IMG/VR virus record: IMGVR_UViG_3300025395_000007
Reading direction: 5' to 3' (one strand)
From: a virus
Length of the DNA: 64,000 nucleotides
A model generated the notes under the pieces. That model was not told where the DNA came from. It saw only the letters and a list, made by a program, of their open reading frames with translations, and did not search any database. A program made the position numbers and the translations under genes. Of the stretch, positions 1-64,000 are shown one piece after another; position 1 is the stretch's first letter; every line of letters starts with the position of its first letter.

Positions 1-801
1 CCATCACACGCTGTAAGCAGCAAAGGTCCATCAACTAATATGCCAATGCCAAAACTTAATGTCAAAGAAGACGTTGAGGAAATGTTTGATGGTCAAGACC
101 TATCAGAAGAATTTAAAGAAAAAGCATCAACTCTATTTGAAGCAGCTATCAGCGCTCGTTTAATCGCTGAATCAGCTCGTCTTGAAGAAGAATTTGAAGC
201 AAGATTTAATGATGAACTTTATACTTTCACTGAAGAAGTTACTAACAAACTCGACACATATCTCGATTATGTAGTTGAAAATTGGATGACAGAAAATGAA
301 GTAGCCATCGAATCATCTCTCCGTAATGAACTTTCAGAAGAGTTCATGGATGGATTAAAGAATCTTTTTGCTGAACATTATATCGATGTACCACAGCAAA
401 AGGTTGATGTTCTAGAAGCTCTTGCCGATAAGGTAAATGCACTAGAATCAAAGCTTGACGAAACAATTACTGAAAACACAGAGTTAAAAGGATTTGTTTT
501 AGAAAATCATAAAAATGAAATTCTAGAAGAAATTTCCTCTGACCTTGCACTAACACAGCAGGAAAAATTTGCTGCTCTTGTTGAAGGTATTGAATTCGAT
601 GGCGATCTTAACACATATGCAAGAAAGCTTATGATCGTTAAAGAAAACTATTTCAACAAATCAACAACTTCATATTCTTCAAATATCGAAGAAGAAACTT
701 TTGAAGGCGATATCGAAAATACTAATGGTTCAGGTTCAAGATTCGTTGATCCACAAGTTAACCGTTATGTACAAGCAATCGCTAAAACAGTTAAGAAGTA
801 A
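1..801 (+). CDS. gp22: Prohead core scaffold protein (5' end probably outside the window)
   Basis: Acidic coiled-coil with LSEEFKEKASTLFEAA and YLDYVVENWM motifs, directly upstream of the major capsid gene; frame is open from base 1. Confidence 0.9.
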   Translation, partial: PSHAVSSKGPSTNMPMPKLNVKEDVEEMFDGQDLSEEFKEKASTLFEAAISARLIAESARLEEEFEARFNDELYTFTEEVTNKLDTYLDYVVENWMTENEVAIESSLRNELSEEFMDGLKNLFAEHYIDVPQQKVDVLEALADKVNALESKLDETITENTELKGFVLENHKNEILEEISSDLALTQQEKFAALVEGIEFDGDLNTYARKLMIVKENYFNKSTTSYSSNIEEETFEGDIENTNGSGSRFVDPQVNRYVQAIAKTVKK

Positions 802-806
802 TCTTA

Positions 807-814
807 TATAAATA
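807..814 (+). promoter_or_regulatory. T4-type late promoter TATAAATA
   Basis: Exact consensus 40 nt upstream of gp23. Confidence 0.85.
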
Positions 815-853
815 AATTGAACAATACCTTTAAAAGAAACGAAAGGAACTACT

Positions 854-2257
854 ATGTATCTAGCTGAGGAAATCCAAAACAAGTGGGCTCCAGTCCTAGA
901 CCATGACGCTCTTGGCGCCATTAAGGACCAGCACCGCCGTTCCGTAACTGCTATTATGCTTGAGAACACTGAACGTGCTCTTACAGAATCAGCAGCTCAC
1001 GGTTCGTATCAAACTCTTTCTGAAACATCATCTGCACTTCCAGCAAACTTCATGGGCTCAAGCTCATCAACTGCTGGCGCTGGTGGTATCGATACTTTCG
1101 ATCCAGTATTGATCTCCCTAGTTCGTCGTGCAATGCCTAACCTTATTGCATATGACATCTGCGGCGTTCAGCCAATGACTGGCCCAACTGGTCTTATTTT
1201 CGCGATGCGTTCGCGTTATGCTAACCAGACTGGTACAAACGGTCTTGCTAACGGTCAGAGCCAAGATAACGAAACATTCTATAACGAAGTTAACACTGCC
1301 TTCACTGGCGCTGGTGGTCTAACTGGCGTTAACTCAAACAACTTCGGTTTAGGTTTCAAGGGTACTATTCCAGGTGCAACTAATACTTCACCTCTAACAG
1401 CTACTAACACCTATAACACTGGTGGTGGTATGACTACTGCTGCTGGCGAAGCACTTGGTGTTGATTCTGGTAACGTATTCCCACAGATGGCCTTCACAAT
1501 CGAAAAGGTTACTGTTACTGCTAACACTCGTGCTCTAAAAGCAGAATACACTATGGAACTTGCTCAAGATCTTAAGGCAATCCATGGTCTAGACGCTGAA
1601 ACTGAACTTGCTAACATTCTTTCGGCTGAAATTCTTTCAGAAATCAACCGCGAAATCGTTCGTACTATCAACATCACTGCTGTTGCTGGTGCTCAGGACA
1701 ATACAACTACTGCTGGTGTATTCGATCTTGATACCGACTCAAACGGTCGTTGGTCAGTAGAAAAGTTCAAGGGTCTTATGTTCCAGCTTGAACGCGAAGC
1801 TAACCAGATTGCCAAGCAGACTCGTCGTGGTAAGGGTAACATCGTTATCTGTTCTTCGGACGTTGCTTCCGCACTTCAGATGGCTGGTGTTCTTGACTAC
1901 GCTCCTGCTCTTAACTCAAACAAGCTTGAAGTTGACGATACTGGCAATACTTTCGCTGGTGTTCTTAACGGTCGTCTTAAAGTTTATATCGACCCATACG
2001 CAATCGGTGGTAACTATATCACTGTTGGCTATAAAGGTTCGTCAGCTTTCGACGCTGGTCTATTCTATTGCCCATACGTTCCTCTACAGATGGTTCGTGC
2101 GGTTGATCAGTCAACCTTCCAGCCTAAGATTGGTTTCAAGACTCGTTATGGCGTTGTAGCGAATCCATTCGCTCAGGGTCTAACTAAGGGTTCAGGCGCT
2201 CTTGCTATTAACACTAACGTATACTATCGTCGCGTTATCGTCAATAATCTTATGTGA
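854..2257 (+). CDS. gp23: Major capsid protein
   Basis: LVRRAMPNLIAYDICGVQPMTGPTGLIFAMRSRY, RALKAEYTMELAQDLKAIHGLDAE and FQPKIGFKTRYG motifs. Confidence 0.98.
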   Translation: MYLAEEIQNKWAPVLDHDALGAIKDQHRRSVTAIMLENTERALTESAAHGSYQTLSETSSALPANFMGSSSSTAGAGGIDTFDPVLISLVRRAMPNLIAYDICGVQPMTGPTGLIFAMRSRYANQTGTNGLANGQSQDNETFYNEVNTAFTGAGGLTGVNSNNFGLGFKGTIPGATNTSPLTATNTYNTGGGMTTAAGEALGVDSGNVFPQMAFTIEKVTVTANTRALKAEYTMELAQDLKAIHGLDAETELANILSAEILSEINREIVRTINITAVAGAQDNTTTAGVFDLDTDSNGRWSVEKFKGLMFQLEREANQIAKQTRRGKGNIVICSSDVASALQMAGVLDYAPALNSNKLEVDDTGNTFAGVLNGRLKVYIDPYAIGGNYITVGYKGSSAFDAGLFYCPYVPLQMVRAVDQSTFQPKIGFKTRYGVVANPFAQGLTKGSGALAINTNVYYRRVIVNNLM

Positions 2258-2288
2258 GGACTCGTTTTCTCATATCTATACACTAAAT

Positions 2289-2324
2289 AAAGTCAGGGGT
2301 TTGAAACCCCTGACTTTTTCTTTT
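2289..2324 (+). terminator. Intrinsic terminator after gp23
   Basis: AGTCAGGGGTT/AACCCCTGACT stem followed by a U tract. Confidence 0.85.
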
Positions 2325-2377
2325 GGAGGTAGCAATGGTCAAATGGTTCTAGAAAAAGAGCAGAGCCAAAAATATCG

Positions 2378-2527
2378 ATGACACGTGAAGAGCAAGATAA
2401 ACTTTGTTCAGGACAACTTAAAAACAGATGGGCTGATCCAGTATGGGCCACTAATCAAAAAATAAAATTAAAAGAAGCTTGGATTAAAAGAAAAGAAAAA
2501 CTAAATATCAATGAACTTGCTCAATGA
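2378..2527 (+). pseudogene. 49-aa ORF, possible C-terminal remnant of a homing endonuclease
   Basis: Manual translation MTREEQDKLCSGQLKNRWADPVWATNQKIKLKEAWIKRKEK; basic RWADP-type repeat; lies between two terminators. Confidence 0.4.
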
Positions 2528-2571
2528 AGGCAAGATATTTTAAGACGGTTTCAAGCCGCAAACTTTAAGAG

Positions 2572-2594
2572 GAGAGCTTCGGCTCTCATTTTTT
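2572..2594 (+). terminator. Intrinsic terminator with cUUCGg loop
   Basis: GAGAGC-TTCG-GCTCTC-ATTTTTT. Confidence 0.8.
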
Positions 2595-2598
2595 CACA

Positions 2599-2606
2599 TA
2601 TAAATA
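2599..2606 (+). promoter_or_regulatory. T4-type late promoter TATAAATA
   Basis: Exact consensus upstream of the gp3-like gene. Confidence 0.8.
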
Positions 2607-2628
2607 GTAGGTGATATTGGAGGAATAT

Positions 2629-3186
2629 ATGTCAGCTGCAGAAAACACCCCATCAAATAAAAACTTTTTATCTCCACTTAATTTTCAATTTCAAATTAAG
2701 AAAACACCGTATACTAACTTCTTTATTCAAAAAGTTAATATACCATCTATGGCTCTGCAAGCATCGGAAACACCTACACCATTCGTAAAAACGCCAGCTC
2801 CAGGCGATCATATTAATTTTGGAACTTTAGAAATTACTTTTAAAGTAGATGAAGATTTACAAAATTATCTAGAACTTTTTAATTGGATGACTCATTTAGG
2901 ATTTGATCAAAATTTTAATCAATATTATGATATTGAAAAACAATCTCCTACTAGCGGTAACGGTATATATTCTGACATTTCAGTTACAGCTTTAACGAGT
3001 TCACATCAACCAAATTATGTTATTTCATATATAGATGCATTTCCTGTAAATCTCGGAGCAATTACTTTTAATACAACTGATCCGAATGTTAATTATATCG
3101 AATGTAGTGCTACTTTTAAATATACGTATTTTACTGTAGAACAAATAAACAGTATTAATGTTTCTATTGTTGGAAATACTGGTTGA
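2629..3186 (+). CDS. gp3: Tail completion / tail tube terminator protein
   Basis: NFLSPLNFQF, LEITFKVDEDLQNYLELFNWM and DAFPVNLG motifs; gp23-gp3-uvsY-uvsW synteny. Confidence 0.8.
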   Translation: MSAAENTPSNKNFLSPLNFQFQIKKTPYTNFFIQKVNIPSMALQASETPTPFVKTPAPGDHINFGTLEITFKVDEDLQNYLELFNWMTHLGFDQNFNQYYDIEKQSPTSGNGIYSDISVTALTSSHQPNYVISYIDAFPVNLGAITFNTTDPNVNYIECSATFKYTYFTVEQINSINVSIVGNTG

Positions 3187-3211
3187 CTTTTTCTTTATTA
3201 TGTAGTATACT
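3183..3211 (+). promoter_or_regulatory. Sigma70-type promoter
   Basis: TTGACT-N17-TATACT. Confidence 0.75.
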
Positions 3212-3247
3212 ATATGATAATTGAAACAGTTTCAAAAGAGTTTTATA

Positions 3248-3682
3248 ATGAAAATCGAAGATATTTTTAATCAATGGAAAGAAGATTCTGAAATTGATAA
3301 AACAGAGCTCGGAGATGAAGCTCTTAAAATTCCTAAGTTACATCATAGATATTATCAAATGTTTATTAACGAACGCCTTTTGCTTCGTTCATATGACGCA
3401 GAGATGAAGCAACTTAAACTTGATAAGTGGGAATTTTACACTCAAGGTCCAAACGAAGAAACAAAAGAAAAAGGTTGGACTTTACCAGCCAAAGGATTAA
3501 TCCTTAAAGCTGACATTCCTATGTACATGGAAGCAGATAAAGATATTATTAAACTTTCTCTTAAGATTGGTATTCAACAAGAGAAAATAGAACTATTAGA
3601 ATCTATAATTAAATCATTGACCAATAGAGGGTATAACATCAAGGTGGCTCTTGATCACCAGAAGTTTACTATGGGAGCATAA
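3248..3682 (+). CDS. uvsY: Recombination mediator UvsY
   Basis: WKEDSEID..L..EALKIPKLH motif and position before uvsW. Confidence 0.85.
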   Translation: MKIEDIFNQWKEDSEIDKTELGDEALKIPKLHHRYYQMFINERLLLRSYDAEMKQLKLDKWEFYTQGPNEETKEKGWTLPAKGLILKADIPMYMEADKDIIKLSLKIGIQQEKIELLESIIKSLTNRGYNIKVALDHQKFTMGA

Positions 3683-5133
3683 TGGATACAGTAAGCATTG
3701 AGAAGATTAACGAAGTCTATAATAAAATTCATTGCGATCCATCTATCGCATATGAACTCAATGATTATTTCACATTTGATGTTCCAGGCGCTAAGTTTAT
3801 GCCTGCATATAAAAATAAATTTTGGGATGGCAAGGTTAGATTATTTCAGTTAATGACTGGATACCTTTACGCTGGCCTTAATGGTTATGTTGAAGAATTT
3901 TGTAGATCAAGAAATTATGTCGTTGACTATATCAGCGAATTTGCTTCCACTGAATTTTCAGTAACAGAAGCCAACCAATTTATTAGTAAATTAAATCTTC
4001 CAGAAAAATATATACCTAGAGATTATCAGCTCGAAGCTTTTGTATATGCAGTTCGTAATCGTAGAGCTGTATTATTATCACCAACTGCTTCTGGTAAATC
4101 TTTTATCATTTATCTCCTTATGAGATATTATAGTGTTAAAACACTTATCATTGTACCAACCACTTCTTTGGTTAGTCAACTATATTCTGATTTTGCAGAT
4201 TATGGATTTCAATCTGACATTTTCTGTCATAGAATTTATTCTGGCCAAGAGAAACATTCTAATCGGCCGATTACTATTTCGACTTGGCAGTCGATATACA
4301 AACTTCCTAAAGATTATTTCTCGCAGTTTGATTTAATCATTGGCGACGAAGCTCATTTATTCAAAGCTAAATCTTTAACATCAATAATGTCTAAGATGGA
4401 AACGACTCCATATCGTTTTGGTTTCACAGGTACACTTGATGGAGCGCAAACTAATAAACTGGTGTTAGAAGGTTTGTTTGGTCCAGTTCGTAAAGTTATT
4501 ACGACAGCTGAATTGATCGAACAGAAACATGTTGCTGATTTTAAAATTAAAGCAATCGTTCTTTCTTATCCAGAAGAAATCCGCAAAGCCGTTTCTAAAA
4601 TGGATTATCAAACTGAAATGGATTATCTTGTTCGTTTAGAACCTAGAAATAGGTTTATTCGTAATCTTGCATTATCCCTTGAAGGTAATACTTTATTATT
4701 GTTTCAATATGTAGATAAACATGGTAAAGGATTATATGAAGCTCTAAAAAGAGAAACAGATCGTCCAGTGTATTATGTTTCTGGATCTGTCGATGGTGAA
4801 GAAAGAGAAGAGATTCGTAAAATTGTTGAACAACAAAACAATGCAATTATCGTTGCTTCTTATGGAACATTCTCCACTGGTGTAAATATTAAAAATCTCC
4901 ATAATGTTATTTTTTCTTCTCCTTCGAAATCCAGAATAAGAAATCTTCAGTCGATCGGGCGTGGTTTACGTAGGTCGGAAACAAAGACGGAATCAACTCT
5001 ATATGATATATCAGATGATATGTCTCATAATAAAAGAAAGAACTTCACTCTGCTCCACTTTATGGAACGTATTAAAATATACAACGAAGAGAAGTTTCCA
5101 TACAAGATCTATAAGATATCGATAACAATCTAA
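3682..5133 (+). CDS. uvsW: SF2 DNA helicase UvsW
   Basis: PTASGKS, DEAH, GFTGT and QSIGRGLR helicase motifs. Confidence 0.95.
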   Translation: MDTVSIEKINEVYNKIHCDPSIAYELNDYFTFDVPGAKFMPAYKNKFWDGKVRLFQLMTGYLYAGLNGYVEEFCRSRNYVVDYISEFASTEFSVTEANQFISKLNLPEKYIPRDYQLEAFVYAVRNRRAVLLSPTASGKSFIIYLLMRYYSVKTLIIVPTTSLVSQLYSDFADYGFQSDIFCHRIYSGQEKHSNRPITISTWQSIYKLPKDYFSQFDLIIGDEAHLFKAKSLTSIMSKMETTPYRFGFTGTLDGAQTNKLVLEGLFGPVRKVITTAELIEQKHVADFKIKAIVLSYPEEIRKAVSKMDYQTEMDYLVRLEPRNRFIRNLALSLEGNTLLLFQYVDKHGKGLYEALKRETDRPVYYVSGSVDGEEREEIRKIVEQQNNAIIVASYGTFSTGVNIKNLHNVIFSSPSKSRIRNLQSIGRGLRRSETKTESTLYDISDDMSHNKRKNFTLLHFMERIKIYNEEKFPYKIYKISITI

Positions 5134-5152
5134 TTCATAATGGCACAATGTG

Positions 5153-5180
5153 ATTATACGGCATTTGCCCAAAAAGTCAA
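5153..5180 (-). promoter_or_regulatory. Minus-strand sigma70-type promoter facing into uvsW
   Basis: Reverse complement reads TTGACT-N16-TATAAT. Confidence 0.6.
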
Positions 5181-5190
5181 GGGGTAATTT

Positions 5191-5766
5191 ATGGCTAACC
5201 GCACTGGACGTGTAAAAAACTATATTAACAATAAAACGCTCTACAATTCAATGATTGAACACAGAGCTAAATTAAAAGAAGCTCTAGATAACGAGAAAGC
5301 AAAGCCTCAAGTCAGTAACTATATCGGTCAATCTATTCTTTTGATTTGTAACAATTTAGCTAAGAAACCAAACTTTTCTGGATACACTTATAAACAAGAT
5401 ATGATCAGTGATGGAATCATTGACTGTATCGCCGCCGTGGATAATTTCAATCCAGATAAAACAAACAACCCATTCGCCTATTTTACTCAGATAGCATGGA
5501 ATGCTTTTATTAGAAGAATCCATAAAGAGAAAAAACAAACATATATCAAACATAAGAATTTCGAAAACAGTTTCCTTATGAATGAGTTATGGTCTGACTC
5601 TGAGAATATGCATCTTAAATCAAACGAATATTCATCTGATGTGGTAAGCAGCTATGAAAATAAGTTGACTAAAATCAAAAAAAATAGTAAACTAAGTGGA
5701 GTTGAAAAATTCTCTGTACTGGACGAGGAAGTTAAAAATGAAGAACTTGCATCTGATACCAATTAA
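5191..5766 (+). CDS. gp55: Late-transcription sigma factor
   Basis: KPNFSGYTYKQDMISDG and NPFAYFTQIAWNAFIRRI motifs. Confidence 0.95.
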   Translation: MANRTGRVKNYINNKTLYNSMIEHRAKLKEALDNEKAKPQVSNYIGQSILLICNNLAKKPNFSGYTYKQDMISDGIIDCIAAVDNFNPDKTNNPFAYFTQIAWNAFIRRIHKEKKQTYIKHKNFENSFLMNELWSDSENMHLKSNEYSSDVVSSYENKLTKIKKNSKLSGVEKFSVLDEEVKNEELASDTN

Positions 5767-5920
5767 TGTTATTGATATTGTTGAAAAATTAAATGCTCAA
5801 GGAATTCGAGAGAGCGAACGAAATAATTATTTGCTTCGTTTAGAAGCAATTCGCGATTACTGCGAAAATGCTATTAATAAAAATAACAAGCCTGTAAAAA
5901 ATACGCGAGCGTTTAAGTGA
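5738..5920 (+). CDS. Small hypothetical protein
   Basis: GAGGA RBS; overlaps both the gp55 stop and the gp47 start. Confidence 0.6.
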   Translation: MKNLHLIPINVIDIVEKLNAQGIRESERNNYLLRLEAIRDYCENAINKNNKPVKNTRAFK

Positions 5921-6981
5921 AAATTGCTTTAATAACAGACACCCACTGGGGGATTAGAAATGACTCAATCGCATTCCAAGACAACTCCAAACGATTCCTC
6001 GATGATATATTCTTTCCTACTTTACTTCGTGATGGGATCGGCAATGTCCTGCATTTGGGGGACTTGGTTGATCGCCGCAAATACGTTAATTTTCTCACTG
6101 CAAAAAGACTCAGGGAAGATTTCCTAGAACCATTAAAGCAAAATAATATTCACATGGATATTATTGCAGGCAACCATGATGTGTTTTATAAAAATACAAA
6201 CAAGGTTAATGCTTTAACGGAATTGGTTACTGGTAATTATAACAACATTAGTGTATATACAGATCCAACTGAAATTTCATATAATGGAACAAAGATGTTG
6301 TTGCTGCCATGGATCTGTGATGAAAATAGAGAACAGTCTTTAAAATTTATAAAGGAAACAGATGCGCAAATCGCTATGGGGCATTTGGAGCTTCAAGGTT
6401 ATGAAATGTTTAAAGGTTCTGTTGTTTCACATGGCGATGATCCTTCTTTATTTAATCGGTTTGATATTGTATGCAGTGGTCATTTTCATCATCGTTCAAC
6501 TGATGGTCATATATGGTATCTTGGAAGTCATGCGGAGTTTACTTGGTCTGATTGGAATGACCCAAAAGGTTTCCATATCTTCGACACAGAAACTAGAGAA
6601 TTAAAATTTATTAGAAATCCATATACCATGTTTGAAAAGATTTGGTACAACGATACTGATTCTGATTTTCTAAATGCAGATGTTGATTATAGTAAGTATA
6701 AAGGCAAGATAGTAAAGGTTATCGTTCAGAACAAAACTAATCTTTATTGGTTTGATAAGTTTATTGAAAACCTAGAATCTGAAAATCTTCTTGATTTGCA
6801 AATCGTTGAAGATCATTTAAACTTAAACCTTGAAGATGATAACGATATTGTAAATGAAGCTGAGTCAACTATTAATATCTTTAAAAAATATATTGAAGGT
6901 ATTGATACTAAAACTGTAAACAAAGAAAAACTAGAAAAGAAAATCATTGATCTTTATAATGAGGCATTGGCAGTTGAATGA
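5917..6981 (+). CDS. gp47: Recombination endonuclease subunit (Mre11/SbcD-like)
   Basis: DTHWG, GDLVD, GNHD and GHFH metallophosphoesterase motifs. Confidence 0.95.
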   Translation: MKIALITDTHWGIRNDSIAFQDNSKRFLDDIFFPTLLRDGIGNVLHLGDLVDRRKYVNFLTAKRLREDFLEPLKQNNIHMDIIAGNHDVFYKNTNKVNALTELVTGNYNNISVYTDPTEISYNGTKMLLLPWICDENREQSLKFIKETDAQIAMGHLELQGYEMFKGSVVSHGDDPSLFNRFDIVCSGHFHHRSTDGHIWYLGSHAEFTWSDWNDPKGFHIFDTETRELKFIRNPYTMFEKIWYNDTDSDFLNADVDYSKYKGKIVKVIVQNKTNLYWFDKFIENLESENLLDLQIVEDHLNLNLEDDNDIVNEAESTINIFKKYIEGIDTKTVNKEKLEKKIIDLYNEALAVE

Positions 6982-7205
6982 AAATCATACATATTAACAG
7001 AAACATCATTCAACAAAATGCTAAACATAATAGAGAAGAGCCTGTTGTGCGTGTTGAAGAAAATGGTGTCGTTAAATATTGCATGGAAGTTGATATAAAA
7101 GGACCATCGCGTATGGTCTATCGTCCAAATAAACCTAGAACATGTGGCGCAAAACTATGGATCGAAACTGATGCAGAAGTTGAATTAATAGGTGAAAAGC
7201 TTTGA
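6978..7205 (+). CDS. Small hypothetical phage protein
   Basis: ORF coupled to both gp47 and gp46; IHINRN...CGAKLWIET. Confidence 0.7.
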   Translation: MKIIHINRNIIQQNAKHNREEPVVRVEENGVVKYCMEVDIKGPSRMVYRPNKPRTCGAKLWIETDAEVELIGEKL

Positions 7206-8908
7206 TACTTTTTAAAAAAATTAGATATAAAAATTTATTATCTACGGGAAATCTTTTTACTGAGATTGATTTGAACACTCATAACACTTCATTGATTGTT
7301 GGTGAGAACGGTGCTGGCAAATCAACCATCCTTGACGCTTTGTCTTTTGTAATCTTCGGTAAAGCATTCCGTAAGATTAATAAGGCGCAGCTGATCAATA
7401 CCATAACTCAAAAGAACCTTGTGGTTGAAGTTGAGTTTTCTATTGGTACAAATAACTATAAGATCATTCGTGGAACAAAGCCGAATATATTTGAGGTGTA
7501 TCAAAATGATATTATCCTCAATCAATCTGCAGAAATGAAAGACTATCAAGAAATTCTTGAGAAGCAGATTATGAAAGTTAATCATAAATCTTTCTGTCAG
7601 GTTGTAGTTCTTGGGTCAGCTACCTTCCAATCTTTCATGCAGTTGAACACAGCGCAACGTCGCGAGATTATTGAAGACCTTCTTGATCTTCAAATCTTTA
7701 CAACGATGAATTCTCTTTTGAAAGATAAAGTTCTTATCAATAGTGATTCACTTAACACTTGTTCTAATAATAAGAAAATTGCAGAAGAAAAGATTAAACT
7801 TATTCGTGAACATATGCAAGAGATGCAAAATAATAATGATGCTATTATTGCAGAAAAGAAAGAGCGCATTGAAGAAACTAAATCACAGTTAGAAATTTTA
7901 ACGGCTCAACAAAATAACATTAATGAGGAAGCTAAAGAATTAGCAAGCCAAACTACTAATCTTGAAACGCTTGAAAATAAAATGTCTAAGCTTCAATCTT
8001 TGAAGCATAAAATTGAAGCTAATCTTGCTATCGTAAATAAAGAAGTCGCTTTCTTTAATAGTCATGACAACTGCCCTACTTGTAAACAGGAAATTGATCA
8101 TGATTTTAAATGTGAAGCTATTGATACAAGAAACACTAACATTACTGAAATTCAAGATGGCCTTGATAAACTATCAGCTGAATATGACAAAGTAAACTCT
8201 GAAATAAAAAATATGAATCTTATTAATAATCAGGTTCGTCAAAAAGTAATAAACTATCACGTTATTGATACTAAAATTAATTCATTGAATACCTATGTTA
8301 AACAACTTAACAATGAAATTAATTCAATTCAAAAAACTGTAGAAGAACAGGATAATACAAAGATTGGAGATCTTGAAAAAGAATTCTCTGATATCGAGAA
8401 AACACATAGTGAGCTTTCTGAAGAAAGGCAGCTTCTTAATGCAGCTGGTGTTTTACTAAAAGATGGCGGTATTAAATCTAAGATCATTAAACAGTATATC
8501 CCTGTTATCAATAAACTGATTAACAAATATCTTTCCGCCATGGAGTTTATGTGTCAGTTTGAACTAGATGAAAACTTCAACGAAACTATTAAGTCTCGTT
8601 ATAGGGATGTGTTTAGTTACGAGAGTTTCTCTGAAGGCGAAAAAATGCGTATCGATCTTGCTATCCTGTTTACATGGAGAGCGGTTTCGAAACTTCGTAA
8701 CTCTATCAACACCAACCTTCTTATCATGGATGAGGTATTCGATAGCTCATTGGATTCGAATGGTACAGAAGAATTTTTAAAGATATTAAATAGCTTGACT
8801 TTTGACACAAATACGTTTATAATAAGTCATAAGACTGATCAACTTTTCGATAAATTCGAACGAGTGATTAAGTTTGAAAAGCATAAGAATTTTTCAAGGA
8901 TAGCTTAA
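7202..8908 (+). CDS. gp46: Recombination ATPase (Rad50/SbcC-like)
   Basis: GENGAGKS Walker A, CPTC zinc hook, FSEGEK signature, MDEVFD Walker B. Confidence 0.96.
   Translation: MILFKKIRYKNLLSTGNLFTEIDLNTHNTSLIVGENGAGKSTILDALSFVIFGKAFRKINKAQLINTITQKNLVVEVEFSIGTNNYKIIRGTKPNIFEVYQNDIILNQSAEMKDYQEILEKQIMKVNHKSFCQVVVLGSATFQSFMQLNTAQRREIIEDLLDLQIFTTMNSLLKDKVLINSDSLNTCSNNKKIAEEKIKLIREHMQEMQNNNDAIIAEKKERIEETKSQLEILTAQQNNINEEAKELASQTTNLETLENKMSKLQSLKHKIEANLAIVNKEVAFFNSHDNCPTCKQEIDHDFKCEAIDTRNTNITEIQDGLDKLSAEYDKVNSEIKNMNLINNQVRQKVINYHVIDTKINSLNTYVKQLNNEINSIQKTVEEQDNTKIGDLEKEFSDIEKTHSELSEERQLLNAAGVLLKDGGIKSKIIKQYIPVINKLINKYLSAMEFMCQFELDENFNETIKSRYRDVFSYESFSEGEKMRIDLAILFTWRAVSKLRNSINTNLLIMDEVFDSSLDSNGTEEFLKILNSLTFDTNTFIISHKTDQLFDKFERVIKFEKHKNFSRIA
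8795..8823 (+). promoter_or_regulatory. Sigma70-type promoter inside the 3' end of gp46
   Basis: TTGACT-N17-TATAAT. Confidence 0.6.
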
Positions 8909-9480
8909 TGTTTGAAACTGTTGTAATTGACGATATCGTGGATACTGTAAAACAAAAACATATCCACGATATGTTAATGACTGCTGACTGGAAATTCCTT
9001 ATGGATGTTAGTGGTGTGCAAAATACATATCCATCGCATGGTTTTGCTCATGTTTTAAAATATCCAAATGGATTACTTTCTCCTTTGTATGAGGAAATCA
9101 GCCCTCATATTTTAGATTCTATTTCTAGTGGCAATTATAAAATTAAAGAGAACTATTATAACCGTTCTTTCCTTCAGCTGCCATTAGCAGCAAAATATAT
9201 GAAAGAACACAATGGCATTCATGTGGATCTTCCAAAAGAAATTCCACATGTAGCTTGTGTTTATTATGTAAATAATTCAGACGGTGATACCATTATTTAC
9301 GAGCAAACTATTAACGATACTCCAGGCGGCTCGAATAATGTTCAACTCATTGAACATAAAAGAGTTGAACCAAAGCGTGGTCGTATAGTTATGTTTGATG
9401 GATCTAGGTATCACTGTAGCAGTCAACCAACGATTAACTATCGTTGTATCATTAACTTCGATTTAATTATGGAACAATAA
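8908..9480 (+). CDS. 2OG-Fe(II) oxygenase
   Basis: HVD...YYVNNSDGDT...PKRGRIVMFDG..YH...R double-stranded beta-helix motifs. Confidence 0.85.
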   Translation: MFETVVIDDIVDTVKQKHIHDMLMTADWKFLMDVSGVQNTYPSHGFAHVLKYPNGLLSPLYEEISPHILDSISSGNYKIKENYYNRSFLQLPLAAKYMKEHNGIHVDLPKEIPHVACVYYVNNSDGDTIIYEQTINDTPGGSNNVQLIEHKRVEPKRGRIVMFDGSRYHCSSQPTINYRCIINFDLIMEQ

Positions 9481-9481
9481 T

Positions 9482-9958
9482 ATGGAATTAGTACCAGCCA
9501 ACGATCCAATCTTAACTAAAGTTTGCGAAACTTTTGATTTTCTTAATCCTCCATTTGACCCTGTTGAATTTTCTCAAGAACTTATTAAGTTTATGTATAG
9601 TAAAAATGGAGTTGGTTTAGCAGCGAATCAGGTTGGTGTTCCATATCGTATCTTTGCTATGAGAGCAGCCCCTGAAAATTTTGTTTGTTTTAATCCTAAG
9701 ATTATTATGCCAGGAACTGATGAGATTGTTCTTGAAGAAGGATGCTTGACTTTTCCCAAATTATTAGTTAAGATAAAGCGACCTCAACATATTCGTGTTC
9801 GATTTAATACACCGAACGGAGATACATTGACAAAACAGTTTACAGGATTATCTGCTCGTATCTTTCAACATGAACTAGATCATCTTGACGGAATTGTATT
9901 TTATAATAAAGCAAATCGGTTTCATCGCGAACAAGCATTGAAGAATTGGAAAAAATGA
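9482..9958 (+). CDS. def: Peptide deformylase
   Basis: GVGLAANQVG, EGCLT and QHELDHL motifs. Confidence 0.95.
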   Translation: MELVPANDPILTKVCETFDFLNPPFDPVEFSQELIKFMYSKNGVGLAANQVGVPYRIFAMRAAPENFVCFNPKIIMPGTDEIVLEEGCLTFPKLLVKIKRPQHIRVRFNTPNGDTLTKQFTGLSARIFQHELDHLDGIVFYNKANRFHREQALKNWKK

Positions 9959-10488
9959 ATATCTTCTATATTGATCATGACCCTATGCAAGCTGCCGAGT
10001 GGATGGTTGATAAACACGTAGTTAAAATGATTCTCGAATCAGCTCAACTACTTTCTACCGCCCATCGCGTTTTAGATGGCAGACAAATCGAAGGCCAATC
10101 AAAAACTGGCAGAAAAGCTAAACGGTGGATTCTCGATGATGGTCGCGAAGATGTTTTATATTCTGCGACGCATATCAATCATCCATCTGCCGTTTGGTGT
10201 CGCGAATCAATAGAGAATTATAACTGGCTGGTAGATCACTTCTTTGCTCTCATGAACGAATACACTTATCGTTATGAGAAGCAGCATAAGTGCTATGGTG
10301 AAATTTCATACATGCTTCAATCACCTCCGAAGAATTTAGAAAAATTCGATTGGACAACTATGCCTTCCTGTATGACAGATGAATATATTATATCAAATGA
10401 TCCAATAATCAATTACCGTAATTATTACAAAATCGGTAAAGCAAATTTACACAATTGGAAAAAACGTAAACCACCAGAATGGATTTAA
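9955..10488 (+). CDS. Pyrimidine-dimer DNA glycosylase / DenV-related protein
   Basis: MNIFY..D.DP...DKHVVKMILESAQLLSTAH and THINHPS..W motifs. Confidence 0.7.
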   Translation: MNIFYIDHDPMQAAEWMVDKHVVKMILESAQLLSTAHRVLDGRQIEGQSKTGRKAKRWILDDGREDVLYSATHINHPSAVWCRESIENYNWLVDHFFALMNEYTYRYEKQHKCYGEISYMLQSPPKNLEKFDWTTMPSCMTDEYIISNDPIINYRNYYKIGKANLHNWKKRKPPEWI

Positions 10489-10489
10489 A

Positions 10490-10684
10490 ATGGACGATAT
10501 TAAAATTAAACAAAGAATGAAAGAGCTTATGATACCCATTGATCAGCAGATTATGATGACTGATGATCCAGGTGAAGTTATGATGTTGGCTTGTGCAATG
10601 CTATCAACTGTAAAGCAAATATTTGATTTGCAACTTGGCGTTGATGGAAGAAATAAAATGTTTAGGAGTATTATGGATGAGTAA
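10490..10684 (+). CDS. Hypothetical protein
   Basis: ORF packed tightly in the operon. Confidence 0.6.
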   Translation: MDDIKIKQRMKELMIPIDQQIMMTDDPGEVMMLACAMLSTVKQIFDLQLGVDGRNKMFRSIMDE

Positions 10685-11096
10685 TTGGTTTGAAGATGTA
10701 AAGGACTTTCACCGCGCATTTGGTCAGCGTATTGGAGATAAGCCAGAATTGGCGCAAGATTTTACTGAGAGAAATCTTAGATGCAGTTTAATGGATGAAG
10801 AATTTAATGAATATATTGAAGCTGAAAATAAACACGATCTTATAAAAGTGGCTGATGCTCTAGCTGACATTATCTACATTGCTCTTGGCACAGCTGTATC
10901 ATATGGCATTCCTCTTGATAAAGTATTCGAAGAAGTTCACCGTAGCAATATGGCGAAGCTCGTTGATGGTAAGGTTCTTCGTCGAGAAGATGGCAAGATT
11001 CAAAAGCCAAAGGGTTGGACTCCACCTGATATTGAATATGTGATAAAAAAGACACATGAAGAAAACACTTTACTTAATCAACAAATTGGTTTATAA
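10677..11096 (+). CDS. All-alpha NTP pyrophosphohydrolase (MazG/HisE-like)
   Basis: EEFNE, DALADIIY and EVHRSNMAK...DGKIQKP motifs. Confidence 0.85.
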   Translation: MSNWFEDVKDFHRAFGQRIGDKPELAQDFTERNLRCSLMDEEFNEYIEAENKHDLIKVADALADIIYIALGTAVSYGIPLDKVFEEVHRSNMAKLVDGKVLRREDGKIQKPKGWTPPDIEYVIKKTHEENTLLNQQIGL

Positions 11097-11097
11097 T
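11069..11097 (+). promoter_or_regulatory. Sigma70-type promoter for the modification cluster
   Basis: TTTACT-N17-TATAAT. Confidence 0.55.
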
Positions 11098-11141
11098 AAT
11101 GCATATATACGATTATAGATATTATTATAACGGAGAGAAAA

Positions 11142-12446
11142 ATGGTTAGAACACTTGTTGTAAAAAAGCGCGATGTAGAACATGTCCTTGGTACATTCAT
11201 CACCTGTGCAGATTATGCCGATGAAATCATTCAAGAAGATTGTGATTTGTATGCAGAATCGCTTGATGGAACTATCTCAGAAGAGAATATTATTTTCAAG
11301 TATCGCAAGAATGTTTTCAGTCAGGAAGAAATGGATGCGGCCTATACTGGTTTGAGAGATGCTGCGACTGAATCACAGAACCGTGGACTTGCCGCTGGTC
11401 CTCGTGGTGAACAACTTGGGGCTGAAGGTCGTGGTAATCGCGATTGGGTTAGCCCAGAACAAATTGAAATCCTTGCCTTTCTTGGTAGGCCATTAAATTC
11501 TTTTGATGATGGTACTACAATCGAAACGATTAAGGAAAGTCATAAGAAAGGTTCTAAGGAAGAAACTCGCGGTCAGGTATGGCTTCGTTCTGCAGTATTG
11601 CAGAAGTATGAAGAATACCATGGATGGTTTGATAAGTGGCTTGCTGGTATTCATAACCTTTCGCGTGAAGAACAGATGGCTGAAGCAAAGCATATTGTTG
11701 AAAATTATATTTCAGAAACAAATTATGCACAGTCAGTAATGTCTGGTATTGCTGGATACTTCGATCGTTATCCACGTATTCCATATGGTCGTGCAACTTC
11801 ATATACTGAAAAGAATTATGATAAGTTTGCGCTTGTTTTTCCATATCTTCGCAAACTTAATCAACAATTTAAAGAACTACTTCCTGTACGTTGGGGTGCA
11901 CAAAACGAATGTGCTCAAAAACTCGATCCTCGTTTTCGTATTGATGAAACTGTCTTTACGACATTGACAGTTAATCATAACTGGCGTACAGCTTGTCATA
12001 GAGATGCTGGAGACTTACATGAAGGATTCTCGAATATTTGCGGCATTACTGGCCCTGAAGGTAAAGGTTGGAAGGGCGCTGAGTTCATTCTTCCAGAATT
12101 TGGTATCGCTATTAATCTCCAGCCTGGAGATATGTTGCTCGTCAATAATCATGGTGGTATTCACGGTAATGATGCACTTATTGGAGATGATAATGATCGC
12201 CTTACCTTGGTATCTTATTTCCGCGAAAAGATGCTTGATCTCAAAGCTTGGGATTACGAAAACCTCCGCAAGCAATATGTCGATGAAAGACGAATGAATA
12301 AAGATCATCCACTTCATCGCCATCTTTGGAATGGTGTTTCTGCAAATATGTGGGATGAACAAGAATGGTATGACTATATGAAGAAGCATAATATTGCTGA
12401 CCCATATGGCAAAGAAGCAGCAGCGAGCTTGGATTCATTCTTCTAA
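11142..12446 (+). CDS. Tet/JBP-family 2OG-Fe(II) dioxygenase (putative DNA pyrimidine hydroxylase)
   Basis: FTTLTVNHNWRTACHRDAGD (HxD), IHGN and RLTLVSYFRE motifs typical of TET/JBP enzymes. Confidence 0.8.
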   Translation: MVRTLVVKKRDVEHVLGTFITCADYADEIIQEDCDLYAESLDGTISEENIIFKYRKNVFSQEEMDAAYTGLRDAATESQNRGLAAGPRGEQLGAEGRGNRDWVSPEQIEILAFLGRPLNSFDDGTTIETIKESHKKGSKEETRGQVWLRSAVLQKYEEYHGWFDKWLAGIHNLSREEQMAEAKHIVENYISETNYAQSVMSGIAGYFDRYPRIPYGRATSYTEKNYDKFALVFPYLRKLNQQFKELLPVRWGAQNECAQKLDPRFRIDETVFTTLTVNHNWRTACHRDAGDLHEGFSNICGITGPEGKGWKGAEFILPEFGIAINLQPGDMLLVNNHGGIHGNDALIGDDNDRLTLVSYFREKMLDLKAWDYENLRKQYVDERRMNKDHPLHRHLWNGVSANMWDEQEWYDYMKKHNIADPYGKEAAASLDSFF

Positions 12447-13126
12447 TGTGTGGTGTGCTAGGTATAGCGATTAAAAATTTTACAAAGAAAGACCACGATT
12501 TAGTTCGTGGTCTTTTCATTCAATCTATGATCCGTGGTAAACATGCTAGTGGTGTTTCATATGTCAAAAACGGAATTGTAAATACAGTTAAAGAATCAAT
12601 ACCTGCAGAAGAGTTTATATTAAAACAAAATTTAGATAATTGGAGAAATGAAGATGGAAACCTTTATTGTATTGGTCATATTAGGTATTCTACTTCTGAC
12701 TTGCGTTTTAATCAGCCCTTTGGAACTGATTTACTGGGCATTGTTCACAACGGAGTTATATCCCAAGAACCACCAGAAACTTGGGAAGAGAAATATGGAT
12801 ACAAAACAGAAACTGCAAATGACTCAGAATTGATTTTGAAATGCTGGGAACAACATCAAAATCCTTTGAGCGTTTTTCCTGAAGCAAGCATGGCAGTTTG
12901 CGGTATCAGTTACAATAAAAAATTAACTGCATTTAGAAATGCGGAAAGACCTTTGTATTATTACACTGATGAAAGGTCTAGTGTGTTTGCTTCAACTAAA
13001 GATATTTTAAATCGTTCTGGTTTATCATCTGTAACTAAAACAAAAATGTATGAAGTTATTACAGTTGAAGATTTTAATCTGACACGGCTTCCTATGAATG
13101 ACATTAATGTAGAGGACTTGCAATGA
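12446..13126 (+). CDS. Class II (Ntn) glutamine amidotransferase
   Basis: N-terminal MCG, RG.HASG, GHIRYST, HNG and DSE motifs. Confidence 0.9.
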   Translation: MCGVLGIAIKNFTKKDHDLVRGLFIQSMIRGKHASGVSYVKNGIVNTVKESIPAEEFILKQNLDNWRNEDGNLYCIGHIRYSTSDLRFNQPFGTDLLGIVHNGVISQEPPETWEEKYGYKTETANDSELILKCWEQHQNPLSVFPEASMAVCGISYNKKLTAFRNAERPLYYYTDERSSVFASTKDILNRSGLSSVTKTKMYEVITVEDFNLTRLPMNDINVEDLQ

Positions 13127-14007
13127 ATTACGATCCAAAAGATTATACATGGGGCTACGAAATTGAGTGGGGTGATATTGACAGGCGTACAATTATCCCT
13201 TCGCATTTAGGTAAGTGGGAATTTGCTGAAACAGATATTGTTAATTTGAATGGCGAGTTTCGTGGCCTTGCATGCGATCCATTAGGTGAATCACCTCCAG
13301 TTGGTGGTGAAATTAATACAAAGCCAACTGCAACTTGGCAAGATCAAGTTGAACGTATTATGGAAATTAAAAAGCTCTTTACTGATTTAAAACAATCACC
13401 AACAGCTTCTTGTGTCAATCATGGTCATCTTCATGTCTATGTTCCTGGATTGAAAGATGATATTCCTGCATTGAAGAAGTTAGTTAAGTATATTCGAGAC
13501 AATCAACACATTACAATTGATAGATTATATCAGTACCGTCTTGATCCTCTTATGTCCAGTGCTAAAACTGCCAAGACATATTTGAAGTGGGATGGTGGTC
13601 GTCCAATGCCCGACTATATGTGTAACAACATTATTAGTCTTACACAGGACTTCGAGCATTTTATTAAACTTCATGCGGCTGGTAAAGATGGTGTATCAAT
13701 GGGTCGGCCATTCCGATATGCAATCAATACATATTGCATGAAACATACTGGAACAATTGAGTTCCGTTGTTTGCGTTCTTCAACAGAGCGTAGGGAAATT
13801 GAAGACTCATTTAGGTTTGCGGAAAAGTTTATTGAAGCTGCATTAAATGATGGTCCACCAGTAGAAGATATTCTTAGCGAATATGATTATCAGTTTCCTA
13901 AATTTAATTACGACCATGAAATGTATCTCGGCTGGGAGAAAACAAAATATGATAAGTCAAGAGGCAATAAGCAACGTGAGTTCCTTTCAGTTGAGGCCAA
14001 CGACTAA
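13123..14007 (+). CDS. Amidoligase (COOH-NH2 ligase, glutamine-synthetase-like fold)
   Basis: GYEIE, GGEIN, HLHV and GTIEFR motifs. Confidence 0.8.
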   Translation: MNYDPKDYTWGYEIEWGDIDRRTIIPSHLGKWEFAETDIVNLNGEFRGLACDPLGESPPVGGEINTKPTATWQDQVERIMEIKKLFTDLKQSPTASCVNHGHLHVYVPGLKDDIPALKKLVKYIRDNQHITIDRLYQYRLDPLMSSAKTAKTYLKWDGGRPMPDYMCNNIISLTQDFEHFIKLHAAGKDGVSMGRPFRYAINTYCMKHTGTIEFRCLRSSTERREIEDSFRFAEKFIEAALNDGPPVEDILSEYDYQFPKFNYDHEMYLGWEKTKYDKSRGNKQREFLSVEAND

Positions 14008-14503
14008 AACTGAATTCATTGCTTCTCTTACTGATTTAAAAGAAGATAAGTTTGCCAAAACATTCGTTGCTAAATGCAACATGATGGATGATTGGGATAA
14101 ATGTAGGGGTGTGTGGATCGACGGTAGACTTGCAGGAGCTATCGTCGTTACCATTTCAAAACGTAAACCAATCACTGCTAATCTTCAACTTCTCCATACT
14201 TTCCATGAGTTCAGAGGTAAGGGTGTTGCTCGTAAATTGTGCGAGTGGGCAAAGGATCATGCTATTGAAATGGATGCAGAATACTTTCGTGTTTCTGCGG
14301 AGTTTGATGCGGTTCCATTTTATGAGAAGTGTGGATTTAAATTCGTTTGCAAACAAAAAACAGCCAAGCTCGCCATGTTTAAACTTTCTGACCCAGATAT
14401 TATTGATGAATACATTTGGAAAACGATGAAGAAAAAAGGTAAAGGCGGATGCGTAGAGTGTTACGTTGATTATAAAGGTGTTGACTTTTTTCAAGAAGTA
14501 TAG
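13976..14503 (+). CDS. GNAT acetyltransferase (start uncertain; frame open from 13883)
   Basis: FRGKGVARKL acetyl-CoA motif A and AVPFYEKCGF. Confidence 0.85.
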   Translation: MSSFQLRPTTKTEFIASLTDLKEDKFAKTFVAKCNMMDDWDKCRGVWIDGRLAGAIVVTISKRKPITANLQLLHTFHEFRGKGVARKLCEWAKDHAIEMDAEYFRVSAEFDAVPFYEKCGFKFVCKQKTAKLAMFKLSDPDIIDEYIWKTMKKKGKGGCVECYVDYKGVDFFQEV

Positions 14504-14509
14504 TATAAT
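14481..14509 (+). promoter_or_regulatory. Sigma70-type promoter
   Basis: TTGACT-N17-TATAAT followed by an AGGAG RBS. Confidence 0.8.
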
Positions 14510-14533
14510 ATCTATATAACTTAGGAGATTGTT

Positions 14534-15811
14534 ATGGATTACGATGCAATCGTTTACGGCTGGCGTAATATTGAAAATAAAATGATGTATGTGGGGTTCC
14601 ATAAAACCCAAGAAGAATTTGATGGATATGTCACTTCTTCCGAAAGCGAAGAACTTAGACATGCATGGTCACATGGTCTTTTAAATCGTACAATTCTTTA
14701 TCGTGGAACTGTTTCCGAGTCTATCACTTTTGAGAATTTTATTCTTAAGAGTGTTGATGCTCGCGTCAATCCTATGTTTTATAACCGCTCGAATGGTGGC
14801 GGCGTAGGCTGTCAATCTTTTGATATCATAACAAAAGATATGAAGAAGATTGCAGAAAAGTGGTTAGGTGGTAATGACAATATCAATAAATTAAAGCGTG
14901 AATTTCTCGCTAATAAAAAATTGGTTAAGTCGATTAAGAAAAAGATCGAAGCAGGTCATTATGTTATCTTCGAAGAGAAGATAGAAAACCTTGTCAATCT
15001 TCCACGCAACCAAGTTCGTTTGGTTGATTATGATCCTGATCATCTTCAAGAAATTACAGAGAGCATGCGATATGACCCAAAGGGTGCACGCAAATTAGTT
15101 TCTCCTGTAATTGTTTCTGTAGATGCAGAAGGATATAAACTAATCCTTGATGGCAATCATACCACAACTGCCGCATATAATGCCAAGTGGACAACCCTTC
15201 CTACAATCTACATTAACAGTTCAGACTTCGAGGATAACCAAGCTAACTATAATGATTTTGGATTGTTGATGAACCATCATCCAAAGCGTAAAAAATCTAA
15301 TACGAAAGAAGATTGTAAGAAAGCAATTATGAATCTTCTAGAGGTTTCTAAATTAGAAATCGGTTCATCTCAATTCCGCGAATGTTGTATTATTAATCTT
15401 GAAGAATATTTCAGTAAGCCAACAATTACTGCAAATATTAATTCTGTGGCTACAATTTTAAAAGAGCAACAGGATATTATTAAATACAACTTTAAGAAGT
15501 ATGGTAAATCTGATATTGAACAAATTACTAAAGGTTGCGAATATTTGAATCCAAATAAAGCGATTATTTCTATCACCTCTGATTCCTCATATAATGCAGG
15601 GGTTGGCGCTATTCTTAATAAGATGGGCGGTCTGGATTGTTGGGAAGGAATTATGCTTGTCAATCATAGAAATATGCACGAATACGATCGACGTAATGAA
15701 CATCATTCTAAACTTATGAAAGCACTTGAACGTATTCATCCAAATGCAAAAGTTGAAGTTCAATACCTACCTTCCTTCATTGATATGAAAAATAATGAAC
15801 TCCATCAGTAA
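14534..15811 (+). CDS. GIY-YIG-like N-terminal domain fused to a ParB/Srx-like domain
   Basis: IVYGWRN...MYVGFH...DGY...E...FYN (Seg-like); later NQVR...SPVIV...ILDGNHT (ParB-like). Confidence 0.55.
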   Translation: MDYDAIVYGWRNIENKMMYVGFHKTQEEFDGYVTSSESEELRHAWSHGLLNRTILYRGTVSESITFENFILKSVDARVNPMFYNRSNGGGVGCQSFDIITKDMKKIAEKWLGGNDNINKLKREFLANKKLVKSIKKKIEAGHYVIFEEKIENLVNLPRNQVRLVDYDPDHLQEITESMRYDPKGARKLVSPVIVSVDAEGYKLILDGNHTTTAAYNAKWTTLPTIYINSSDFEDNQANYNDFGLLMNHHPKRKKSNTKEDCKKAIMNLLEVSKLEIGSSQFRECCIINLEEYFSKPTITANINSVATILKEQQDIIKYNFKKYGKSDIEQITKGCEYLNPNKAIISITSDSSYNAGVGAILNKMGGLDCWEGIMLVNHRNMHEYDRRNEHHSKLMKALERIHPNAKVEVQYLPSFIDMKNNELHQ

Positions 15812-16781
15812 ACAACGTAAACAAGATTTCATAAATTGGTATAAGTGGTCGCTGTCCATTAAGGATTGCGACCCCGCCATTTTTATGACCAATTATCTTT
15901 TTGATAGATTTGAGCATAACAAAGAACAAAAACTTTGGATTGCTTGGATCTATGGTACAACGTATTATCTTCCAACAACATGGGTTATATGGAATGAATT
16001 CCCAGACTTCGAACTCGTCGGGCTTGAACGACTCCGCGAATGGAATAATAACAATTACAAACGGCTCCGTTATCAAACTGACACCAAGTGGAACAAAGGT
16101 CATCTTCCAGCCCAGTTCGAGTCGTACAAAAACTGGGTGGGAGATAAAACTCAACGCGAAGCATTTGCGCCCTATCTCATCGGAGAGCCAAGAGAAAACT
16201 TTGACCGACTCTGGCCAGAAATAAACAAGCTCCATAAATTCGGAAGATATTCTTCTTGGTTCTATATGCAAACACTTAAACAGTGCTGCGGTTTATCAAT
16301 TGAACCGAAGAATCTAATGTTGGAAGATCATGACGGTTCGCGTTCACATCGTAATGGTCTTTGTATGGCTCTTGGTCTAGATGAATGGTACGATCAAAAA
16401 CTTAACGCGCAACAGATTAATTATCTCGACGGCGAAGCTTACTACATACTTCAAGAGGTAAAGAAAGAATTTCCCACTACTGATTATTTCGATATGGAAA
16501 CTTGTCTTTGTTCGTTCAAAAAACTATTCCGTAAAACACGTGGACGTTACCTTGGGTATTATATTGATAGACAGGCAGAAGAAATTTCGCAGTGCGCATC
16601 AGATGACTGGAAAGGTATTGACTGGCAACCGCTTTGGGATGCCAGAATTGAAACTTTAGAAAATAAACTGTTGACTAATCGCATAGATAATAGTAGAATG
16701 AGTCTATACCTAGATTCTAACGTGTTGGATGCCACTGGACTTTTCGAAAAGAAAAGTGTTGGTCTTGAGGGGTTTTTTTAA
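15795..16781 (+). CDS. Amino acid:DNA transferase (aG/PT-PPlase family, HhH-glycosylase fold)
   Basis: DCDP, W..WIYGTTY, KFGRYSSWFY and ETCLCSFKK motifs; adjacent to a P-loop kinase. Confidence 0.75.
   Translation: MNSISKQRKQDFINWYKWSLSIKDCDPAIFMTNYLFDRFEHNKEQKLWIAWIYGTTYYLPTTWVIWNEFPDFELVGLERLREWNNNNYKRLRYQTDTKWNKGHLPAQFESYKNWVGDKTQREAFAPYLIGEPRENFDRLWPEINKLHKFGRYSSWFYMQTLKQCCGLSIEPKNLMLEDHDGSRSHRNGLCMALGLDEWYDQKLNAQQINYLDGEAYYILQEVKKEFPTTDYFDMETCLCSFKKLFRKTRGRYLGYYIDRQAEEISQCASDDWKGIDWQPLWDARIETLENKLLTNRIDNSRMSLYLDSNVLDATGLFEKKSVGLEGFF
16671..16699 (+). promoter_or_regulatory. Internal sigma70-type promoter upstream of the kinase
   Basis: TTGACT-N17-TAGAAT. Confidence 0.5.
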
Positions 16782-16901
16782 TGAAAGTTATTGAGATTTG
16801 CAGTGTTCAAAATGAAAACGAATCATAGCAGGTTTAACATAGAGTCAGTGGGACTGCCATCCGTGACTGACAATATATTTATAACATGGGAGATTTTAAA
16901 G

Positions 16902-17438
16902 ATGCGTGTGATAGCGATTGGTGGTGAGCCTGGATCTGGTAAATCCACATTAATGTGGAAGTTGATTAATCATTATCAACCGAAGCCTATGTATGATGCA
17001 TATAAGTTAGTTCCATATCTTCAGAAGGATAACATTTATATCCTTGGTAAGTATGAAGAAGGTGAAGTGTTTTCTGGCACTGATAGGATGAGCATGGCTG
17101 TCCAGCCAGAAGCTATTAAATTTTTAAGCACATTAAATGATAGCTCAGTTGTTCTTTACGAAGGCGATCGTTTGTTTACATCTTCATTCCTTGAAGATTG
17201 CGCTGAAAAATATACTCTTGAGATTATCTATCTTTCAACCTTAAAGGAAGTTAGAACCACGCGATACGCAGAGCGTGGTAGCAATCAAAATGAAACTTGG
17301 TTGCGTGGTCGTGAGAGTAAAATTGGTAACATTCTAACTAATTTCGATTTGATGTTTTTAACAGAGAAGTTTTTAAACAACAATCTAGATGAACAGAAAG
17401 TAGTATTTGATAAAATTGTGGAGAAGATAAATGAATAA
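16902..17438 (+). CDS. P-loop kinase, putative 5-hydroxymethyluracil DNA kinase
   Basis: IGGEPGSGKST, GTDRMS and YEGDRL motifs; GGGAG RBS; neighbourhood. Confidence 0.7.
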   Translation: MRVIAIGGEPGSGKSTLMWKLINHYQPKPMYDAYKLVPYLQKDNIYILGKYEEGEVFSGTDRMSMAVQPEAIKFLSTLNDSSVVLYEGDRLFTSSFLEDCAEKYTLEIIYLSTLKEVRTTRYAERGSNQNETWLRGRESKIGNILTNFDLMFLTEKFLNNNLDEQKVVFDKIVEKINE

Positions 17439-17874
17439 TAATGGAGGTTATGTAGTAGGTGCTATTGGTTCTACCAATTTTGGGCATTATCCTACTGGAT
17501 CAAATGGAGGAGTTGATCCTAATTTTGATGTAATTTACGATGAATCTGGAGGAGTTATCGGCACAGCTGGTAAATTAATCAGTACACAAAATAAAAATAT
17601 TTCGTATAAATATGGCGAAGATACCTATATTCAAGAAATTTCTGACTATATAGATAAGACATATGGTCAACATTACTCAAAAAATCAATTTCAAGCAACA
17701 GAGTTTATTATTGACTCTGGACATGGCACAGGATTTTGTATTGGTAATGTTTTGAAATATGCTCAGCGTTACGGTAGAAAAGGCACCCGTGATGAATGGC
17801 GAAAAGACCTAATGAAAGTGATTCACTACGCAATGATGCAATTACATGTCCATGATAATGAAGGAAGTAAATAA
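17431..17874 (+). CDS. DUF3310-like protein
   Basis: HY...GFCIGNVLKYAQRYGRKG...DLMKVIHY. Confidence 0.65.
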   Translation: MNNNGGYVVGAIGSTNFGHYPTGSNGGVDPNFDVIYDESGGVIGTAGKLISTQNKNISYKYGEDTYIQEISDYIDKTYGQHYSKNQFQATEFIIDSGHGTGFCIGNVLKYAQRYGRKGTRDEWRKDLMKVIHYAMMQLHVHDNEGSK

Positions 17875-18728
17875 TGGAAATTAATATTAATATTGAAGAT
17901 CTAAGAAAGCGTAAGCTTTTTGTTGCTACACCAATGTATGGTGGTATGTGTGCAGGTATGTTTGCACGGTCAGTTGCTGACCTCTCTGCAATTTGTACAC
18001 AATATGGAATTCCGCTTCAGTTTTATTTCTTGTTCAACGAGTCTTTGATTACTCGCGCAAGAAATTACTGCGTTGATGAATTCATTCGGTCAGGCGCTGA
18101 TCATCTTATGTTCATTGACTCTGATATTGGATTCAATCCTCAGGATGTTATTGCATTGATGGCTCTTCAAGCTCAAGATGAAAAGTATGATATCATCGGT
18201 GGTCCATATCCTAAGAAGTGCATCAGCTGGGAAAAGATTAAATTGGCAGTTGATAAGGGTATCGCTGACGAAGATCCAAATGTTCTCGAGAAGTTCGTTG
18301 GTGATTATGTCTTCAATCCAAAGGGTGGCCAGCAGTCTATCTCTATCGCTGATCCATGCGAAGTTCTTGAAATTGGTACTGGCTTCATGATGATCTCGAA
18401 GCAAGCTATGTCTAAGTTCTGTGATTTCTATCCTCAGTATATGTACAAGCCTGATCACGTTCGTACTGAACACTTCGATGGCACTCGTAAGATCATGATG
18501 GCTTTCCAAGCTGAAGTCGATCCTAAGTCTGAGCGTTATCTTTCAGAAGATTATTGGTTCTGTCAGAAGGCTCAGGAAGCTGGTCTTAAGACTTGGTTCT
18601 GCCCATGGATGAAGATGCAACATGTTGGCACTTATATCTTTGGTGGTTCGCTCGCCGACCTCGCATCGATCGGTGCATCTGCTACTGCTGACCCAAGTGC
18701 GCTTGGTGGTAAAGCAAAGAAACTTTGA
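17874..18728 (+). CDS. GT-A fold glycosyltransferase-like protein
   Basis: VATPMYGG, SLITRARN, FIDSD (DxD), GTGFMMI and SEDYWFC motifs. Confidence 0.7.
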   Translation: MEININIEDLRKRKLFVATPMYGGMCAGMFARSVADLSAICTQYGIPLQFYFLFNESLITRARNYCVDEFIRSGADHLMFIDSDIGFNPQDVIALMALQAQDEKYDIIGGPYPKKCISWEKIKLAVDKGIADEDPNVLEKFVGDYVFNPKGGQQSISIADPCEVLEIGTGFMMISKQAMSKFCDFYPQYMYKPDHVRTEHFDGTRKIMMAFQAEVDPKSERYLSEDYWFCQKAQEAGLKTWFCPWMKMQHVGTYIFGGSLADLASIGASATADPSALGGKAKKL

Positions 18729-18744
18729 AACAAGGAGATATATT

Positions 18745-19398
18745 ATGAAGATTGATACAAATACAATTAGCGTTCTAAAAAACTTTGCCAAGATTAACCC
18801 TTCCATTATTGTACAGGAAGGGAACGTCTTGAAGACTATGTCAACAAACAAGACAATTTTGGCAAAGGCAAATGTCAATACAAATTTCGGTAAGCGATTT
18901 GCGATTTATAATCTAGATCGTTTTCTTTCCACCATTAGTTTGTTCAATAATCCTGAACTAAACTTCGGTGAGAAGTCTGTTGAAATTTCAGATGAAACTA
19001 AGAAGATTAATTATACCTATGCTGATGAATCTACCATCGCAAAGGCTCCAGAAAAAGAAATTAATCTTCCATCTGTTGACGTAATCTTTAAGCTTACTAA
19101 TGATAACTTGAAGGATGTTGAAAAGGCAGCTGGTGTTCTTCAGCTTCCAGAAATTCTTGTTTCTGGCGATGGAGTAAATGTATATCTACAGGCTGCTGAT
19201 TCAAAGAATCCTTCAGGTGATGTTTATTCGGTTGCTATTGGTACAACTGATAAGACATTTAAGGCTATCTTTAAGCATGAAAATATTCGTATCATCCCAG
19301 GTGATTATGAAGTAAGTATTTCATCTAAGGGCATCTCTAACTTCAAGGGTGCTGAAGCTGAATACTGGATTGCAGTTGAGCAGTCATCAACTTTCTAA
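18745..19398 (+). CDS. gp45: Sliding clamp
   Basis: T..VLKNFAKINPSI, FAIYNL..FL and YWIAVE motifs; 45-44-62-regA order. Confidence 0.92.
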   Translation: MKIDTNTISVLKNFAKINPSIIVQEGNVLKTMSTNKTILAKANVNTNFGKRFAIYNLDRFLSTISLFNNPELNFGEKSVEISDETKKINYTYADESTIAKAPEKEINLPSVDVIFKLTNDNLKDVEKAAGVLQLPEILVSGDGVNVYLQAADSKNPSGDVYSVAIGTTDKTFKAIFKHENIRIIPGDYEVSISSKGISNFKGAEAEYWIAVEQSSTF

Positions 19399-19399
19399 G

Positions 19400-19443
19400 T
19401 TGACTTTTTTGACTGGGGAGAGTATAATAGCTCTCCCCTTTTT
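19400..19443 (+). promoter_or_regulatory. Sigma70 promoter whose -10 box lies in the loop of a terminator-like hairpin
   Basis: TTGACT-N17-TATAAT; GGGGAGAG-tataatag-CTCTCCCC-TTTTT. Confidence 0.65.
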
Positions 19444-19460
19444 ATATTATGGAGTATATT

Positions 19461-20399
19461 ATGAACGAAGAATTTCTTTGGGTCGAGAAGTATCGTCCAA
19501 AAACTATTGAAGACACTATTCTTCCTGTACAACTAAAAGCAGTGTTTCAACAATTTGTTGAACAACAAAATATCCCTAATCTTATCCTATCAGGTTCAGC
19601 AGGTGTTGGTAAAACAACAGTGGCTCGTGCTATGCTTGAACAATTGGGGTGTGATTATATCGTAATCAACGGGAGTATGAATGGCAACATCGATACGCTT
19701 CGCAATGAGATCCTCAACTTCGCCTCTTCGGTCTCCCTCAGCGGAGGAAGAAAATACGTTATCCTTGACGAGGCTGACTATCTTAACGCAAACTCCACAC
19801 AGCCAGCCCTCCGTAACTTCATGGAGGAGTTCTCGCGGAATTGTGGGTTCATTCTCACATGTAACTTTAAGAACAGAATCATCGAGCCACTTCATTCTCG
19901 GTGTTCAGTAATTGACTTCAAAATCAGCAAGTCTGATATGGCTAAGTTAGCTGGACAATTCTTCAAACGTGTTCAGATGATTTTGGATAATGAAAAGATT
20001 ACCTTTGATACAACTGTTGTTGCAGAAGTAATTAAGAAACACTTCCCTGATTGGAGACGTGTTCTTAATGAGCTTCAACGATATTCAGCAACAGGTAGTA
20101 TTGATTCTGGTATTCTTGCCAATCTTCAGCAAGTGTCTCTAAATGAATTAGTTTCATTGTTGAAAGATAAAAACTTCAGCGGCATCCGTAAGTGGGTCGC
20201 CGAGAATCTTGACAATGATCAAAATACTATATTTCGGAAGCTCTACGACCATTGTTCTGAATTTCTTGTTAAATCAAGTGTACCCGCTCTTGTTCTTCTT
20301 CTTGGTAGGTATCAATACCAAGCAGCTTTCTCGGCCGATTCCGAGATTAATCTTATGGCTTGTTTAACAGAGATGATGATGGAATTGGAGTTCGTATAA
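19461..20399 (+). CDS. gp44: Clamp loader large subunit
   Basis: WVEKYRP, GSAGVGKT, DEAD and SRC motifs. Confidence 0.96.
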   Translation: MNEEFLWVEKYRPKTIEDTILPVQLKAVFQQFVEQQNIPNLILSGSAGVGKTTVARAMLEQLGCDYIVINGSMNGNIDTLRNEILNFASSVSLSGGRKYVILDEADYLNANSTQPALRNFMEEFSRNCGFILTCNFKNRIIEPLHSRCSVIDFKISKSDMAKLAGQFFKRVQMILDNEKITFDTTVVAEVIKKHFPDWRRVLNELQRYSATGSIDSGILANLQQVSLNELVSLLKDKNFSGIRKWVAENLDNDQNTIFRKLYDHCSEFLVKSSVPALVLLLGRYQYQAAFSADSEINLMACLTEMMMELEFV

Positions 20400-20776
20400 T
20401 GAACCCATTTGATTTTGTCAATTCTATTCTTAAAACAAAAAAAGATATAATGATAGATGCCGCTTCTGAGAAGGGGTATTCTTCATTCCTTTGTAATAGA
20501 GCGTTATCCTATCACTCAGATGCTATTCTATATGCTAACGAGATGAATATCAACCATCATCTTGATTCAAAACTTCAATTCCATTATTTAATAAATACAA
20601 TACGTCCAGCTAGCAGACCTTCTGTTAAGTGGGCGAAGCGTAAAGAAAATGATGCGATTGATGCTATACAGAAATACTATGGCTATAATTATGAAAAAGC
20701 CAAAGTAGCACTGTCCATCCTTTCTAAAGAACAAATAAAAATAATTAAGAACAAGTTTGAAAAGGGTGGAACATAA
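20399..20776 (+). CDS. gp62: Clamp loader small subunit
   Basis: PFDFVNSI, NRALSY and YYGYNYEKA motifs; synteny. Confidence 0.9.
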   Translation: MNPFDFVNSILKTKKDIMIDAASEKGYSSFLCNRALSYHSDAILYANEMNINHHLDSKLQFHYLINTIRPASRPSVKWAKRKENDAIDAIQKYYGYNYEKAKVALSILSKEQIKIIKNKFEKGGT

Positions 20777-21178
20777 ATGAATAACTTATTGGATTCTTTA
20801 ATTGAGGTGAGAATAGCAGAGGAAGAAGATTTCTTAAAAATTAAGGAAACTCTAACAAGAATTGGTGTAGCCTCTAGGAAAGAGAAGAAACTATATCAAT
20901 CATGCCATATCTTCCACAAACAAGGTAAATATTACATAGTGCACTTTAAGGAGATGTTTGCTATTGATGGCAAACCTTTTAATTTCTCTGATGAGGATAA
21001 AGGTCGCCGTAATAAAATAGCAGAGCTGCTTCAAGATTGGGGTCTTTTAAAAGTCGTAGAATCGGATATAATCAAAGAACCACTTGCTTCCATGAGCCAG
21101 ATTAAAATTATTAATCATAAAGAAAAGCACGAATGGACTCTTGAAGCCAAGTATAACATGGGGCGTAAAAAGAAATGA
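20777..21178 (+). CDS. regA: Translational repressor RegA
   Basis: DFLKIKETLTRIGVAS and LYQSCHI.HKQGKYYIVHFKE. Confidence 0.96.
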   Translation: MNNLLDSLIEVRIAEEEDFLKIKETLTRIGVASRKEKKLYQSCHIFHKQGKYYIVHFKEMFAIDGKPFNFSDEDKGRRNKIAELLQDWGLLKVVESDIIKEPLASMSQIKIINHKEKHEWTLEAKYNMGRKKK

Positions 21179-21333
21179 AAACCTGCCAGGAAATAGAAGT
21201 TGCTATAAACGAAGTTAAGAAAAGGTTTAAAAAGAAAAAACCTATTGCTAAAACAAATTGTAAAACAACTAATCCAGGCACTCGATGTAAAGAATGTAAT
21301 TGTTGGAAAATGACTAGGGAGTACTGTTCGTAA
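21175..21333 (+). CDS. Small basic Cys-rich protein (52 aa)
   Basis: Manual translation with CKECNC; ATGA and TAATG coupling at both ends. Confidence 0.55.
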   Translation: MKTCQEIEVAINEVKKRFKKKKPIAKTNCKTTNPGTRCKECNCWKMTREYCS

Positions 21334-21698
21334 TGAATTTGCCATGGAAGATTGTGAAGAAAACTTATACACCAGCCGACAAAAAAATAGAAGAAATAAT
21401 TAATTTACTTTTCCCACCTCTTATCTTAGAACAAGAAATAGATAAAGATGGTGGGGTGACTAAGTTCCATATAGATTACTCAGCTGATTCGAATTTAGAT
21501 TCAGTACTGAGTGATCTAGAAGATGGTCATAACGACAAAGCATGTCATGATACTCTTAAAGATATTTCTAATAGATTATTTAAATTGCGTAAGATGTTAG
21601 AAGCCTATAGAGAATTAGATAAAGACGCAAGATATATAATCGTTGAAAACTTTAATAGTAATAATGAGGAAATAGGTTATGACGAAGGACAATATTGA
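21333..21698 (+). CDS. Hypothetical protein
   Basis: Coupled ORF with RBS. Confidence 0.65.
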   Translation: MNLPWKIVKKTYTPADKKIEEIINLLFPPLILEQEIDKDGGVTKFHIDYSADSNLDSVLSDLEDGHNDKACHDTLKDISNRLFKLRKMLEAYRELDKDARYIIVENFNSNNEEIGYDEGQY

Positions 21699-21915
21699 TT
21701 TAGAATTGGATAATCTTTTCAATGCCATTGAAAAAATGATCGACATTCAAGATGTTATCTCATATGAAGAACAGCATGAAAATCGCGCTGCTGCTTATGA
21801 CATAAAAGTAAAACATCATACTCCTGCTAAAAAAGAAGCCCAACAGGCATTCCAATCTGCAGTAAAAGAGATCGTCAGAAAGATGTTTAAAAACAGGACA
21901 CCCTACCATCTATAA
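21679..21915 (+). CDS. Hypothetical protein
   Basis: GAGGA RBS. Confidence 0.6.
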   Translation: MTKDNIDLELDNLFNAIEKMIDIQDVISYEEQHENRAAAYDIKVKHHTPAKKEAQQAFQSAVKEIVRKMFKNRTPYHL

Positions 21916-21921
21916 TAGGTG

Positions 21922-21949
21922 TTGACTTTTTCTCCAAATAGGGTATAAT
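21922..21949 (+). promoter_or_regulatory. Sigma70-type early promoter
   Basis: TTGACT-N16-TATAAT with AAATAGGG upstream of the -10 box. Confidence 0.75.
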
Positions 21950-21973
21950 GGTAATACCATTGGAGAAAATGAA

Positions 21974-22336
21974 ATGACGATGCACCTTCTTCCTGCCTTC
22001 GTTACTACGACGAGGACTCCCCGTAAAGCTAAGAGTAAGACTGATACATCCAAGCATGACGCATGGTTGATGAAGCACGGCGTTCATCCTACTCAAATTA
22101 AGCGAAAGAAAAGTGTTGACTTAAATTGGGTTTCAAGGTATAATGATACTATGGTTGTTGATCGATCCGATTATGTAAGTCTAGGGATTAACGGTAATTG
22201 TCCGAAAGCCCCTGAGAAAGTATATACTGGCGGTAATCTCGTTGGTATTGCTACGATGCATAAGTCGAATATGGTTCCAATCTTTGCTGAGTCTATTCAA
22301 GATGCTCAGGATATCGCTAGAATGAGGAGAGGTTGA
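21974..22336 (+). CDS. Hypothetical phage protein
   Basis: YTG..LVGIATMHKSNMVP C-terminal motif; GGAGA RBS. Confidence 0.7.
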   Translation: MTMHLLPAFVTTTRTPRKAKSKTDTSKHDAWLMKHGVHPTQIKRKKSVDLNWVSRYNDTMVVDRSDYVSLGINGNCPKAPEKVYTGGNLVGIATMHKSNMVPIFAESIQDAQDIARMRRG

Positions 22337-22524
22337 TGCAAATTAAAGATAAGCTAGTCAAGGTGAACGATAATTTCAGTGTTCTAATGTATGATAACGG
22401 TTTCATGATTGAGATCGCTGGACGTGATCGCAATGATAATTGGGCGACCGCAAAAATTATGGCACATGATATTGAAGAACTGATTGTTCTTATTAAAGAA
22501 GCAATAACCATTACGAGAGATTAA
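22336..22524 (+). CDS. Hypothetical protein
   Basis: GAGGAG RBS; TGATG coupling. Confidence 0.65.
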   Translation: MQIKDKLVKVNDNFSVLMYDNGFMIEIAGRDRNDNWATAKIMAHDIEELIVLIKEAITITRD

Positions 22525-22525
22525 A

Positions 22526-22699
22526 ATGGATAACGTACAGATTCAACTCCAAGACCAAACTGGTAACTGGCGTACTTATCAAGTTACATTGAATCACTCG
22601 CAATATATTATTTCTGGGATGCGTAGTCTTGCATCTCAATTCCCTAATCAACGTGTAAGAGCGGTTGATATGAACGGACGATTACTTGACATTCTTTGA
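22526..22699 (+). CDS. Small hypothetical protein (57 aa)
   Basis: Manual translation MDNVQIQLQDQTGNWRTY...GRLLDIL. Confidence 0.6.
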   Translation: MDNVQIQLQDQTGNWRTYQVTLNHSQYIISGMRSLASQFPNQRVRAVDMNGRLLDIL

Positions 22700-22752
22700 A
22701 AAAAAGTGTTGACTTTTGTCTTTTTCTATAGTAAGATTACTAAATAATGTGA

Positions 22753-23022
22753 ATGGAGAAACTAATGACGACTAATCTACAAAAGGTGTACGAAGCTCTT
22801 GTTGTAAACGGTGAAGAACTCACCGCAAAGCAGATCTCTGCACGTTATAATATCGCTAACCCACATGATGCTGTTTATCAGCTTCGTATGAAGGGCTATT
22901 CGATTTATAAGAATGAACATACGAATTCAAAGGGACACGTTACTAACAAGTATCGTTTTGGAACACCGTCCCGCAATGTTATCGCTGCAGGCTACAAAGC
23001 ACTCGCAGCGGGTCTCGTCTAA
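22753..23022 (+). CDS. Small winged-helix DNA-binding protein (start may be 22765)
   Basis: LTAKQISARYNIANPHDAVYQLRMKGYSI helix-turn-helix pattern; own promoter and terminator. Confidence 0.65.
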   Translation: MEKLMTTNLQKVYEALVVNGEELTAKQISARYNIANPHDAVYQLRMKGYSIYKNEHTNSKGHVTNKYRFGTPSRNVIAAGYKALAAGLV

Positions 23023-23046
23023 AGAATCCCAAAATTTGGGTCTTTG

Positions 23047-23073
23047 AGGCGGGATGAAAATCCCGCCTTTTTT
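23047..23073 (+). terminator. Intrinsic terminator
   Basis: AGGCGGGAT-GAAA-ATCCCGCCT followed by a U tract. Confidence 0.85.
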
Positions 23074-23090
23074 ATTGTTGAAAATAGTTG

Positions 23091-23118
23091 TTGACTTATT
23101 TTCAATTTACGGTATAAT
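23091..23118 (+). promoter_or_regulatory. Sigma70-type promoter of the tRNA region
   Basis: TTGACT-N16-TATAAT. Confidence 0.8.
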
Positions 23119-23129
23119 GATACTTGTGA

Positions 23130-23141
23130 TGCTGTTTGACA
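23130..23141 (+). promoter_or_regulatory. boxA-like antitermination element
   Basis: TGCTGTTTGACA versus rrn boxA TGCTCTTTAACA, just after the predicted start site. Confidence 0.5.
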
Positions 23142-23167
23142 TTGTTAGAGAGAAAAGATAACTTCGG

Positions 23168-23325
23168 TTATCTCTTCATAGATACTACACGGGGTACCGC
23201 CTATGGACGCATAGGCTAATGAGCGATTGGGCCATCATGCCGCTCTAAGACAACCTGACCAATGGCTAATGACGGCTGCAACCGACTCAGAAATTTGGTT
23301 TTATGTAGTATCTTTGAAGAGATAA
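23168..23325 (+). ncRNA. Structured RNA closed by a 22-bp stem
   Basis: TTATCTCTTCATAGATACTACA pairs with TGTAGTATCTTTGAAGAGATAA (one mismatch); internal hairpins. Confidence 0.55.
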
Positions 23326-23346
23326 AAGAGTTTTGGAAGGTACTGG

Positions 23347-23507
23347 CTAGGCGCTGGTATCTGTATTCCCTGGCAGGAGTACGAACGAGGGATGCCAGTC
23401 TTTCTAGTAGCCAAATAACTAATTGTAGCAGTATGGCACTGCTTGTGAAGCACCTACGGAGATGGTAGGAGAGCAGATGAGCAATCATCTAACAAAACAA
23501 ATGCCAA
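23347..23507 (+). ncRNA. Candidate structured RNA(s) upstream of tRNA-His
   Basis: CTGGTATC/GATGCCAG, GTATTCC/GGAGTAC, AGCAGT/ACTGCT, CCTAC/GTAGG and AGATG/CATCT stems. Confidence 0.4.
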
Positions 23508-23514
23508 TCGATTT

Positions 23515-23590
23515 GCGGTCTTAGTGTTGAGGGTCAGCACATGAGTTTGTGGCACTCAAAGAACTGGTTCGATCCCAGTAGACCGTACCA
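23515..23590 (+). tRNA. tRNA-His(GTG)
   Basis: Cloverleaf; TGAGT-TTGTGGC-ACTCA; encoded CCA; G1-U72 and A73. Confidence 0.9.
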
Positions 23591-23758
23591 AAGAATTGCA
23601 GGGGATGGATACCTGTAAATCACCGATGACAAGAGTTGTGTATTGATTATCGGGTATAGTCGCAGCCACTGGGGTCTGCTTGACACAAACGTCTTATCCA
23701 ATTAAATCTACTCCGCGAAAAGGGAGATGCTGGATGGCAGTAACCAGCAACGAATTTA

Positions 23759-23847
23759 GGGGTGGCTGCTCAGACGGCGGATGGGCACGGGGCTGTAAAC
23801 CTCGCACATAGGAAACGGAGTTGGTTCGAATCCAACCCGCCCCACCA
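23759..23847 (+). tRNA. tRNA-Tyr(GTA)
   Basis: CGGGG-CTGTAAA-CCTCG; long variable region; ACCA end. Confidence 0.85.
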
Positions 23848-23852
23848 TATAC

Positions 23853-23928
23853 GAACCCATAGCACAATTGGTGGTGCAAGATGCTTTTAACTTCTAGGTT
23901 ACAGGTTCAAATCCTGTTGGGTTCACCA
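23853..23928 (+). tRNA. tRNA-Lys(TTT)
   Basis: GAACCCA/TGGGTTC acceptor stem; CTTTTAA loop. Confidence 0.88.
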
Positions 23929-24015
23929 ATGTTGTGTTGGTCGAGATTCCATTAACACTCGACAAGTCCTAGTCTGCCTGTAGTATACTGCAGTTTAGAT
24001 CGGGCACCAAAGTTT

Positions 24016-24120
24016 GCTTCCATGAACTAATTGCTTCTAGTACTGGTACCGGAAAAAAGCATTGCCCAAGTTCTCCTCGTCGTGGGGAGTATGTAGGTTG
24101 GAATCCTACTGGGAGCTCCT
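24016..24120 (+). ncRNA. tRNA-like RNA with a ~40-nt expansion in the D loop
   Basis: GCTTCCA/TGGGAGC acceptor stem; GTAGG-TTGGAAT-CCTAC T arm; ends in TCCT. Confidence 0.5.
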
Positions 24121-24130
24121 AACTAAATAT

Positions 24131-24207
24131 GGACTACTAGCTCAATAGGTTAGAGCATCTGACTCTTAATCAGAGGGTTCGCAGTTCGATTCTGCGGTAG
24201 TCTACCA
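24131..24207 (+). tRNA. tRNA-Lys(CTT)
   Basis: TCTGA-CTCTTAA-TCAGA; ACCA end. Confidence 0.92.
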
Positions 24208-24220
24208 ATTTGGAGATGTT

Positions 24221-24862
24221 ATGGCAAATATCGGCATTTATAAACACCATCCTTACTGTTCTGAACAATCTTCTTCTGGTGTTGTAGATGCTATAAACCA
24301 TTTCCATAAATGTAGTTATTTTAATGAAACTGATATTACTCCTGAGTTTTTAAGTCAATTTGATATGATAATATTTCCTGGAGGTATTGGTGACTCAGAA
24401 GAATTCTTTAATTTATTTCATTGGAGAAAAGCTGCAATAGTAAATGATTATGTAAAATCTGGAGGAAAATATCTTGGAATATGCATGGGTGCTTATTGGG
24501 CTGGTTCTCGTTACTTTGATATTATCGATAGCTTAGATGCAGTTCAATATATTAAACAGCCTGATGCATTAATAAAACGTAGTTATGGAACTGTTGTCCC
24601 AGTAATGTGGGAAGGTAATAATGAAATAATATATTTCTATGACGGATGTACTTTTGATGGAGACATATCTAAAGCACAAATCATAGGAAGTTATGGTTCG
24701 GGTCATCCTGCTGCGATAATTCAAGGTAATATAGGTTTGATTGGTCCGCATCCAGAGGCAAATGAGTTTTGGTTTGATACATGGAAATATATGCCAGATT
24801 ATTTTCATCGTGGTCACCATCATAAGTTGCTAAGAGAGTTTGTTAATAAATTGCTTAGATAG
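24221..24862 (+). CDS. Class I glutamine amidotransferase-like protein (BPL_N-like)
   Basis: FPGG, YLGICMGAY and GPHPE (Cys-His-Glu triad). Confidence 0.75.
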   Translation: MANIGIYKHHPYCSEQSSSGVVDAINHFHKCSYFNETDITPEFLSQFDMIIFPGGIGDSEEFFNLFHWRKAAIVNDYVKSGGKYLGICMGAYWAGSRYFDIIDSLDAVQYIKQPDALIKRSYGTVVPVMWEGNNEIIYFYDGCTFDGDISKAQIIGSYGSGHPAAIIQGNIGLIGPHPEANEFWFDTWKYMPDYFHRGHHHKLLREFVNKLLR

Positions 24863-24928
24863 CTCAGTTGGTAGAGCAGTGGTTTGAAGAACCACGTGTC
24901 GGCGGTTCGACCCCGTCTCTAAGCACCA
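24853..24928 (+). tRNA. tRNA-Phe(GAA)
   Basis: GTGGT-TTGAAGA-ACCAC; ACCA end. Confidence 0.92.
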
Positions 24929-24942
24929 TATAGGAGTATATC

Positions 24943-25155
24943 ATGTTTACAGTTGAACAAGTATTACAATGGCAAGGGATCAGCGTAGTTGATAGTCTTG
25001 TAGCATCTGATTTGTGTAAGTCTAAATCAGATGCTCGACGTATGATTGATCAGGGCGCTATTAAGGTAGATGATATGAAAGTAACTGATCATAATGCAGT
25101 TGTATTATTCAGTCCAGATAAAACAAAACATGTATTAGTACAAATTGGCGCATAG
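24943..25155 (+). CDS. Stand-alone S4 RNA-binding domain resembling the TyrRS C-terminal domain
   Basis: LVASDLCKSKSDARRMIDQGAIKVDDMKVTD; AGGAG RBS. Confidence 0.75.
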   Translation: MFTVEQVLQWQGISVVDSLVASDLCKSKSDARRMIDQGAIKVDDMKVTDHNAVVLFSPDKTKHVLVQIGA

Positions 25156-25220
25156 CTCAGAGGTAGAGCACTGTCCTGATAAGACAGGGGTGGTTGGATC
25201 GTTACCAACTGTGCCAACCA
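25146..25220 (+). tRNA. tRNA-Ile(GAT)
   Basis: CTGTC-CTGATAA-GACAG; T loop ATCGTTA. Confidence 0.88.
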
Positions 25221-25225
25221 ATTAT

Positions 25226-25299
25226 GGTGCGTTCGGCTAATGGTAGGCCTCTTGATTTTCGCTCAGGCAACAGGAGTTCGATTCTCCTACGCACTACCA
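25226..25299 (+). tRNA. tRNA-Glu(TTC)
   Basis: CTTGA-TTTTCGC-TCAGG; ACCA end. Confidence 0.85.
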
Positions 25300-25306
25300 A
25301 TACAAT

Positions 25307-25385
25307 CAGAGTGTGGGGAAGTCTGGTCGTTCCCGCCTCCCTTGGAAGGAGGAGCTCGGTGGTTCAAATCCACCCACTTTGACCA
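25307..25385 (+). tRNA. tRNA-Pro(TGG)
   Basis: CCTCC-CTTGGAA-GGAGG; C1-G72. Confidence 0.9.
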
Positions 25386-25390
25386 TTAAA

Positions 25391-25453
25391 GGCAGACCCA
25401 CAGATAGCTGCCTCCGCCATACGCGAAACGTGGGATGGGCTGCGTATGCGGGG
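25391..25453 (+). ncRNA. Two-hairpin kissing-loop RNA candidate
   Basis: GGCAG/CTGCC and CATACGC/GCGTATG hairpins; loop segments CCCAC and GTGGG are complementary. Confidence 0.45.
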
Positions 25454-25492
25454 TTTGGTGGTTTCCCTGACACAAGAAAAACCACCACTATA

Positions 25493-25813
25493 TTATTTCT
25501 TTTTTAATGATGCTACTAGATCAGCAAGAGCCTGATGATCTTCTTGAATATCTTTTAAAATTTCTACAAGATGTTCGTGATCTTCTTCTGCACGTTCTTC
25601 TGCTGCTTTACCAGCAAGGTTTTGGCCTACCATAATAAGAGGTAGTGCAACAAGCTGGATAATACCGCCAGATACGTAAAATACAAAATCTTGTAGAGAT
25701 GGTATTACAGTTGGTAACATTGACCAGATAAAAAAGAAATATACGCACCAAATGCTTGACATCCAAGCAACAGTTTTAAGAGCAATTGAGTCATTAATTT
25801 TAGATAAGTTCAT
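25493..25813 (-). CDS. Small membrane protein (DUF1003-like)
   Basis: Two hydrophobic helices, QLVALPLIMVGQN, then a coiled coil; AGGAG RBS before the ATG at 25813. Confidence 0.7.
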   Translation of the reverse strand: MNLSKINDSIALKTVAWMSSIWCVYFFFIWSMLPTVIPSLQDFVFYVSGGIIQLVALPLIMVGQNLAGKAAEERAEEDHEHLVEILKDIQEDHQALADLVASLKKK

Positions 25814-25851
25814 TTTTATTCTCCTTAATAAGGTTATTTGATATTTATCTG

Positions 25852-25879
25852 TTGACTTATTCTCTAAATAAGGTATACT
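25852..25879 (+). promoter_or_regulatory. Sigma70-type promoter for the second tRNA block
   Basis: TTGACT-N16-TATACT with AAATAAGG. Confidence 0.75.
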
Positions 25880-25895
25880 AAGTAATATAGAGTTT

Positions 25896-25970
25896 TGGGA
25901 AGTGGCGCAGCGGTAGCGCAGGTGACTGTTAATCACTTGGTCGTAGGTTCGAATCCTACCTTTCCAGCCA
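25896..25970 (+). tRNA. tRNA-Asn(GTT)
   Basis: GGTGA-CTGTTAA-TCACT; GCCA end. Confidence 0.93.
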
Positions 25971-25975
25971 ATTCT

Positions 25976-26051
25976 GCCCTTATAGCTCATTTGGTAGAGC
26001 AGTTGCTTTGTAAGCATCAGGTGGTCAGTTCGAATCCGACTGGGGGCACCA
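25976..26051 (+). tRNA. tRNA-Thr(TGT)
   Basis: TTTGTAA loop; G1-C72 and C2-G71. Confidence 0.92.
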
Positions 26052-26054
26052 TAC

Positions 26055-26145
26055 TGTAGCGAAAGGGTGGCGTCCACCGTTCAGACCTCTATGCCCTATG
26101 CTGGCCAGCATCTATCGGGAGTGATTAGAGAAAAGAGCCGCTACA
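26055..26145 (+). ncRNA. Multi-branch structured RNA candidate
   Basis: TGTAGCG/CGCTACA closing stem; GGTGG/CCACC and ATGCT/AGCAT hairpins. Confidence 0.4.
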
Positions 26146-26149
26146 TTGA

Positions 26150-26221
26150 GTCGCTGTCAGTACTGTGGGAAGTGCAGATGGTCAACACTAGGACACCGTT
26201 CGAATCGGACCAGCGACAACC
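26150..26221 (+). ncRNA. Degenerate tRNA-like element
   Basis: GTCGCTG/CAGCGAC acceptor stem, D-like arm, CCG-TTCGAAT-CGG; no regular anticodon arm or CCA. Confidence 0.45.
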
Positions 26222-26222
26222 T

Positions 26223-26285
26223 CGGGAGAGCTGTTTGGAAACACTCAGCAATATCTTGAAGGTTCAAACCCTTCTCTCCCGCCCA
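26223..26285 (+). ncRNA. 63-nt tRNA mimic lacking an anticodon arm
   Basis: CGGGAGA/TCTCCCG-CCCA; GCTG/CAGC arm; GAAGG-TTCAAAC-CCTTC T arm. Confidence 0.6.
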
Positions 26286-26290
26286 ATTTT

Positions 26291-26364
26291 GCTCTCTTAG
26301 TTAAATGGTATAACAGATGTTTAGTAATCATCTATTGGCAGTTCGATTCTGTCAGGGAGCACCA
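26291..26364 (+). tRNA. tRNA-Thr(AGT)
   Basis: GATGT-TTAGTAA-TCATC; Thr-type acceptor stem. Confidence 0.8.
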
Positions 26365-26452
26365 CTATGTACCACCCACGCCTCTCGACGTGTAAGATGC
26401 GCAACAGGGATCTGGAAATAACCAGTGACGACTCCAACGGGTCAACGGTCTC

Positions 26453-26460
26453 TATAAATA
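26453..26460 (+). promoter_or_regulatory. Late promoter TATAAATA
   Basis: Exact consensus before an AAGGAG RBS. Confidence 0.75.
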
Positions 26461-26477
26461 TCTCTAAGGAGATATCA

Positions 26478-26711
26478 ATGCCTGTACCCTGCGATTACCT
26501 CGCGGTGCAGTGGGATAATACTACATGGGTTCGATATGAAATGTGTCAGTTCGCTAAACAAAATGATGGCATTGACGGTGTTTATATCGGTGCACGATTA
26601 GAATTTAGACCTATAAAATCTCTAGATCAAGGCAAATGTCTTGATATGGATAAAAAAACACATGCTCGTTATAAGATCGGCGATAAAGAATGGGTGTGTT
26701 TAATTAATTGA
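26478..26711 (+). CDS. Small late hypothetical protein
   Basis: AAGGAG RBS and late promoter. Confidence 0.6.
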   Translation: MPVPCDYLAVQWDNTTWVRYEMCQFAKQNDGIDGVYIGARLEFRPIKSLDQGKCLDMDKKTHARYKIGDKEWVCLIN

Positions 26712-26764
26712 GGCAGTGCGTAGGAATTGGATACTGCGGAGTTTTAAAATTTAATACGTTATAC

Positions 26765-26838
26765 GGCTTGATGGCAGAATGATGATGCAAAGGTCTGCAA
26801 AACCTTCTATCCGAGTTTGATTCTCGGTCAAGCCTCCA
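26765..26838 (+). tRNA. tRNA-Cys(GCA)
   Basis: AAGGT-CTGCAAA-ACCTT; U73. Confidence 0.88.
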
Positions 26839-26845
26839 ACTAATA

Positions 26846-26937
26846 ACTGGAACATTCGTGTCAAAAGCATTTGAAGCGAAGGGAAAACATGCGGAGTAAT
26901 TACCGCCTCTGTCATTGTACCTAGACGATGTTCTGGT
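26846..26937 (+). ncRNA. ~90-nt RNA candidate with a long terminal stem
   Basis: ACTGGAACAT-T-CGT pairs with ACGATGTTCTGGT; internal GCGG/CCGC hairpin. Confidence 0.4.
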
Positions 26938-26948
26938 GGCGCTATAAA

Positions 26949-27023
26949 GGTCCGTGAATCAGCAGGTGTAGATACTCGTCTGTCTAACGAGTGAGAGGGG
27001 ATCGATACCCCTACGGATCGCCA
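26949..27023 (+). tRNA. tRNA-Asp(GTC)
   Basis: CTCGT-CTGTCTA-ACGAG; G73; atypical G8 and U37. Confidence 0.8.
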
Positions 27024-27024
27024 A

Positions 27025-27032
27025 TATAAATA
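27025..27032 (+). promoter_or_regulatory. Late promoter TATAAATA
   Basis: Exact consensus. Confidence 0.7.
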
Positions 27033-27062
27033 GTTTAAATCACAATATGAAAGGAGTCTATC

Positions 27063-27434
27063 ATGACTGACATTACTAATATCTCTCAAGATACTAATAC
27101 TGCTACTTCACCAGTAGCTGCTCCAGTAGAAGCCACTGTTGCTACTCCACCAGCAGCTGCTCCAGTTACTGCACATCCAGTACTTCTATCTCAGTCAAAT
27201 GAGATTCTCCAGTATCTTTCTAATGAAGTTAACAAACATACAGAGCTTCTTGCACTTGTTAATTCTTTCCGTTCTCAACTAGATACTTTGCATTCAGACC
27301 TTACTAAGGTAGATTCTTTCCTATTGAAAGAATATAATGCCATTGAACCTGTTGTTGTTAAAACAGCAGACACTGTCGAAGCCGATGTAGAAAAGGCATA
27401 TAAGGCAGTTAGTAACTGGTGGAATAAAAAGTAA
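27063..27434 (+). CDS. Hypothetical protein with Pro/Ala/Thr-rich N-terminus and coiled coil
   Basis: AAGGAG RBS and late promoter. Confidence 0.7.
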   Translation: MTDITNISQDTNTATSPVAAPVEATVATPPAAAPVTAHPVLLSQSNEILQYLSNEVNKHTELLALVNSFRSQLDTLHSDLTKVDSFLLKEYNAIEPVVVKTADTVEADVEKAYKAVSNWWNKK

Positions 27435-27440
27435 TATATT

Positions 27441-27517
27441 GGTTCCATAGCTCAGCTGAATAGAGCGTCGCGCTACGAACGCGAAGGTCAGAGGTTTGAC
27501 TCCTCTTGGAACCTCCA
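27441..27517 (+). tRNA. tRNA-Arg(ACG)
   Basis: TCGCG-CTACGAA-CGCGA. Confidence 0.88.
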
Positions 27518-27520
27518 TTA

Positions 27521-27715
27521 ATGGACATATCGATGGACTTTGATAATAAAGAATTTAAAAAAGCTTTTTGGGAATGGTTCGATGTTCTTCCTGAGAAAGA
27601 AAAAGACAAATTCAAATATTATCGATCTGATATGGCCGAACTTTATTTTTATAATTCAGTGTATAAAAAACTGATTAATGAAAAAGATTTTTATTTACAG
27701 AACTATAATAAGTAA
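27521..27715 (+). CDS. Small hypothetical protein (start may be 27533)
   Basis: AT-rich ORF filling the gap between two tRNAs. Confidence 0.55.
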   Translation: MDISMDFDNKEFKKAFWEWFDVLPEKEKDKFKYYRSDMAELYFYNSVYKKLINEKDFYLQNYNK

Positions 27716-27717
27716 TT

Positions 27718-27791
27718 GCGGATTTCGTATAGTGGCAATACCTCAGATTTCCAATCTGAAGCGAGGGGTTCGATTCCCCTAGTCCGCTCCA
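27718..27791 (+). tRNA. tRNA-Gly(TCC)
   Basis: TCAGA-TTTCCAA-TCTGA; U73. Confidence 0.93.
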
Positions 27792-27796
27792 CTATT

Positions 27797-27942
27797 CAAC
27801 AGGCAGTGTAGTCATCGCGGCCAAGTAAGCTCTCCACCCGATAGGTGTGTGGCTCTCTTGCTTGGCGTGGTCGGGGAGGTATAAGCCTCATAACCATGGG
27901 AACCCGTGCACTGAAAAGAGGATGCATACTCGTTCCTGTTGA
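27797..27942 (+). ncRNA. ~145-nt GC-rich multi-stem RNA candidate
   Basis: TCAACAGG/CCTGTTGA, CAGTGTA/TGCACTG, GCCAAGTAAG/CTTGCTTGGC and GAGG/CCTC stems. Confidence 0.55.
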
Positions 27943-27951
27943 TACTAAATT

Positions 27952-28028
27952 GCGGATGTAGTCCAATTGGCAGAGGCGTTGGTCTTAGAAACCAAATGTT
28001 GGGGGTTCAAGTCCCTCCATCCGCACCA
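27952..28028 (+). tRNA. tRNA-Leu(TAG) with a short variable loop
   Basis: TTGGT-CTTAGAA-ACCAA; 5-nt variable loop. Confidence 0.88.
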
Positions 28029-28040
28029 AACTAAATATTC

Positions 28041-28115
28041 GCAAGTAGGTCGGCAAGGTGTCGACAAGCTCTCATAAGGCTTCCAAGATTGGTTCGATTC
28101 CAATTACTTGCACCA
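28041..28115 (+). tRNA. tRNA-Met/Ile2(CAT)
   Basis: AAGCT-CTCATAA-GGCTT; atypical G8. Confidence 0.8.
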
Positions 28116-28123
28116 AAGCTTGT

Positions 28124-28197
28124 CGCGCGGTAGAGAAACAGTAACTCACGAGTCTCATACGCTCGAGGTCTAGGTGCAATTCCTAGCTGCGCAACCA
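28124..28197 (+). tRNA. Initiator-like tRNA-fMet(CAT)
   Basis: C1:A72 mismatch; CGAGT-CTCATAC-GCTCG. Confidence 0.8.
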
Positions 28198-28212
28198 ATC
28201 ATGGAGTATATT

Positions 28213-28620
28213 ATGAAAATTGGATTTACCTGTTCAGCGTTTGATCTTTTGCATCCTGGACATCTTGTTATGCTTGAAGAGTGCAAAAATAATTGCGATT
28301 ATCTGGTTGTTGGATTACATACTGATCCTACCATTGATCGGCCAGATACAAAACAACGACCTATTCAATCTACATTTGAACGATGGGTTCAACTAGATAG
28401 CTGTAGATGGGTTGATAAGATAATCCCATATGATACCGAACGAGATCTACAGAATCTTTTAGCTACTTTACATATTGATGTTCGTTTTCTTGGTGATGAA
28501 TATCGTGGTAAGATTTTTACTGGTGGAGAAATTTGCCAACATCGTGGTATTGAATTGTTTTATAATGCTCCACGATTACATAATTTTAGTTCCACAGAAA
28601 TGAGGAATAGACTAAAGTAA
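28213..28620 (+). CDS. Cytidylyltransferase (TagD-like)
   Basis: FDLLHPGH (HxGH), LVVGLHTD and SST motifs. Confidence 0.88.
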   Translation: MKIGFTCSAFDLLHPGHLVMLEECKNNCDYLVVGLHTDPTIDRPDTKQRPIQSTFERWVQLDSCRWVDKIIPYDTERDLQNLLATLHIDVRFLGDEYRGKIFTGGEICQHRGIELFYNAPRLHNFSSTEMRNRLK

Positions 28621-28624
28621 TAAC

Positions 28625-28714
28625 GGAAGGGTGGCAGAGCGGTTTAATGCGCTGGTCTTGAAAACCTGAGTACGTGAAAGCGTACCGTGAGTTCGAATCT
28701 CACCCCTTCCGCCA
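28625..28714 (+). tRNA. tRNA-Ser(TGA)
   Basis: CTTGAAA loop; long variable arm; G73. Confidence 0.93.
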
Positions 28715-28762
28715 TAGACTAAATATTAACGGTTGATGATAACCCAAAACGGAGAAAAACTA

Positions 28763-29422
28763 ATGAAGAATATTTTACTCGCAACTGCAGCTGTTCTTGT
28801 TGCAACTACTGCATATGCTACTGACCTTCCAAAAAAGAAAAAGGCTCCTGCTGCGCCTGCAGTAGCTACTGTATCTGCTCCAGCTGCTGTCTTAGCCGCT
28901 GCAAGCGTTGATAGCTTGACTGTTGCTTATGGTCAGGATACTGCTAAAGGTGATCTTGGTTCCAAGACTGACGACATCTATCAGCTTACATATTCGCACA
29001 AGCTAGGTAATGGCTTCAGCGTTGGTGGTATGGCTCAAACTACTCAGGTTCCTGATTCCCAGTTGAACCAGAACCTTGAAGCTCAGGTTGGCTATGCTCT
29101 TCCTGCATTCTCTGGCGTTACTGTTTCTGGTAAGGTTGGTGTTGGCGAGAAGTTCACAACTACTAACTTCGGTTACTACGCTCTTTATGGTGCAGCTGAC
29201 TATAAAGTTACTGATAGCCTAACTTTGAATGCAGTTTCCTATCGTTACCGTTCAGCTTTTGATACAGACGCTAATGGTTACCAGAGCCATCAAATTGGTA
29301 CTGGTGTAACTTATGCTGTTGCTAAAAATTATGACGTAAGTGCGAAGGTATATCGCAATTATGATAAGGACTTTGATGCAACTGGCGACCAGTTCATGGT
29401 TGGCGTAACTGCTAAGTTCTAA
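28763..29422 (+). CDS. Outer-membrane beta-barrel protein
   Basis: Signal peptide ...AYA-TDLPKKKKAP; amphipathic beta strands; C-terminal Phe. Confidence 0.8.
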   Translation: MKNILLATAAVLVATTAYATDLPKKKKAPAAPAVATVSAPAAVLAAASVDSLTVAYGQDTAKGDLGSKTDDIYQLTYSHKLGNGFSVGGMAQTTQVPDSQLNQNLEAQVGYALPAFSGVTVSGKVGVGEKFTTTNFGYYALYGAADYKVTDSLTLNAVSYRYRSAFDTDANGYQSHQIGTGVTYAVAKNYDVSAKVYRNYDKDFDATGDQFMVGVTAKF

Positions 29423-29429
29423 TAAATAA

Positions 29430-29519
29430 GGAGAGTTGGCCGAGAGGCTTATGGCACACGTTTGCTAAATGTGCGAACTGGAAACAGTTCCGAGAGTTCG
29501 AATCTCTCACTCTCCGCCA
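29430..29519 (+). tRNA. tRNA-Ser(GCT)
   Basis: CACGT-TTGCTAA-ATGTG; long variable arm. Confidence 0.93.
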
Positions 29520-29527
29520 ACTTTTGC

Positions 29528-29601
29528 GTCAGTTAAGTGTTACGGTAGCACGGCGGTCTCCAAAACCGCAGGCTAGGGTTCGACTCCCTAAACTGGTGCC
29601 A
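29528..29601 (+). tRNA. tRNA-Trp(CCA)
   Basis: GCGGT-CTCCAAA-ACCGC; G73. Confidence 0.9.
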
Positions 29602-29618
29602 TTTTATAAAGGTAAATC

Positions 29619-29819
29619 ATGGAAGAGTTTAAACAATTTATCGGAAAGAATTATTCCGATGTAAATAACCAAATTACTGATCTTGCTGCAGCACACGGTT
29701 GGCAAGCTGTTCCTTGGCCAGTTAATGTTGGTATGGTAGCTCTCGATGAAACAACGTTGATTGTTGAAATTGAAAGCGACATTAACGATATTATCGTAAA
29801 TATTAAAAGAGATATCTAA
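29619..29819 (+). CDS. Small hypothetical protein
   Basis: AAGG RBS; AT-rich ORF between tRNAs. Confidence 0.6.
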   Translation: MEEFKQFIGKNYSDVNNQITDLAAAHGWQAVPWPVNVGMVALDETTLIVEIESDINDIIVNIKRDI

Positions 29820-29827
29820 TATTTCTC

Positions 29828-29903
29828 GGGAGATTAGCTCAGTTGGTAGAGCGTCTGTTTTACACGCAGAATGTCGGCGGTTCGAGTCCGTCATCTCCCA
29901 CCA
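29828..29903 (+). tRNA. tRNA-Val(TAC)
   Basis: TCTGT-TTTACAC-GCAGA. Confidence 0.94.
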
Positions 29904-29908
29904 TTAAT

Positions 29909-29982
29909 GCGAGTATGATGTAGAGGTAACCTGCTTCGTTGCCAACGAAGATTCGCCAGTTCAATTCTGGCTACTCGCTCCA
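29909..29982 (+). tRNA. tRNA-Gly(GCC)
   Basis: CTTCG-TTGCCAA-CGAAG; U73. Confidence 0.9.
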
Positions 29983-29986
29983 ATTT

Positions 29987-30062
29987 GGGGTCTTAGCTCA
30001 TCTGGGAGAGCGACTGCCTTGCACGCAGTAGGTGATCGGTTCGAGTCCGATAGATTCCACCA
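29987..30062 (+). tRNA. tRNA-Ala(TGC)
   Basis: G3-U70; ACTGC-CTTGCAC-GCAGT. Confidence 0.94.
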
Positions 30063-30068
30063 ATAATG

Positions 30069-30094
30069 AAAAAGCTCCCGCGGGAGCTTTTTTT
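30069..30094. terminator. Bidirectional terminator at the strand-convergence point
   Basis: AAAAAGCTCCCGCGGGAGCTTTTTTT. Confidence 0.85.
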
Positions 30095-30102
30095 ATGTCT
30101 AA

Positions 30103-30630
30103 TTATTTTTTATTATTGTTAACTGGTATTGTAAAATGAGAAAACATTCCAGGAAGAAGATCTTCTTTTTCTTTTTTGGTATTTGCTTTACCACCATATC
30201 TTTTTGTTATAGCTCCGTAAGCCTTTTCTCTACCTTTATCTGATTTGTCAGATGAGAAATCAAAACTTTTTATTGGAGTACCTTCTTCTTCCATTTTATT
30301 TTTATGCGCCTGTAGTATATTGCCAACTGTAGATAATACGCGTACAGAGTTATGGCCAAAGTCATTGGTCATATTATATGGATTTTTGTTATCGTCGGAA
30401 TTTGATCTTTGTTTAAAATAAACAGATGGATGTTCTTCATCACCTGCTTGATGCATAATATTAACTTGCATCATTTTTAAATTACCATCTTTATCATGGG
30501 CATTGAACCCATATGTATGTTCTGTATCTTGAGGATCATCAGTCTGATGCTCTTCTTCGTTACTACCTAGATACAGATGCGGATATGGCGAATTAAATAT
30601 TTCGGCTATGTAGGATTTAAAGCGTTTCAT
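30103..30630 (-). CDS. Hypothetical protein, probable internal head protein
   Basis: N-terminus MKRFKSYIAE resembles the T4 capsid-targeting sequence. Confidence 0.6.
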   Translation of the reverse strand: MKRFKSYIAEIFNSPYPHLYLGSNEEEHQTDDPQDTEHTYGFNAHDKDGNLKMMQVNIMHQAGDEEHPSVYFKQRSNSDDNKNPYNMTNDFGHNSVRVLSTVGNILQAHKNKMEEEGTPIKSFDFSSDKSDKGREKAYGAITKRYGGKANTKKEKEDLLPGMFSHFTIPVNNNKK

Positions 30631-30656
30631 ATAGACCTCAAGGTTATTTTATCTAT

Positions 30657-31325
30657 TTATCCTCTAAAGATCTCTAACACCTTATCAATATAAAAAGCAC
30701 GATCTTTGATGAAAATCTGAGGCGTGCTTTCATCATCTACGGCTATCATAATAACAATTTTAGGAACTGATAAGTTATATGTCCATTCAAACATCATAGA
30801 GTAAACAGTAGCTTGCAAAAAGTAATTCTCGATATGACTTTCGTCTTTTAATCTTTTAGATGTCTTAAAGTCAATAATAGACAATACACCATCATACTCT
30901 GCTACAAGGTCTGTTCGACCTGCACACTTGAGAACTTTAGAAGCCAGTGGTGTTTCAATACCTAAAATGGTTCCAATATGTTTATCTAAAACAGGTTGAA
31001 ACTTCTGAAACGTCTCTATATTAATTGGCATTTCTTTTTGAAAGAAAGGTGTCATATCCTCATTGAGAAGATACTTCTCAGCCATATTATGTACAGAGGT
31101 ACCTCTACGTGCAGCTTGAGTGGAGACACGATTGGCTTCTTCATCGCCAACACGTTTTCTCCACTCAAGTAATGCAGACTTATCTGTTTTTTCACCTAGA
31201 ATAGTTGTTACTGATTTTAACTTAGTAACGCCATCTTCTAAAACATAATGTCTTTGTCCATCAATTGTTTCAGTAGTAAGATCTACAACTGGTACAAACT
31301 GATGTTTAAATATTCTACGCGACAA
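30657..31325 (-). CDS. PD-(D/E)XK exonuclease
   Basis: SVTTIL, RGTSVH, AGRTD, IIDFKTS and Q...Y motifs. Confidence 0.88.
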   Translation of the reverse strand: MSRRIFKHQFVPVVDLTTETIDGQRHYVLEDGVTKLKSVTTILGEKTDKSALLEWRKRVGDEEANRVSTQAARRGTSVHNMAEKYLLNEDMTPFFQKEMPINIETFQKFQPVLDKHIGTILGIETPLASKVLKCAGRTDLVAEYDGVLSIIDFKTSKRLKDESHIENYFLQATVYSMMFEWTYNLSVPKIVIMIAVDDESTPQIFIKDRAFYIDKVLEIFRG

Positions 31326-32058
31326 TCTTCAACCTATCTTTCTGAATAATATAATCTTTCACCATAGAACTTCTAACAATATCATTTTCATCGAAGTCAA
31401 TAAAAGTAAACGACTTCATTCTTTGAATAATTTTTATGAAATCTTTTAGACCATTTTTGTCACGCTCAAAGGTAAAGTCAGACTGTCTAAAATCTCCAGA
31501 GAAAATAATACGGCAATTTTTACCAACACGTGTAATAACAGAATCAAGTTCATGTAATGTCATGTTAGCAATTTCATCAACAATAATGATACAATCATTA
31601 AGAGTAACACCACGAATAAAAGAAGTAGAAATAAAATCTACAACTCCCTTTTGTTTGAGGTATTCATAAGAATCGCCTCTACCAAAAAGTTCTGAACAAA
31701 TTGCATAATATGGAGCTTCGTAAACTTTAGTTTTCTCTTTTGTATTGCCTGGAAGAAATCCCATTTCTCTAGTAGGAACTACGCTTCTAACGATAATAAT
31801 TTTTTTATAATTAGTTTCTTGCGTAAGAACTTGTTCAAGAGCGAGATAAAGAGAGATAAAGCTTTTACCAGTACCAGCAATACCATGAAGCATTAAATTT
31901 TTACCACTATTATATGCTTCAAAAGAAAGTTTTTGATTCTGTGTTAATGGATCTATATTCTTTAGTTTAAAATTTAATTTCTCTTGATTTATTTCTTTCT
32001 GACCGTTTTGACGAAGGATTCTTTTTTCTTTTCTTGTTAACCTTTGATTCGTTTCCAT
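31315..32058 (-). CDS. phoH: PhoH-family ATPase
   Basis: GIAGTGKS, GFLPG, RGVTL, GDFRQSD and DIVRS motifs. Confidence 0.93.
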   Translation of the reverse strand: METNQRLTRKEKRILRQNGQKEINQEKLNFKLKNIDPLTQNQKLSFEAYNSGKNLMLHGIAGTGKSFISLYLALEQVLTQETNYKKIIIVRSVVPTREMGFLPGNTKEKTKVYEAPYYAICSELFGRGDSYEYLKQKGVVDFISTSFIRGVTLNDCIIIVDEIANMTLHELDSVITRVGKNCRIIFSGDFRQSDFTFERDKNGLKDFIKIIQRMKSFTFIDFDENDIVRSSMVKDYIIQKDRLKIVA

Positions 32059-32069
32059 AATGGTCCTTA

Positions 32070-32312
32070 TTAAAATGTATTGACGGTACTCCTTGAAATA
32101 CCTTTGCTATGTTCCTTCTTAATATTTTTTAACAGATCTCGGAAACCATTGTCTGGTTTACCCATACCTCTGCCAGAAGAAATTAAAGGAGCGCCGTTTA
32201 CTAATTGAGTTATGTTTTTATTTTCATTTAGATATACATCTAGAGCCGAGATACTCATAAAGTCCTCGAACTCCTCGCCAGTTTCATTATTTACAAACCT
32301 ATACGTTGGCAT
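32070..32312 (-). CDS. Small FmdB-like hypothetical protein
   Basis: MPTYRF..ETGEEFE N-terminus; no Zn-binding cysteines. Confidence 0.55.
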   Translation of the reverse strand: MPTYRFVNNETGEEFEDFMSISALDVYLNENKNITQLVNGAPLISSGRGMGKPDNGFRDLLKNIKKEHSKGISRSTVNTF

Positions 32313-32542
32313 TATTTCCATTCCACTTTCATGTATTCTAGATTATCTTCTACATCTTCTTCATAATCTATAGGGTCAATTCCCTCATTATCTATCTCGA
32401 TCAATATGTCTATGTTCTTAGTTTTCAAAGCCTGATTTACTCTTTTTTTTCTTTTCTTTTCGAGATAGTTAGATGAGGAAGAATATTCCTCCTCATCTTC
32501 ATAGTCATATCTTTTATACTTATTAAGCGCTGACTTGCCCAT
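32312..32542 (-). CDS. Hypothetical protein
   Basis: Coupled ORF. Confidence 0.55.
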   Translation of the reverse strand: MGKSALNKYKRYDYEDEEEYSSSSNYLEKKRKKRVNQALKTKNIDILIEIDNEGIDPIDYEEDVEDNLEYMKVEWK

Positions 32543-32948
32543 TGATCAATCCTGGAAGTGCCTCTACTACGTGTTGAAGGGTGATGCCTTTAATAGGCTT
32601 CTTGTCTTTAATTTCGCTCAGCATCGCTGCATCGGCAGGTGCACAACGCTCAAGAAACTCAACAAACATTGTTTCTCTTTTAAGTTGCGCAAGCTCATCA
32701 TGAAAACCTTTAATAAAGTATCTGAGTTTTTGACAATCTCTGATAAGAACATTTTCCTGATCGAATAAGTCATTTGGTTTATATGGTGGTACGCCTGGAG
32801 GCAACAACCATACGACTCCTGGATCATAAGCACCCTGAAGGATAATACGTAATGGCAAACTATCATTAAACCTAAGAGCTTCAATTTTCTCTTGAGTCTT
32901 TTTCATTTTGCCAACTTTTTCTAAAAATTCTGCTATTCCAATTTGCAT
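32523..32948 (-). CDS. Hypothetical T4-like phage protein
   Basis: W.LPPG.PPY and KRETMF motifs; next to rnh. Confidence 0.7.
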   Translation of the reverse strand: MQIGIAEFLEKVGKMKKTQEKIEALRFNDSLPLRIILQGAYDPGVVWLLPPGVPPYKPNDLFDQENVLIRDCQKLRYFIKGFHDELAQLKRETMFVEFLERCAPADAAMLSEIKDKKPIKGITLQHVVEALPGLINGQVSA

Positions 32949-33803
32949 TTAAAACTCCGCGATGTTTTCCATAAGATTTTTCAATCTGTTTGCGATAAAG
33001 TAATTCATAAGTTTTGAACGATCCCGTCCAGCTTGAGCATTATATTGTTCCATAACTTTACTACGAATTTCCTTCGGTGTAAAGCTCAGGTCAATCAATT
33101 GTGCATTACGTTGATAATTTCTAGCAACAACACTATCATACTGTGAAATATCTAGATGCATAAGATTATCCATCTTTTTGGTAGTCAATGGCTTCTGTCG
33201 GTCACCAACCACAAAGCAATTATCATTTGAGAGAATATTAGGTACGCCATCTCCTGCATCGCCTTTCATAATATGTTCTTTGAGAAATTTATTTGGATCA
33301 TCATGCTTAACCCATTTTTTACGAGTAGGATCATACTGTGATACATTTGAATATGTATGAAGCTGAATGAAATCTTTATCGCCTGATAAGATCAATATTG
33401 GAGCACCACCAATTTCGGCTCCAAATTCTTTCACGAGAGTGCCGATAATATCATCGGCCTCTGCTGATTCAACATCAATAACTCTGTAGGGGAAATATTC
33501 TTTAAGTTCCGAACGAATCTTATTCATGCATTCAAAGATAGATTTCCAATCCATCTCAGATGCTTCTTGATTCTTTTTACGGTTTGCCTTATAATAAGGG
33601 AATGCCTGTTTACGCCAGTAATTGGTGTTATCACAAGCAATGACCAGCTCGCCATACTCGCTAGTAAATTTAGTTTTATAAGAACGCAAGGAGTTCAAGA
33701 TCATATGGCGAACCATATTCTCTTCAAGCTGGGCATTGGTATGGTTTCCTAATTGCATTAGCAGATTAGACAACATAACCTGATTCAAGTCAACAATAAT
33801 CAC
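32949..33803 (-). CDS. rnh: T4-type RNase H / 5'-3' exonuclease
   Basis: YWRK..FPYYKANRK, EADDII, SGDKDFIQL and GDAGDGVPN motifs. Confidence 0.95.
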   Translation of the reverse strand: MIIVDLNQVMLSNLLMQLGNHTNAQLEENMVRHMILNSLRSYKTKFTSEYGELVIACDNTNYWRKQAFPYYKANRKKNQEASEMDWKSIFECMNKIRSELKEYFPYRVIDVESAEADDIIGTLVKEFGAEIGGAPILILSGDKDFIQLHTYSNVSQYDPTRKKWVKHDDPNKFLKEHIMKGDAGDGVPNILSNDNCFVVGDRQKPLTTKKMDNLMHLDISQYDSVVARNYQRNAQLIDLSFTPKEIRSKVMEQYNAQAGRDRSKLMNYFIANRLKNLMENIAEF

Positions 33804-33810
33804 AATTCAC

Positions 33811-34224
33811 CTATTCTTCTATATTTTCACTTCTTTTTAGATCGATAGTAAGTTCATCAACAATTTTTAATGCATCTGGATCTTCTTCATCTTCAACAAA
33901 AACTTCTTGCGATATTCTTTGGAAAGGATGGTATATTCCATAGTATTTACACATCGCAGATCGTAAGGATTCAATAATAAAAGCACCATCTTTAATATCT
34001 AACAATTCATCTTCTTGAATTTCTTCATCACCAACCATAGAAAATCCAGCAATGTCTAATTGATTGAATATCATTGGCGCGATACTAGCTATCGTTTCCT
34101 GAATATGATAATGCTTAATCAATTCAACGTTACGATCGATTTCCTCGAACGTAGAGTATTTAGGTTCTTTCACACTTTTTTTAGGAAAGATGATAACATT
34201 GTTGCTTCCTATTATATCATTCAT
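33811..34224 (-). CDS. Hypothetical protein
   Basis: ORF directly after a promoter. Confidence 0.65.
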   Translation of the reverse strand: MNDIIGSNNVIIFPKKSVKEPKYSTFEEIDRNVELIKHYHIQETIASIAPMIFNQLDIAGFSMVGDEEIQEDELLDIKDGAFIIESLRSAMCKYYGIYHPFQRISQEVFVEDEEDPDALKIVDELTIDLKRSENIEE

Positions 34225-34253
34225 AGTATACCTTATTTTTATAGGAAAGTCAA
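34225..34253 (-). promoter_or_regulatory. Sigma70-type promoter
   Basis: Reverse complement TTGACT-N16-TATACT with AAATAAGG. Confidence 0.7.
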
Positions 34254-34271
34254 TCCTTATTTTTATTTATA

Positions 34272-35261
34272 TCATGACGTTCTGTAGACAAATTTAGCCT
34301 TTGGAAATTCACGTGGAACATCCTTCAAACTAGTCAGCAAAGCTTCCCATTGATGGATTCTGCTATTCCAATTATAGAACACATCAGCATAAGCCTTTTG
34401 TACATTTATCTTTTTAAAGTATTCTTCGTCTGAAAGAGTGTTCAACTCTTCAATTGAATTTTTAAGAACGGTGTAAAAGATATTTGCATGATCTGCTAAA
34501 TCTTCGCTATACTGGTACATGTGAGTCCAATTAGCAGAAGTTTCTGGAAGAGCGCCATAGTTAGGATGAACGCAAACAACACCTGCACTCATTGCTTCCA
34601 TAAGAGAGATACAGCTGGTTTCTTCCCAGATATTAGGATAAGAATAGATATGAGCCTTCTTTAAAACTTCATGGATTTCTTCGTTTGATACAGCGCCATG
34701 ATAATTAATACCAGGAGTGTTGTTACAAGCGTCAAACAACTTTTGGAAAGGTTCATCTCTCTGATCCCATCCATAAACTTTGAACGAAGAATAAACATCA
34801 AGTTCAATGTTATCGTATGTTTCTTTTAGCTTCTGGAAAACTGGAACAAGAATTTGCAAACCACGGTGTGGAGTTGTATGATAAACCAACTTGATAACAT
34901 CACGCTTTTTATCTTCAACAGTGAAGTTAATCGGTTCGATGCAATTATGAAGAACAATACACTTATTCCATGGAATTTGATACCTATCGATATAGGCTTT
35001 CATTTGATAATGAGAAGAGAATACCAACTTATGGAACTTTTCCCATCCGCGATTTCTTAGGTGTTCTGATTCTGGGTCACCTGCTAAATCTTGTAACCAA
35101 AGGATACGTACATGATTTTCAGAAAGTTCTTCATGAACACGTGATACAAATATTTGAAAATTATCAAACAGTGCAGGGTCTAAACGCTTTTCAAGCGCAT
35201 ATTTCATTAATTCTGTGCCACCTTTGGCGTTACCAGAAAGTTTATCTTTTGCGAAAGGCAT
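34272..35261 (-). CDS. GT-B (GT4-like) glycosyltransferase
   Basis: GGTE, PHRGL and EETSCISLMEAMSAG motifs. Confidence 0.88.
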   Translation of the reverse strand: MPFAKDKLSGNAKGGTELMKYALEKRLDPALFDNFQIFVSRVHEELSENHVRILWLQDLAGDPESEHLRNRGWEKFHKLVFSSHYQMKAYIDRYQIPWNKCIVLHNCIEPINFTVEDKKRDVIKLVYHTTPHRGLQILVPVFQKLKETYDNIELDVYSSFKVYGWDQRDEPFQKLFDACNNTPGINYHGAVSNEEIHEVLKKAHIYSYPNIWEETSCISLMEAMSAGVVCVHPNYGALPETSANWTHMYQYSEDLADHANIFYTVLKNSIEELNTLSDEEYFKKINVQKAYADVFYNWNSRIHQWEALLTSLKDVPREFPKAKFVYRTS

Positions 35262-35270
35262 TATATGCTC

Positions 35271-36278
35271 CTATTTCAACCAAATTCTATTTTCATTATA
35301 CCAGTTAGAAACCTTTTCGATTCTCTGTTCAATAGGCATCGAAGGTTGCCATCCTAAACCACGTAGATAATCGCCTGAAATAGCGTAACTAAAATCATGT
35401 CCTGGACGTTCAACATTAGGGTCAACTAATTGATAATCAAGTTCAACTTTTAAACTTAAAGCTAACATCCCTGCAATTTGAAGGTTATTCCATTCAATAT
35501 CAGATGCGATGTTAAACTTCGGGCAGGATCCTCCCATACTATTAATAGCAATTTCTTTTAAATTCAAAATGAATAAAAGAGCAGAGGCTACATCCTTAGC
35601 ATGGAGATAACAACGGCTACCAATCTTGTTGGTTTTGCTATCATAGTGGATAATTAATTGTTCTTTATTGACAATTTTCTTGAGACACATAGGAATGTAT
35701 TTTTCGGGATTCTGACGTTCGCCGTAGACATTCATTGTATGCGTAATGTATATAGGCAGTTTGTAAGTGTTCTGATATGCTACGCACATAGCCTCACCAG
35801 CCGCTTTAGAAGCCGAGTAAGGGTTGGTAGGATTAAATCTATCATATTCAGAGAAACTATATCCAGGAACTGCTGGGCCAAATACTTCATCCGTAGAGAA
35901 GTATACAAAACGATTGAGGTTATCTAAAGTTCTGGCATATTCCAATAGATTGACAGTGGCAACTACGTTGTTCTCAACAAATTCCATGGGAAACTTGATA
36001 GAGCGTGTGACATGAGATGCAGCTGCTACATGTAGGATAATATCAATTGGTCCGATAGTATCGGCGATTTGCGGGCTAATAGCTGCCCGAAGATCATGAT
36101 GAACAACTCTAACACGTGACTTGTCGGCCCGACCGCCGACAACCTCTTCAATTCTGTTGAGGTTACCAGAGAAATCGAGCCGATCCAAGCTGACGATATT
36201 ATAGTCTGTATTATCAAGAAAATACTCAATAATATGGTGGCCGATAAATCCCGCGCCACCCGTCAATAATACATTCAT
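35271..36278 (-). CDS. NDP-sugar dehydratase (dTDP-glucose 4,6-dehydratase-like)
   Basis: TGGAGFIG, AASHV, STDEVFG, YSASK and RPGHD motifs. Confidence 0.92.
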   Translation of the reverse strand: MNVLLTGGAGFIGHHIIEYFLDNTDYNIVSLDRLDFSGNLNRIEEVVGGRADKSRVRVVHHDLRAAISPQIADTIGPIDIILHVAAASHVTRSIKFPMEFVENNVVATVNLLEYARTLDNLNRFVYFSTDEVFGPAVPGYSFSEYDRFNPTNPYSASKAAGEAMCVAYQNTYKLPIYITHTMNVYGERQNPEKYIPMCLKKIVNKEQLIIHYDSKTNKIGSRCYLHAKDVASALLFILNLKEIAINSMGGSCPKFNIASDIEWNNLQIAGMLALSLKVELDYQLVDPNVERPGHDFSYAISGDYLRGLGWQPSMPIEQRIEKVSNWYNENRIWLK

Positions 36279-36280
36279 TT

Positions 36281-36637
36281 TTATGCCTGTCTAGTAATAA
36301 ACAACTCACGTTCGCTATTCGTATGGAAAAACTCACGAACAGTCTGAACAACAACATCCTTGTCGAATGTCTTGCAGCTGAAAACATCAAGATAGAATGT
36401 ATCAGTATCGTTACAAAAATGAGCGCAGATATTTGATGTTTCGATCAGCTGAACAAGCGTGTAACCTGCCTTATTACCAGTACCGAAATTGACAATCTGT
36501 GGTTCGCCATAAGCTACCATATCAATACGCTTGACTAATTCCTTAGTAAATGCTGCGATATTTGCAGAGTCAGTAATAGATGCATGATCCGCTCCAGCGC
36601 AGTCAAGCATAAGATGGTAGCCCCAATAGTTAGCCAT
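36281..36637 (-). CDS. speD: S-adenosylmethionine decarboxylase proenzyme
   Basis: GYHLMLDC, QLIETSNICAH and LDVFSCK motifs. Confidence 0.8.
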   Translation of the reverse strand: MANYWGYHLMLDCAGADHASITDSANIAAFTKELVKRIDMVAYGEPQIVNFGTGNKAGYTLVQLIETSNICAHFCNDTDTFYLDVFSCKTFDKDVVVQTVREFFHTNSERELFITRQA

Positions 36638-36926
36638 TATTTTCCTCATAATTAATCTTGTTAATAAAATTTAGTTTCTTGTCTTCAGTCCATGTTTGTA
36701 GATAGTCATTATCTTCATCAAACATACGAAGGTATTCTTCCTTGCTAATCTCACGATGAGAAAGGATAACTGTAGGCTCTAGATGCTGTTGTGAAAATTC
36801 TGCGAAATCCGAATCTGTTTCTCTCATAACAACTTCATCAAGAGCATGATCAATATCATCTTCAACTTCTACACAATAACGTAAACGAAATTGTGATAGA
36901 ACATCAACCATAACAAGCTTTTTCAT
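36630..36926 (-). CDS. Hypothetical protein
   Basis: Coupled ORF starting MKKLVMV. Confidence 0.65.
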   Translation of the reverse strand: MKKLVMVDVLSQFRLRYCVEVEDDIDHALDEVVMRETDSDFAEFSQQHLEPTVILSHREISKEEYLRMFDEDNDYLQTWTEDKKLNFINKINYEENNG

Positions 36927-36927
36927 A

Positions 36928-37203
36928 TTAGTATGCAGGCAATGATTGGATATAAACAATGCTATCGATACGGAAAGAACGCCATCCGTTTTGTTCGATA
37001 TCCCATGCGCAAATAACATCTGTATTCTCTGCATGATATTGTTTTTCAGCTTCAATCTCTTCGTTGATATATTTAGCTGGTAGCATTTCAGGCTTTAGAG
37101 TACATTTCATAATTCGATTATTACCATCGACCTTTGTGAAAGAAACTTCAATCACATTTACTCTCAAATCTTTGAGAATTTCATCACGCTTATATAATCC
37201 CAT
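36928..37203 (-). CDS. SH3/WYL-like small phage protein
   Basis: FTKVDG..R.MKCTL...WDIEQNGWRSFR. Confidence 0.7.
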   Translation of the reverse strand: MGLYKRDEILKDLRVNVIEVSFTKVDGNNRIMKCTLKPEMLPAKYINEEIEAEKQYHAENTDVICAWDIEQNGWRSFRIDSIVYIQSLPAY

Positions 37204-37204
37204 A

Positions 37205-37468
37205 TCAATTGCCCTCATTCAAAAGTTTACGAGTGTCTTGTGTTTCTTCCATTAGCTTATGGCGAAGTTCGGTGTACCCACCAATACGAAACCCATCAAT
37301 AACAACTACTGGAAATGATTTTGCTTCTGGAAATTTCTCTAAAAGAATTTCGCGAGTAAAATCTTCATCCAATTTCTGTTCGGTAAAAGGAATTTGCTGA
37401 TCCCGAAGTAAGCTCTTTGCTCGCGAGCAATAAGGGCAATCGGGCTTTGTATAGATTTCTACATTCAT
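37205..37468 (-). CDS. Glutaredoxin
   Basis: CPYC, SFP and IGGY motifs. Confidence 0.93.
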   Translation of the reverse strand: MNVEIYTKPDCPYCSRAKSLLRDQQIPFTEQKLDEDFTREILLEKFPEAKSFPVVVIDGFRIGGYTELRHKLMEETQDTRKLLNEGN

Positions 37469-37590
37469 GATAATTTAGTCTCCCAGTACATTTCAATGTC
37501 ATAACCATTATCTGGATCATACCCAGATTCAACCATATCTAATCTAACGAGCAGTTCAAGATCGCTATATCGTGATACAAAATCAAACAT
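37465..37590 (-). CDS. 41-aa hypothetical protein
   Basis: Manual translation; GGAGGA RBS; promoter upstream; ATGA coupling. Confidence 0.55.
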   Translation of the reverse strand: MFDFVSRYSDLELLVRLDMVESGYDPDNGYDIEMYWETKLS

Positions 37591-37622
37591 ATTATCCTCC
37601 ATAATCTATTATACTATAGATT

Positions 37623-38183
37623 TCAATAAAAGTCAACAATTTCATCTGCAACGCCTAACTGAACTGCTTCTTCTGCAGTTAACCAAACATCTTCGGGCGG
37701 CAACAAATATTTCTTAATCTTAGCTTCTGTTAAGCCAGTGCATTTCTTATAATGCTCAATGATTCTATCATTGGTGTTATTAAATTCTTTAACGCGAGCC
37801 ATAAGTTCATGTTCCTTACCAAAGGACATCCATGAAAATTGGTGAGAAAGTATGCTGGTATTCTTAGTAATATACCGATGCCCTTTTTTACCTGCAATGA
37901 AGGTAAGCAACCCGCAACTTGCAATTTCACCAAGACCATAGGTATAAACTGGAATACTTGATCCCCTCATCGTATCGATAAGTGCAAATGCAGATGGCAC
38001 TTCTCCACCAGGAGAATTGATAATCATCTTGATCATTTTAGGATAATCTTTTTTCATCAAGTTACGGGCAATAATAAACTCGATCGCGTCACCTGTTGTG
38101 TGAGGGTCGAATGCTTTATTGAAAAGTAAATAATGATGATCTGCGATATTTGGAATATTAGTTTTATCTTCTTTTATGATCAT
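37623..38183 (-). CDS. clpP: ClpP-like serine protease
   Basis: INSPGG, ASCG (catalytic Ser), HQ and DVWLTAEEAVQLGVAD motifs. Confidence 0.9.
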   Translation of the reverse strand: MIIKEDKTNIPNIADHHYLLFNKAFDPHTTGDAIEFIIARNLMKKDYPKMIKMIINSPGGEVPSAFALIDTMRGSSIPVYTYGLGEIASCGLLTFIAGKKGHRYITKNTSILSHQFSWMSFGKEHELMARVKEFNNTNDRIIEHYKKCTGLTEAKIKKYLLPPEDVWLTAEEAVQLGVADEIVDFY

Positions 38184-38225
38184 AATGTTTCCAGTTCTAA
38201 TGGAGTGGGGATTTCTCCCCACTCT

Positions 38226-38684
38226 TTATTTTATATTTTTCATTACTTTTTTGCAATAAGAAGAATCTTTTGCTATTGATTCTAATCCTCTATTATATAG
38301 AGTAGCTGCATGACACAAATTACCATCTGCTTTGTCGATGGCCATTTTTAAATATTGAAAGGCATATTCTAGATTGGTATCAGGGTCGTATAACTGACTA
38401 CATTTTCCTTCCAATCCTAGGTTTCGAGCAGTACCGCATTGGATTTGCCCGAGACCAACTGAACTTCCGTTTCGCGCTTTAATATTATAGTTTGATTCTA
38501 CTGTAATAATTGCATGCGCAAAAGATGGAAGTATTTGATGTTGATTAGCTTTATATGTAACTAGATCTTGTATAGTTAGATTTCCTTTCTGATCTTGCTC
38601 GTCTGAACGAGCTTCACATGAGGTTACATAGGCTGAAGTCAACATACTAATCCCCATAAGGGGGTATAGTATAAGTCTCTTCAT
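38226..38684 (-). CDS. Lytic transglycosylase (SLT) with N-terminal signal or anchor
   Basis: VESNYN, GLGQI and YN.G motifs. Confidence 0.88.
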   Translation of the reverse strand: MKRLILYPLMGISMLTSAYVTSCEARSDEQDQKGNLTIQDLVTYKANQHQILPSFAHAIITVESNYNIKARNGSSVGLGQIQCGTARNLGLEGKCSQLYDPDTNLEYAFQYLKMAIDKADGNLCHAATLYNRGLESIAKDSSYCKKVMKNIK

Positions 38685-38766
38685 CTTCTCTCCTTAGTGG
38701 TTACATAGAGATACTCTCTCTATGCTTTACACAATAAGCGATAAAGGATAACGCTTTGTGATATAC

Positions 38767-38774
38767 TATTTATA
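38767..38774 (-). promoter_or_regulatory. Late promoter TATAAATA for the SLT gene
   Basis: Exact consensus on the minus strand, inside an ATATACTA/TAGTATAT palindrome. Confidence 0.7.
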
Positions 38775-38783
38775 GTATATGGA

Positions 38784-38859
38784 TGGTAGGCATGGCCCGA
38801 CTCGAACGGACACTGGTGCTCTTATGAGGAGCAGGTACTAACCCTTATACGACACGCCC
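38784..38859 (-). tRNA. tRNA-Ile2/Met(CAT)
   Basis: Reverse complement GGGCGTG...TGCTC-CTCATAA-GAGCA...CATGCCTACCA. Confidence 0.88.
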
Positions 38860-38878
38860 AATTTTTTTATTTTTACAG

Positions 38879-38947
38879 TTATCTCCATGCCTTTTTTTGT
38901 TGATTGTATAAAATTTCTTTCATACGGTCGGCGGCGTAGGAAGCTGC
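38879..38947 (-). repeat. Diverged duplicate of the 3' end of the upstream gene
   Basis: Translates AASYAADRMKEILYNQQKKAWR* versus the gene end AASYCADRLKEILYNQQKIA*. Confidence 0.8.
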
Positions 38948-38950
38948 GTT

Positions 38951-39436
38951 TTATGCTATTTTTTGTTGGTTATATAAAATTTCTTTTAGTCGGTCAGCGC
39001 AATAAGATGCAGCAAAAGCATTTGGTTTAACAAGAGGAATAACATTACACATACCCCTAATGTAACCAGTTGCTTCGTTGATAACACAAGAAGAACCATG
39101 ATGTTCATCAGGATTAATATCCAAATGCACTTCAACATGCCTATCCTCCAACACTTCTGCCAATTTCAAATATAACTCAGCAATTTTCATCACTTCATTC
39201 ATCAACCGCATACGAGGTTTATCTTTTTGTTGATCATAATCACGTTCACGAACAACTTCACCAAAAATCTTACAACCACGATTACCCTCATAATGTACAA
39301 CAATGGCTAATGTATAATCTGCATACCATACATTATTAATCAGGAAACGTTCTGAATCACCACCGATATAGATTTTTGTTGCTGGTGATTGAGCATTGAT
39401 GAATGTCGCAACTTCTGTTAGATCAATTTTCTTCAT
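38951..39436 (-). CDS. RNase H-like YkuK-family protein
   Basis: IYIGGDS, RLMNEV, EVHLDIN and AASYCAD motifs. Confidence 0.8.
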   Translation of the reverse strand: MKKIDLTEVATFINAQSPATKIYIGGDSERFLINNVWYADYTLAIVVHYEGNRGCKIFGEVVRERDYDQQKDKPRMRLMNEVMKIAELYLKLAEVLEDRHVEVHLDINPDEHHGSSCVINEATGYIRGMCNVIPLVKPNAFAASYCADRLKEILYNQQKIA

Positions 39437-39453
39437 ATTTCACCTATTTGTTT

Positions 39454-39535
39454 TGGTGCCCACGGTCAGACTCGAACTGACAAGCCGAAGCGGGAGATTT
39501 TAAGTCTCCTGAGTTTACCATTTCTCCACGTGGGC
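39454..39535 (-). tRNA. tRNA-Leu(TAA)
   Basis: Reverse complement GCCCACG...GGAGA-CTTAAAA-TCTCC...CGTGGGCACCA. Confidence 0.92.
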
Positions 39536-39545
39536 GAGAATTCAA

Positions 39546-39573
39546 TTATACCTTATTTTAATAAAAAAGTCAA
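39546..39573 (-). promoter_or_regulatory. Sigma70-type promoter
   Basis: Reverse complement TTGACT-N16-TATAAT with AAATAAGG. Confidence 0.75.
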
Positions 39574-39574
39574 A

Positions 39575-39988
39575 TTAAATTTTCACATGCGCCTTATGAA
39601 TTTTTACAGAGATCCATGAATTATAATATAAATCACTTTCTAAAACTTTATGTTCAAATTGCTGTTTAGCTTCCCAGTAATTACATTCGCCCTTTGTCTT
39701 ACAAAGTCTTAATATAACTCTTTGAAATTTATCAGCGCCTGTTTTTTCAACATCTTCTTGTAGTTCTTTATTAGAACCGTAATATGTTTTCCAATCTGAG
39801 GCTATTTTAACTTTTTTTCGTTTACCCTTGACCTGTTTGGTCCTAGAGAATTTGAAAAGTTTTTTACCAATATACATACGTTGATTTGTAAGATTGGTTA
39901 TCATGTAGATAAAACCTACATAATCTTCTATTATTTCTTCTTGTATCGGTATACCATAGTAAAGCCATGGATTTTCATAATCAGACAT
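39575..39988 (-). CDS. GIY-YIG endonuclease (Seg-like, catalytic domain only)
   Basis: FIYMITN...MYIGKK, YYGS and YYN motifs. Confidence 0.82.
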   Translation of the reverse strand: MSDYENPWLYYGIPIQEEIIEDYVGFIYMITNLTNQRMYIGKKLFKFSRTKQVKGKRKKVKIASDWKTYYGSNKELQEDVEKTGADKFQRVILRLCKTKGECNYWEAKQQFEHKVLESDLYYNSWISVKIHKAHVKI

Positions 39989-40020
39989 ATGGGGGAACTC
40001 CTATTCCCCCATATTTAGTT

Positions 40021-40188
40021 TTAGAAATGATCCCTATCTTGATCATCCCATTCATCTTCGTCTTCAAACTTCTCTGTCTTAGTAAGTTTTGAAGCGCAGA
40101 ATGGGCAATACTCAGGGTCATTCACTGTATCATGAATGATTTCAAATTCAGCTTCGCATTCCGAACAAGTGATTATGTTGTCAGCCAT
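40021..40188 (-). CDS. Small zinc-ribbon protein (55 aa)
   Basis: Manual translation with CSEC...CPFC and an acidic tail. Confidence 0.65.
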   Translation of the reverse strand: MADNIITCSECEAEFEIIHDTVNDPEYCPFCASKLTKTEKFEDEDEWDDQDRDHF

Positions 40189-40190
40189 TT

Positions 40191-40994
40191 TTATTCCTTA
40201 CACTGTTTTTTCTTATCGTCCGCCAGTGTTTTTAAATCAACTGGAAGAAGTGGGTTCTTAACTGTTTTTGAATCAGGAACAGGAAAAGTTGAACCTGTTA
40301 CTTTTTCAACATCAGCGACCGTTACTTGATACTTTGTAAAATCTGAATCAAGTCCCGATGTATTACTCATTAAGAAAGCATATGACTTTTTAGAAGTATC
40401 ATCAATCACAATTTTAAATAGAGCGTCTGGAATAACTACCTTATCAGCACCAATAGTTTTAGAGGCTGATGTATAGATATTACCTGCATATTCAGTAAAT
40501 GGATGCTTAGTTGAATACACCCATGCACGTGCAGCTGATTCTAAATTCTTCCAAGTGCCACGATTAACAGCAGGAAGCTGTGGGCTCATGTTAGACATAA
40601 GGAATGACTCATGTTCAACCTGCGGATCCCAAGACATATCAGCGTCATTAGCTAGGTGGCCTTGGTCATAGCCAGAAGCCGCATAATCTTTAGGATCAGA
40701 ACGCTGCGTTACTGGAAGAGATTGGTCTGCAGCGAAAGAATTAGTGCGAGCGACGCAACCAATTGCGTGATCAGGAGTAAGAGTCCAAGCGACCCAATTT
40801 GGGATTTTTGCAACAGCATCATGCTCAAGAATGTAAGCAGTACGACAGATAACAGGGTGATTTGCAACAGTAGAAGGTAATCCATATGGTACTTGCACTT
40901 TACATGTGTCAACTGGTTTTGGTGGTTGCTGATCAGCAGCGTATGCTGATGTAGCAATCAATAAACTAAAGAGAAAACCCTTTAAATGTTTCAT
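40191..40994 (-). CDS. Exported DNA/RNA non-specific endonuclease (NucA/EndA-type)
   Basis: Signal peptide ending AYA; DQGH; NMSPQ...NRG.W..LE. Confidence 0.9.
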   Translation of the reverse strand: MKHLKGFLFSLLIATSAYAADQQPPKPVDTCKVQVPYGLPSTVANHPVICRTAYILEHDAVAKIPNWVAWTLTPDHAIGCVARTNSFAADQSLPVTQRSDPKDYAASGYDQGHLANDADMSWDPQVEHESFLMSNMSPQLPAVNRGTWKNLESAARAWVYSTKHPFTEYAGNIYTSASKTIGADKVVIPDALFKIVIDDTSKKSYAFLMSNTSGLDSDFTKYQVTVADVEKVTGSTFPVPDSKTVKNPLLPVDLKTLADDKKKQCKE

Positions 40995-42057
40995 TATTTA
41001 CGTCCTTTTTTACGCCACCGCCAATATAGCTAGTGATCTCAGTTTCTTGTGGTGCTACTTGAACATCAGCACCGCTTATCCATTTTTGTGTCCAAGGAAG
41101 TGGGTTGGATCCACCCTTATAAGGTGCAGGTAATCCAACAGCAGTCATTCTTTTATTAGCAATCCAGTCTATATAGTCATTCAAAAGAACTTCATTTAGA
41201 CCAATCATTGATCCATCTTGGAACAAATACTTAGCCCATGCTTTCTCTTGATTAACTGCATCAACGAACATCTTTACACATTCGTCTCTTGTCTCTTCGC
41301 GAATTTTGATAAAGTCAGGGTCATCTTGTGGTAATGTTTTTAACAGCTGTTGAGTACCAGCAAGATGAAGGTTCTCATCGCGTGCAATCAACTTGATGAT
41401 CTTAGCATTGCCTTCCATCTTTTTCAATTCAGCAAATGCCCACGAGCAAGCAAAGCTGACATAGAAACGAACACCCTCGAGGATATTGACTGACATAAGA
41501 GCGAGCCAAAGAGATTTCTTATGGCGGTAAATATCTTTATCGATAATGTTAAGAGCCAAACGATTATTCATATCAATAAGATCATCGTAGTACTTGCTGA
41601 TATCGCCAGCGCAGTCTACGATTTCTTTCATATCCATCATCCCATCAAAGATGATCGAGGGGTCAGAGTATACGTTCCGAATGATGTGAGTGTAACTGCG
41701 TGAGTGAATAGATTCACTGAATGCCCATGTAAGGATCCAGTTCTCGAGTTCAGGAAGTGAGCAGATAGGACCAAAGGCGGCTGTTGGAGCCCTCCCCTGT
41801 ACTGAGTCAAGAAGGATCTGTCGCTTGAGGTTGCTAGTGAAGATGTGCTGCTCATGTACAGTTAGCCCTTTGAAGTCTTTAGCATCGCGATAAACGTCAA
41901 TTTCTTCTGGACGCCAAAAGAAACCAAGCTGTGACTGAGTTAGTTTTTCAAGAAAAGGATACTTCTGCTTATCATAGCGAGCGATAGTTACGGGATCATC
42001 AAAGAACGCCTTGACTTTAGTTGGATCTTTGTGATTGGTAGCATCGAATACTGACAT
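40966..42057 (-). CDS. nrdB: Ribonucleotide reductase class Ia beta subunit
   Basis: FFWRPEEID, ESIHSRSY, EGVRFYVSF and RDENLH motifs. Confidence 0.96.
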   Translation of the reverse strand: MSVFDATNHKDPTKVKAFFDDPVTIARYDKQKYPFLEKLTQSQLGFFWRPEEIDVYRDAKDFKGLTVHEQHIFTSNLKRQILLDSVQGRAPTAAFGPICSLPELENWILTWAFSESIHSRSYTHIIRNVYSDPSIIFDGMMDMKEIVDCAGDISKYYDDLIDMNNRLALNIIDKDIYRHKKSLWLALMSVNILEGVRFYVSFACSWAFAELKKMEGNAKIIKLIARDENLHLAGTQQLLKTLPQDDPDFIKIREETRDECVKMFVDAVNQEKAWAKYLFQDGSMIGLNEVLLNDYIDWIANKRMTAVGLPAPYKGGSNPLPWTQKWISGADVQVAPQETEITSYIGGGVKKDVNNETFKGFSL

Positions 42058-42428
42058 TACCTTTTTTCCCACGACTGAGCTGGATCAGCTGGACCATTAG
42101 CCCCTAATGGCGCGTAACTGTTTCTACTAATGCTACCAACTGCACCAATAGCGCCTGTACTCATATTATATCCGCCATACGTTCCTGATATTCCTCTAAC
42201 AGAAACATTTGATGGGCATGAAGGGTTGTAACATACTTCATGACTAATGCCTGATTTACCACACGTAGAACATGATGTCCATGGTTGAGTTGGTACAACT
42301 GGTGGATATTTATTTGGTGGATATTGATTTTGTGCTTTTTCTTTAGCTTCTTTCATAGCAAGGTTCCAACCGTCCATGAAACCTTCTCTGTATATGTCAA
42401 GTTGACCTTTAATATTTTCAATTGTCAC
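42057..42428 (-). CDS. Hypothetical protein with CxxC motifs
   Basis: Coupled ORF between nrdA and nrdB. Confidence 0.55.
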   Translation of the reverse strand: MTIENIKGQLDIYREGFMDGWNLAMKEAKEKAQNQYPPNKYPPVVPTQPWTSCSTCGKSGISHEVCYNPSCPSNVSVRGISGTYGGYNMSTGAIGAVGSISRNSYAPLGANGPADPAQSWEKR

Positions 42429-42619
42429 GCTGCTTTTCTCCAGTACTTCTTAGCATCATAATCCATATATCCCTCAGGCATTTCGTATAGCTTTTTAGTT
42501 TCAAATTCAAACAAACATGGTACAAGATTATCCTCAGTTTTCTTGTGAACAATAGCGAGTTCTAAAGTTTTTTCGATCTTGTGAAAGATCTCTTCGTTAG
42601 TGAGATTAATCTTTTCCAT
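42425..42619 (-). CDS. Hypothetical protein
   Basis: AAGGAG RBS. Confidence 0.6.
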   Translation of the reverse strand: MEKINLTNEEIFHKIEKTLELAIVHKKTEDNLVPCLFEFETKKLYEMPEGYMDYDAKKYWRKAA

Positions 42620-42637
42620 CTTTATCTCCTTATGTTT

Positions 42638-42844
42638 TTACCATCTTCCGTCGTCTATCATTACAGAGATCTTCAAAAATAGTATTTTAACATCTAGCCA
42701 GAACAAACATCCAGGGTCGCTATCACTTTCAGTTGAGTACATCCATACAAATGGACTTCTAAACCAAACAAAGGGATTCAAGTAGATCTGAATATTAAAG
42801 TAAGACCACTTGATATAGTTCATTAAATTGTGCATGCTACGCAA
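42638..42844 (-). CDS. Small hydrophobic hypothetical protein (start probably 42823)
   Basis: Fills the gap after nrdA. Confidence 0.45.
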   Translation of the reverse strand: MRSMHNLMNYIKWSYFNIQIYLNPFVWFRSPFVWMYSTESDSDPGCLFWLDVKILFLKISVMIDDGRW

Positions 42845-45120
42845 TTTTCATCATCAACTTCACCAAACTTTAATGGAGAAGTCAAATCGATTTCTCCAGC
42901 ACCATCGTTGGTATTGAAATAATATAATTGTTTACCACCATACTTATAAAACATAAGCATGTGCTGTAGCATAACACTCATTGGAATTTGTTCTTCTTCA
43001 TAGAATTTCGGATTGTAAGAAGTGTTGACTGAAATTCCTTGGTCGATAAACTTCTGGAGTACTGCAACAATCTTAAGATACCCTTCTGGCGATTTTTGAT
43101 CCCAGAGTAAGTCGTATTTGTTCTTAAGCTTACGGATTTCAGGTACAACCTGTTTAAGAACTCCGTCTTTGCTTTGTTTGATGGAGACGAGAGAACGTGG
43201 AGGCTCAATACCGTTCGTAGCATTGCTAATCTGTGCAGATGTTTCCGACGGCATGAGTGCCATAAGAGTAGAGTTTCTAATTCCATTTGTTTTAGCATCT
43301 TCTCTGAGTTTGTCCCAGTTCATAGTATATATCGGATCTGCCAATTCGTCAACATCTTTCTTGTACGTATCAATTGGCATAAGTCCCTGAGAATATTTTG
43401 TCTCATTTGACTTACTAGGTGCACCCTTCTCCGCTGCTAGATCAACAGAAGCCTTAATCAAATAATAAGACCAAGCTTCTGCATACTTATGAAGTAGGTT
43501 CAATCCTTCTTTAGTAATGCCCTGATATGTTAGGTCATTACGAGCAAGCCAATATGCGAGATTAATAATCCCAACACCAAGAGGGCGACGAGCCATCGTG
43601 GAGTTTTTTGCTGCAAGGACGGGATAGTGCTGATAGCTAAGCAACTCGTCCAAAGCACGCACCACGAGAGTGCAAGGGCGTTCAAAATCATTTGGATCCT
43701 TTATCTTTCCCCAGTTAATAGCAGCGAGAGTACAAAGTGAAATCTCACCATCTGGATCATTAATATCATTAAGTGGTTTGGTTGGTAGATCAATTTCAGA
43801 GCAAAGATTGCTCATACGGATAGGTGCTAGTTCTTTAATGAACGAACCATGGTCATTAGCATGGTCCACATTTTGTAAATAGATACGACCAGTGTCTTTT
43901 CGCTCTTGCATGAAAGCCGAGAATAGATCAATTGCGGATATCGTCTTTTTGCGGATCTTGCTTGACTTTTCGTATTTTTCGTAGAGCGTTCTGAATTTGT
44001 CGCTATCTGTGAAAAACGCTTCGTACATGTCAGGAACATCGTTCGGCGAGAATAATGTGATGTTTCCGCCAGTAAGCAGTCTTTCATACATAACCTTATT
44101 GAATTGGACTCCATAGTCGAGATGTCTGACACGATTATCTTCCGTTCCTTTGTTGTTTTTTAATACGAGAATATCTTCTACTTCAAGATGCCATAAAGGA
44201 TAATAAAGAGTTGCTGCACCTCCTCTAACGCCACCTTGGCTGCAGCTTTTAACCGCTGACTGGAAGTGTTTGTAGAAAGGGACAACACCAGTATGAGAAG
44301 CATCGCCATTACGGATGGTGCTACCAATAGCCCGAATCCTACCAGCACCAATACCAATACCAGCTTTCTGAGAAACATACTTGACAATCGAAGCAGCGGT
44401 TGTGTTAATGGAGTCCAATGAATCATCTGTTTCGATAAGAACACACGAGCTGAACTGCTTCTGAGGAGTACGAAGACCTGCCATGATAGGCGTAGGGAGC
44501 GATATTTCGAAATTAGATACTGCATCATATAAGTCCTTTACCCATTTATTGCGTGTTTCCTTTGGATAATTACGAAACAGAACCATCGCAATAAGCATAT
44601 ACGTCATCTGAGGTGTTTCGAAAAATTTACCTGTTACTCTATTTTTAACTAGATACTTACCCCTAAACTGCTCCATACCAACGTAAGCGATGTTAAAATC
44701 GCGATTATGGTCAAGATAACCGTTAAGTACGTCAAGATCTTCTGCGTTGTACCATGTGTGTATGTCACTGTCGTAGTAGCCAGCATTGATAACATTGCTA
44801 ATATGATTAGATAATTTTGGTACATTGTAATCTCCATATACTTCTTTTCGAATATGATAATTGATTAAACGACCAGCAACATACTGATAGCTAGGTGTTT
44901 CTTCAGTGATAAGTTCGGCTGCAGCCTTAATTAAAGTTTCTTGTATTTCACTTGATTTGATACCATTATAGAACTGAATATGTGATTTCAATTCAATTTC
45001 AGATTCAGAAACACCATTAATACCATCACAAGCCCAATTAACAACTTTATGGAATTTATTTAAATCAATTGGTTCTTTTGTTCCGTTTCTTTTAACTACC
45101 ATTATCGGGCTTGTGATCAT
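42823..45120 (-). CDS. nrdA: Ribonucleotide reductase class Ia alpha subunit
   Basis: ATP cone, SSCVL, SNLCSEI, MPSETS and C-terminal CxxC. Confidence 0.97.
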   Translation of the reverse strand: MITSPIMVVKRNGTKEPIDLNKFHKVVNWACDGINGVSESEIELKSHIQFYNGIKSSEIQETLIKAAAELITEETPSYQYVAGRLINYHIRKEVYGDYNVPKLSNHISNVINAGYYDSDIHTWYNAEDLDVLNGYLDHNRDFNIAYVGMEQFRGKYLVKNRVTGKFFETPQMTYMLIAMVLFRNYPKETRNKWVKDLYDAVSNFEISLPTPIMAGLRTPQKQFSSCVLIETDDSLDSINTTAASIVKYVSQKAGIGIGAGRIRAIGSTIRNGDASHTGVVPFYKHFQSAVKSCSQGGVRGGAATLYYPLWHLEVEDILVLKNNKGTEDNRVRHLDYGVQFNKVMYERLLTGGNITLFSPNDVPDMYEAFFTDSDKFRTLYEKYEKSSKIRKKTISAIDLFSAFMQERKDTGRIYLQNVDHANDHGSFIKELAPIRMSNLCSEIDLPTKPLNDINDPDGEISLCTLAAINWGKIKDPNDFERPCTLVVRALDELLSYQHYPVLAAKNSTMARRPLGVGIINLAYWLARNDLTYQGITKEGLNLLHKYAEAWSYYLIKASVDLAAEKGAPSKSNETKYSQGLMPIDTYKKDVDELADPIYTMNWDKLREDAKTNGIRNSTLMALMPSETSAQISNATNGIEPPRSLVSIKQSKDGVLKQVVPEIRKLKNKYDLLWDQKSPEGYLKIVAVLQKFIDQGISVNTSYNPKFYEEEQIPMSVMLQHMLMFYKYGGKQLYYFNTNDGAGEIDLTSPLKFGEVDDENCVACTI

Positions 45121-45134
45121 CTCTTACCTCTTTC

Positions 45135-45800
45135 TTACTGTCCAATATCCAGTGTATCTTTCAATGAAGGAAACACTTTTGTTATTTCGTACCATGCATC
45201 AGTAGCTACCCCCCGATGCTCTTTTTGAGTGCCAATAGACATACGTAGCTGACAATAGTGAATCCAACTTCGAAGAGAACCAGCCATATAAAGACGAGAG
45301 ACAGTAAGACCTTCTGGCAAAACTGCACGAGCCTGTTCTTTTGCAATTCCATTACGAATTGCCCATTCATATTGTTTTTGTGCATATTCAATTACTATCT
45401 TTTGACGCTCATCCCAACCGTGTTTGAGCTCTGGATCGTCTTCTACTTCGATGGAGTTCTGTCTGTTTTTTGTATCTTGCAAACGGGCTTCACGAGTGAC
45501 GAATCCGAGGTCTTGGGTCGGATCCGCATATCTCTGGCTAAATTCTTGGAAAGAGAAGCTACGGTGGCGTAAAATCTGTCTAGCGATATCACGTGTGGTA
45601 TTAATCTCCATAACAACATGGACCATTTCGAATGGCGACCAATGTTTATTTTGCGCTAGATATTTCAATAACTTAGTTGATGTTAGTGTATTAGACTGAT
45701 TAGATGGATTACTTACACGAGCAACGTAAGCAATGAAATCATCAATATTCATATCTTCATTTATTGATTGCGTAACTGCAACAACTTTAGCATTATTCAT
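45135..45800 (-). CDS. thyX: Flavin-dependent thymidylate synthase
   Basis: HWSPFE, RHRSFSFQEFSQRY and TQKEH motifs. Confidence 0.95.
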   Translation of the reverse strand: MNNAKVVAVTQSINEDMNIDDFIAYVARVSNPSNQSNTLTSTKLLKYLAQNKHWSPFEMVHVVMEINTTRDIARQILRHRSFSFQEFSQRYADPTQDLGFVTREARLQDTKNRQNSIEVEDDPELKHGWDERQKIVIEYAQKQYEWAIRNGIAKEQARAVLPEGLTVSRLYMAGSLRSWIHYCQLRMSIGTQKEHRGVATDAWYEITKVFPSLKDTLDIGQ

Positions 45801-45963
45801 TTTCTTCTACCTTTTTCAGAGTATAAGATCCATTGCCATTGTCAATCCATTCAATATCATCTCCTGGATTCCAACCTAGCTCAGTTAATGTTGGATAAAA
45901 CTCTTCTGGAATAGGGATATAATAATCACCTGTACTGATGTCATATTCAATACGTACAATCAT
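45793..45963 (-). CDS. AbrB/MazE-like small protein (56 aa)
   Basis: Manual translation YIPIPEE...ELGWNPGDDIEW. Confidence 0.55.
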   Translation of the reverse strand: MIVRIEYDISTGDYYIPIPEEFYPTLTELGWNPGDDIEWIDNGNGSYTLKKVEENE

Positions 45964-45966
45964 GTC

Positions 45967-46182
45967 TCACGCCTTGCTTTTTTCCATCTGCTCAAGAATA
46001 AATTCTACAGGCTCGGTGCATGCAATAACACGACCATTGGAAAGAGCAATCTTAGTGTAGTAATCTTTTTCGTTTGGAAGAAGCAAGCCACCAGTGTTAG
46101 GGCGAAGTTCACGTTCCATATACTTTACATCTGAAAGATCGACGTAGAGATCAAGTCCTGGGAATGTAAGTTTAGTAAGCAT
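45967..46182 (-). CDS. Small protein, weakly FlbD-like
   Basis: TKIALSNGRVIACTEPVEFI pattern. Confidence 0.5.
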   Translation of the reverse strand: MLTKLTFPGLDLYVDLSDVKYMERELRPNTGGLLLPNEKDYYTKIALSNGRVIACTEPVEFILEQMEKSKA

Positions 46183-47213
46183 TATATTTTACTCCATTGT
46201 GTAAGCGCCATCTTGGCGGCGAGATCTTTATATGTATTTGTATCAATTATGTGTTTAATAAATTCAGGCGATAATCCTGCAAGTACCATATCGTTAATAT
46301 CCTTATGATCCAGATTGTCTGGCCAGATACATACATTATACCCGTTTAATATCGCTTTGTCAAGCTTTTTTATTGTGTCTTTTGATCTTGGTTCGTTGTC
46401 ATAGACAATTACCAAGGAAGATTTACATGATTGCTGAACATTACTGAGAGCAGAAACAAGATCACCGCCAGCAGTAGCAATACTATTAGGGATAAACATA
46501 GAATCAATTGGCCCCTCCATAACGTATGTAGTTTTATTAAAATCTACTGTATCTAAACCATAAAGTTTTGGAACATTTTCATTCAACACAATGGTAATAT
46601 ACTTAACAGATGATTTACTTATGCTTCTGCCTTGGAAAGCATGCAGGTTCTTATCCTTATCAAAGAAGGGAATAAGGATTCGTGTTTCGTCGCGCTTTAA
46701 AGCCTCTTGGGAAAACTTATCAGGAATAATAGTATTAACAAAACCCATAAAATTAGGAACAGCAAAAAGTTTAGCATGATAAGGATTTGGAATTTTCCTA
46801 TTTGTAATAAATTCTTTAATTGGATTTTCAGCTTTTAACTGACTGATTTTCTTTAGACCCTTTAGAGGACCACTTTTAAGGAATACAGGCTTCTTCATTT
46901 TATCAACGAAAGCTTCTAAATCAATCTGTACAGGAGACTTTTCGTCTTTTATCTTTTCCAAAACATAATCATTATATATGACCTGATCGATAGCCTTGAT
47001 TAGATTAGGAACAGAAGAAGTTGCATTGCAGTTATGGCAGTGGAACAGCATCTTTCCCTGCTTCTCGTAGATATACGCACGTGCCTTAGATTTATTAATT
47101 TCGGAGTCTCCACAAAGTGGACAACGAAAATTGTATAAATTTGATCCCTTGCGCTTAAACCGTTCTAAACGACTAGAGATTATACCAATGTACTTCTGCT
47201 GCAACCAATCCAT
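46182..47213 (-). CDS. gp61: DNA primase
   Basis: CPLCGDS...CHNC zinc finger; EGPIDS, DNEPR and KDINDM Toprim motifs. Confidence 0.95.
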   Translation of the reverse strand: MDWLQQKYIGIISSRLERFKRKGSNLYNFRCPLCGDSEINKSKARAYIYEKQGKMLFHCHNCNATSSVPNLIKAIDQVIYNDYVLEKIKDEKSPVQIDLEAFVDKMKKPVFLKSGPLKGLKKISQLKAENPIKEFITNRKIPNPYHAKLFAVPNFMGFVNTIIPDKFSQEALKRDETRILIPFFDKDKNLHAFQGRSISKSSVKYITIVLNENVPKLYGLDTVDFNKTTYVMEGPIDSMFIPNSIATAGGDLVSALSNVQQSCKSSLVIVYDNEPRSKDTIKKLDKAILNGYNVCIWPDNLDHKDINDMVLAGLSPEFIKHIIDTNTYKDLAAKMALTQWSKI

Positions 47214-47274
47214 ATTATTACCTTATTCAAAAGCGACAGTCTTATTATACTGTGTTTATCGAAAAAGGCAACAA

Positions 47275-47670
47275 TTATTTTGTCATAAGCAATTTTAAAA
47301 TATGATCGCCATATGCAATTAAAAATGAAACAACCGAGAATGCACCGACGTACATCCAAGTCATCTTTTCCATTTTACTAATTTTTTCAGCAAGAGTTGC
47401 ATGCTGTGCACTAGACTCTTCGCGCATTTTGTTCAATTGCTTGAGGATGCTATTATCTTGTTCTCTCATGGTGTTGTACACTTCATCTATTTGTTTATCC
47501 GTTTGTATTCTACGCTGTTCAACCATATCTTCTATGTAATCGTGCTGTTTATCGTGTTGTGTTATTCGTTGTTCGTGAACTGCGATGATTTTATTCAAAT
47601 CACTAGAAATTTCTGCTAATTTCTCTAGTGTATTTTCGATACGACTGATTCTGTAATTATCTTCGGTCAT
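47275..47670 (-). CDS. Coiled-coil protein with a C-terminal transmembrane helix
   Basis: WMYVGAFSVVSFLIAYG; holin-like role is only a guess. Confidence 0.6.
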   Translation of the reverse strand: MTEDNYRISRIENTLEKLAEISSDLNKIIAVHEQRITQHDKQHDYIEDMVEQRRIQTDKQIDEVYNTMREQDNSILKQLNKMREESSAQHATLAEKISKMEKMTWMYVGAFSVVSFLIAYGDHILKLLMTK

Positions 47671-48314
47671 GAGTTTCTCGTATCGGCTCGGCGTTCTTGA
47701 TTTTTTTCGTGTCTGGTAATATCACGAAGCCTTTTACCACCTAAAATACTTTTTGCTGTAGTGCGACCAGATATGTTTCCACCAAGCAACCCAGATATTA
47801 CATTATCTTCAGCAACAGGGTCAGATGGATTTTTTCTTTTAATGACTGGTATTTTCTTTTTATTACCACCAAGTATAGGATCGAACTTAGCAATATTTCC
47901 ATCACCAACATTATTAACAGCCCCACCGATAGCTGCTACTCCTCCATCTTCTCTTAATCTCATGATTGGCATATCCTTGAAAACTCCTGGATGTGTTGTA
48001 TCAAATTCTCTCATGATTCTACCCGCAAGTGCGTTGGCTTCATCTTCTTTCATTTGTTCAGATGAAACTTCACCATTCTCTCTTTGCTTGTAGTGAATAA
48101 GTTCGTGGGCAATTGTACGCATAACATCAATTGGATGACGATCAGTAATTCTTACTGAAATAGTATTACCTTTACCAGATGCCAAGAAATGACCAAATGC
48201 ATTTCTAATATTTTCTGATTTACCAACAAAATGAATTTTTGGCATAGATCTAAGTTTGAGCTTTTTAGCTGCAAAATCTATAAACTTTTTAAGGTCTCTT
48301 ATAGAAGTGTCCAT
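47667..48314 (-). CDS. Zincin-like metallopeptidase domain protein
   Basis: AHELIHYKQ...E.EA. Confidence 0.7.
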   Translation of the reverse strand: MDTSIRDLKKFIDFAAKKLKLRSMPKIHFVGKSENIRNAFGHFLASGKGNTISVRITDRHPIDVMRTIAHELIHYKQRENGEVSSEQMKEDEANALAGRIMREFDTTHPGVFKDMPIMRLREDGGVAAIGGAVNNVGDGNIAKFDPILGGNKKKIPVIKRKNPSDPVAEDNVISGLLGGNISGRTTAKSILGGKRLRDITRHEKNQERRADTRNS

Positions 48315-48703
48315 TATACTTTCCTTAATTTTGCAACTATCACATTATCCATATCAATAAGATTAGTATCTATTATTTTTTCACTACCTACATTATATAT
48401 CTTTTCAGGAATAATCTCTAATAAAACAAGAAAAGGTTTTATGTACTTCATTTGAGTCTTCAATTTCAAATAAAGTATTTTACATAAAACCTCGGGACCA
48501 AAACAATTATTGAGAATGATTATATGATTGAGTATTAATCTCTCTTTCAAATCACCATTCTCAATATATCTTGTAATTAATTTTTTAATATATTTAATTC
48601 TGTTAAGATCTTCATAAAAATCTTCAGTTGAATAATACTGAGGATTATCATAATTAGCAGCACAAAATAACAAAAAATTCTTATCAGTCAAATTCTCATT
48701 CAT
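48314..48703 (-). CDS. Hypothetical T4-like phage protein
   Basis: YDNPQ...EDFYEDLNRIKYIKKL...RLILNHII. Confidence 0.75.
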   Translation of the reverse strand: MNENLTDKNFLLFCAANYDNPQYYSTEDFYEDLNRIKYIKKLITRYIENGDLKERLILNHIIILNNCFGPEVLCKILYLKLKTQMKYIKPFLVLLEIIPEKIYNVGSEKIIDTNLIDMDNVIVAKLRKV

Positions 48704-48713
48704 TATTTATTAT

Positions 48714-49841
48714 TTAATATCCAATCGCATGATATTGGACACTTACACCCGTGGTTGTTGAAGAAGTTCTAATTGTTGCGACTGTTGTATTAGGAGAAGC
48801 TGCTTGGTAAGCAACGTTTGCAGAGCCTATCGCTGTAAGAGTAACAGATTGACAAGCTGTTGGAAATGCTACAGCGAATGTTGCATTACCTGTTGACGAA
48901 TTAGCAGAAACTGTACCCCATTGATGTAATACACCATTAGGTAGCCATACATAACCGTTTGCTGCCTTTGAAGCAGAACCTAAGTTAAATGTATTTGATG
49001 TAGTAGAAATACTACCATTAACTGCCATGCCAGTTGAATTAATAACTGCCATTTGTGTTGTTGCAACACCGCCAGTATAGAATGTTAAACTATCAGCAGA
49101 ACCAACCGAAATACGACCATTTGTAGATGTATAATCAACGACAATACCGTCTCCATATGCAGGAGCTCCAGCAAACGTAGAGTTAGAATAGAAACCGTTG
49201 CCTGCAGCGATTTCATTATTGACGACAAGGGTTGTGTTTATTTTTACGTTAGCAGAGAAAGTAGTTAGATTACTGAACGTATAAGCTGTATTAGTATTAA
49301 ATGCAGTGTATTGACTTGTACCATCTGCAAAATATATGTGACTATTATCAGCTAGCGTAAACCTATTGTCTGAGCCGTTAAAAATCCAATTTGCAGGAGC
49401 GCCAGAATTTCCACTATACATGCTTATTTGAAATGCATGGGGTGATGTGATAGCATTACTACCGTCTTTGTATACATTAATATAAGATGCGGTTCCATTA
49501 GTAGGATTAGCACCATAAGTAAAACTCATATAATCTAAAGTAGATGGAGCGTAAATGTCAAAACCTGTAGCACCTTCACCTTCTATATTGGCGCCCATCT
49601 GAATACCAAGAGGTAAATTTAAAACGCCATTGGCGTCTAAACTTACAGTATTACTACCATTTGTAAGATTAGCAATGAATACGTTTGATGTAAGTATTGA
49701 TACGTTTACTGTTCTAACAGAGGCATTGCCACCATTAATCGAAGTATTGCCAACGGCATTGTAAAGTAGTAGCACCCGATCAGTGGATGCTACGTTTAAT
49801 GCCGTTGGTAATTGCGATACTGATAACGAATTATCTGTCAT
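48714..49841 (-). CDS. Tail fibre-like protein
   Basis: Asn/Thr/Ser-rich; C-terminal NGYVWLPNGVLHQWG...FAVAFP domain. Confidence 0.7.
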   Translation of the reverse strand: MTDNSLSVSQLPTALNVASTDRVLLLYNAVGNTSINGGNASVRTVNVSILTSNVFIANLTNGSNTVSLDANGVLNLPLGIQMGANIEGEGATGFDIYAPSTLDYMSFTYGANPTNGTASYINVYKDGSNAITSPHAFQISMYSGNSGAPANWIFNGSDNRFTLADNSHIYFADGTSQYTAFNTNTAYTFSNLTTFSANVKINTTLVVNNEIAAGNGFYSNSTFAGAPAYGDGIVVDYTSTNGRISVGSADSLTFYTGGVATTQMAVINSTGMAVNGSISTTSNTFNLGSASKAANGYVWLPNGVLHQWGTVSANSSTGNATFAVAFPTACQSVTLTAIGSANVAYQAASPNTTVATIRTSSTTTGVSVQYHAIGY

Positions 49842-49854
49842 GATAATTCAACTA

Positions 49855-51123
49855 TTAAACTACTGCAGCGTTAGTAGCATTCGAAGCTGGGTTAGCAGCA
49901 CCAGTAATACCAGTTGAAGTAGTACCATTAACACCAATTGAACTCATTGCTACAAGAGTTTCATAGTGAACACGTCCAGCGCGACCGCCAGTACCTTCAC
50001 GACGAACAACCCAACCAGCGTGAGATACTTGTGGATAAGTCGAGTTAGTATCAAGATAACCAGTAGCGGTTTGACCTTGAATAGTGTGTGTTTCAGTGCT
50101 TGATGTGCTTGGAGCAAAAGAGATATTAGCACCACCAGAAGTGGCAGAAATAGCCATTGCAGTTGTATTAGCAAACGATACGTAGTAAGTTGTATTACCT
50201 GTTAATGGTGATACAGGGGTATTACTAGTTGGTACTTGGTATGTTAGAGCATCACCAACCTGCCAGTATGAATTAGCAGAAGTAAGTAAGAATACATCAT
50301 ATGTATTGGCAAGCTCGCCAGTTAATGCAGCAGTTTGTGGATTTAAATTAGCAATTGGAGTATTTGCTAGAGCCAGAGCCTGAGTAGTTGCTAATGATAC
50401 AACAGTTGAATTCGAGAAAGCAATGTAGTAATAAGCGTTGTTTGCAAGAGGCGCAACAACAGTATTGCCAGCTGGAGTTCTATATATAACTTTTTGGCCT
50501 TGTGTTGGAAATACAGTGTTTGCAGTTGAAATAGCAATAAAGGTATTTGAAGAAATACCATTAGTATTAGCACTGAAAGCTGAATTAGCGCCAGTTGGCT
50601 CGAAAGTTGAATTATTCGCATTAAGGGTGATTGCAGCAGGAGCAGCAATAGCAACTGTTGGAGCTGTAATATATCCAGAACCTGCAGTTGAAATATTAAG
50701 CGCATCAATACGACCAGCATTAGTTGAAGTATTAGCATGAGCATTAACAACGCCAGAAGTACCACCGTTTGTTACAGTAAGTGTAACAGCAGCATTGGCT
50801 TGGTAACCAGAGCCACCAAAACTTACAGTGGCGATAGCAAGGTTGCCACCGCTAGCAGTGCCATTAGCTTGTGATGTATTAACAGCAAAAACACCAATTG
50901 CCATATTTGCAACGAACGCGCCGATGGTAACATTACCATACATGTTAACGTCTACGTTTGCGCGAGATCCAGCCGATGTATTACCGAAGTGAGAGTTAGC
51001 GTCCATGCTTGTTAAACCGCCCTTTGCAAGAGCGTAAGTACCAATTGGTGCGCCATTTGATGTTTCTTTAGTAGTGCTGCTAGTAGCATTTACTGAAGCG
51101 TCATTTCTACCCCATTGTGCCAT
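49855..51123 (-). CDS. Virion structural protein (fibre or decoration-like)
   Basis: MAQWG start; HAGWV...GGRAGRVHYETLVAM; repeated PL..N..YY..F modules; late promoter at 51155-51162. Confidence 0.65.
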   Translation of the reverse strand: MAQWGRNDASVNATSSTTKETSNGAPIGTYALAKGGLTSMDANSHFGNTSAGSRANVDVNMYGNVTIGAFVANMAIGVFAVNTSQANGTASGGNLAIATVSFGGSGYQANAAVTLTVTNGGTSGVVNAHANTSTNAGRIDALNISTAGSGYITAPTVAIAAPAAITLNANNSTFEPTGANSAFSANTNGISSNTFIAISTANTVFPTQGQKVIYRTPAGNTVVAPLANNAYYYIAFSNSTVVSLATTQALALANTPIANLNPQTAALTGELANTYDVFLLTSANSYWQVGDALTYQVPTSNTPVSPLTGNTTYYVSFANTTAMAISATSGGANISFAPSTSSTETHTIQGQTATGYLDTNSTYPQVSHAGWVVRREGTGGRAGRVHYETLVAMSSIGVNGTTSTGITGAANPASNATNAAVV

Positions 51124-51170
51124 TTTGTTATTCCTCCTAAGAATTTCTTTTTTGTATTTATATTAATTGA

Positions 51171-51392
51171 TTACTGGGTTAACATATCGACCAAATAGGT
51201 AGAATGCTTTCGATCTACTTTACCACCAATATTCAAAAGGGCATGATCTGGATCAATGGTTTTTCTGGGTAATGTCGAGCTTATATTTTTATTCAAAAGT
51301 GAAACAGGTTCAGCTTTTTTTTCAGGTGCAGGGGCAGGAGAAGGTTTCTTCTCCTGCCCTAATATCATAAAATTGTCACTAATAAGTGGCAT
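51171..51392 (-). CDS. Small hypothetical protein
   Basis: TAATG coupling. Confidence 0.6.
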   Translation of the reverse strand: MPLISDNFMILGQEKKPSPAPAPEKKAEPVSLLNKNISSTLPRKTIDPDHALLNIGGKVDRKHSTYLVDMLTQ

Positions 51393-53920
51393 TATACTTT
51401 CAATCCTTCAGCTGAAGCGTGCATTTTATTAACAGCAGCCTGACGTTCAGCTGGCTTCAAGTTACCAAGATGAGCAACAATTCTTCTACCCATTGGAGCA
51501 GTAAGTTTGCTTACATCACCGTTGTCATGTTTGAAGTCAACAGGAACACCCGCCATAGCGCGACCAGCTTGAACCTGAATATGCTGGCGAGGATCACGAC
51601 CCATACCTACATTTGGATTTTCAGCATCTTTATCTGCCTTTGATGGGCGACCCATTTTTTTCTTGCCTGATTCATCAAGAATAGCAGATGAAGGAACTTG
51701 ACCAACGTCAGCTGAATCTTTATCAGTTTGTGGAGCAACTGCTGATTCATCAAAAGAAGCTAGATGTTCTAATTCTTCATCAGAAAATAAACCTTCCATT
51801 TGAACGCCAGGAACCTTAACCTTCTTTAACGATACTGATCTTTTTTCAATTTCAGCTGTACGCTTTGCAGGTGCATTTTTGTCCCAGCTGTCAATTGGCG
51901 CCTGACCTTTACGTGAGTCATGATAGCCTTTCATTGAACCAGCTAAAACTTTTTTAGCAAATGGACCAGCTTCATCAAGTTCAAATTCTTCAGCAGCAAT
52001 TTTTCTTTGTTTTGATCCAGGTAATGATGCTCTAGTCTCGTCATCACGTTCTTGTGCTTCTTTATTACGAGCGTATTTGTCAAACTTTTTAGCTTGACCT
52101 TTATAGATTTTTGAGGCTGCTGTGCCTGATGGAGTATCATTATCATAATCATATGCTTTCACTAGTGCATTATGTCTAGCTCTTTTTGCAAGATCTGATG
52201 AAACTTCATCGAGCTCGACTTCTTCTTTAATTCTTCTTAAAGCACTAGGATCTACGATTGTTTTTGAACCACCCATTGTTTTTGGTGGGATTTGAAATGT
52301 TTCTCCAGGTTTACCAAGCAAACCACTCTGAGTTGTAATACGAGATTGCGTACCTGTTGCAAATTTACCAAGATCTACTTCATGACGACCATCAGGGTGA
52401 ATTTTTGTTACTGTGCCTTCATGACCATGAGAAGCAAATCCTGGAGCATGGATTTTTACACGATCACCTACTTTAAATGCTTCATTAATAGCAGATTCTT
52501 TTAGTTTATGGCCAGTGGCTGCAGCCTTTTGGAATTTAGCTTTACCATATTTGTGACGACCAATAACAGCAGCTACTGCAGCTGGATTCTTGGCGCCTTT
52601 TGACTCAAGCGACTTCTCAAGCTTTTTGAAACCCATATACTTTTCTTCAATGGCTTCAATTTGTTCAAGAGTAAGCTTACCGCTTGCAAGAGCATCCATT
52701 GCTTCTTCAAAAGATTCAACAGTTTTCATACCAGTATATGAAAATGGATCTGGATTTTTCTTTTCAGGGGCTTTCTTAGGAGCAGGTGTAGGATTAACTG
52801 GTGGAGTTGGTACAGCTGCCTTTGGTTGTTCTTTTGGCATTTTCTTGATCATATCACCAATTGGATCTTCATCATCTTCTTGAAGTTTACCTGCTTTTTT
52901 AGCAGCCTTAAAACGCGAACCCCAAACTTCATCTTTTTCAGATTCAATTTTACCGTCACCATCCCAATCTTTCTTAGCTTTTTTAGCAGCTTCGAAAATA
53001 TTAGATGAATTTGCATCAAGACCAAGAACGGCATTAATGAGAGCTGATTCAGACATTTTTGATTTTCCTTTTTTCTTTGTTGGACCACCATCTTCATCTG
53101 CACCTGTAGTGTATTCAGACTGTTTCATTTCTGGTGCAGCTGGGGCTGGGGCTGCTGGCGTTTTATCTCCACCGCCAAAAAAATCACCAATTCTTTGAAC
53201 AAGATTTTTATTACCAGCGTCAGGCTTATTATAATTTACATCTGCAAATGAAACTGAACTACCAGAAGGAGTATTCGATGGAATTTTTTGATTATAATTT
53301 ATATTTGGACTTGAAACTGGGCTTGTAGGCGCAGCTGGAGTAATAGTTTTATTGCGATTATCATCACCTGCATCGCCTCTTGGTACTGCTGGTTTGAAAT
53401 TCTGTGATTGCTGATTCATTGCGCTTCCTGCAGGAGGAGCTTCTGGACCTTTTTGCATTTGGCCATTCATTGACATACCACCAGATTGTGGCATTCTGAG
53501 ATTATCACTATCTGCACGGCCACCAGTTGGTAGTCTAGCAGCGTCTGCAGTTCCAGGAACTGGCTGTGTACTTTTATTTTGTACAGGAGGAACTGGCGTG
53601 TTTGAACGTGGACCAGCTGTTAATTTAGAAGGATCATATGTAGGCTGAACTGGACCAGCTGCAGCGCCAATATCTCTTTGTTTTGCAATTACTGAAGGAT
53701 CATTAGCACCGCCTTTACGAGCGGTTAAACCTTGCTGTTGATTCATATATTGACCAAGAGTAGCTCCTGGATGAGTTTTTTGAAATGCAGCTAGTTCATC
53801 TTTGGTTACTACAGGAGCTTCCTGAATAGCATTCCAATTTGCTTCAGCATTTTTCATACGCTGTTCATTAATTTTTCTTTGTATTTCAGCAAGAGCTTCC
53901 TGAATCGTTTTACCTGACAT
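51392..53920 (-). CDS. Large modular low-complexity protein, probable internal head protein
   Basis: Late promoter at 53952-53959; many (L/I/M)xE sites; KOW-like and EF-hand-like islands. Confidence 0.6.
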   Translation of the reverse strand: MSGKTIQEALAEIQRKINEQRMKNAEANWNAIQEAPVVTKDELAAFQKTHPGATLGQYMNQQQGLTARKGGANDPSVIAKQRDIGAAAGPVQPTYDPSKLTAGPRSNTPVPPVQNKSTQPVPGTADAARLPTGGRADSDNLRMPQSGGMSMNGQMQKGPEAPPAGSAMNQQSQNFKPAVPRGDAGDDNRNKTITPAAPTSPVSSPNINYNQKIPSNTPSGSSVSFADVNYNKPDAGNKNLVQRIGDFFGGGDKTPAAPAPAAPEMKQSEYTTGADEDGGPTKKKGKSKMSESALINAVLGLDANSSNIFEAAKKAKKDWDGDGKIESEKDEVWGSRFKAAKKAGKLQEDDEDPIGDMIKKMPKEQPKAAVPTPPVNPTPAPKKAPEKKNPDPFSYTGMKTVESFEEAMDALASGKLTLEQIEAIEEKYMGFKKLEKSLESKGAKNPAAVAAVIGRHKYGKAKFQKAAATGHKLKESAINEAFKVGDRVKIHAPGFASHGHEGTVTKIHPDGRHEVDLGKFATGTQSRITTQSGLLGKPGETFQIPPKTMGGSKTIVDPSALRRIKEEVELDEVSSDLAKRARHNALVKAYDYDNDTPSGTAASKIYKGQAKKFDKYARNKEAQERDDETRASLPGSKQRKIAAEEFELDEAGPFAKKVLAGSMKGYHDSRKGQAPIDSWDKNAPAKRTAEIEKRSVSLKKVKVPGVQMEGLFSDEELEHLASFDESAVAPQTDKDSADVGQVPSSAILDESGKKKMGRPSKADKDAENPNVGMGRDPRQHIQVQAGRAMAGVPVDFKHDNGDVSKLTAPMGRRIVAHLGNLKPAERQAAVNKMHASAEGLKV

Positions 53921-53959
53921 TTTTTTATCCTTTAAAAATAGAATTATTCGATATTTATA

Positions 53960-55879
53960 TTATGCGCTGCTGCCAACTACGTCAGTATCAACGTCAGGCT
54001 TTTTCATTTTTGGATTAAATTCAACAGGTGTTTTTGTTGCATTTTGTTGTTTTTTATCTGCAATAACACCTTTGATAGTATGCAGTCTTTCAGCATTTTC
54101 ATCAATAATTTTACGTTTGATTTCACCCTGTTTGGCAAGCTTAGAAGTTCTATCAAACGGAGACTTTGCTGATTTTGGGCGAGCAACGTTTTCAATTGAA
54201 GTGCGATCTCTCGTGCCTTCAGATTCTTCTTTGATTCTTTTTTTCATTTTACGACCATCTTCAAAGTGTAAACTTTCGTTGCCTTGACCGCCCATGAGTT
54301 CCATTCCTTCAGATCTTGTTTTCTTTTTTGATTTAGTTTTGCCACCATCTTCAGTAGGTGCACCACTTGCAGAAAGATCTGCCATTGATTGCGCATTACC
54401 TTCATTTGGAACAGTTGAATCTTCTTTGATTTTACCCTTGATAGTAGGGCTGTGTTCTTGTTTATTTACTTTTCTTTCACCAGAAATTTTGAGAGCTGAT
54501 TTAGTATTTTCAGGTGAAATATGTACTGATTTAAAATAAGAACTTCCTGGACGACCACCAAATTTATCAGTGCCAATGCCTAGTTCTTTGATAACTTTTT
54601 TAGTTTTATTACCATCTTCTGAATAAGAAATATTTTGTTGCGTAGAAACGCCACCAATATCACCCATTTCTTCTTTTACTGGAGCAGCGCGAGTTGCTCC
54701 AATTTTTTTACCATAAAAAGAAGATGGCATTGATCTTGATGCTGTGCCAAGTTGATTTAACGCAGAAGTTTGTGAAGTAGAAGTTTTAACTGGACCATGT
54801 TGCGCTATTGGCATTGCACCTGCAGAATATGGAACAGGAGCAGCCCCACCGCCACCTAATAAAGACGCTAATGCTGGAACTTTTTCCCACCACTTTGCCC
54901 CTTTTTCTGCAGCTTCTGCGCCTTTAACTTCTTTAGATGCAGCATCGCCTGTTTTAACTACTTCATCACCTGCTTTAACTGCTTTTTCGCCACCTTTAGC
55001 TGCATCAGTTGCAGCTACTTCGCCATCTTTAACTGCTTTTTCTGCGGCATCTGTGCCTTTGATTAATTTCTCAGCTTTTTCGGCACCTTCGCCACCTTTC
55101 AGTGCGAGTTTAGCACCACCTTCAATGGCTTTACCCACAGTACCAAGACCTGGAATCATCATCGCAGCATCTAAAACACCAGTGCCATATTCACCACGAT
55201 TAAAATCTCTTTTAGCTGAATAACCAGCTGCAGCTGTACCAACACCTGGAACAAAAGTTCCAACATCAGCCGCTAAATCTTTAGCGCCATATTGATATTC
55301 TGGATCTTCAGGTTCATAATCACCAGTTTGTGGATTTCTTTGACCTTTAGCTAATAAAGGATTATATGGATCTAGATAAGAACCTATTTTATTTGCAATC
55401 CCCCAATTACTTTTATCTGGAGCTGGTTGATTTGCAGGTTGTTGAGGGGTTGATGAATCATTAGATGCTGCAGCGCCACTAGGTTGTTCTGCAGGCACCT
55501 TCATTGGTGTAGGTCCATCAGAATCTTCATATTCTTCTTTTTTCTTAGCTACTGCTTCTTTAACATCACCAATTCTTCCACGTTTCATATTATTAATAGG
55601 AAACTCATTGGCAGCATTTCTAGAATTTGATGCTGTTTGATTTTGTTTTAGATTATCTACTCTTTCTTGTTGTTTACCTTGTCCTGGACCACGAAGAAAA
55701 GGAGCTGGAACGCCAAGATACTTATCAGAATCATTAGGTGCGATACCTTCATGAATGTTTCTGATAGAATGCTCAAGCGTCAAATGCGGTTTATGTTCTA
55801 CAACAGGCTTTTCTCTGTTGTAGTTTTGATCCGCAACTGCTTGTCTAATAGCGTGTTCTAGACTAGTATACTTTTTCAT
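53960..55879 (-). CDS. Large low-complexity protein with a Gly-rich hydrophobic hairpin, probable internal head protein
   Basis: FVPGVG...MIPGLG segment; IKEE and VKEE repeats. Confidence 0.55.
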   Translation of the reverse strand: MKKYTSLEHAIRQAVADQNYNREKPVVEHKPHLTLEHSIRNIHEGIAPNDSDKYLGVPAPFLRGPGQGKQQERVDNLKQNQTASNSRNAANEFPINNMKRGRIGDVKEAVAKKKEEYEDSDGPTPMKVPAEQPSGAAASNDSSTPQQPANQPAPDKSNWGIANKIGSYLDPYNPLLAKGQRNPQTGDYEPEDPEYQYGAKDLAADVGTFVPGVGTAAAGYSAKRDFNRGEYGTGVLDAAMMIPGLGTVGKAIEGGAKLALKGGEGAEKAEKLIKGTDAAEKAVKDGEVAATDAAKGGEKAVKAGDEVVKTGDAASKEVKGAEAAEKGAKWWEKVPALASLLGGGGAAPVPYSAGAMPIAQHGPVKTSTSQTSALNQLGTASRSMPSSFYGKKIGATRAAPVKEEMGDIGGVSTQQNISYSEDGNKTKKVIKELGIGTDKFGGRPGSSYFKSVHISPENTKSALKISGERKVNKQEHSPTIKGKIKEDSTVPNEGNAQSMADLSASGAPTEDGGKTKSKKKTRSEGMELMGGQGNESLHFEDGRKMKKRIKEESEGTRDRTSIENVARPKSAKSPFDRTSKLAKQGEIKRKIIDENAERLHTIKGVIADKKQQNATKTPVEFNPKMKKPDVDTDVVGSSA

Positions 55880-56310
55880 TTTAGGGTAGCCTTAATCATC
55901 CAATCATACTTGTAATGTTTATCAATACGGTCTTGAAGGATATTTGCTAAACCAACAGCATTTTGAGTCTCTGCCATTTTATTAGCTTTCTTCATTTCTT
56001 CAATGAAACGAAGGTTATCCATTTGTAATTGTTTTAACATATTATGTGCAGATGGTACATTTAGTTCGTCTTCAATCTTTGATAATTCTAGATATCGACT
56101 TAAACTACCTGGAGCATATGAATCAAGGGTGCGAATTTCTTCTGCAAAAATATCAACACCATCAAAGAATAACTCATACATATCATTTAAAAATTTATGA
56201 TACTGAGGAAAACTTGGACCTTCGATGTTCCAATGGAAGTAATGGGTTTTTAAATACAATGAGAAGTTAGTTGCTAGAACTACCTTCATCTGATTGATTA
56301 ATTCTTTCAT
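55876..56310 (-). CDS. dps: Dps-family ferritin-like protein
   Basis: HWNIEG..F..YH and D..AE..R ferroxidase motifs. Confidence 0.92.
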   Translation of the reverse strand: MKELINQMKVVLATNFSLYLKTHYFHWNIEGPSFPQYHKFLNDMYELFFDGVDIFAEEIRTLDSYAPGSLSRYLELSKIEDELNVPSAHNMLKQLQMDNLRFIEEMKKANKMAETQNAVGLANILQDRIDKHYKYDWMIKATLK

Positions 56311-56549
56311 TTTGAAGCTTTCTTAGTAGTAGTTTTCTTAACAGCTGGTTTCTTAGGAGCTTTTGCTGGTGTTTTCTTTTCAATCAACTTTTCAGTTTTT
56401 GTACGTCTTTTTTCATTCTTTTCTTCAATAGTTACTGCAGGGGCAGCTACAGGCTCTAAAATTTCAACAACAGGTTCAACAATAGGCGCTGCAACAACAG
56501 GTGTTTCTTTTTTTGTACCAAAAATGAATTTCGCAAGTTTCTTAAACAT
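56307..56549 (-). CDS. Small basic Lys/Pro-rich protein
   Basis: AAGGA RBS; coupled to dps. Confidence 0.6.
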   Translation of the reverse strand: MFKKLAKFIFGTKKETPVVAAPIVEPVVEILEPVAAPAVTIEEKNEKRRTKTEKLIEKKTPAKAPKKPAVKKTTTKKASK

Positions 56550-56575
56550 TTTATATTTCCTTTATTTATTTGTTA

Positions 56576-57790
56576 TTATTCGTCTGAACCACCACCGCCA
56601 GAGCTACCGCTCTTGCCAGCTGGATGCATTTCTATCTTTCCAGATGCCATTCTAATAGCAACTAGAGGTGTAGATACCTTAGCTCTTTTACCAGTAGTAC
56701 CTAATGGAACAGATAATTCATTAATTTCTGTATCTTCACAATGCCACTTACGTAATGCTTTATTAATTCTTGAATCTGGATCATGCGCTGTTTTAGCAGA
56801 AGTCAAACGCTTTTTCATACCGCCCATACGAGCACAGAAAGATTTACGACGATTAGCAGATTTACTACCAGCTTTTAATTTAGAAGGTTCAGTAGTAACA
56901 GCTGTCTTTAATTTAGAGCCTGGATGTTCGCGACGATATGCATTAACACCAGCCTGTGTTAAACCACCTTCTGGGTTTTTATATTTGCTATTTTGCCAAT
57001 TTTCATTCATACCGCATGTGCAGTTTTCACATGGTTCGTATAATTCACTAACTACACGTTTGATTGTTTCTTTAGTTGATTGACCTGGAGTTTGATCTTT
57101 TAATATTTTAGTCAATTCAGGTGTACCAATAAAGCGGCTGTTTGGCTTAGTAAAATCATTTGATGTTTTTTCTGCACCAGTATAAGATTCTTGTTTTATT
57201 TTCTCTTTTTCAAGTTTCTTAAGTTCTTTTTCTCTTTCTCTATGAAAGTTCTTTCTATGGGCAGCATTTGGATCTTCAGGATGCCATGGTTGTTCCATAG
57301 ATACCATATGTCCAGGAGTTTTAGCTATTTGATTTCCATTTCCAGGAGTTTCACTGATATAATCTTCATTTCTAGCTGCCCACATATTATCTACCATATT
57401 GGGATAAGGGCGACCAGCTGACTTAGCGCGAGCTTTTGCTGCCGCTTTTTTTGCTGGGCTAAGATGTTTATGTTTACTTACAGGATTTGGTTTATCCCAC
57501 ACTGGTTTATCTTCCATAAGATCTCCATCTAAATGTTCCGCTGCGAAACCGCCTGCAAGAAATGAATTGATACGATCAAATGCAAACTGTTCAGGAGAAT
57601 CTCCGAACTTGGCATTCCACATTGTATAGCCTCTACGATATACTTCTTCAAGAATATCGGTTGCAATACCTGATTTTTGTGATTTTTTATATAAAGAAAG
57701 TTTGGCACTGTTTGAAAGGCGCACGGCAGATCCTGCAGAATGCTCTACAACTTCTAGCTGAGGATCAAATGTAGTAAACTTTTTAACCAT
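56576..57790 (-). CDS. Multi-module late protein
   Basis: LEEVYRRG, GRPYPNMVDN and KNPEGGL...RRKSFCARM modules separated by xxE sites. Confidence 0.65.
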   Translation of the reverse strand: MVKKFTTFDPQLEVVEHSAGSAVRLSNSAKLSLYKKSQKSGIATDILEEVYRRGYTMWNAKFGDSPEQFAFDRINSFLAGGFAAEHLDGDLMEDKPVWDKPNPVSKHKHLSPAKKAAAKARAKSAGRPYPNMVDNMWAARNEDYISETPGNGNQIAKTPGHMVSMEQPWHPEDPNAAHRKNFHREREKELKKLEKEKIKQESYTGAEKTSNDFTKPNSRFIGTPELTKILKDQTPGQSTKETIKRVVSELYEPCENCTCGMNENWQNSKYKNPEGGLTQAGVNAYRREHPGSKLKTAVTTEPSKLKAGSKSANRRKSFCARMGGMKKRLTSAKTAHDPDSRINKALRKWHCEDTEINELSVPLGTTGKRAKVSTPLVAIRMASGKIEMHPAGKSGSSGGGGSDE

Positions 57791-57867
57791 TGGAGTTTCC
57801 CTTTAGGCTTATCCAAGAACATCTGCAGGTCTGCCGTAACCTTACTGCACTAACATTCTTATTTATA
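57791..57867 (-). promoter_or_regulatory. Late promoter plus a structured 5' leader
   Basis: TATAAATA at 57860-57867, then two hairpins; the second encloses the RBS. Confidence 0.5.
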
Positions 57868-57893
57868 TTTTACATTAGTTCAGAAAAATTAAC

Positions 57894-59138
57894 TTATGTT
57901 ATAGCAGCTACGAACGTATTATTTGCAGTTCCATCTAAACAGAAATACTTGACATACATCGTATTGTGAGAGCTTAGATAAAAAGATGAACCGCCTGTAG
58001 CTTGTGTTGAGGAAACGCCATGATTGAACTGCTGAGTACCGCCGACATTGTTGAAAATAAACAGTTCAACCACCTTACCAGCAGTAAGATTCTGTAAGTT
58101 AGCAGTAACAGTTCCAGAATTTGTGTGTATATGAACGAAGTTGTCAGTAGAAAAATCGATCAACACACTGTTTGATATTACGTTTGCTATTCTTACGTTA
58201 GGAACTTTGTAAGCTGTCGTTTGGCGTGTAGAATCATTAAACGTAATTCCACCATTTGAATTGTTGGTAAAACTCATACCGTTTGCATAAAATGCAACCG
58301 ATTCAGACTGAATAGTATTTGAACCAGCTGGTGTTAATTGAAAAGTAATTTTAGTTCCAGTGTTAGCAGCGTAAAAGTTTTCTGCTGCCTGCATATCAAT
58401 ACGACCGATCGATGAAGCATATGTGTTACTATCGGCAGTCCATCCCTGTATGGAAAAACGCATAATCGTATCATTAGCTTGAGTGCCCGATGGAGATAAA
58501 ACAGTTCCTCTAGCTCCACGACCAGCAATCGCTACGTAAGTATTAGCACCAAAAGCATCAAAACCAATACGAGCTGGCTGACCATCTTGCGCCGTTCCTT
58601 GAATCAATGTTCCAGTAAAGTTTCTTGGCTGTGAAACTCCACTATTACTTCCAACAATTTCGAAAGCTGCAGAATTTGTTAAGATTGTATTTGGAGTGTT
58701 GATAAGTACTTGCCCATTTCTTTGAACGATAAAAGTTGGGTAGGTATTTGTTCCTTGTGAGTATACAGAAAGTGGTCTATAAAAAGCAACTGAACCAGTA
58801 TCAGTAGGTACACCTATAGATAGACTTTGTTGGCTATTGGCAACAGTAAGAGTAGGACCTACGAATGTAAAGGAACCAACTGTAAGACCAGAATTGGCTT
58901 GAAAATTTCCATTTGCAAGTTCAAATTTAAAAATACCATTGGATACTGTAAGAATTTGATCTGGGTATGATGGATTACTATCTGCAAAAATAACAGAGTT
59001 AGAACTAACCCATAATTTTTGCCATCTATTGGAAGTGTTACCAAGAGAATAAGTTTGATTTAGGTTTGGTATAACATCAGAAGGAACTTGAAGCCAATTA
59101 ACAAAAGTATTGGAGAATGCATTAGGATTATAACTCAT
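57894..59138 (-). CDS. Tail fibre-like structural protein
   Basis: IPNLNQTYSLGNTSNRWQKLWV and ITFNDSTRQTTA fibre motifs. Confidence 0.65.
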   Translation of the reverse strand: MSYNPNAFSNTFVNWLQVPSDVIPNLNQTYSLGNTSNRWQKLWVSSNSVIFADSNPSYPDQILTVSNGIFKFELANGNFQANSGLTVGSFTFVGPTLTVANSQQSLSIGVPTDTGSVAFYRPLSVYSQGTNTYPTFIVQRNGQVLINTPNTILTNSAAFEIVGSNSGVSQPRNFTGTLIQGTAQDGQPARIGFDAFGANTYVAIAGRGARGTVLSPSGTQANDTIMRFSIQGWTADSNTYASSIGRIDMQAAENFYAANTGTKITFQLTPAGSNTIQSESVAFYANGMSFTNNSNGGITFNDSTRQTTAYKVPNVRIANVISNSVLIDFSTDNFVHIHTNSGTVTANLQNLTAGKVVELFIFNNVGGTQQFNHGVSSTQATGGSSFYLSSHNTMYVKYFCLDGTANNTFVAAIT

Positions 59139-59881
59139 ACTATGTTCCATCCTCCGTTTGCATATAATAACGAAATGGATTCGTAACTATTAACAATCTG
59201 GAATGTGCTAATTCCGTCAATAGTTGAACCATCAAGTGTTGCTATTGTAATAAAGTTTGAAGCTGCAAAACCAGATTGATCTTTAATTAATATTTGTCTT
59301 CCTGGTTTTAGATTCTGAAAGGGAAGATTGATTGTCACTAGACCTGGATAATTCACTCCAATAAAATAATCTTTTCTTGTTGCATTATATGTTGGCTGAG
59401 TTACCTGAACTGTGTGAAATGTTAATTCATCGACACTTCCTGCACCACCTCCACCAAGTTGCGAATGTCTTTGAGCAAATCTATGAAAATCAGCAACAGA
59501 TTTTTTTACTATATCTAATTCTTTACGATAAACATCAGGTATTTGATTTGCGATTTTATCAGCATCGCCATTTTGATCAGTGGCTTTAGAAAGAGCCTTG
59601 ACATATTTATTTACTATATTTTCTTTTGGTAATTCAGGTTCAGGCTGACGAGCAATTTCAACTATTATTTCAGGTTGTTGTATTATTATTTCTTCTTCAA
59701 CAAATTTAATATCTTTTTTTAATTTAGGTTTTGTATAATCTGTATTTGTAATTTCATCAAGCTTACGGTTCATGCTAGCAAGAATTCTTTTTTCTTTCTC
59801 TTTTTTATTCTCTATATCTTCGAGCACATTTTCAACACCCAAAGCTCTTGCCATTTTTTCGAGTAATATTTTCTCATCCAT
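59135..59881 (-). CDS. Probable structural protein
   Basis: LGGGGAG linker; C-terminal INLP...GRQILIKD...TIDG...W beta domain. Confidence 0.6.
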   Translation of the reverse strand: MDEKILLEKMARALGVENVLEDIENKKEKEKRILASMNRKLDEITNTDYTKPKLKKDIKFVEEEIIIQQPEIIVEIARQPEPELPKENIVNKYVKALSKATDQNGDADKIANQIPDVYRKELDIVKKSVADFHRFAQRHSQLGGGGAGSVDELTFHTVQVTQPTYNATRKDYFIGVNYPGLVTINLPFQNLKPGRQILIKDQSGFAASNFITIATLDGSTIDGISTFQIVNSYESISLLYANGGWNIV

Positions 59882-59883
59882 GA

Positions 59884-60543
59884 TTAAACTTTCTTTTTAG
59901 CTTTCACTTTTGGCTCAGGTGGTGGAGGATTCATACCGTTATAAACCTGTCTCATTTGTTCATCTTTGTCTTCAGGAGATAAAGTCGAAGGCGACATAGC
60001 ATGATAAGAATCTCTATCTGCATTCATAGCTGCGTTTCTCATTGCGCTTGCAGAAATACCCGCCATACCTGTATCTTCGTCATCTCTTGTATCGCCATAT
60101 GGATGTACTGTAATATTAGGGAAGTTATAAAAACCATGTCTACCAGCAACACCATTGTAAGTATTAACTAACTTTTCAAATTCACCAGCTCTATCTGAAC
60201 CAACGTGTAAATGAGGATCAGTAACACCTTCTCTATGTAGTCTTGATAGATAATGAAGTAAAGTTGGTTCTTCAGGAGTCATTAATTGAATATTAGCATC
60301 AGGAAATGATTTCTTTGCCCAATATAATTTCTGTTCAGGAGTTAGTGGATTTTTTTTCTTATCTTGAGTTCTTGTAAGTAGAACAGAATGAGAACCGCCA
60401 CGATCTGCAGCAGAACTAGCAACATGACCAACTAAACCTTGATGCGCTGCAGTGAATGGATTAGCACGCATGATAGTAAAATCATGAGATGATTGAATAT
60501 CTTGCGGTTCTTCTTTTAATACAAAGTATTTAAATCTAATCAT
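59884..60543 (-). CDS. HIGH-superfamily nucleotidyltransferase (phage cytidyltransferase-like)
   Basis: RANPFTAAH, KNPL, VGSDR and SASAMR motifs. Confidence 0.78.
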   Translation of the reverse strand: MIRFKYFVLKEEPQDIQSSHDFTIMRANPFTAAHQGLVGHVASSAADRGGSHSVLLTRTQDKKKNPLTPEQKLYWAKKSFPDANIQLMTPEEPTLLHYLSRLHREGVTDPHLHVGSDRAGEFEKLVNTYNGVAGRHGFYNFPNITVHPYGDTRDDEDTGMAGISASAMRNAAMNADRDSYHAMSPSTLSPEDKDEQMRQVYNGMNPPPPEPKVKAKKKV

Positions 60544-61766
60544 TCTGGATTCTCTGCTGCTTGTGCTGCGTTCTTTTGAAAAGCTCCCTTCAAGAAGTTT
60601 AATCTATTAAACTCTTGACGATTATTCATTTTGCTCATATCACCATTGTTATCTGCGACAACTGCACCTTCTGGACCAGTTGGAACACCACCAACACTAT
60701 GCGCATATGGATTATTTTTTTCCATTACACTAACAAGTACATTCTTTGCATTTTGCATATGATTGTGTAGTTCAAGAGCCTTTTGAAAATGATCTTGATT
60801 TTCAGTAATATGCTGCATCATATCAGCATGCGCCTGATTTCTTCTATCAATAGTTGGCTGTGACTTTAATTTACCAACATCTTTTTCATGTTTAGCATTT
60901 AGATAATCCATATATCCCTGAACAGATGGTGCACCACCTTTTCTAATTTGATCATTGACATGACCTTCTAATAATTGGCCATGACCTTGAAGAGCTTCCA
61001 TAGCTTCAGGAGCCATTTTAGCATATGTTTTTCTTGCAGCTTCCATATGAGCTAGGTATTGCTGCTGTTCTGCAGGAGTATAGTTTGCAGGGTTAACATG
61101 CATTGATGGATCAATATTGTTAACATTTGGATCTTCTGCAAATTTACCTCTAGTTTTATCATCAAGCGGTCCAGCCGACATATTACCAAGACCACCACGA
61201 CCTTTATACTTGGTATGAATTACTATACCAAGTGGCTTCTGCATATTTTGACCTTCAGGCGAATCTGCAGGAGCTGACATAGTAAGTGTATTTGGAGTAA
61301 CACTTGTCATACCATTTTCTGTTTTAGCATCGCCTGTTGTATGGATAAGATCACCTTGGAACACACCACCTTCACGTGGCATAATCGATGGTAGGTGTCG
61401 TAAAGATGCTTTAAGTTTTTCTACAAGACCTGGAGCATGGCCATGATTACGTTCAATGTCTTCATCTGTAAAATTAAGTTTTGGATTTGCATTGAAAGCT
61501 GATTTAGTAGCTACGAAAAATCTACCACTTGCAGGGTCTTTACCAAATACAAGCGATGGTGCACCATCCCATTTAGTAGAAACATGAACACCTGCATGTC
61601 TACCAAGTAACATATTATGAACTGCATTTAGATGTCTATCTGCTCTAGCAACACCTTCATCGCCATCATAGATTACATTGTCTTCAACATGTCTAAGATG
61701 TTTCAGCGGCTTACCAGCTGCATCTTTTTCTGCAGCTTCTATTAAATATTCTCTAAAATTAAGCAT
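60540..61766 (-). CDS. KxDG-motif ligase-like protein (DUF6267-like)
   Basis: HLRHVED, TKWDGAP, FVATKS, QGD and EGAV...K motifs. Confidence 0.65.
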   Translation of the reverse strand: MLNFREYLIEAAEKDAAGKPLKHLRHVEDNVIYDGDEGVARADRHLNAVHNMLLGRHAGVHVSTKWDGAPSLVFGKDPASGRFFVATKSAFNANPKLNFTDEDIERNHGHAPGLVEKLKASLRHLPSIMPREGGVFQGDLIHTTGDAKTENGMTSVTPNTLTMSAPADSPEGQNMQKPLGIVIHTKYKGRGGLGNMSAGPLDDKTRGKFAEDPNVNNIDPSMHVNPANYTPAEQQQYLAHMEAARKTYAKMAPEAMEALQGHGQLLEGHVNDQIRKGGAPSVQGYMDYLNAKHEKDVGKLKSQPTIDRRNQAHADMMQHITENQDHFQKALELHNHMQNAKNVLVSVMEKNNPYAHSVGGVPTGPEGAVVADNNGDMSKMNNRQEFNRLNFLKGAFQKNAAQAAENPE

Positions 61767-63127
61767 TAAAATACTACTCCGCCATGTGTGCCATCATTAC
61801 CAATTGGTATATTAGGTCTAGGTTTTCTAGGTTGTGGTGCTTTACGTTGTGGTGTTCTAGAAATAGCACCACCCATACCTTCGCTTGCAGCTCTTTCTTC
61901 ATCAGGATGAACTTGTATAGGCTGTTCGACAGTTTTTGCTATTTTTTTATGTTTTGTTGGTTTTGGTGGTTTCCAAGTAGATACAGGTGCTGCTTTAGCT
62001 CTTGGAGCTTTGGCGGCTGGCATTGCAACTACTTTTTTACTTCTTACTTTTGGTACAGCAGCTTCAATATCTCTAGATGTAACTTCTCTAGATGGCGCAA
62101 CAGGAGCAGCAACCGCTGGTTTATCTTTCTTTCTTTTTACTTCTTTACCTGTAACAACTAAAGAAGATAAAGGATCAGACTGACTACTCATCTTTGCAGT
62201 TTGCATAGCAAAGGGTACACCTTTGTGTTCATAGTAAATAGAAGTACCTGCATGTCTAACTGATATATTTTCTGGATCGTTTAAAATATGTTCATGATCT
62301 AATCCAGGATTAGCTGTTTCTAAATGCGGATCATGCCCACCGCCAGTAAAATGTCTCATATGAGTATGGCCATGGGCTTCCATTGGTGTGGAATATGCAT
62401 GTAATACTAAATGTCTAATATGAGCAGCTCTTTGTTCTGGAGTCAATGCACTAATACGCTGATGCATATTTCTAGCAACATCAGTCAATGTTGCCAAATT
62501 TCTTCTGCTAATATCTTGTTTAATTGCTGGATTAGATTTAAGCCAATCTTTTCTATTTCTTGGATTAGACATACCCTTTAGTTCAGGGTAACTTTCTTTA
62601 ATCGCTGATCTATTTTTCTCATGTATATCACCACCACCATATGTGGCTTCAGCGCCAGCATTAGCAAGAGTAATAGGTTTATTATCATCCGAAACTTTTA
62701 AGCTCACACCATGGTGTCTACCTCTATGATCAGTAATAACAATATCAGAATCATCTTGTTGCTGTGTTGCTGGAATACCAGTTGCTCTTTCTAAATCGCC
62801 GCTTTTAGATGTCCATCTAACATGTTTAATATCTTTATGAGTAAGCTTTAAATTCTTTTTAATATGTTCAGCAGCTTTTCTAGCTCTTTCACTGAAATTT
62901 CTATATTGAGGGGAATTTATGCCACCAAGTTTTTCTGCTAGTTCATCATGAACTTCTTTAGGTGTTTTCTTGTATTCATCTTTGTACATTTCCATGTGGT
63001 GGCCACCTCTTAGGTGATACCCAACTAGAAGCTCATGTAGTTTACCTTTTGAATCACTATCAAGATCACCAAAATCTTCTTTCTTGGCTTTTTCTTCTAT
63101 TAAAAATGCAGCAAAGTTTAACATCAT
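61766..63127 (-). CDS. Putative PD-(D/E)XK-like endonuclease with a basic tail
   Basis: G.LHE, SDIVI and GVSLK motifs. Confidence 0.5.
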   Translation of the reverse strand: MMLNFAAFLIEEKAKKEDFGDLDSDSKGKLHELLVGYHLRGGHHMEMYKDEYKKTPKEVHDELAEKLGGINSPQYRNFSERARKAAEHIKKNLKLTHKDIKHVRWTSKSGDLERATGIPATQQQDDSDIVITDHRGRHHGVSLKVSDDNKPITLANAGAEATYGGGDIHEKNRSAIKESYPELKGMSNPRNRKDWLKSNPAIKQDISRRNLATLTDVARNMHQRISALTPEQRAAHIRHLVLHAYSTPMEAHGHTHMRHFTGGGHDPHLETANPGLDHEHILNDPENISVRHAGTSIYYEHKGVPFAMQTAKMSSQSDPLSSLVVTGKEVKRKKDKPAVAAPVAPSREVTSRDIEAAVPKVRSKKVVAMPAAKAPRAKAAPVSTWKPPKPTKHKKIAKTVEQPIQVHPDEERAASEGMGGAISRTPQRKAPQPRKPRPNIPIGNDGTHGGVVF

Positions 63128-63756
63128 GCTTTCCTTGTAGTAATATTAACATCACCTGTTTCTGGATCATGCTGAACATGGTGCGCATGGAATTCTACAT
63201 CGGGATGTTGTTTTTTAAGTTTAAGAAAATGATCTAAATTATCATGCGAGTCATCATAAAGATGAACTCTCTTGTATCCATTTTGATTAATAAGATCGCT
63301 TACAACTGCAGCTTTCGCCTGTGGCGGTCTCATACCTTGCAAATTACCTGCTCTACGAACATGAATTTGTTTAGTATCTATACCATATTTACCCATGTGA
63401 TGAGCAAACTTATTTTTATCGTCTAAATCAGAACGGGCTGTAAGAATCTCTACATTCTTATTATTTTTGTGAATTGCTTTCATCTTAGCAATCATTTTAC
63501 GAATAGGTTTTGCTGACTGCGCAAATACATCAGAGGACTTAAACTCGCCGAAATCATATGAATGACCTGGAGGAAGTTGATGTGTATTAAATTCTTGATT
63601 TGTTAAAGTACGAACTCTTTGACCATTTGGATCTTTAACGTGTACACGTAGCTTATGATGGTCATGAGCAAATAAAGTTTCATCCATATCAAATGCATGT
63701 AATGTATCTGATTCAGGGTCCATTTTTTCAATAATGTATTCTTTAAAAGGTATCAT
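63124..63756 (-). CDS. HAD-superfamily phosphatase
   Basis: FDMDETL, LTAR, K and YDDS motifs I-IV. Confidence 0.78.
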   Translation of the reverse strand: MIPFKEYIIEKMDPESDTLHAFDMDETLFAHDHHKLRVHVKDPNGQRVRTLTNQEFNTHQLPPGHSYDFGEFKSSDVFAQSAKPIRKMIAKMKAIHKNNKNVEILTARSDLDDKNKFAHHMGKYGIDTKQIHVRRAGNLQGMRPPQAKAAVVSDLINQNGYKRVHLYDDSHDNLDHFLKLKKQHPDVEFHAHHVQHDPETGDVNITTRKA

Positions 63757-63757
63757 C

Positions 63758-64000
63758 TTATTTTCCTTGAGGTGGCACGATGCTCATATGGTGTATTCTA
63801 TATATCTTTTTATACAAAGGATCTTCATAACTACTAGTACCATGGTGCTGTAAAGTTTGATCTCTGCCAATTAATGTTTCATATTCTTCGGGTGAACCTG
63901 AAAGGTGTGATATATGCATTGCAGGATCGTTTAAATTTAAATGAAAATGAATTATATGTCTAATATTATCAAGTGGTGCATTTGGATCGCGATCACTTTC
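63758..64000 (-). CDS. C-terminal part of a putative ADP-ribosyltransferase (truncated by the window edge)
   Basis: Manual translation HIIHFHL...PAMHISHLSGSPEEYETLIGRDQTL, with an ExE motif as in VIP2/Alt-type ARTs. Confidence 0.55.
   Translation of the reverse strand, partial: ESDRDPNAPLDNIRHIIHFHLNLNDPAMHISHLSGSPEEYETLIGRDQTLQHHGTSSYEDPLYKKIYRIHHMSIVPPQGK

Follow-up and report, generated by a model that had tools for sequence, protein, structure and literature searches.

A predicted post-replicative thymidine hypermodification cassette in an uncultured T4-like phage

The closest described relatives of the locus analyzed here are phage gene neighborhoods in which a Tet/JBP-family dioxygenase is accompanied by a DNA kinase and an amino-acid:DNA transferase (AADT). 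In the metavirome contigs of Lee et al. (2021, NAR, PMC8989533; Fig. 2, sequences 22–25), which encode Tet_JBP, 5-HMUDK, and aGPT-Pplase2, Tet rather than a dUMP hydroxymethylase supplies 5hmU, and genes for an amidoligase and an amidotransferase (GATase) lie alongside those of the kinase and AADT. O'Toole et al. (2026, PNAS, PMC13229309) described ParB-associated neighborhoods of clade C1 phage 5mYOX enzymes, in which ParB-dependent T-dioxygenases, making 5hmU on DNA, are linked to GATases, PF18751 kinases, and PF18724 AADTs; the downstream product was not determined there. T-dioxygenase activity has been shown biochemically, and the neighborhood type is already published (PMC8989533, PMC13229309). 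Among characterized bases, alpha-glutamylthymidine of the Bacillus phage SP10, 5-NeOmdU of ViI, and 5-NedU of M6 all arise by way of a 5hmU-phosphate intermediate, with an amino acid passed to the DNA by an AADT-type enzyme. The 5-acetylaminomethyl-dU pathway of Pseudomonas phage PaMx11 uses gp46 (AADT), gp47 (FAD lyase), gp48 (acetyltransferase), and gp49 (kinase), with 5hmU provided before replication by a ThyA-type hydroxymethylase. Post-replicative hydroxylation of thymine in DNA is also the first step toward trypanosome base J, through JBP, and in phage systems that pair Tet with TET-associated glycosyltransferases (TAGT).

The window, a 64,000-nucleotide stretch from IMG/VR record IMGVR_UViG_3300025395_000007, contains at positions 11142–17438 (+ strand) a tightly packed seven-gene cassette of an uncultured T4-like phage. 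The cassette type is known already, as clusters in which Tet_JBP is joined by ParB, GATase, kinase, and AADT are described in both studies (Lee et al. 2021; O'Toole et al. 2026); the first-pass annotation had mentioned that similar neighborhoods had been predicted. HMM and structure searches, which it had proposed, were run and confirmed all six families that it had named, at the coordinates and on the + strand that it had given, five by Pfam and the amidoligase by fold. Its count of six genes holds for these families but not for the total, which is seven, since a 425-aa ORF at 14534–15811 had been missed. The overlaps that it had seen among the first four genes measure 1, 4, and 59 nt. The NTP pyrophosphatase that it had placed ahead of the cassette is a MazG-like (PRA-PH) nucleotide pyrophosphohydrolase gene (10623–11096, +; PF01503, E = 1e-21; phrog_671, E = 5e-44) with a start probably near 10677; we treat it as an upstream backbone gene that provides context, with no pathway membership implied. 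A MazG-like gene lies upstream of Tet in 67 of the related loci, and the cassette site, between this gene and the clamp genes of the T4-like lineage, is swap-prone. The order Tet–GATase–ligase–GNAT–(ParB-like)–AADT–kinase is kept in 17 complete related cassettes and recurs in four independently reached contigs, so the arrangement is not due to chance. The cassette is carried by at least two T4-like backbones and by many metagenomic T4-like phages. The survey of Lee et al. contained neither a product nor an analysis of this lineage.

The first gene (11142–12446, +) encodes a 434-aa Tet/JBP-family Fe(II)/2-oxoglutarate dioxygenase (5mYOX; PF12851, E = 8e-19, 67.8 bits against a cut-off of 34.9; phrog_24024, E = 3e-133) that has a conserved N-terminal domain of ~200 aa, a catalytic domain (residues 203–362), and a C-terminal extension ending in a conserved Leu-Asp/Glu-x-Phe-Phe tail. 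The His-x-Asp, His, Arg set is intact, and H286, D288, H341, and R353 do not vary among 18 homologues (41–95% identity); 136 relatives are present in IMG/VR. Elsewhere, orthologous Tet proteins (70–80% identity) precede other AADT/kinase sets or TAGT genes (PF20691), which stand in the place of the cassette in sister phages, and this variety downstream is in keeping with a Tet whose product is a generic hydroxymethyl handle. The window differs from the base J and TAGT systems in taking a phosphate/amino-acid route rather than glycosylation. As in the neighborhoods of O'Toole et al., Tet_JBP has a C-terminal extension, lacks an adjacent C5-methyltransferase, and is found together with a ParB-fold protein, a GATase (PF13522/PF13537), a PF18751 kinase, and a PF18724 AADT. 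By the published description, the 434-aa Tet with its conserved ~200-aa N-terminal domain is different, roughly 290–300 aa being quoted for the tested ParB-independent enzymes.

As the first-pass annotation had noted, the phage keeps ThyX, a flavin-dependent thymidylate synthase (45135–45800, −; PF02511, E = 7e-41; ThyX motif), and by this route makes ordinary dTMP, which is given here as context only. Neither a ThyA-type hydroxymethylase nor a C5-cytosine methyltransferase was found by Pfam among the window ORFs scanned (64 kb of genome), and searches of five partial relatives and of three complete genomes of cultured relatives with a homologous Tet found no PF00145 C5-methyltransferase. In two further loci (L091 and L092), GATase, AADT, ligase (and GNAT), and kinase genes lie beside ThyA-family genes without Tet. 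The substrate of the tailoring set therefore appears to be 5hmU, and Tet would replace its pre-replicative source. Together with the catalytic residues, these findings support the earlier suggestion that the oxygenase makes the hydroxymethyl handle.

The AADT (formerly aGPT-Pplase; 328 aa; 15795–16781, +) matches PF18724 (E = 1e-26, 94.2 bits against a cut-off of 26.2), in line with its earlier assignment to the aG/PT-PPlase family. It is ~28% identical to the clade-2 transferase of ViI-like phages (E = 1e-24 to 1e-26), and its invariant Cys239 takes the position of the catalytic Cys247 in the alignment with PaMx11 gp46. The P-loop 5hmU-DNA kinase (~178 aa; 16902–17438, +, in an ORF open from 16791; PF18751, E = 2e-12, 47.4 bits against a cut-off of 27) contains a Walker A motif and is 36% identical over 95 aa to PaMx11 gp49, a proven 5hmdU DNA kinase (E = 1e-6). 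Its start is most likely at 16902, judging from the ribosome-binding site there and from homologues that begin at the equivalent Met. The kinase and transferase steps proposed at first reading are thus both backed by PaMx11 counterparts.

Between the Tet and AADT genes lie those for the putative tailoring enzymes. The second gene of the cassette (12446–13126, +; PF13522, PF13537; GATase_6/7, 38.3 bits against a cut-off of 27) encodes a 226-aa stand-alone class-II (Ntn) glutamine amidotransferase domain that begins with Met-Cys. Cys2, Arg80, His101-Asn102-Gly103, and Asp126-Ser-Glu show no variation among 23 homologues and line up with the PurF glutaminase domain (profile alignment, E = 4e-4). 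The next ORF (13123–14007, +; 294 aa) had no Pfam or PHROG match at default thresholds and only a weak match to PF12224, so within the window it is called an ATP-dependent carboxylate-amine ligase (amidoligase) from its glutamine synthetase (GS)/glutamate-cysteine ligase (GCL) fold. Its AF2 model (pLDDT 91) matched YbdK-like 1tt4 (VIA-align Z = 10.2, 223 residues), plant GCL (10.0), GS (9.7), and Dop/PafA (9.0); Z to such proteins is 10.2–8.0, against ~5 for the next unrelated fold, the top 19 matches are all of this fold, and the top Foldseek matches are all GS, YbdK, or GmaS. In agreement with this call, the family (689 homologues, 415 representatives) includes PF12224-bearing members and Atlas clusters named amidoligase. 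In independent samples, it is fused to 5hmdU DNA kinases, GNAT, and TAGT. The GATase and ligase genes overlap by 4 nt (start/stop) and strictly co-occur, every complete cassette with either having both; one GATase–ligase fusion with the Ntn Cys N-terminal was seen, on a sole 2.7-kb contig, and may be a frameshift artefact. The GNAT-family N-acetyltransferase (~184 aa; 13949–14503, +, in an ORF open from 13883; PF13673, E = 2e-11; PF00583, E = 3e-10; 44.8 bits against a cut-off of 23.6) most likely starts at 13949, where a ribosome-binding site and ATG are found, and is weakly similar to the PaMx11 gp48 acetyltransferase (E = 7e-4).

The gene missed earlier (14534–15811, +) encodes a 425-aa three-domain GIY-YIG/ParB-like protein, as indicated by its AF2 model (pLDDT 85.6), Foldseek, and VIA-align. 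A GIY-YIG-like N-terminal domain (residues ~4–86; I-TevI, Z = 6.2) is followed by a ParB/sulfiredoxin-fold nucleotide-binding-type domain with a helical region (~129–311; pNOB8 ParB-N, Z = 9.3) and an alpha/beta C-terminal domain (~320–425). Foldseek retrieved ParB-CDP 6sdk (E = 1.4e-6), M. xanthus ParB, Noc, and KorB; as in the neighborhoods of O'Toole et al., the nearest structures are ParBs like those of M. xanthus and C. crescentus. Through this gene, the locus is connected with the ParB-associated class of T-dioxygenases described in that study. The protein differs in its added GIY-YIG-like domain, in its other C-terminal domain, and in the lack of the arginine of the CTP-binding motif, the residues of which are largely conserved there (PMC13229309).

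Taken together, family membership and gene context indicate that this is, with good probability, a post-replicative thymidine hypermodification cassette, most likely one that turns thymine in DNA into a larger, amide-type, acetylated base. The phage would replicate with T, using dTMP from ThyX, and the dioxygenase would then hydroxylate some of the thymines within the DNA polymer, giving 5hmU, possibly helped by the ParB-fold protein, as in the published ParB-dependent T-dioxygenases. The kinase would phosphorylate 5hmU, and AADT, through its conserved cysteine, would exchange the phosphate for an amino acid or some other nitrogen nucleophile. Conversion of T to 5hmU, phosphorylation, and amino-acid transfer have been shown for homologues elsewhere; our conclusion is drawn from comparison of sequences and structures, and the nucleophile, which cannot be read from sequence, is a guess. 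The GS-fold ligase would form an amide bond on the adduct. Our preferred guess is that the amino acid on the DNA has its free carboxylate amidated by this ligase with ammonia that the Ntn amidotransferase releases from glutamine; GNAT would acetylate a free amine, the order and chemistry of these three steps also being conjectural. The resulting side chain, bulky and mostly uncharged, would shield phage DNA from host nucleases. The product should differ from that of PaMx11, which shares the kinase homologue, the AADT catalytic-cysteine motif, and GNAT as the last tailoring step, because the GATase and ligase are found here in place of the FAD lyase. SP10, ViI, and M6 use PLP decarboxylases, radical-SAM isomerases, or no tailoring and have no amidotransferase/amidoligase pair (PMC8989533). 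As first supposed, no characterized base for this gene combination was found in the literature.

The final steps of this pathway can also be wired in other ways. The GATase might instead feed ammonia to AADT, which would convert phosphorylated 5hmU directly to 5-aminomethyl-dU; the ligase would then acylate this DNA-borne amine with a free carboxylate, e.g. the gamma-carboxyl of glutamate, and GNAT would cap the new alpha-amine. This would suit the solved relatives of the ligase fold (GS, GCL, GmaS, and PafA), which mostly activate a glutamate carboxylate, and the ThyA-type clusters, in which the GATase adjoins AADT rather than the ligase (directly in L091 and with only a phosphatase gene between them in L092). 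However, we consider it rather unlikely, as translational coupling, both here and in the majority of Tet-type cassettes, links the GATase with the ligase and not with AADT, the one fusion joins GATase and ligase, and characterized AADTs take amino acids or diamines, use of ammonia not being known (PMC8989533, PMC13458397). A gamma-glutamyl protection cycle, listed as an option in the first-pass annotation, is less probable still. Here, the ligase would gamma-glutamylate an amine (either that of the DNA adduct or that of a free diamine not yet transferred), the Ntn 'amidotransferase' would later remove the group as a gamma-glutamyl amidohydrolase, and GNAT would acetylate the unmasked amine. 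EgtA/EgtC and PuuA/PuuD are such addition/removal pairs, according to the Pfam note for PF12224, the partner of this ligase family is a GATase-like thiol peptidase or a gamma-glutamyl cyclotransferase, and the GATase keeps the residues that bind the free alpha-amino and alpha-carboxylate groups of a glutamyl moiety, a feature compatible with either a hydrolase or an ammonia donor. The cycle needs an extra step, however, for which the minimal cassette (L078; Tet, GATase, ligase, AADT, and kinase) has no enzyme, and the N-terminal GATase of the fusion is in the order of true amidotransferases. It is very improbable that Tet oxidizes 5-methylcytosine and that cytosine, not thymine, is the base hypermodified by the cassette. 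Members of other phage Tet clades do act on 5mC (PMC13229309), and the T-dioxygenases also oxidize 5mC in vitro, but no C5-methyltransferase was found among the window ORFs scanned, the five partial relatives, or the three complete genomes with a homologous Tet, the downstream kinase and AADT families are characterized on 5hmU only, and the same tailoring module pairs with ThyA-family genes.

For the ParB-like gene, a selfish insertion of the homing-endonuclease type, with no role in the chemistry, is possible although not favored; the pathway would then consist of the six enzymes alone. The GIY-YIG-like domain is in agreement with this, but the arginine with which GIY-YIG nucleases carry out catalysis is not conserved. 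The gene is scattered on the Tet tree. It is absent from several cassettes with Tet 75–80% identical and from several with near-identical partners (L010, L020, L034, and L078), and it is reduced to the 151-aa N-terminal domain in L045 and L046; in L001, the closest relative (Tet 95% identical), the slot is occupied by an unrelated ORF of 493 aa. This patchy presence, together with the missing CTP-motif arginine, makes a role as Tet activator uncertain. Free homing genes wander, however, and this one lies between GNAT and AADT in all four contexts examined, down to 33% identity. All three domains are kept in 119 full-length homologues, the gene is absent from ThyA-type clusters, which need no Tet, and phage T-dioxygenases with ParB-fold partners have been described (PMC13229309).

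Among the sigma-70-like promoter matches in the region, the best (11/12; 14481–14509, +), which also accords with a selfish origin, straddles the GNAT stop and is followed by a strong ribosome-binding site and the 425-aa gene. Another match (10/12; 11069–11097, +) lies directly upstream of Tet and is suggestive by position only, because such matches are in total no more frequent than in shuffled sequence. Tet and AADT, which ends in Gly-Leu-Glu-x-Phe-Phe, have in common a conserved polymerase-like C-terminal tail, also found in the family-B polymerase of another locus (L084), and the gp45-type sliding clamp encoded downstream (18622–19398, +; PF09116, E = 3e-14) is a candidate docking partner of these tails.

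The source of the window is a T4-like myovirus that encodes gp23, UvsY, UvsW, gp55 and gp47/46, and its major capsid protein is nearest to those of Stenotrophomonas phage DLP_6, the Sinorhizobium phiM12-type phages and pelagimyophages (62-67% identity). The cassette itself gave only a 130-bp match in a blastn search against GenBank phages, so it has no close cultured relative. Seven co-directional genes lie on the + strand within 11142-17438. They code for a Tet_JBP dioxygenase (Tet; 11142-12446), a class-II glutamine amidotransferase (GATase; 12446-13126), a 294-aa ligase-fold protein without a default Pfam or PHROG match (13123-14007), a GNAT (likeliest start 13949, end 14503), a 425-aa protein (14534-15811), an amino-acid:DNA transferase (AADT, also abbreviated ADDT; 15795-16781) and a P-loop kinase (likeliest start 16902, end 17438). 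The six enzyme families named in the first-pass annotation were all recovered by profile searches and, for the ligase, by the predicted fold, and the overlap that it described among the first four genes was found to be 1, 4 and 59 nt. Its count of six genes was one too low, as the 425-aa ParB-like gene had been overlooked. A kinase open reading frame opened at 16791 is probably over-extended; counted to the likely kinase start, the spacer between the AADT and kinase genes is ∼120 nt (16782-16901), and in L001, the closest relative (Tet 95% identical), the two genes abut. The cassette is preceded, in order, by genes for a 2OG oxygenase, a peptide deformylase, a DenV-like protein and a MazG-like pyrophosphatase, and it is followed by DUF3310, a GT-A-like protein, the gp45 clamp, gp44/62 and RegA.

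The AADT had been proposed to belong to the aG/PT-PPlase family, and 15795-16781 does match a family of this type (PF18724, 94.2 bits with a cut-off of 26.2). Its identity to the clade-2 transferase found in ViI-like phages is ∼28%. Its invariant Cys239, located in a common Glu-Thr-x-Leu-Cys motif, aligns with Cys247 of the characterized transferase PaMx11 gp46, a comparison for which nothing beyond the motif surrounding the cysteine was used, the overall hhalign match between the AADT family and gp46 being weak (E 0.16). In the solved structure of gp46, Cys247 is the covalent nucleophile. Sequence searches of the PDB with the AADT and with its profile returned no solved relative. The kinase contains a Walker A motif and matches PF18751 (47.4 bits, cut-off 27) as well as the proven 5hmdU DNA kinase PaMx11 gp49 (E 1e-6), and the GNAT matches both PF13673 (44.8 bits, cut-off 23.6) and PF00583 (40.9 bits, cut-off 20.7). 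The GATase (PF13522, 38.3 bits, cut-off 27) begins with Met-Cys; the N-terminal catalytic Cys2, the glutamine-binding Arg80 and Asp126 and the oxyanion-hole pair Asn102-Gly103 are invariant and align to the glutaminase domain of PurF.

For the 294-aa protein, the amidoligase call proved right at the level of fold. The predicted model (pLDDT 91) is of the glutamine synthetase type: the 19 highest-ranking structural matches comprise only glutamine synthetase, glutamate-cysteine ligase, YbdK, GmaS and Pup ligase/Dop, with Z scores of 10.2-5.7 (17 of them at 8 or more), after which the scores drop to Z ∼5. Of the acidic, His and Arg residues expected at an ATP/metal site, Glu13 and Glu15 are nearly invariant, and His102, His104, Glu213 and Arg215 are invariant. 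The protein itself scores below the cut-off of PF12224 (14.8 bits, cut-off 22); homologs and fusions pass it (42.6 and 35.8 bits), and the Atlas clusters of the homologs are named amidoligase. A PDB sequence search with the ligase profile found nothing. The family comprises 689 homologs and is fused to 5hmdU DNA kinases, GNAT and TET-associated glycosyltransferases (TAGTs) in independent samples.

Tet matches PF12851 (67.8 bits, cut-off 34.9). Across 18 homologs with 41-95% identity, the iron triad (H286 and D288 of the His-x-Asp motif, and H341) and the 2-oxoglutarate-binding R353 are invariant, as are many residues of the ∼200-aa N-terminal domain; a C-terminal extension of ∼70 residues follows the Tet_JBP domain. 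A PDB sequence search with Tet found nothing, and its 136 relatives in IMG/VR all occupy the same position after the MazG-like gene. The window encodes ThyX. A Pfam scan of its open reading frames (the cassette, the genes on either side and the larger ORFs across the 64 kb) detected neither a C5-methyltransferase nor a ThyA-family gene, and neither was found in five partial genomes of relatives. A C5-methyltransferase was likewise missing from three complete genomes that have a Tet homolog. In two loci of other phages, L091 and L092, a set of GATase, AADT, ligase (with or without GNAT) and kinase without Tet adjoins ThyA-family genes. This arrangement, together with the fusions of the ligase to 5hmdU kinases, GNAT and TAGT, points to a tailoring module that acts on 5hmU. 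The proposal that Tet is the source of 5hmU on DNA is supported by the Tet-less ThyA-linked sets, by ThyX and by the lack of a C5-methyltransferase among the scanned ORFs and in the relatives, and Tet would substitute for a pre-replicative source of 5hmU. Judged by gene content, the L091 and L092 clusters are the same tailoring set, predicted to work on pre-replicative 5hmdU. They comprise GATase, AADT and a fused GNAT-ligase-kinase or TAGT-ligase beside the ThyA-family genes (L091 5371-9097 and 11136-12245; L092 1474-7669), and the L091 set is also accompanied by a dUTPase-like gene, NT5C and a T4 EndoIV-like nuclease.

The genes behind Tet are exchanged between related phages. The GATase-ligase-AADT-kinase set is present in 17 complete loci, and 21 complete loci are without AADT or kinase (15 with TAGTs and 6 with two unassigned ORFs); in five more, another kind of AADT is accompanied by methyltransferases or an inositol-phosphate synthase. 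In a quick IQ-TREE tree of Tet, these cassette types are intermixed. Such free swapping of modules behind a conserved Tet is the pattern expected of an enzyme that makes a generic hydroxymethyl handle. The swap hot-spot lies between Tet and DUF3310 in the related loci L001-L080 (for example L015 2868-4432, L036 11299-13216, L040 3938-6825 and L054 2274-4722). The alternative modules include TAGTs (PF20691); RrnaAD-like, FkbM and N6/N4 methyltransferases with a divergent AADT; and myo-inositol-1-phosphate synthase with a HAD-like gene, a pair that also occurs in Caulobacter phage Cr30. A GT1 with a low-molecular-weight phosphatase can interrupt the GATase-ligase set. The DUF3310 protein (17431-17874) and the GT-A-like protein (phrog_1574, with a DxD-type motif; 17874-18728) were considered as cassette members and rejected, as both flank every cassette variant and the latter is also present in 62 phage records. 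These records include DLP_6, phiM12-type phages and Ochrobactrum phage OC (annotated 'putative glycosyltransferase'), and the phrog_1574 protein could glycosylate DNA or the host surface.

In the proposed pathway, Tet would oxidize thymine in DNA to 5hmU, which would then be phosphorylated by the kinase. Cys239 of the AADT would attack C6, a nitrogen (or oxygen) nucleophile would displace the phosphate, and the resulting adduct would then be tailored. A literature search found neither the product of this cassette type nor a role of the amidotransferase/ligase pair, and we rank three possible wirings of the final steps. In our lead version, ammonia released from glutamine would be used by the ligase to amidate the carboxylate left free on the transferred amino acid, with an acetylation by the GNAT. 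This version is placed first on the basis of the translational coupling of GATase and ligase, their strict co-occurrence and one fusion of the two in canonical order, found on a singleton contig that may be an artefact. The adjacency of GATase and AADT in the ThyA-type clusters favors a version that we rank second, in which the ammonia is passed to the AADT, giving 5-aminomethyl-dU that is acylated by the ligase. Ranked third is a wiring in which a gamma-glutamyl group is added and later removed.

The predicted structure of the 425-aa protein has three parts: a GIY-YIG-like N-terminal domain, a ParB/sulfiredoxin-fold domain and an unassigned alpha/beta C-terminal domain. The first resembles I-TevI (Z 6.2 over 79 residues) and has invariant Tyr8, Tyr19, Glu67 and Asn84, with no invariant Arg at the catalytic set; a 483-aa homolog matches PF01541 under the cut-off (E 3e-4). 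The second was matched by Foldseek to ParB-CDP, Myxococcus xanthus ParB, Noc and KorB (E 1e-6). The CTP-binding motif of ParB, Gly-Glu-Arg-Arg-x-Arg-Ala, is absent, its place being taken across the family by an invariant Asp-Gly-Asn-His-Thr, and Gln160 and Arg162, upstream of the replaced nucleotide motif, are kept. The protein has 119 full-length homologs.

We lean towards a Tet-linked accessory role for the 425-aa protein, by analogy with the published ParBs associated with 5-methylpyrimidine dioxygenases (5mYOX). The gene could instead be a selfish or dispensable insertion, as it is lacking in several cassettes and many close Tet orthologs are without it, only its N-terminal domain is left in at least one cassette, its presence is scattered over the Tet tree, an unrelated ORF occupies its slot in L001, and the region's top-scoring promoter match belongs to it (promoter matches overall did not exceed the count in shuffled sequence). 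We nevertheless regard an insertion of this kind as rather unlikely, given that homologs down to 33% identity sit between GNAT and AADT of the same cassette in all four contexts fetched, including on a second phage backbone, and that the gene is missing from the ThyA-type clusters L091 and L092. The ORF in the corresponding slot of L001 (9154-10635, 493 aa) matches no Pfam family and does not resemble the 425-aa proteins in sequence; its HNH-like look is read from one short motif.

Cassettes of this kind have been described before. Lee et al. 2021 (PMC8989533) listed Tet_JBP contigs that also encode a kinase, an AADT, and amidoligase and glutaminotransferase domains, and suggested that 5hmU arises in DNA. 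O'Toole et al. 2026 (PMC13229309) demonstrated T-dioxygenase activity for phage enzymes of clades C1/C2. Features of the ParB-dependent T-dioxygenases of the latter study are present here, namely a ParB-fold gene in the same neighbourhood, a Tet that extends beyond its catalytic core at the C-terminus and no adjacent C5-methyltransferase, and the overlooked ParB-like gene ties the locus to this published class. The first-pass observation of a hypermodification cassette is confirmed and its interpretation supported; this kind of cassette is already known, and what is new is only the predicted nucleoside and the details.

One such detail is a C-terminus shared by two of the enzymes. Among the 193 ORFs of the window, only Tet and the AADT end in Leu-Asp/Glu-x-Phe-Phe (coding ends 12426-12446 and 16761-16781, + strand). 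The tail is retained in nearly all of 84 Tet homologs and in most of 38 AADT homologs, distant ones included. In L084, a locus with the same cassette, the C-terminus of a family-B DNA polymerase (L084 1-357) has the same motif as that of Tet. In T4-family phages, the clamp-binding peptide is the C-terminal tail of the polymerase. Since Tet and the AADT have the same tail, the modification enzymes may ride on gp45 (18622-19398), with the tail as a candidate docking peptide for the clamp. A tail of the polymerase type might offer post-replicative modification a way to keep up with replication; if docking occurs, hypermodification would take place directly behind the replication fork and not by free diffusion. 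We tentatively entertain, as a single joint reading that is more doubtful than probable, that the product is an undescribed thymine-derived nucleoside, whose amino-acid or aminomethyl adduct bears an additional amide bond and an N-acetyl group, and that Tet, the AADT and perhaps the GNAT are docked to the clamp through the tail also used by the replicative polymerase of the phage.

Phage DNA with hypermodified thymidine is shielded against restriction enzymes and further defences that act through nucleases, and such modifications also provide enzymes for labelling DNA. Cassettes of this type are common among T4-like phages of the environment. The present locus is compact and intact, so that all seven genes are available for reconstitution, and nature already supplies the equivalent of dropout experiments in variants that have or lack the GNAT, have or lack the ParB-like gene, or are ThyA-based and not Tet-based. 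Elsewhere in the window, a non-specific DNA/RNA endonuclease gene (40191-40994, − strand; PF01223, E 1.5e-43) adjoins ribonucleotide reductase genes, and its product may degrade host DNA while the modified phage DNA is spared. A GT1 glycosyltransferase gene adjoins one for a GDP-mannose-4,6-dehydratase-like epimerase/dehydratase (34272-36278, − strand), with DNA, the virion and the host envelope as candidate targets. Upstream of the cassette, between gp46 and the peptide deformylase, a small 2OG-Fe(II) oxygenase, the second besides Tet, is encoded at 8908-9480; it matches PF13640 weakly, and few relatives have it.

Follow-up and report, generated by a model that had tools for sequence, protein, structure and literature searches.

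Gene content of the modification locus

The window analysed here, a stretch of 64,000 nucleotides from IMG/VR virus record IMGVR_UViG_3300025395_000007, is derived from an uncultured aquatic T4-like phage with a post-replicative thymidine-hypermodification cluster. The cluster comprises a Tet/JBP dioxygenase (hereafter Tet), a ParB-like activator, a P-loop DNA kinase and an amino-acid:DNA transferase (ADDT), together with amidotransferase, amidoligase-like and GNAT tailoring enzymes, and is located directly upstream of the gp45 and clamp-loader genes. The relevant features are the following:

5191-5766, +, gp55 late sigma factor (phrog_234)
5695-5712, +, gp55 clamp-binding epitope SGVEKF, residues 169-174 of 191 (from homologue conservation and the T4 position)
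11142-12446, +, Tet/JBP-family dioxygenase (5mYOX), 434 aa (PF12851, 67.8 bits, cut-off 34.9)
12423-12443, +, Tet tail ASLDSFF, residues 428-434, candidate sliding-clamp-binding peptide
12446-13126, +, glutamine amidotransferase (PF13522)
13123-14007, +, amidoligase-like protein, 294 aa (faint PF12224 match)
13883-14503, +, GNAT acetyltransferase with tail KGVDFFQEV (PF13673)
14534-15811, +, ParB-like protein, probable dioxygenase activator (phrog_1033, faint PF02195 match)
15795-16781, +, amino-acid:DNA transferase (ADDT/AADT, formerly aGPT-Pplase), 328 aa (PF18724, 94.2 bits, cut-off 26.2)
16758-16778, +, ADDT tail VGLEGFF, candidate sliding-clamp-binding peptide
16812-17438, +, P-loop nucleotide kinase 3 (5-hmdU DNA kinase type; PF18751)
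18742-19398, +, gp45 sliding clamp, presumed docking platform (PF09116, phrog_223)
19449-20776, +, gp44 and gp62 clamp loader (orthologues with 77% and 41% identity adjoin gp45 in the syntenic genome G006)

Tet is a 2OG-Fe(II) dioxygenase of the Tet/JBP family both by its profile match and by its His-x-Asp...His...Arg set, the columns of which (H286-x-D288, H341 and R353) do not vary among 40 homologues. Since the neighbouring GATase, ParB-like protein, P-loop kinase and AADT match the ParB-dependent subclass of 5mYOX enzymes described in PMC13229309, it is probably a ParB-dependent thymine dioxygenase. The gene set of this subclass is present in the window, and we found no C5-methyltransferase among the window proteins scanned.

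The phage encodes a cognate gp45-family clamp and its loader. gp45 matches the RB69 and T4 clamps (1b77/1b8h, 1czd) over the full length with E ~1e-22, and the gene order gp45-gp44-gp62-regA is the same as in T4 and in the cultured Stenotrophomonas phage DLP6. As an earlier note on this DNA had stated, the clamp gene lies about 2 kb downstream, past ADDT.

Polymerase-type tails on Tet and ADDT

The earlier note had pointed to clamp-binding-like motifs at the ends of Tet, ADDT and the GNAT and near the end of gp55, and all four strings occur in the sequence as quoted. T4 gp43 (the DNA polymerase), gp55 and gp33 bind the clamp through tails that can replace one another (PMC2988020), and the homologous polymerase tail of T4/RB69 binds gp45, as seen in the solved complex 1b8h. 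In related IMG/VR contigs, each of the 79 complete gp43 homologues terminates in [Ser/Thr/Asn]-[Leu/Ile]-[Asp/Glu/Gly/Asn]-x-[Phe/Leu]-[Phe/Trp] followed by 0-2 residues, in the same position as T4 KASLDFLFG. The gp43 gene of the window phage itself lies beyond the window, and its tail was inferred from relatives, namely G006 and a contig sharing the sample of the closest relative. In this phage group gp43 ends in Thr/Ser-Leu-Glu-x-Phe-Phe, which is nearer to the enzyme tails than is T4 SLDFLF, a likeness that the earlier note had overlooked.

We scored proteins with a seven-column matrix whose only source was 44 distinct gp43 tails of related phages. Among the 101 window proteins, Tet ranked first (19.5) and ADDT second (11.7), while the remaining 99 scored -1.8 or lower, the next protein after ADDT reaching -1.8. 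Scores of at least 10 were obtained for just 6 of 68,912 seven-residue segments in two proteomes; five of the six are C-terminal tails of named proteins, and only one lies elsewhere. In the 98%-complete G006 (238 proteins), the matrix retrieved Tet (21.5), gp43 (21.1) and one baseplate protein (17.8), all others scoring -1.6 or lower. DLP6 (557 ORFs) yielded gp43 (21.2), Tet (19.4), an 86-aa protein (14.2) and the TET-associated glycosyltransferase TAGT (7.2), with all others at 0.6 or lower. The ends of Tet and ADDT thus stand out from the proteome background in their resemblance to the polymerase tail, a result repeated in G006 and DLP6. The 86-aa protein of DLP6 is a gp33 homologue (phrog_254). 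In T4, gp33 is a known clamp client, and its recovery therefore indicates that the matrix picks out real clients. Across 2,879 ORFs from 160 related loci, just seven families bear such a tail: gp43, Tet, TAGT, a methyltransferase-like protein, two ADDT groups and a 104-aa protein adjoining gp43.

In both Tet and ADDT, two enzymes that are expected to work directly on DNA, the motif forms the extreme C-terminal end and follows a linker that varies between homologues, with insertions and deletions in the alignments. All 79 complete homologues of Tet retain its tail (Ser/Thr-Leu-Asp/Glu-x-Phe-Phe at the extreme end), and the preceding 5-8 residues vary in sequence and length. AlphaFold gave this part of Tet low confidence (pLDDT 61 for residues 421-430 and 49 for residues 431-434), with a one-turn helix at residues 430-433. 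Residues 311-328 of ADDT likewise had a pLDDT below 50, with a one-turn helix at 324-327. A Leu/Ile-x-x-Phe-Phe/Met end is kept in ADDT orthologues and in paralogous subfamilies (24% and 31% identity), and the motif is absent from two ADDT variants in related contigs. With a second matrix, derived from gp55, the ADDT tail scored 6.7 and ranked first among C-termini.

The SGVEKF of gp55 is located at the position of the T4 gp55 clamp-binding epitope (PMC2988020) and, again as in T4, precedes an acidic tail of 17 residues. The element Gly-[Val/Ile/Leu]-x-x-[Phe/Tyr] with an acidic tail is present in all 28 distinct homologue tails, 27 of which have Glu at the third place and 27 Phe. The proposal of T4-type clamp-binding peptides on pathway enzymes is thus strongly supported by comparison for Tet and ADDT, alongside gp55. 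The GNAT tail was not supported as a clamp motif, as both scores were negative (-7.0 with the gp43 matrix, -0.7 with the gp55-derived matrix) and three of eight homologues end differently, anything similar being found in just the other five.

No clamp-type tail was found on the amidotransferase or the amidoligase-like protein, both of which had negative tail scores, or on the ParB-like protein. The P-loop kinase is also expected to act on DNA; it has no clamp-type tail, which counts against a clamp connection, and the tails of its homologues are unconserved.

Co-variation with the polymerase tail and alternative explanations

Between phages, the enzyme tails change together with the polymerase tail. 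In DLP6, gp43 ends in ATLDSFFA, Tet in ATLGDFFV and TAGT in DLSSFFN, and in C48C1 the ends are TLEDFFG for gp43 and SLEEFFV for Tet. Caulobacter phage Cr30 has DLSSLFD on gp43 and DLSKLF on a TAGT-like protein, the tail of which is the nearest to gp43 in the whole Cr30 proteome (24 vs 14 for the next). In four Ackermannviridae, VNLL[S/A]MM plus a basic end on gp43 is paralleled by V[N/S]L[L/M]xL[L/M] plus a basic end on ADDT, and both proteins end in RKLW in Vibrio phage D503. No match to the respective polymerase tails was seen for Tet and ADDT of Cr30 or for ADDT of phiA8-29. The earlier note had suggested comparing homologues from gp45-encoding and other phages. None of the four homologues checked in other phages (Tet from HTVC112P, P12024L and S-CBWM1; ADDT from mycobacteriophage Zemanar) has such a tail. 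The search for gp45 covered S-CBWM1 and Zemanar and found it in neither; HTVC112P and P12024L are small phages of 32-36 kb.

The tails might instead serve the enzymes themselves, helping them to fold, to oligomerise or to contact the ParB-like activator or a further pathway subunit, the likeness to the polymerase being convergent. Two observations fit such a role. The gp26-like baseplate hub protein of G006 and its relatives has a similar end (Ser-Leu-Asn-Asp-Phe-Phe plus three residues) within a Pfam domain, which indicates that a motif-like string can arise for structural reasons, and conserved C-termini of another type occur elsewhere in the pathway, such as Asn-Val-Glu-Asp-Leu-Gln in the amidotransferase. 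However, the tail sits behind a variable linker of low predicted confidence, occurs in proteins of at least three unrelated folds (Tet, ADDT and TAGT) and tracks the polymerase variant in Ackermannviridae, Cr30 and D503, for whose ADDTs no Tet or ParB partner is in view. Moreover, a published truncation took off the entire extension and not the last six residues alone. We consider this explanation unlikely.

Less probable still is that the shared tail docks onto another common partner, such as the host beta clamp, the single-strand-binding protein gp32 or the clamp loader. The data show that the enzymes share the polymerase tail, not which protein receives it, and the motif loosely resembles bacterial beta-clamp-binding motifs; that of the host beta clamp is Gln-Leu-Ser/Asp-Leu-Phe. 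However, the homologous T4/RB69 polymerase tail binds gp45 in the 1b8h complex, related elements are found on gp55 and on gp33 of DLP6, both counterparts of T4 clamp clients, and none of the homologues checked from phages outside the gp45-encoding groups has the tail.

Chance likeness of short hydrophobic and acidic C-termini, conceivable for a motif of just 5-6 residues and illustrated by the GNAT, where a look-alike was easily read into the tail and for which chance stands, is effectively refuted for Tet and ADDT by ~0.006 expected matches (101 proteins, four offsets) against two observed, by the conservation in all Tet homologues and by the co-variation with the polymerase tail.

Proposed recruitment of modification enzymes to the sliding clamp

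The match to the polymerase tail, the conservation behind variable, disordered linkers, the co-variation between lineages and the absence from the homologues checked outside gp45-encoding groups make it likely that Tet and ADDT bind the clamp through T4-type tail peptides, by which post-replicative DNA modification is tethered to gp45. From the observed motif and its rarity, we infer binding to gp45 as well as its functional consequence, and DNA modification is probably hitched to the replication machinery in this phage. Clamps loaded during replication, including those left on the new duplex, would recruit the dioxygenase and the transferase, and newly made DNA would then undergo prompt and processive oxidation and aminoacylation. 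Such recruitment would be akin to that of the late-transcription factor gp55 by the clamp. ParB-dependent dioxygenases work in E. coli without gp45 (PMC13229309), which rules out a strict need for the clamp in catalysis. That modification is limited to newly replicated phage DNA and has a role in self/non-self distinction, as the earlier note proposed, is speculation.

A broader reading, which we regard as evenly balanced, is that a general rule holds in phages with gp45-type clamps, whereby post-replicative hypermodification enzymes of unrelated folds (Tet/5mYOX dioxygenases, ADDTs, TAGTs and the methyltransferase-like protein) have each independently gained the tail of the cognate polymerase, which then co-evolves with that of the polymerase. 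The clamp would in this case be the tool-belt of a modification line behind the fork, and its loading would set where and when modification takes place.

The tails resemble the gp43, gp55 and gp33 epitopes of T4/RB69 in being short hydrophobic/acidic peptides at or near the C-terminus, behind a divergent linker, that are common to the polymerase and other gp45 clients. The clients here, however, are DNA base-modifying enzymes and not replication or transcription factors, and Leu-x-x-Phe-Phe stands at the extreme end where T4 has Leu-Asp-Phe-Leu-Phe. A eukaryotic parallel is the maintenance DNA-modifying enzyme DNMT1, which is tethered to PCNA by a PIP box. In both cases a short motif would link a DNA-modifying enzyme to a replication clamp, and Leu-x-x-Phe-Phe corresponds to the second half of a PIP box; here, however, the motif is C-terminal and not internal, and it belongs to phage enzymes that carry out hypermodification. 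The canonical PIP box Gln-x-x-[Leu/Ile/Met]-x-x-[Phe/Tyr]-[Phe/Tyr] is not matched, as Ala or Lys takes the place of Gln in Tet, ADDT and gp43.

A precedent among phage DNA-modifying enzymes is T4 alpha-glucosyltransferase, which co-purifies with gp45 (Sommer et al. 2004, cited and reproduced in PMC13216743) and is presumed to act just behind the fork. It binds gp45 without a polymerase-like tail, through a contact of another kind, which counts against the reading proposed here. Its substrate is hydroxymethylcytosine made beforehand, and the levels of modification were reported not to depend on its affinity for the clamp (PMC13216743).

The ParB-dependent thymine dioxygenases (5mYOX clade C1; PMC13229309) share the enzyme set and a C-terminal extension of the dioxygenase with the window phage. 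That study says nothing of gp45, the replisome or a tail like that of the polymerase. What the C-terminus does is left open there, and the reason for modifying DNA after replication is called a mystery. The route from 5-hmdU via a DNA kinase to an amino-acid:DNA transferase is also found in the ViI-like and M6-like pathways (PMC8989533), the full text on which contains no occurrence of "sliding clamp". The ends of the ViI-type (Ackermannviridae) transferases that we examined resemble those of their own polymerases. ViI-like and M6-like phages reportedly make 5-hmdU before replication, without a Tet enzyme. In the literature searched, we found no link between DNA modification and the replication machinery via such tails.

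Post-replicative hypermodification must cover a large genome fast enough to evade host nucleases. A polymerase-type clamp tail offers a concrete answer to how the enzymes find fresh DNA, namely recruitment by the replication clamp. If true, gp45 clients would gain a new functional class, the location of modification clusters next to clamp genes would be accounted for, and reconstitution of the pathway in vitro would be predicted to work better on clamp-loaded DNA. In addition, asking whether an enzyme ends like its own polymerase would provide a sequence rule for spotting DNA-acting enzymes in phage genomes. The same rule holds for the Ackermannviridae that we examined, which are related to the well-studied phage ViI.

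The modification cluster and its predicted pathway

The window, 64 kb long, derives from an uncultured T4-like phage, for which no near-identical phage record was found. Its genes run in the order gp22, gp23, uvsY, uvsW, gp55, gp47 and gp46, followed by a DNA-modification cluster, by gp45, gp44, gp62 and regA, and finally by 24 tRNA genes. The cluster and the sliding-clamp gene gp45 comprise:

11142-12446, Tet/JBP dioxygenase (Tet)
12446-13126, class-II glutamine amidotransferase
13123-14007, amidoligase-like protein of 294 aa
13883-14503, GNAT
14534-15811, ParB-like protein
15795-16781, amino-acid:DNA transferase (ADDT, also AADT; PF18724)
16812-17438, P-loop kinase of the 5-hmdU DNA kinase type
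18742-19398, gp45

Exactly this gene set was tied to ParB-dependent thymine dioxygenases in a 2026 study (PMC13229309). Therefore, the pathway most likely starts with the conversion of thymine to 5-hmU, which would be followed by phosphorylation, amino-acid transfer and tailoring, all of them post-replicative and on DNA. A thymidylate-synthase-family gene (phrog_85, 45135-45800) adjoins the ribonucleotide reductase genes, and the window proteins scanned, a subset of the ORFs, gave no match to a DNA cytosine methyltransferase family. This is consistent with Tet acting on thymine and not on 5-methylcytosine. The GNAT frame as listed shares 125 nt with the end of the preceding gene (13883-14007), and thus the real start is probably a later ATG.

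Polymerase-type tails on Tet and ADDT

The C-terminal tails by which the DNA polymerase gp43 and the late-transcription proteins gp55 and gp33 bind the clamp are textbook T4 biology. The earlier note proposed that several modification enzymes carry such tails, and the strings on which it relied are present: Tet ends in ASLDSFF, ADDT in VGLEGFF and the GNAT in KGVDFFQEV, gp55 has SGVEKF at residues 169-174 ahead of an acidic tail, and gp45 does start about 2 kb past ADDT. Since gp43 is absent from the window (as from the five longest Tet-bearing contigs), we took as reference the gp43 tails of the phage group in preference to that of T4, represented by 80 IMG/VR homologues, 79 of them complete. 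All 79 end in [Ser/Thr/Asn]-[Leu/Ile]-[Asp/Glu/Gly/Asn]-x-[Phe/Leu]-[Phe/Trp] with 0-2 residues after it, at the position of KASLDFLFG in T4 gp43.

A 7-column log-odds matrix was built from 44 distinct gp43 tails only and scanned over the C-termini of all proteins. Among the 101 window proteins, Tet scored 19.5 and ADDT 11.7, with the next best at -1.8. In the 238 proteins of G006, a related 162-kb contig that is 98% complete and has the gene order of the window, the hits were Tet (21.5), gp43 (21.1) and one baseplate protein (17.8), followed by -1.6. Only 6 of the 68,912 seven-residue windows in both proteomes reached a score of at least 10, and all but one of them are the five tails listed above (Tet and ADDT of the window; Tet, gp43 and the baseplate protein of G006). 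The Stenotrophomonas phage DLP6 (557 ORFs) gave just four matches, namely gp43 (21.2), Tet (19.4), a protein of 86 aa (14.2) and the TET-associated glycosyltransferase TAGT (7.2), the next score being 0.6. The 86-aa protein is the gp33 homologue (phrog_254). Since T4 gp33 is an established client of the clamp, the matrix picks up genuine clients.

No gp33 homologue was found in the window. Those of G006, the genome G001, the Caulobacter phage Cr30 and the comparison phage C48C1 (L303, L304, L302 and L301) close with Leu-Asn/His-[Phe/Ile/Tyr]-Leu and 6-8 more residues, an end that resembles T4 Leu-Asp-Phe-Leu more than it does the local polymerase tail; among the gp33 homologues compared, that of DLP6 is the only one with a polymerase-type tail. 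Because gp33 of the closest genomes has a different element, Leu-Asn-[Phe/Ile]-Leu with 7-8 residues after it, gp33 was unusable as a third internal reference.

The tails are conserved at the very end of both enzymes. Every one of the 79 complete Tet homologues (55-95% identity) terminates in [Leu/Ile]-x-x-[Phe/Leu]-Phe with at most one residue after it, and the 5-8 residues ahead of the motif differ in sequence and length. For ADDT, conservation held in most orthologues, which end in [Leu/Ile]-x-x-Phe-[Phe/Met] plus 0-2 residues after a variable stretch, and mostly also in two paralogous subfamilies, whose identity is only 24% and 31%; two variants are without the motif. In single-chain AlphaFold2 models from the homologue alignments, the folds are confident, at a mean pLDDT of 80 (Tet) and 85 (ADDT), unlike the tails: pLDDT is 61 at Tet residues 421-430 and 49 at 431-434, with a predicted helix at 430-433, and below 50 at ADDT residues 311-328, with a predicted helix at 324-327. 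Short linear docking motifs usually look like this, with a low-confidence modelled tail after a variable stretch. The picture agrees with T4 gp55, whose clamp epitope is borne on a divergent 17-residue connector (PMC2988020).

As controls, four homologues from other phages were checked, and the polymerase-type tail is absent from all of them: the Tet proteins of the podovirus HTVC112P, the siphovirus P12024L and S-CBWM1 and the ADDT of mycobacteriophage Zemanar. Two of these phages, S-CBWM1 and Zemanar, were searched for gp45, and neither has a match.

Co-variation with the polymerase tail

If the enzymes share a receptor with the polymerase, their tails are expected to change along with the polymerase tail, and they do.

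Tails of gp43 and of modification enzymes by phage
DLP6: gp43 ATLDSFFA; Tet ATLGDFFV; TAGT (PF20691) DLSSFFN
C48C1: gp43 TLEDFFG; Tet SLEEFFV
Cr30: gp43 DLSSLFD; TAGT-like protein DLSKLF
Maynard, XF4, May and IME250 (Ackermannviridae): gp43 VNLL[S/A]MM + basic end; ADDT V[N/S]L[L/M]xL[L/M] + basic end
Vibrio phage D503: gp43 RKLW; ADDT RKLW

The tail similarity matrix has a block structure, with T4 gp55 against T4 gp43 as positive control. Of the 283 Cr30 proteins, the TAGT-like one has the tail nearest to that of gp43 (24 versus 14 for the next). The exceptions are the Tet and ADDT of Cr30 and the ADDT of phiA8-29. In ViI-like phages (Ackermannviridae, L260 and L272-L274 with L268 and L275-L277), the ADDT has an end matching that of the phage's polymerase, as it has in D503 (L262 with L270), and TAGTs (PF20691) bear their own phage's variant (L015:3638-4432 and 19 other loci, DLP6 24235-25098, Cr30 55518-56444).

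Together, these sequence data suggest that Tet and ADDT probably bear T4-type clamp-binding peptides, by which gp45 would recruit both enzymes to freshly made DNA. Less likely, the tails dock on another receptor common to polymerase and enzymes, or have an intra-pathway or structural role. Chance resemblance holds for the GNAT only, whose end scored -7.0 with the gp43-tail matrix and -0.7 with a gp55-element matrix and was ruled out as a clamp motif by these scores and by homologue comparison.

DNMT1 with PCNA is a precedent for a DNA-modifying enzyme on a clamp. A phage precedent is T4 alpha-glucosyltransferase, which binds gp45 (PMC13216743); modification levels are reported there not to be set by clamp affinity, and its sequence has no polymerase-like tail. 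Because ParB-dependent dioxygenases need no gp45 for their activity in E. coli (PMC13229309), the clamp would raise the efficiency or targeting of modification and would not be required for the chemistry. That tethering also keeps modification to phage DNA and so tells self from non-self, as the earlier note proposed, is speculative, though possible; the phage clamp loader places gp45 at primer ends and nicks. Clamp tails in T4 and a clamp-bound DNA-modifying enzyme are thus known; the polymerase-like tails read from the sequences of Tet/5mYOX, AADT and TAGT appear to be new, since neither a link of these enzymes to a sliding clamp nor a mention of such tails was found in full-text searches of papers available without subscription.

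Other tail carriers and conserved ends

Among 2,879 ORFs of 160 related loci, the tail occurs in only seven families: gp43, Tet, TAGT, two ADDT groups, a methyltransferase-like protein adjoining Tet and a protein of 104 aa adjoining gp43. The last (103-104 aa, no family match) lies just upstream of gp43 (L087:6207-6554 and four other loci) and ends in Ala-Thr-Leu-Glu/Asp-x-Phe-Phe/Ile/Leu, which makes it a candidate for a new small client of the clamp. The methyltransferase-like protein (262 aa; faint methyltransferase-fold match, PF00398, E 0.004) directly follows Tet (L004:2369-3157 and six other loci), ends in the polymerase-type tail Asn-Thr-Leu-Asp-Asn-Phe-Phe and stands in for the ADDT branch in those relatives.

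The baseplate protein of G006 is a gp26-like hub protein (PF12322; 127745-128458, L169:13745-14458) ending in Ser-Leu-Asn-Asp-Phe-Phe-Thr-Trp-Arg. This string is kept in the relatives L180-L259 and scores as a polymerase tail does; the DLP6 and Cr30 copies of the protein do not score. The string lies inside the Pfam domain, so the look-alike can be structural: the likeness is a coincidence of structure, or else a virion protein makes an unexpected contact with the clamp.

The P-loop kinase is without a tail. The ends of three further cluster proteins are conserved, yet they scored negatively and were rejected as clamp motifs, being of a different type. The 294-aa protein (13123-14007) has a basic end, Lys-Gln/Ser-Arg-x-Phe-Leu/Ile, and the ParB-like protein (14534-15811) has Ala-Ala in most homologues. 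The amidotransferase ends in Asn-Val-Glu-Asp-Leu-Gln (13106-13123), and [Glu/Lys]-Asp-Leu-Gln closes almost every one of 30 complete homologues after a variable stretch; this end may dock on a different subunit of the pathway.

Follow-up and report, generated by a model that had tools for sequence, protein, structure and literature searches.

Conserved tRNA-like elements lacking a standard anticodon arm in the tRNA array of an uncultured T4-type phage

The window analysed here, a 64,000-nucleotide stretch of the IMG/VR record IMGVR_UViG_3300025395_000007, derives from a T4-type phage that encodes a gp46/SbcC-like recombination nuclease, a replicative helicase, a gp44 clamp loader, NrdA, and PhoH. 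Its gp46 is only 45–51% identical to that of the nearest cultured relatives, among which are Stenotrophomonas phage DLP6, the Melnitz phages, and cyanophages. An array of 24 tRNA genes occupies the plus strand between 23.5 and 30.1 kb (26 tRNA calls by ARAGORN in the whole window), and within it a 239-nt gap separates tRNA-Thr(UGU), which has an encoded CCA (25976–26051, plus strand; ARAGORN, 58.2 bits with the Rfam tRNA model), from tRNA-Thr(AGU) (26291–26364, plus strand; ARAGORN, 57.7 bits). The first-pass annotation had described three structured elements between these two threonine tRNAs, and both the sequence and its predicted folds place all three where it had put them; we refer to them as A (26055–26145), B (26150–26218), and C (26223–26285), all on the plus strand. 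ARAGORN made no tRNA call in the region 26052–26290, and no Rfam family matched A, B, or C at E ≤ 10, including tRNA (RF00005), tmRNA, the glutamine riboswitch, and Y-RNA. The three elements are spaced from one another and from their neighbours by 4–5 nt, the same spacing as that of the real tRNAs of the array, with A following tRNA-Thr(UGU) and the CCA of C lying 5 nt before tRNA-Thr(AGU).

A consensus scan placed a sigma-70-like promoter, TTGACT-16-TATACT (25852–25879, plus strand; 10 of 12 positions, a consensus match only), upstream of the run comprising tRNA-Asn, tRNA-Thr, A, B, C, and tRNA-Thr, and we found no terminator-like site between 25380 and 26800. Given this promoter-like site and the lack of a terminator-like site up to 26800, the run from tRNA-Asn to tRNA-Thr(AGU), including the three elements, plausibly forms one transcript. 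Among the protein-coding genes nearby, an ORF inside the tRNA array (28174–28620, plus strand) matches the cytidylyltransferase-like family PF01467 (E 2e-13), which is not the CCA-adding family; it may encode a nucleotidyltransferase that acts in the metabolism of NAD or a cofactor. Homologues of the ORF at 26367–26711 occur in non-syntenic contexts and give no synteny information on A, B, or C.

Element C is a compact RNA of 63 nt whose folding energy is well below that of shuffled sequences (z-score −3.4; 1 of 200 shuffles equally stable). In the single-sequence fold, a 7-bp acceptor stem (26223–26229 with 26275–26281, from C26223–G26281 to A26229–U26275) is followed by a hairpin (26230–26249) that stacks directly on it and consists of 4 bp, a bulge, 3 bp, and a GAAA tetraloop (26238–26241). 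An 8-nt linker (26250–26257) then leads into a T arm, GAAGG/UUCAAAC/CCUUC (26258–26274), and the acceptor strand ends in a discriminator C (26282) and an encoded CCA (26283–26285). All 12 pairs of the acceptor and T stems are perfect, and the T loop, UUCAAAC, is of the UUCRANY type. Acceptor/T-arm minihelices are substrates of RNase P and of the CCA-adding enzyme, and the prerequisites for this are present in C: a 12-bp acceptor/T helix, a U at position −1, and the encoded CCA. The anatomy first proposed for C thus holds for the acceptor stem, T arm, CCA, and 8-nt linker, but what had been called a D-like arm is the GAAA-capped hairpin, which is most like the anticodon arm of tRNA-Pro(UGG).

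Element B is a cloverleaf with a 7-bp acceptor stem (26150–26156 with 26211–26217), a 4-bp D stem (26160–26163 with 26172–26175), a short stem (26177–26180 with 26186–26189) closed by the pentaloop GUCAA (26181–26185), and a T arm (26194–26210) that in the window copy has three pairs and two mismatches. The discriminator A (26218) is followed by ACCU, so that the 3′ end reads A-ACCU rather than CCA. Taken as a single sequence, the fold of B is not significant (z −1.1). Both B and C have the acceptor stem and T arm of a canonical tRNA, and neither has a 5-bp anticodon stem with a 7-nt loop, B carrying a 5-nt loop and C the GAAA tetraloop.

Element A, at 91 nt, is not tRNA-like. Its 7-bp closing stem UGUAGCG/CGCUACA (26055–26061 with 26139–26145) bounds a three-way junction with a GGUGG-CGU-CCACC hairpin and a long bulged arm, it has no T arm, and its single-sequence fold has a z-score of −1.3. 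Homologues of A were found only in two related loci, L171 and L209; across the three sequences RNAalifold gave 32 pairs, of which 3 are compensatory and 1 is broken, and in all three the closing stem ends 4 nt before the 5′ end of B. We also considered a nested reading in which CGGGAG within A (26116–26121) pairs with the 3′ strand of C and B is an insert. This is unlikely, since in L025, L172, L191, and L575 C is present with no 5′ strand other than its local one; the retention of CGGGAG in L209, where C is absent, also counts against such pairing.

To place these elements in a wider context, we gathered related IMG/VR loci (numbered with the prefix L) by way of gp44 and PhoH neighbours and DNA patterns, amounting to 2.35 Mb of related phage DNA, and built covariance models for B (R1) and C (R2). 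The homologue search with custom covariance models that the first-pass annotation had suggested proved informative: R1 yielded 39 matches to B in the collected loci, 23 of them distinct, and R2 together with nhmmer yielded at least six variants of C. Beyond this collection, near and distant BLAST searches of the INPHARED cultured phages with the region, with the B element of L055, and with a tmRNA-plus-B locus returned no homologue. An exact 28-nt pattern of C had zero matches in IMG/VR, and among the matches listed from a relaxed viral scan, L575 was the sole new variant of C. We also searched bacterial genomes with a B pattern and metagenomes with a C pattern; among the 240 loci listed nhmmer detected neither element, a result from which we draw no inference outside phages. 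Our literature search found no description of the B and C families, and a large computational survey has reported unnamed tRNA-like candidates in IMG/VR phages (PMC10690425).

The alignment of the 23 distinct B variants shows strong covariation. Double changes occur at 14 of 20 pairs and 89% of cells pair, values that none of 500 shuffles reached and that alignments in slid registers fall far below. Compensatory changes are seen in the acceptor stem (6 of 7 pairs), in the D stem (3 of 4 pairs), and at the pair closing the pentaloop, which is C-G in 10 variants and G-C in another 10. In place of an anticodon arm the family has a four-pair stem, made up of a G.U pair, a conserved A.C mismatch, an invariant U-A pair, and the closing pair, capped by a 5-nt GNNAA loop that resembles the GNRA-like pentaloops found in boxB RNAs of phages. 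Conservation extends to the D loop, the T loop (UUCGAAU), and a mismatch at 50:64 of the T stem, and CCA is encoded in only a few members. A search of the window for antisense targets of the pentaloop region of B gave nothing above chance.

The family of C is smaller and its sequences are more constrained at the acceptor end. The variants come from the window, L171, L025, L172/L173, L191/L215, and L575, with one copy per contig, and in all six the acceptor stem CGGGAGA/UCUCCCG, the discriminator C, and the CCA are identical. Substitutions fall in loops, in the hairpin bulge, or in the linker, or else preserve pairing, with the single exception of a U.C at 13:22 in the window and L171; this position is otherwise AU, CG, UA, or UG, the T-stem pair 49:65 is A-U instead of G-C in L172, and pairs 9:26 and 11:24 switch to wobble in some variants. 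In the alignment of the six variants 98% of cells pair, and the covariation statistics are modest (9–40 of 500 shuffles match the observed values) because the family is small. An alternative fold with a 6-bp hairpin and a UGGA loop was set aside, since 86% of cells pair in that helix compared with 95% for the GAAA-loop fold, which also agrees with the single-sequence fold. The stretch formed by the 3′ strand of the hairpin and the linker reads AGCAAUAUCU in the window and L171, AGCUAAGCU in L575, and AGCUGCAGCU in L025, L172/L173, and L191/L215 (for example, L172:2840-2850); the last of these is a palindrome, for which self-pairing or dimerisation is possible.

The setting of C is also largely maintained. 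It lies between tRNA-Thr(UGU) and tRNA-Thr(AGU) in four variants (the window, L191, L172/L173, and L575), and five of the six variants are downstream of tRNA-Thr(UGU); in L171 it is followed by tRNA-Ile, and in L025 it is preceded by tRNA-Phe. B directly adjoins C in the window, L171, and L215, each time with a different variant of C. The tRNA-Thr(AGU) gene has A34, and it is kept in the same position downstream of C in L191, L172, L173, and L575. A recent deletion, shown by a full-length tRNA at this place in relatives, had been named earlier as an outcome that would refute the proposal, and here the relatives instead carry the same mini-tRNA, in four lineages between the same two threonine tRNA genes, with no full-length tRNA bearing the acceptor stem of C anywhere in the 2.35 Mb of relatives.

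Comparison with the surrounding tRNAs bears on how this conservation should be read. The window and L171 share 100% identity in B and 98% in C, compared with a mean of 74% for tRNAs of the same anticodon; for the window and L025, the values are 84% for C and a mean of 73% for such tRNAs. Between the window and L191, tRNA-Asn and tRNA-Thr(AGU) are 100% identical and tRNA-Thr(UGU) is 72% identical. Because tRNA arrays are mosaics, part of the identity of B and C between contigs may thus reflect exchange of array segments rather than constraint. Together with the covariation, the conservation of B and C as single-copy families bears out the earlier suggestion that their intact pairing reflects selection, and since both are conserved in related phages they are probably working tRNA mimics.

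The reading we prefer, somewhat above an even footing in our judgement, is that B and C are released as stable tRNA mimics that act on a protein partner, with A, B, and C being separate small RNA genes in a tRNA operon. On this reading the three elements and the tRNAs on either side of them would share a transcript, which would probably start from the promoter-like site (25852–25879), and would be excised by the tRNA-processing enzymes of the host: RNase P would generate the 5′ ends of B, C, and tRNA-Thr(AGU), and exonucleases would mature the 3′ ends, with the CCA of C already encoded. B and C both have a tRNA-derived scaffold that retains the acceptor/T-arm helix and the T loop, features that RNase P, the CCA-adding enzyme, EF-Tu, and numerous tRNA-binding proteins recognise. 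Where a tRNA has its decoding end, each carries a capped hairpin instead, closed by a GNNAA pentaloop in B and by a GAAA tetraloop in C, and both RNAs are therefore unable to read codons. As stable mimics, they would most likely occupy or titrate a tRNA-binding protein. That the acceptor stem, discriminator C, and CCA of element C are the same in all variants suggests a partner with sequence-specific recognition of the acceptor end. No candidate partner protein for B or C was found in the window. A more specific proposal, which we regard as speculative, is that B and C are dedicated trans-acting decoys of aquatic T4-like phages directed against a host factor that attacks or senses tRNA, with C soaking up an enzyme that modifies or cleaves 3′ ends, or a synthetase such as ProRS, and B acting together with the two-piece tmRNA of the phage.

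The association of B with tmRNA genes is a further feature of this family. Permuted (two-piece) tmRNA genes of the alpha type occur commonly in these related phages, being present in four of the five large contigs, and we mapped them at L001:2532-2919, L002:9041-9429, L190:12276-12659, L189:7134-7517, and L463–L466; none was found in the 64-kb window. In six variants B lies inside such a gene or 4–5 nt after it, as located with ARAGORN and Rfam except in L186, where the locus begins 162 nt upstream of B and is recognised by a tag-like reading frame rather than by a model match. In L190/L192/L178 and in L198/L211, B fills the intervening sequence of the tmRNA gene; in both L190 and L198 it starts 4 nt past the CCA of the acceptor piece, and in L190 its 3′ end lies immediately upstream of the coding piece. 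The start of B is 4–5 nt past the 3′ end of the permuted gene in L189, L181, and L184/L185. A recent tmRNA census termed a tRNA within an intervening sequence unique (PMC11915505), and the placement of B either within the intervening sequence of a permuted tmRNA gene or at its 3′ edge constitutes a new gene arrangement.

That B recurs just after RNAs needing a 3′ end is equally compatible with a role in processing, and this raises the first alternative to a trans-acting mimic, namely that B, and perhaps C, are only handles for RNase P and 3′ processing that define the ends of neighbours that are not tRNA-like (A and the tmRNA pieces), with no role after release. We consider this a minority possibility. 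The evidence for it is circumstantial and consists of the position of the 5′ end of B, which lies 4–5 nt downstream of A or of a coding or acceptor piece of tmRNA, together with five loci (L055, L183, L220, L222, and L188) in which 65–105 nt of unrelated sequence separates B from a tRNA. However, high-scoring B occurs exactly once in each of five large contigs rather than once per RNA that requires an end, and in four of these five contigs B is in the tRNA array and the tmRNA gene is elsewhere, with no B alongside. In many loci (L013, L217, and L200) B also lies directly between two ordinary tRNAs. Furthermore, a handle could be provided by any tRNA, but the D and T loops of B are invariant, and B also retains the GNNAA pentaloop and the 50:64 mismatch. 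For C, a role as a release signal is unnecessary, as its neighbours are real tRNAs or B and need no such help.

The second alternative follows from the ancestry of C. In a comparison with 696 distinct phage tRNAs, the composite of the acceptor stem and T arm of C is closest to tRNA-Pro(UGG), and the top four matches are all tRNA-Pro. The T arm of the tRNA-Pro(UGG) of L207 is identical to that of C, and its anticodon arm, CCUGU-UUUGGGA-ACAGG, resembles the hairpin of C, GCUGU-UUGGAA-ACAGC. In a profile alignment, positions 11–62 of C are colinear with positions 33–78 of tRNA-Pro, from the hairpin to the 3′ end (E 5e-5). By sequence the hairpin of C therefore aligns to the anticodon arm of tRNA-Pro(UGG), whereas covariation favours a GAAA tetraloop over a 7-nt loop. 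C is thus probably derived from a tRNA-Pro that lost its D arm and whose anticodon loop turned into a capped hairpin, a conclusion that concerns descent only and not present function. Because C is most like tRNA-Pro(UGG), the missing part is probably the D arm, and loss of the anticodon arm is less likely; the earlier label of a D-like arm with the anticodon arm missing probably had the descent reversed.

This ancestry keeps ProRS a candidate, and C could be a chargeable derivative that ProRS aminoacylates, serving as a non-decoding amino-acid donor or as a sponge or regulator of ProRS, which we judge improbable. In its favour are the resemblance to tRNA-Pro(UGG), the C1-G72 pair of C, which is a feature of bacterial tRNA-Pro, and the invariant acceptor end with its encoded CCA, which suits recognition by a synthetase. 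Conversely, the discriminator of C is C whereas bacterial tRNA-Pro has A73, and the D arm and elbow contacts are absent. In the favoured structure, the stem of the GAAA-capped hairpin takes up part of the UGG, and G35 and G36 are therefore not displayed as they would be in an anticodon loop. The window, moreover, already has an ordinary tRNA-Pro(UGG) (25307–25385; ARAGORN). Charging of C with alanine or histidine is unlikely, because C lacks both G3:U70 and G−1.

A third alternative is suggested by a tmRNA-like RNA of mycobacteriophage DS6A that consists of the tRNA-like domain (TLD) only and inhibits tmRNA, perhaps by titrating SmpB (PMC4131195). TLD-only tmRNAs of DS6A and of some organelles resemble the elements described here, in that they have no anticodon or coding part and the DS6A form is phage-encoded, about 65 nt long, and proposed to act by titration (PMC4131195, PMC11915505), and the DS6A RNA is the best functional precedent for a small phage-encoded tRNA-like inhibitor. 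We think it very unlikely, though, that C (or B) is itself a tag-less tmRNA of this kind that titrates SmpB and blocks host trans-translation. The frequency of permuted tmRNA genes in the clade, the physical nesting of six B variants in such genes, the existence of inhibitory forms in DS6A, and the suitable size and anticodon-less, tRNA-like character of C are all consistent with that role. C, however, has G3-C70, C1-G72, and C73 rather than G3:U70 and A73, and B has U-A or C-G at 3:70; neither matched any Rfam tmRNA model at E ≤ 10, including the tmRNA_permuted model for TLD-only forms. The central connectivity of C also differs, as its order of hairpin and then single strand is the reverse of the D loop and then helix 2 of a TLD, and minis of relatives that have both G3:U70 and ACCA (L082 and L153) suit the role better.

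Finally, we reject the possibility that B and C are functionless, decaying tRNA pseudogenes or products of a recent internal deletion, which the two T-stem mismatches and missing CCA of the window copy of B and the single-sequence folds of A and B (no better than shuffles) might suggest, because compensatory changes run throughout the stems of the 23 B variants, the same truncated C recurs in six variants with stem changes that are compensated or wobble bar one U.C, both elements are better conserved than real tRNAs, and the sequence variation among their homologues excludes a recently spread identical cassette.

If B and C are tRNA mimics, as we favour, their nearest counterparts in a studied phage would be the species 1 and 2 RNAs of T4 (rnaC and rnaD), which are likewise small stable RNAs encoded next to tRNA genes in a T4-type tRNA cluster. 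Shared features include the placement of (predicted) non-tRNA RNA genes between tRNA genes, tRNA-like ends, and a tandem arrangement of two or three such RNAs, both in T4 and here. In T4 rnaC, the T arm CCGGG-UUCGAAU-CCCGG precedes a 3′ strand that is acceptor-like and base-paired to the 5′ end of the RNA, but rnaC is 139 nt long, with a large insert replacing the D and anticodon arms and with U.U mismatches in the acceptor stem. By comparison, C is compact at 63 nt with perfect stems and an encoded CCA, and B retains a full D arm. When we searched positions 69000–75000 of T4 with nhmmer profiles of the three elements, A and B found no match, and C matched only the T arms of T4 tRNAs and, negligibly, rnaC (E 1.4). 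From these sequences, B and C appear analogous rather than homologous to T4 species 1 RNA.

Other RNAs with partial tRNA architecture share some of these properties. The mitochondrial tRNAs of nematodes and mites that lack the D arm or the T arm are about 55–65 nt long with an acceptor stem and one side arm, and C likewise seems by sequence to have lost its D arm; however, those tRNAs are organellar, have a 7-nt anticodon loop, and decode, whereas C has a GAAA tetraloop and B a 5-nt loop, and both belong to a phage of bacteria. YrlA (Y-RNA-like) and tRNA-Other RNAs are bacterial tRNA mimics, non-decoding RNAs with tRNA-like acceptor, D, and T elements that act through protein binding or regulation. 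In YrlA the tRNA-like module forms part of a larger RNA that has a Ro-binding stem; B and C, by contrast, are free-standing in tRNA arrays and match no Rfam family.

Mini-tRNAs are not confined to C in these phages. A strict scan (perfect 5-bp T stem, TTCRANY loop, 7-bp acceptor stem, 50–70 nt, and no overlap with an ARAGORN call) of the 2.35 Mb of related phage DNA returned 12 distinct minis, compared with 0–1 in reversed or shuffled sequence, and such elements are therefore far more frequent than chance. Two ARAGORN-negative elements, L082:9975-10044 (plus strand) and L153:12798-12867 (minus strand), extend about 70 nt to the end of the acceptor stem and have a 7-bp acceptor stem with G3:U70, a T arm, and ACCA but no normal anticodon arm; judged from these features, they are candidate alanine-chargeable TLD-only tmRNA-like RNAs. 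We also noted a 58-nt mini of the form CCUUUAA...UUAAAGG-ACCA at L177:65-119 (minus strand), and a family of 67–68 nt with the acceptor stem GCUCACA/UGUGAGC at L061:15972-16039 (plus strand) and L096:9144-9212 (minus strand). Non-canonical tRNA-like genes thus recur in this phage group. At L025:9206-9274 (plus strand), directly after tRNA-Asn, ARAGORN reports a "tRNA-???" with a two-letter anticodon (6-nt anticodon loop). Two further ARAGORN tRNAs, at L021:5984-6058 and L061:14426-14503, have the anticodons UUA (reading the stop codon UAA) and UCA (called as SeC; reading UGA), respectively, and may be suppressor tRNAs.

The tRNA clusters of phages are commonly interpreted as supplementing codon usage or as providing spares against anticodon nucleases. 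In the clade of uncultured T4-like phages described here, non-decoding tRNA bodies are also kept under selection, in a single copy per genome, which calls for a function of tRNA beyond translation. As compact RNAs of 63 and about 70 nt, C and B could be synthesised and used as bait for their partners. ARAGORN and Rfam miss both elements, so that covariance models for them are merited in annotation, and B and C may also inform on the T4 species 1 and 2 RNAs, which are still annotated merely as small stable RNAs.
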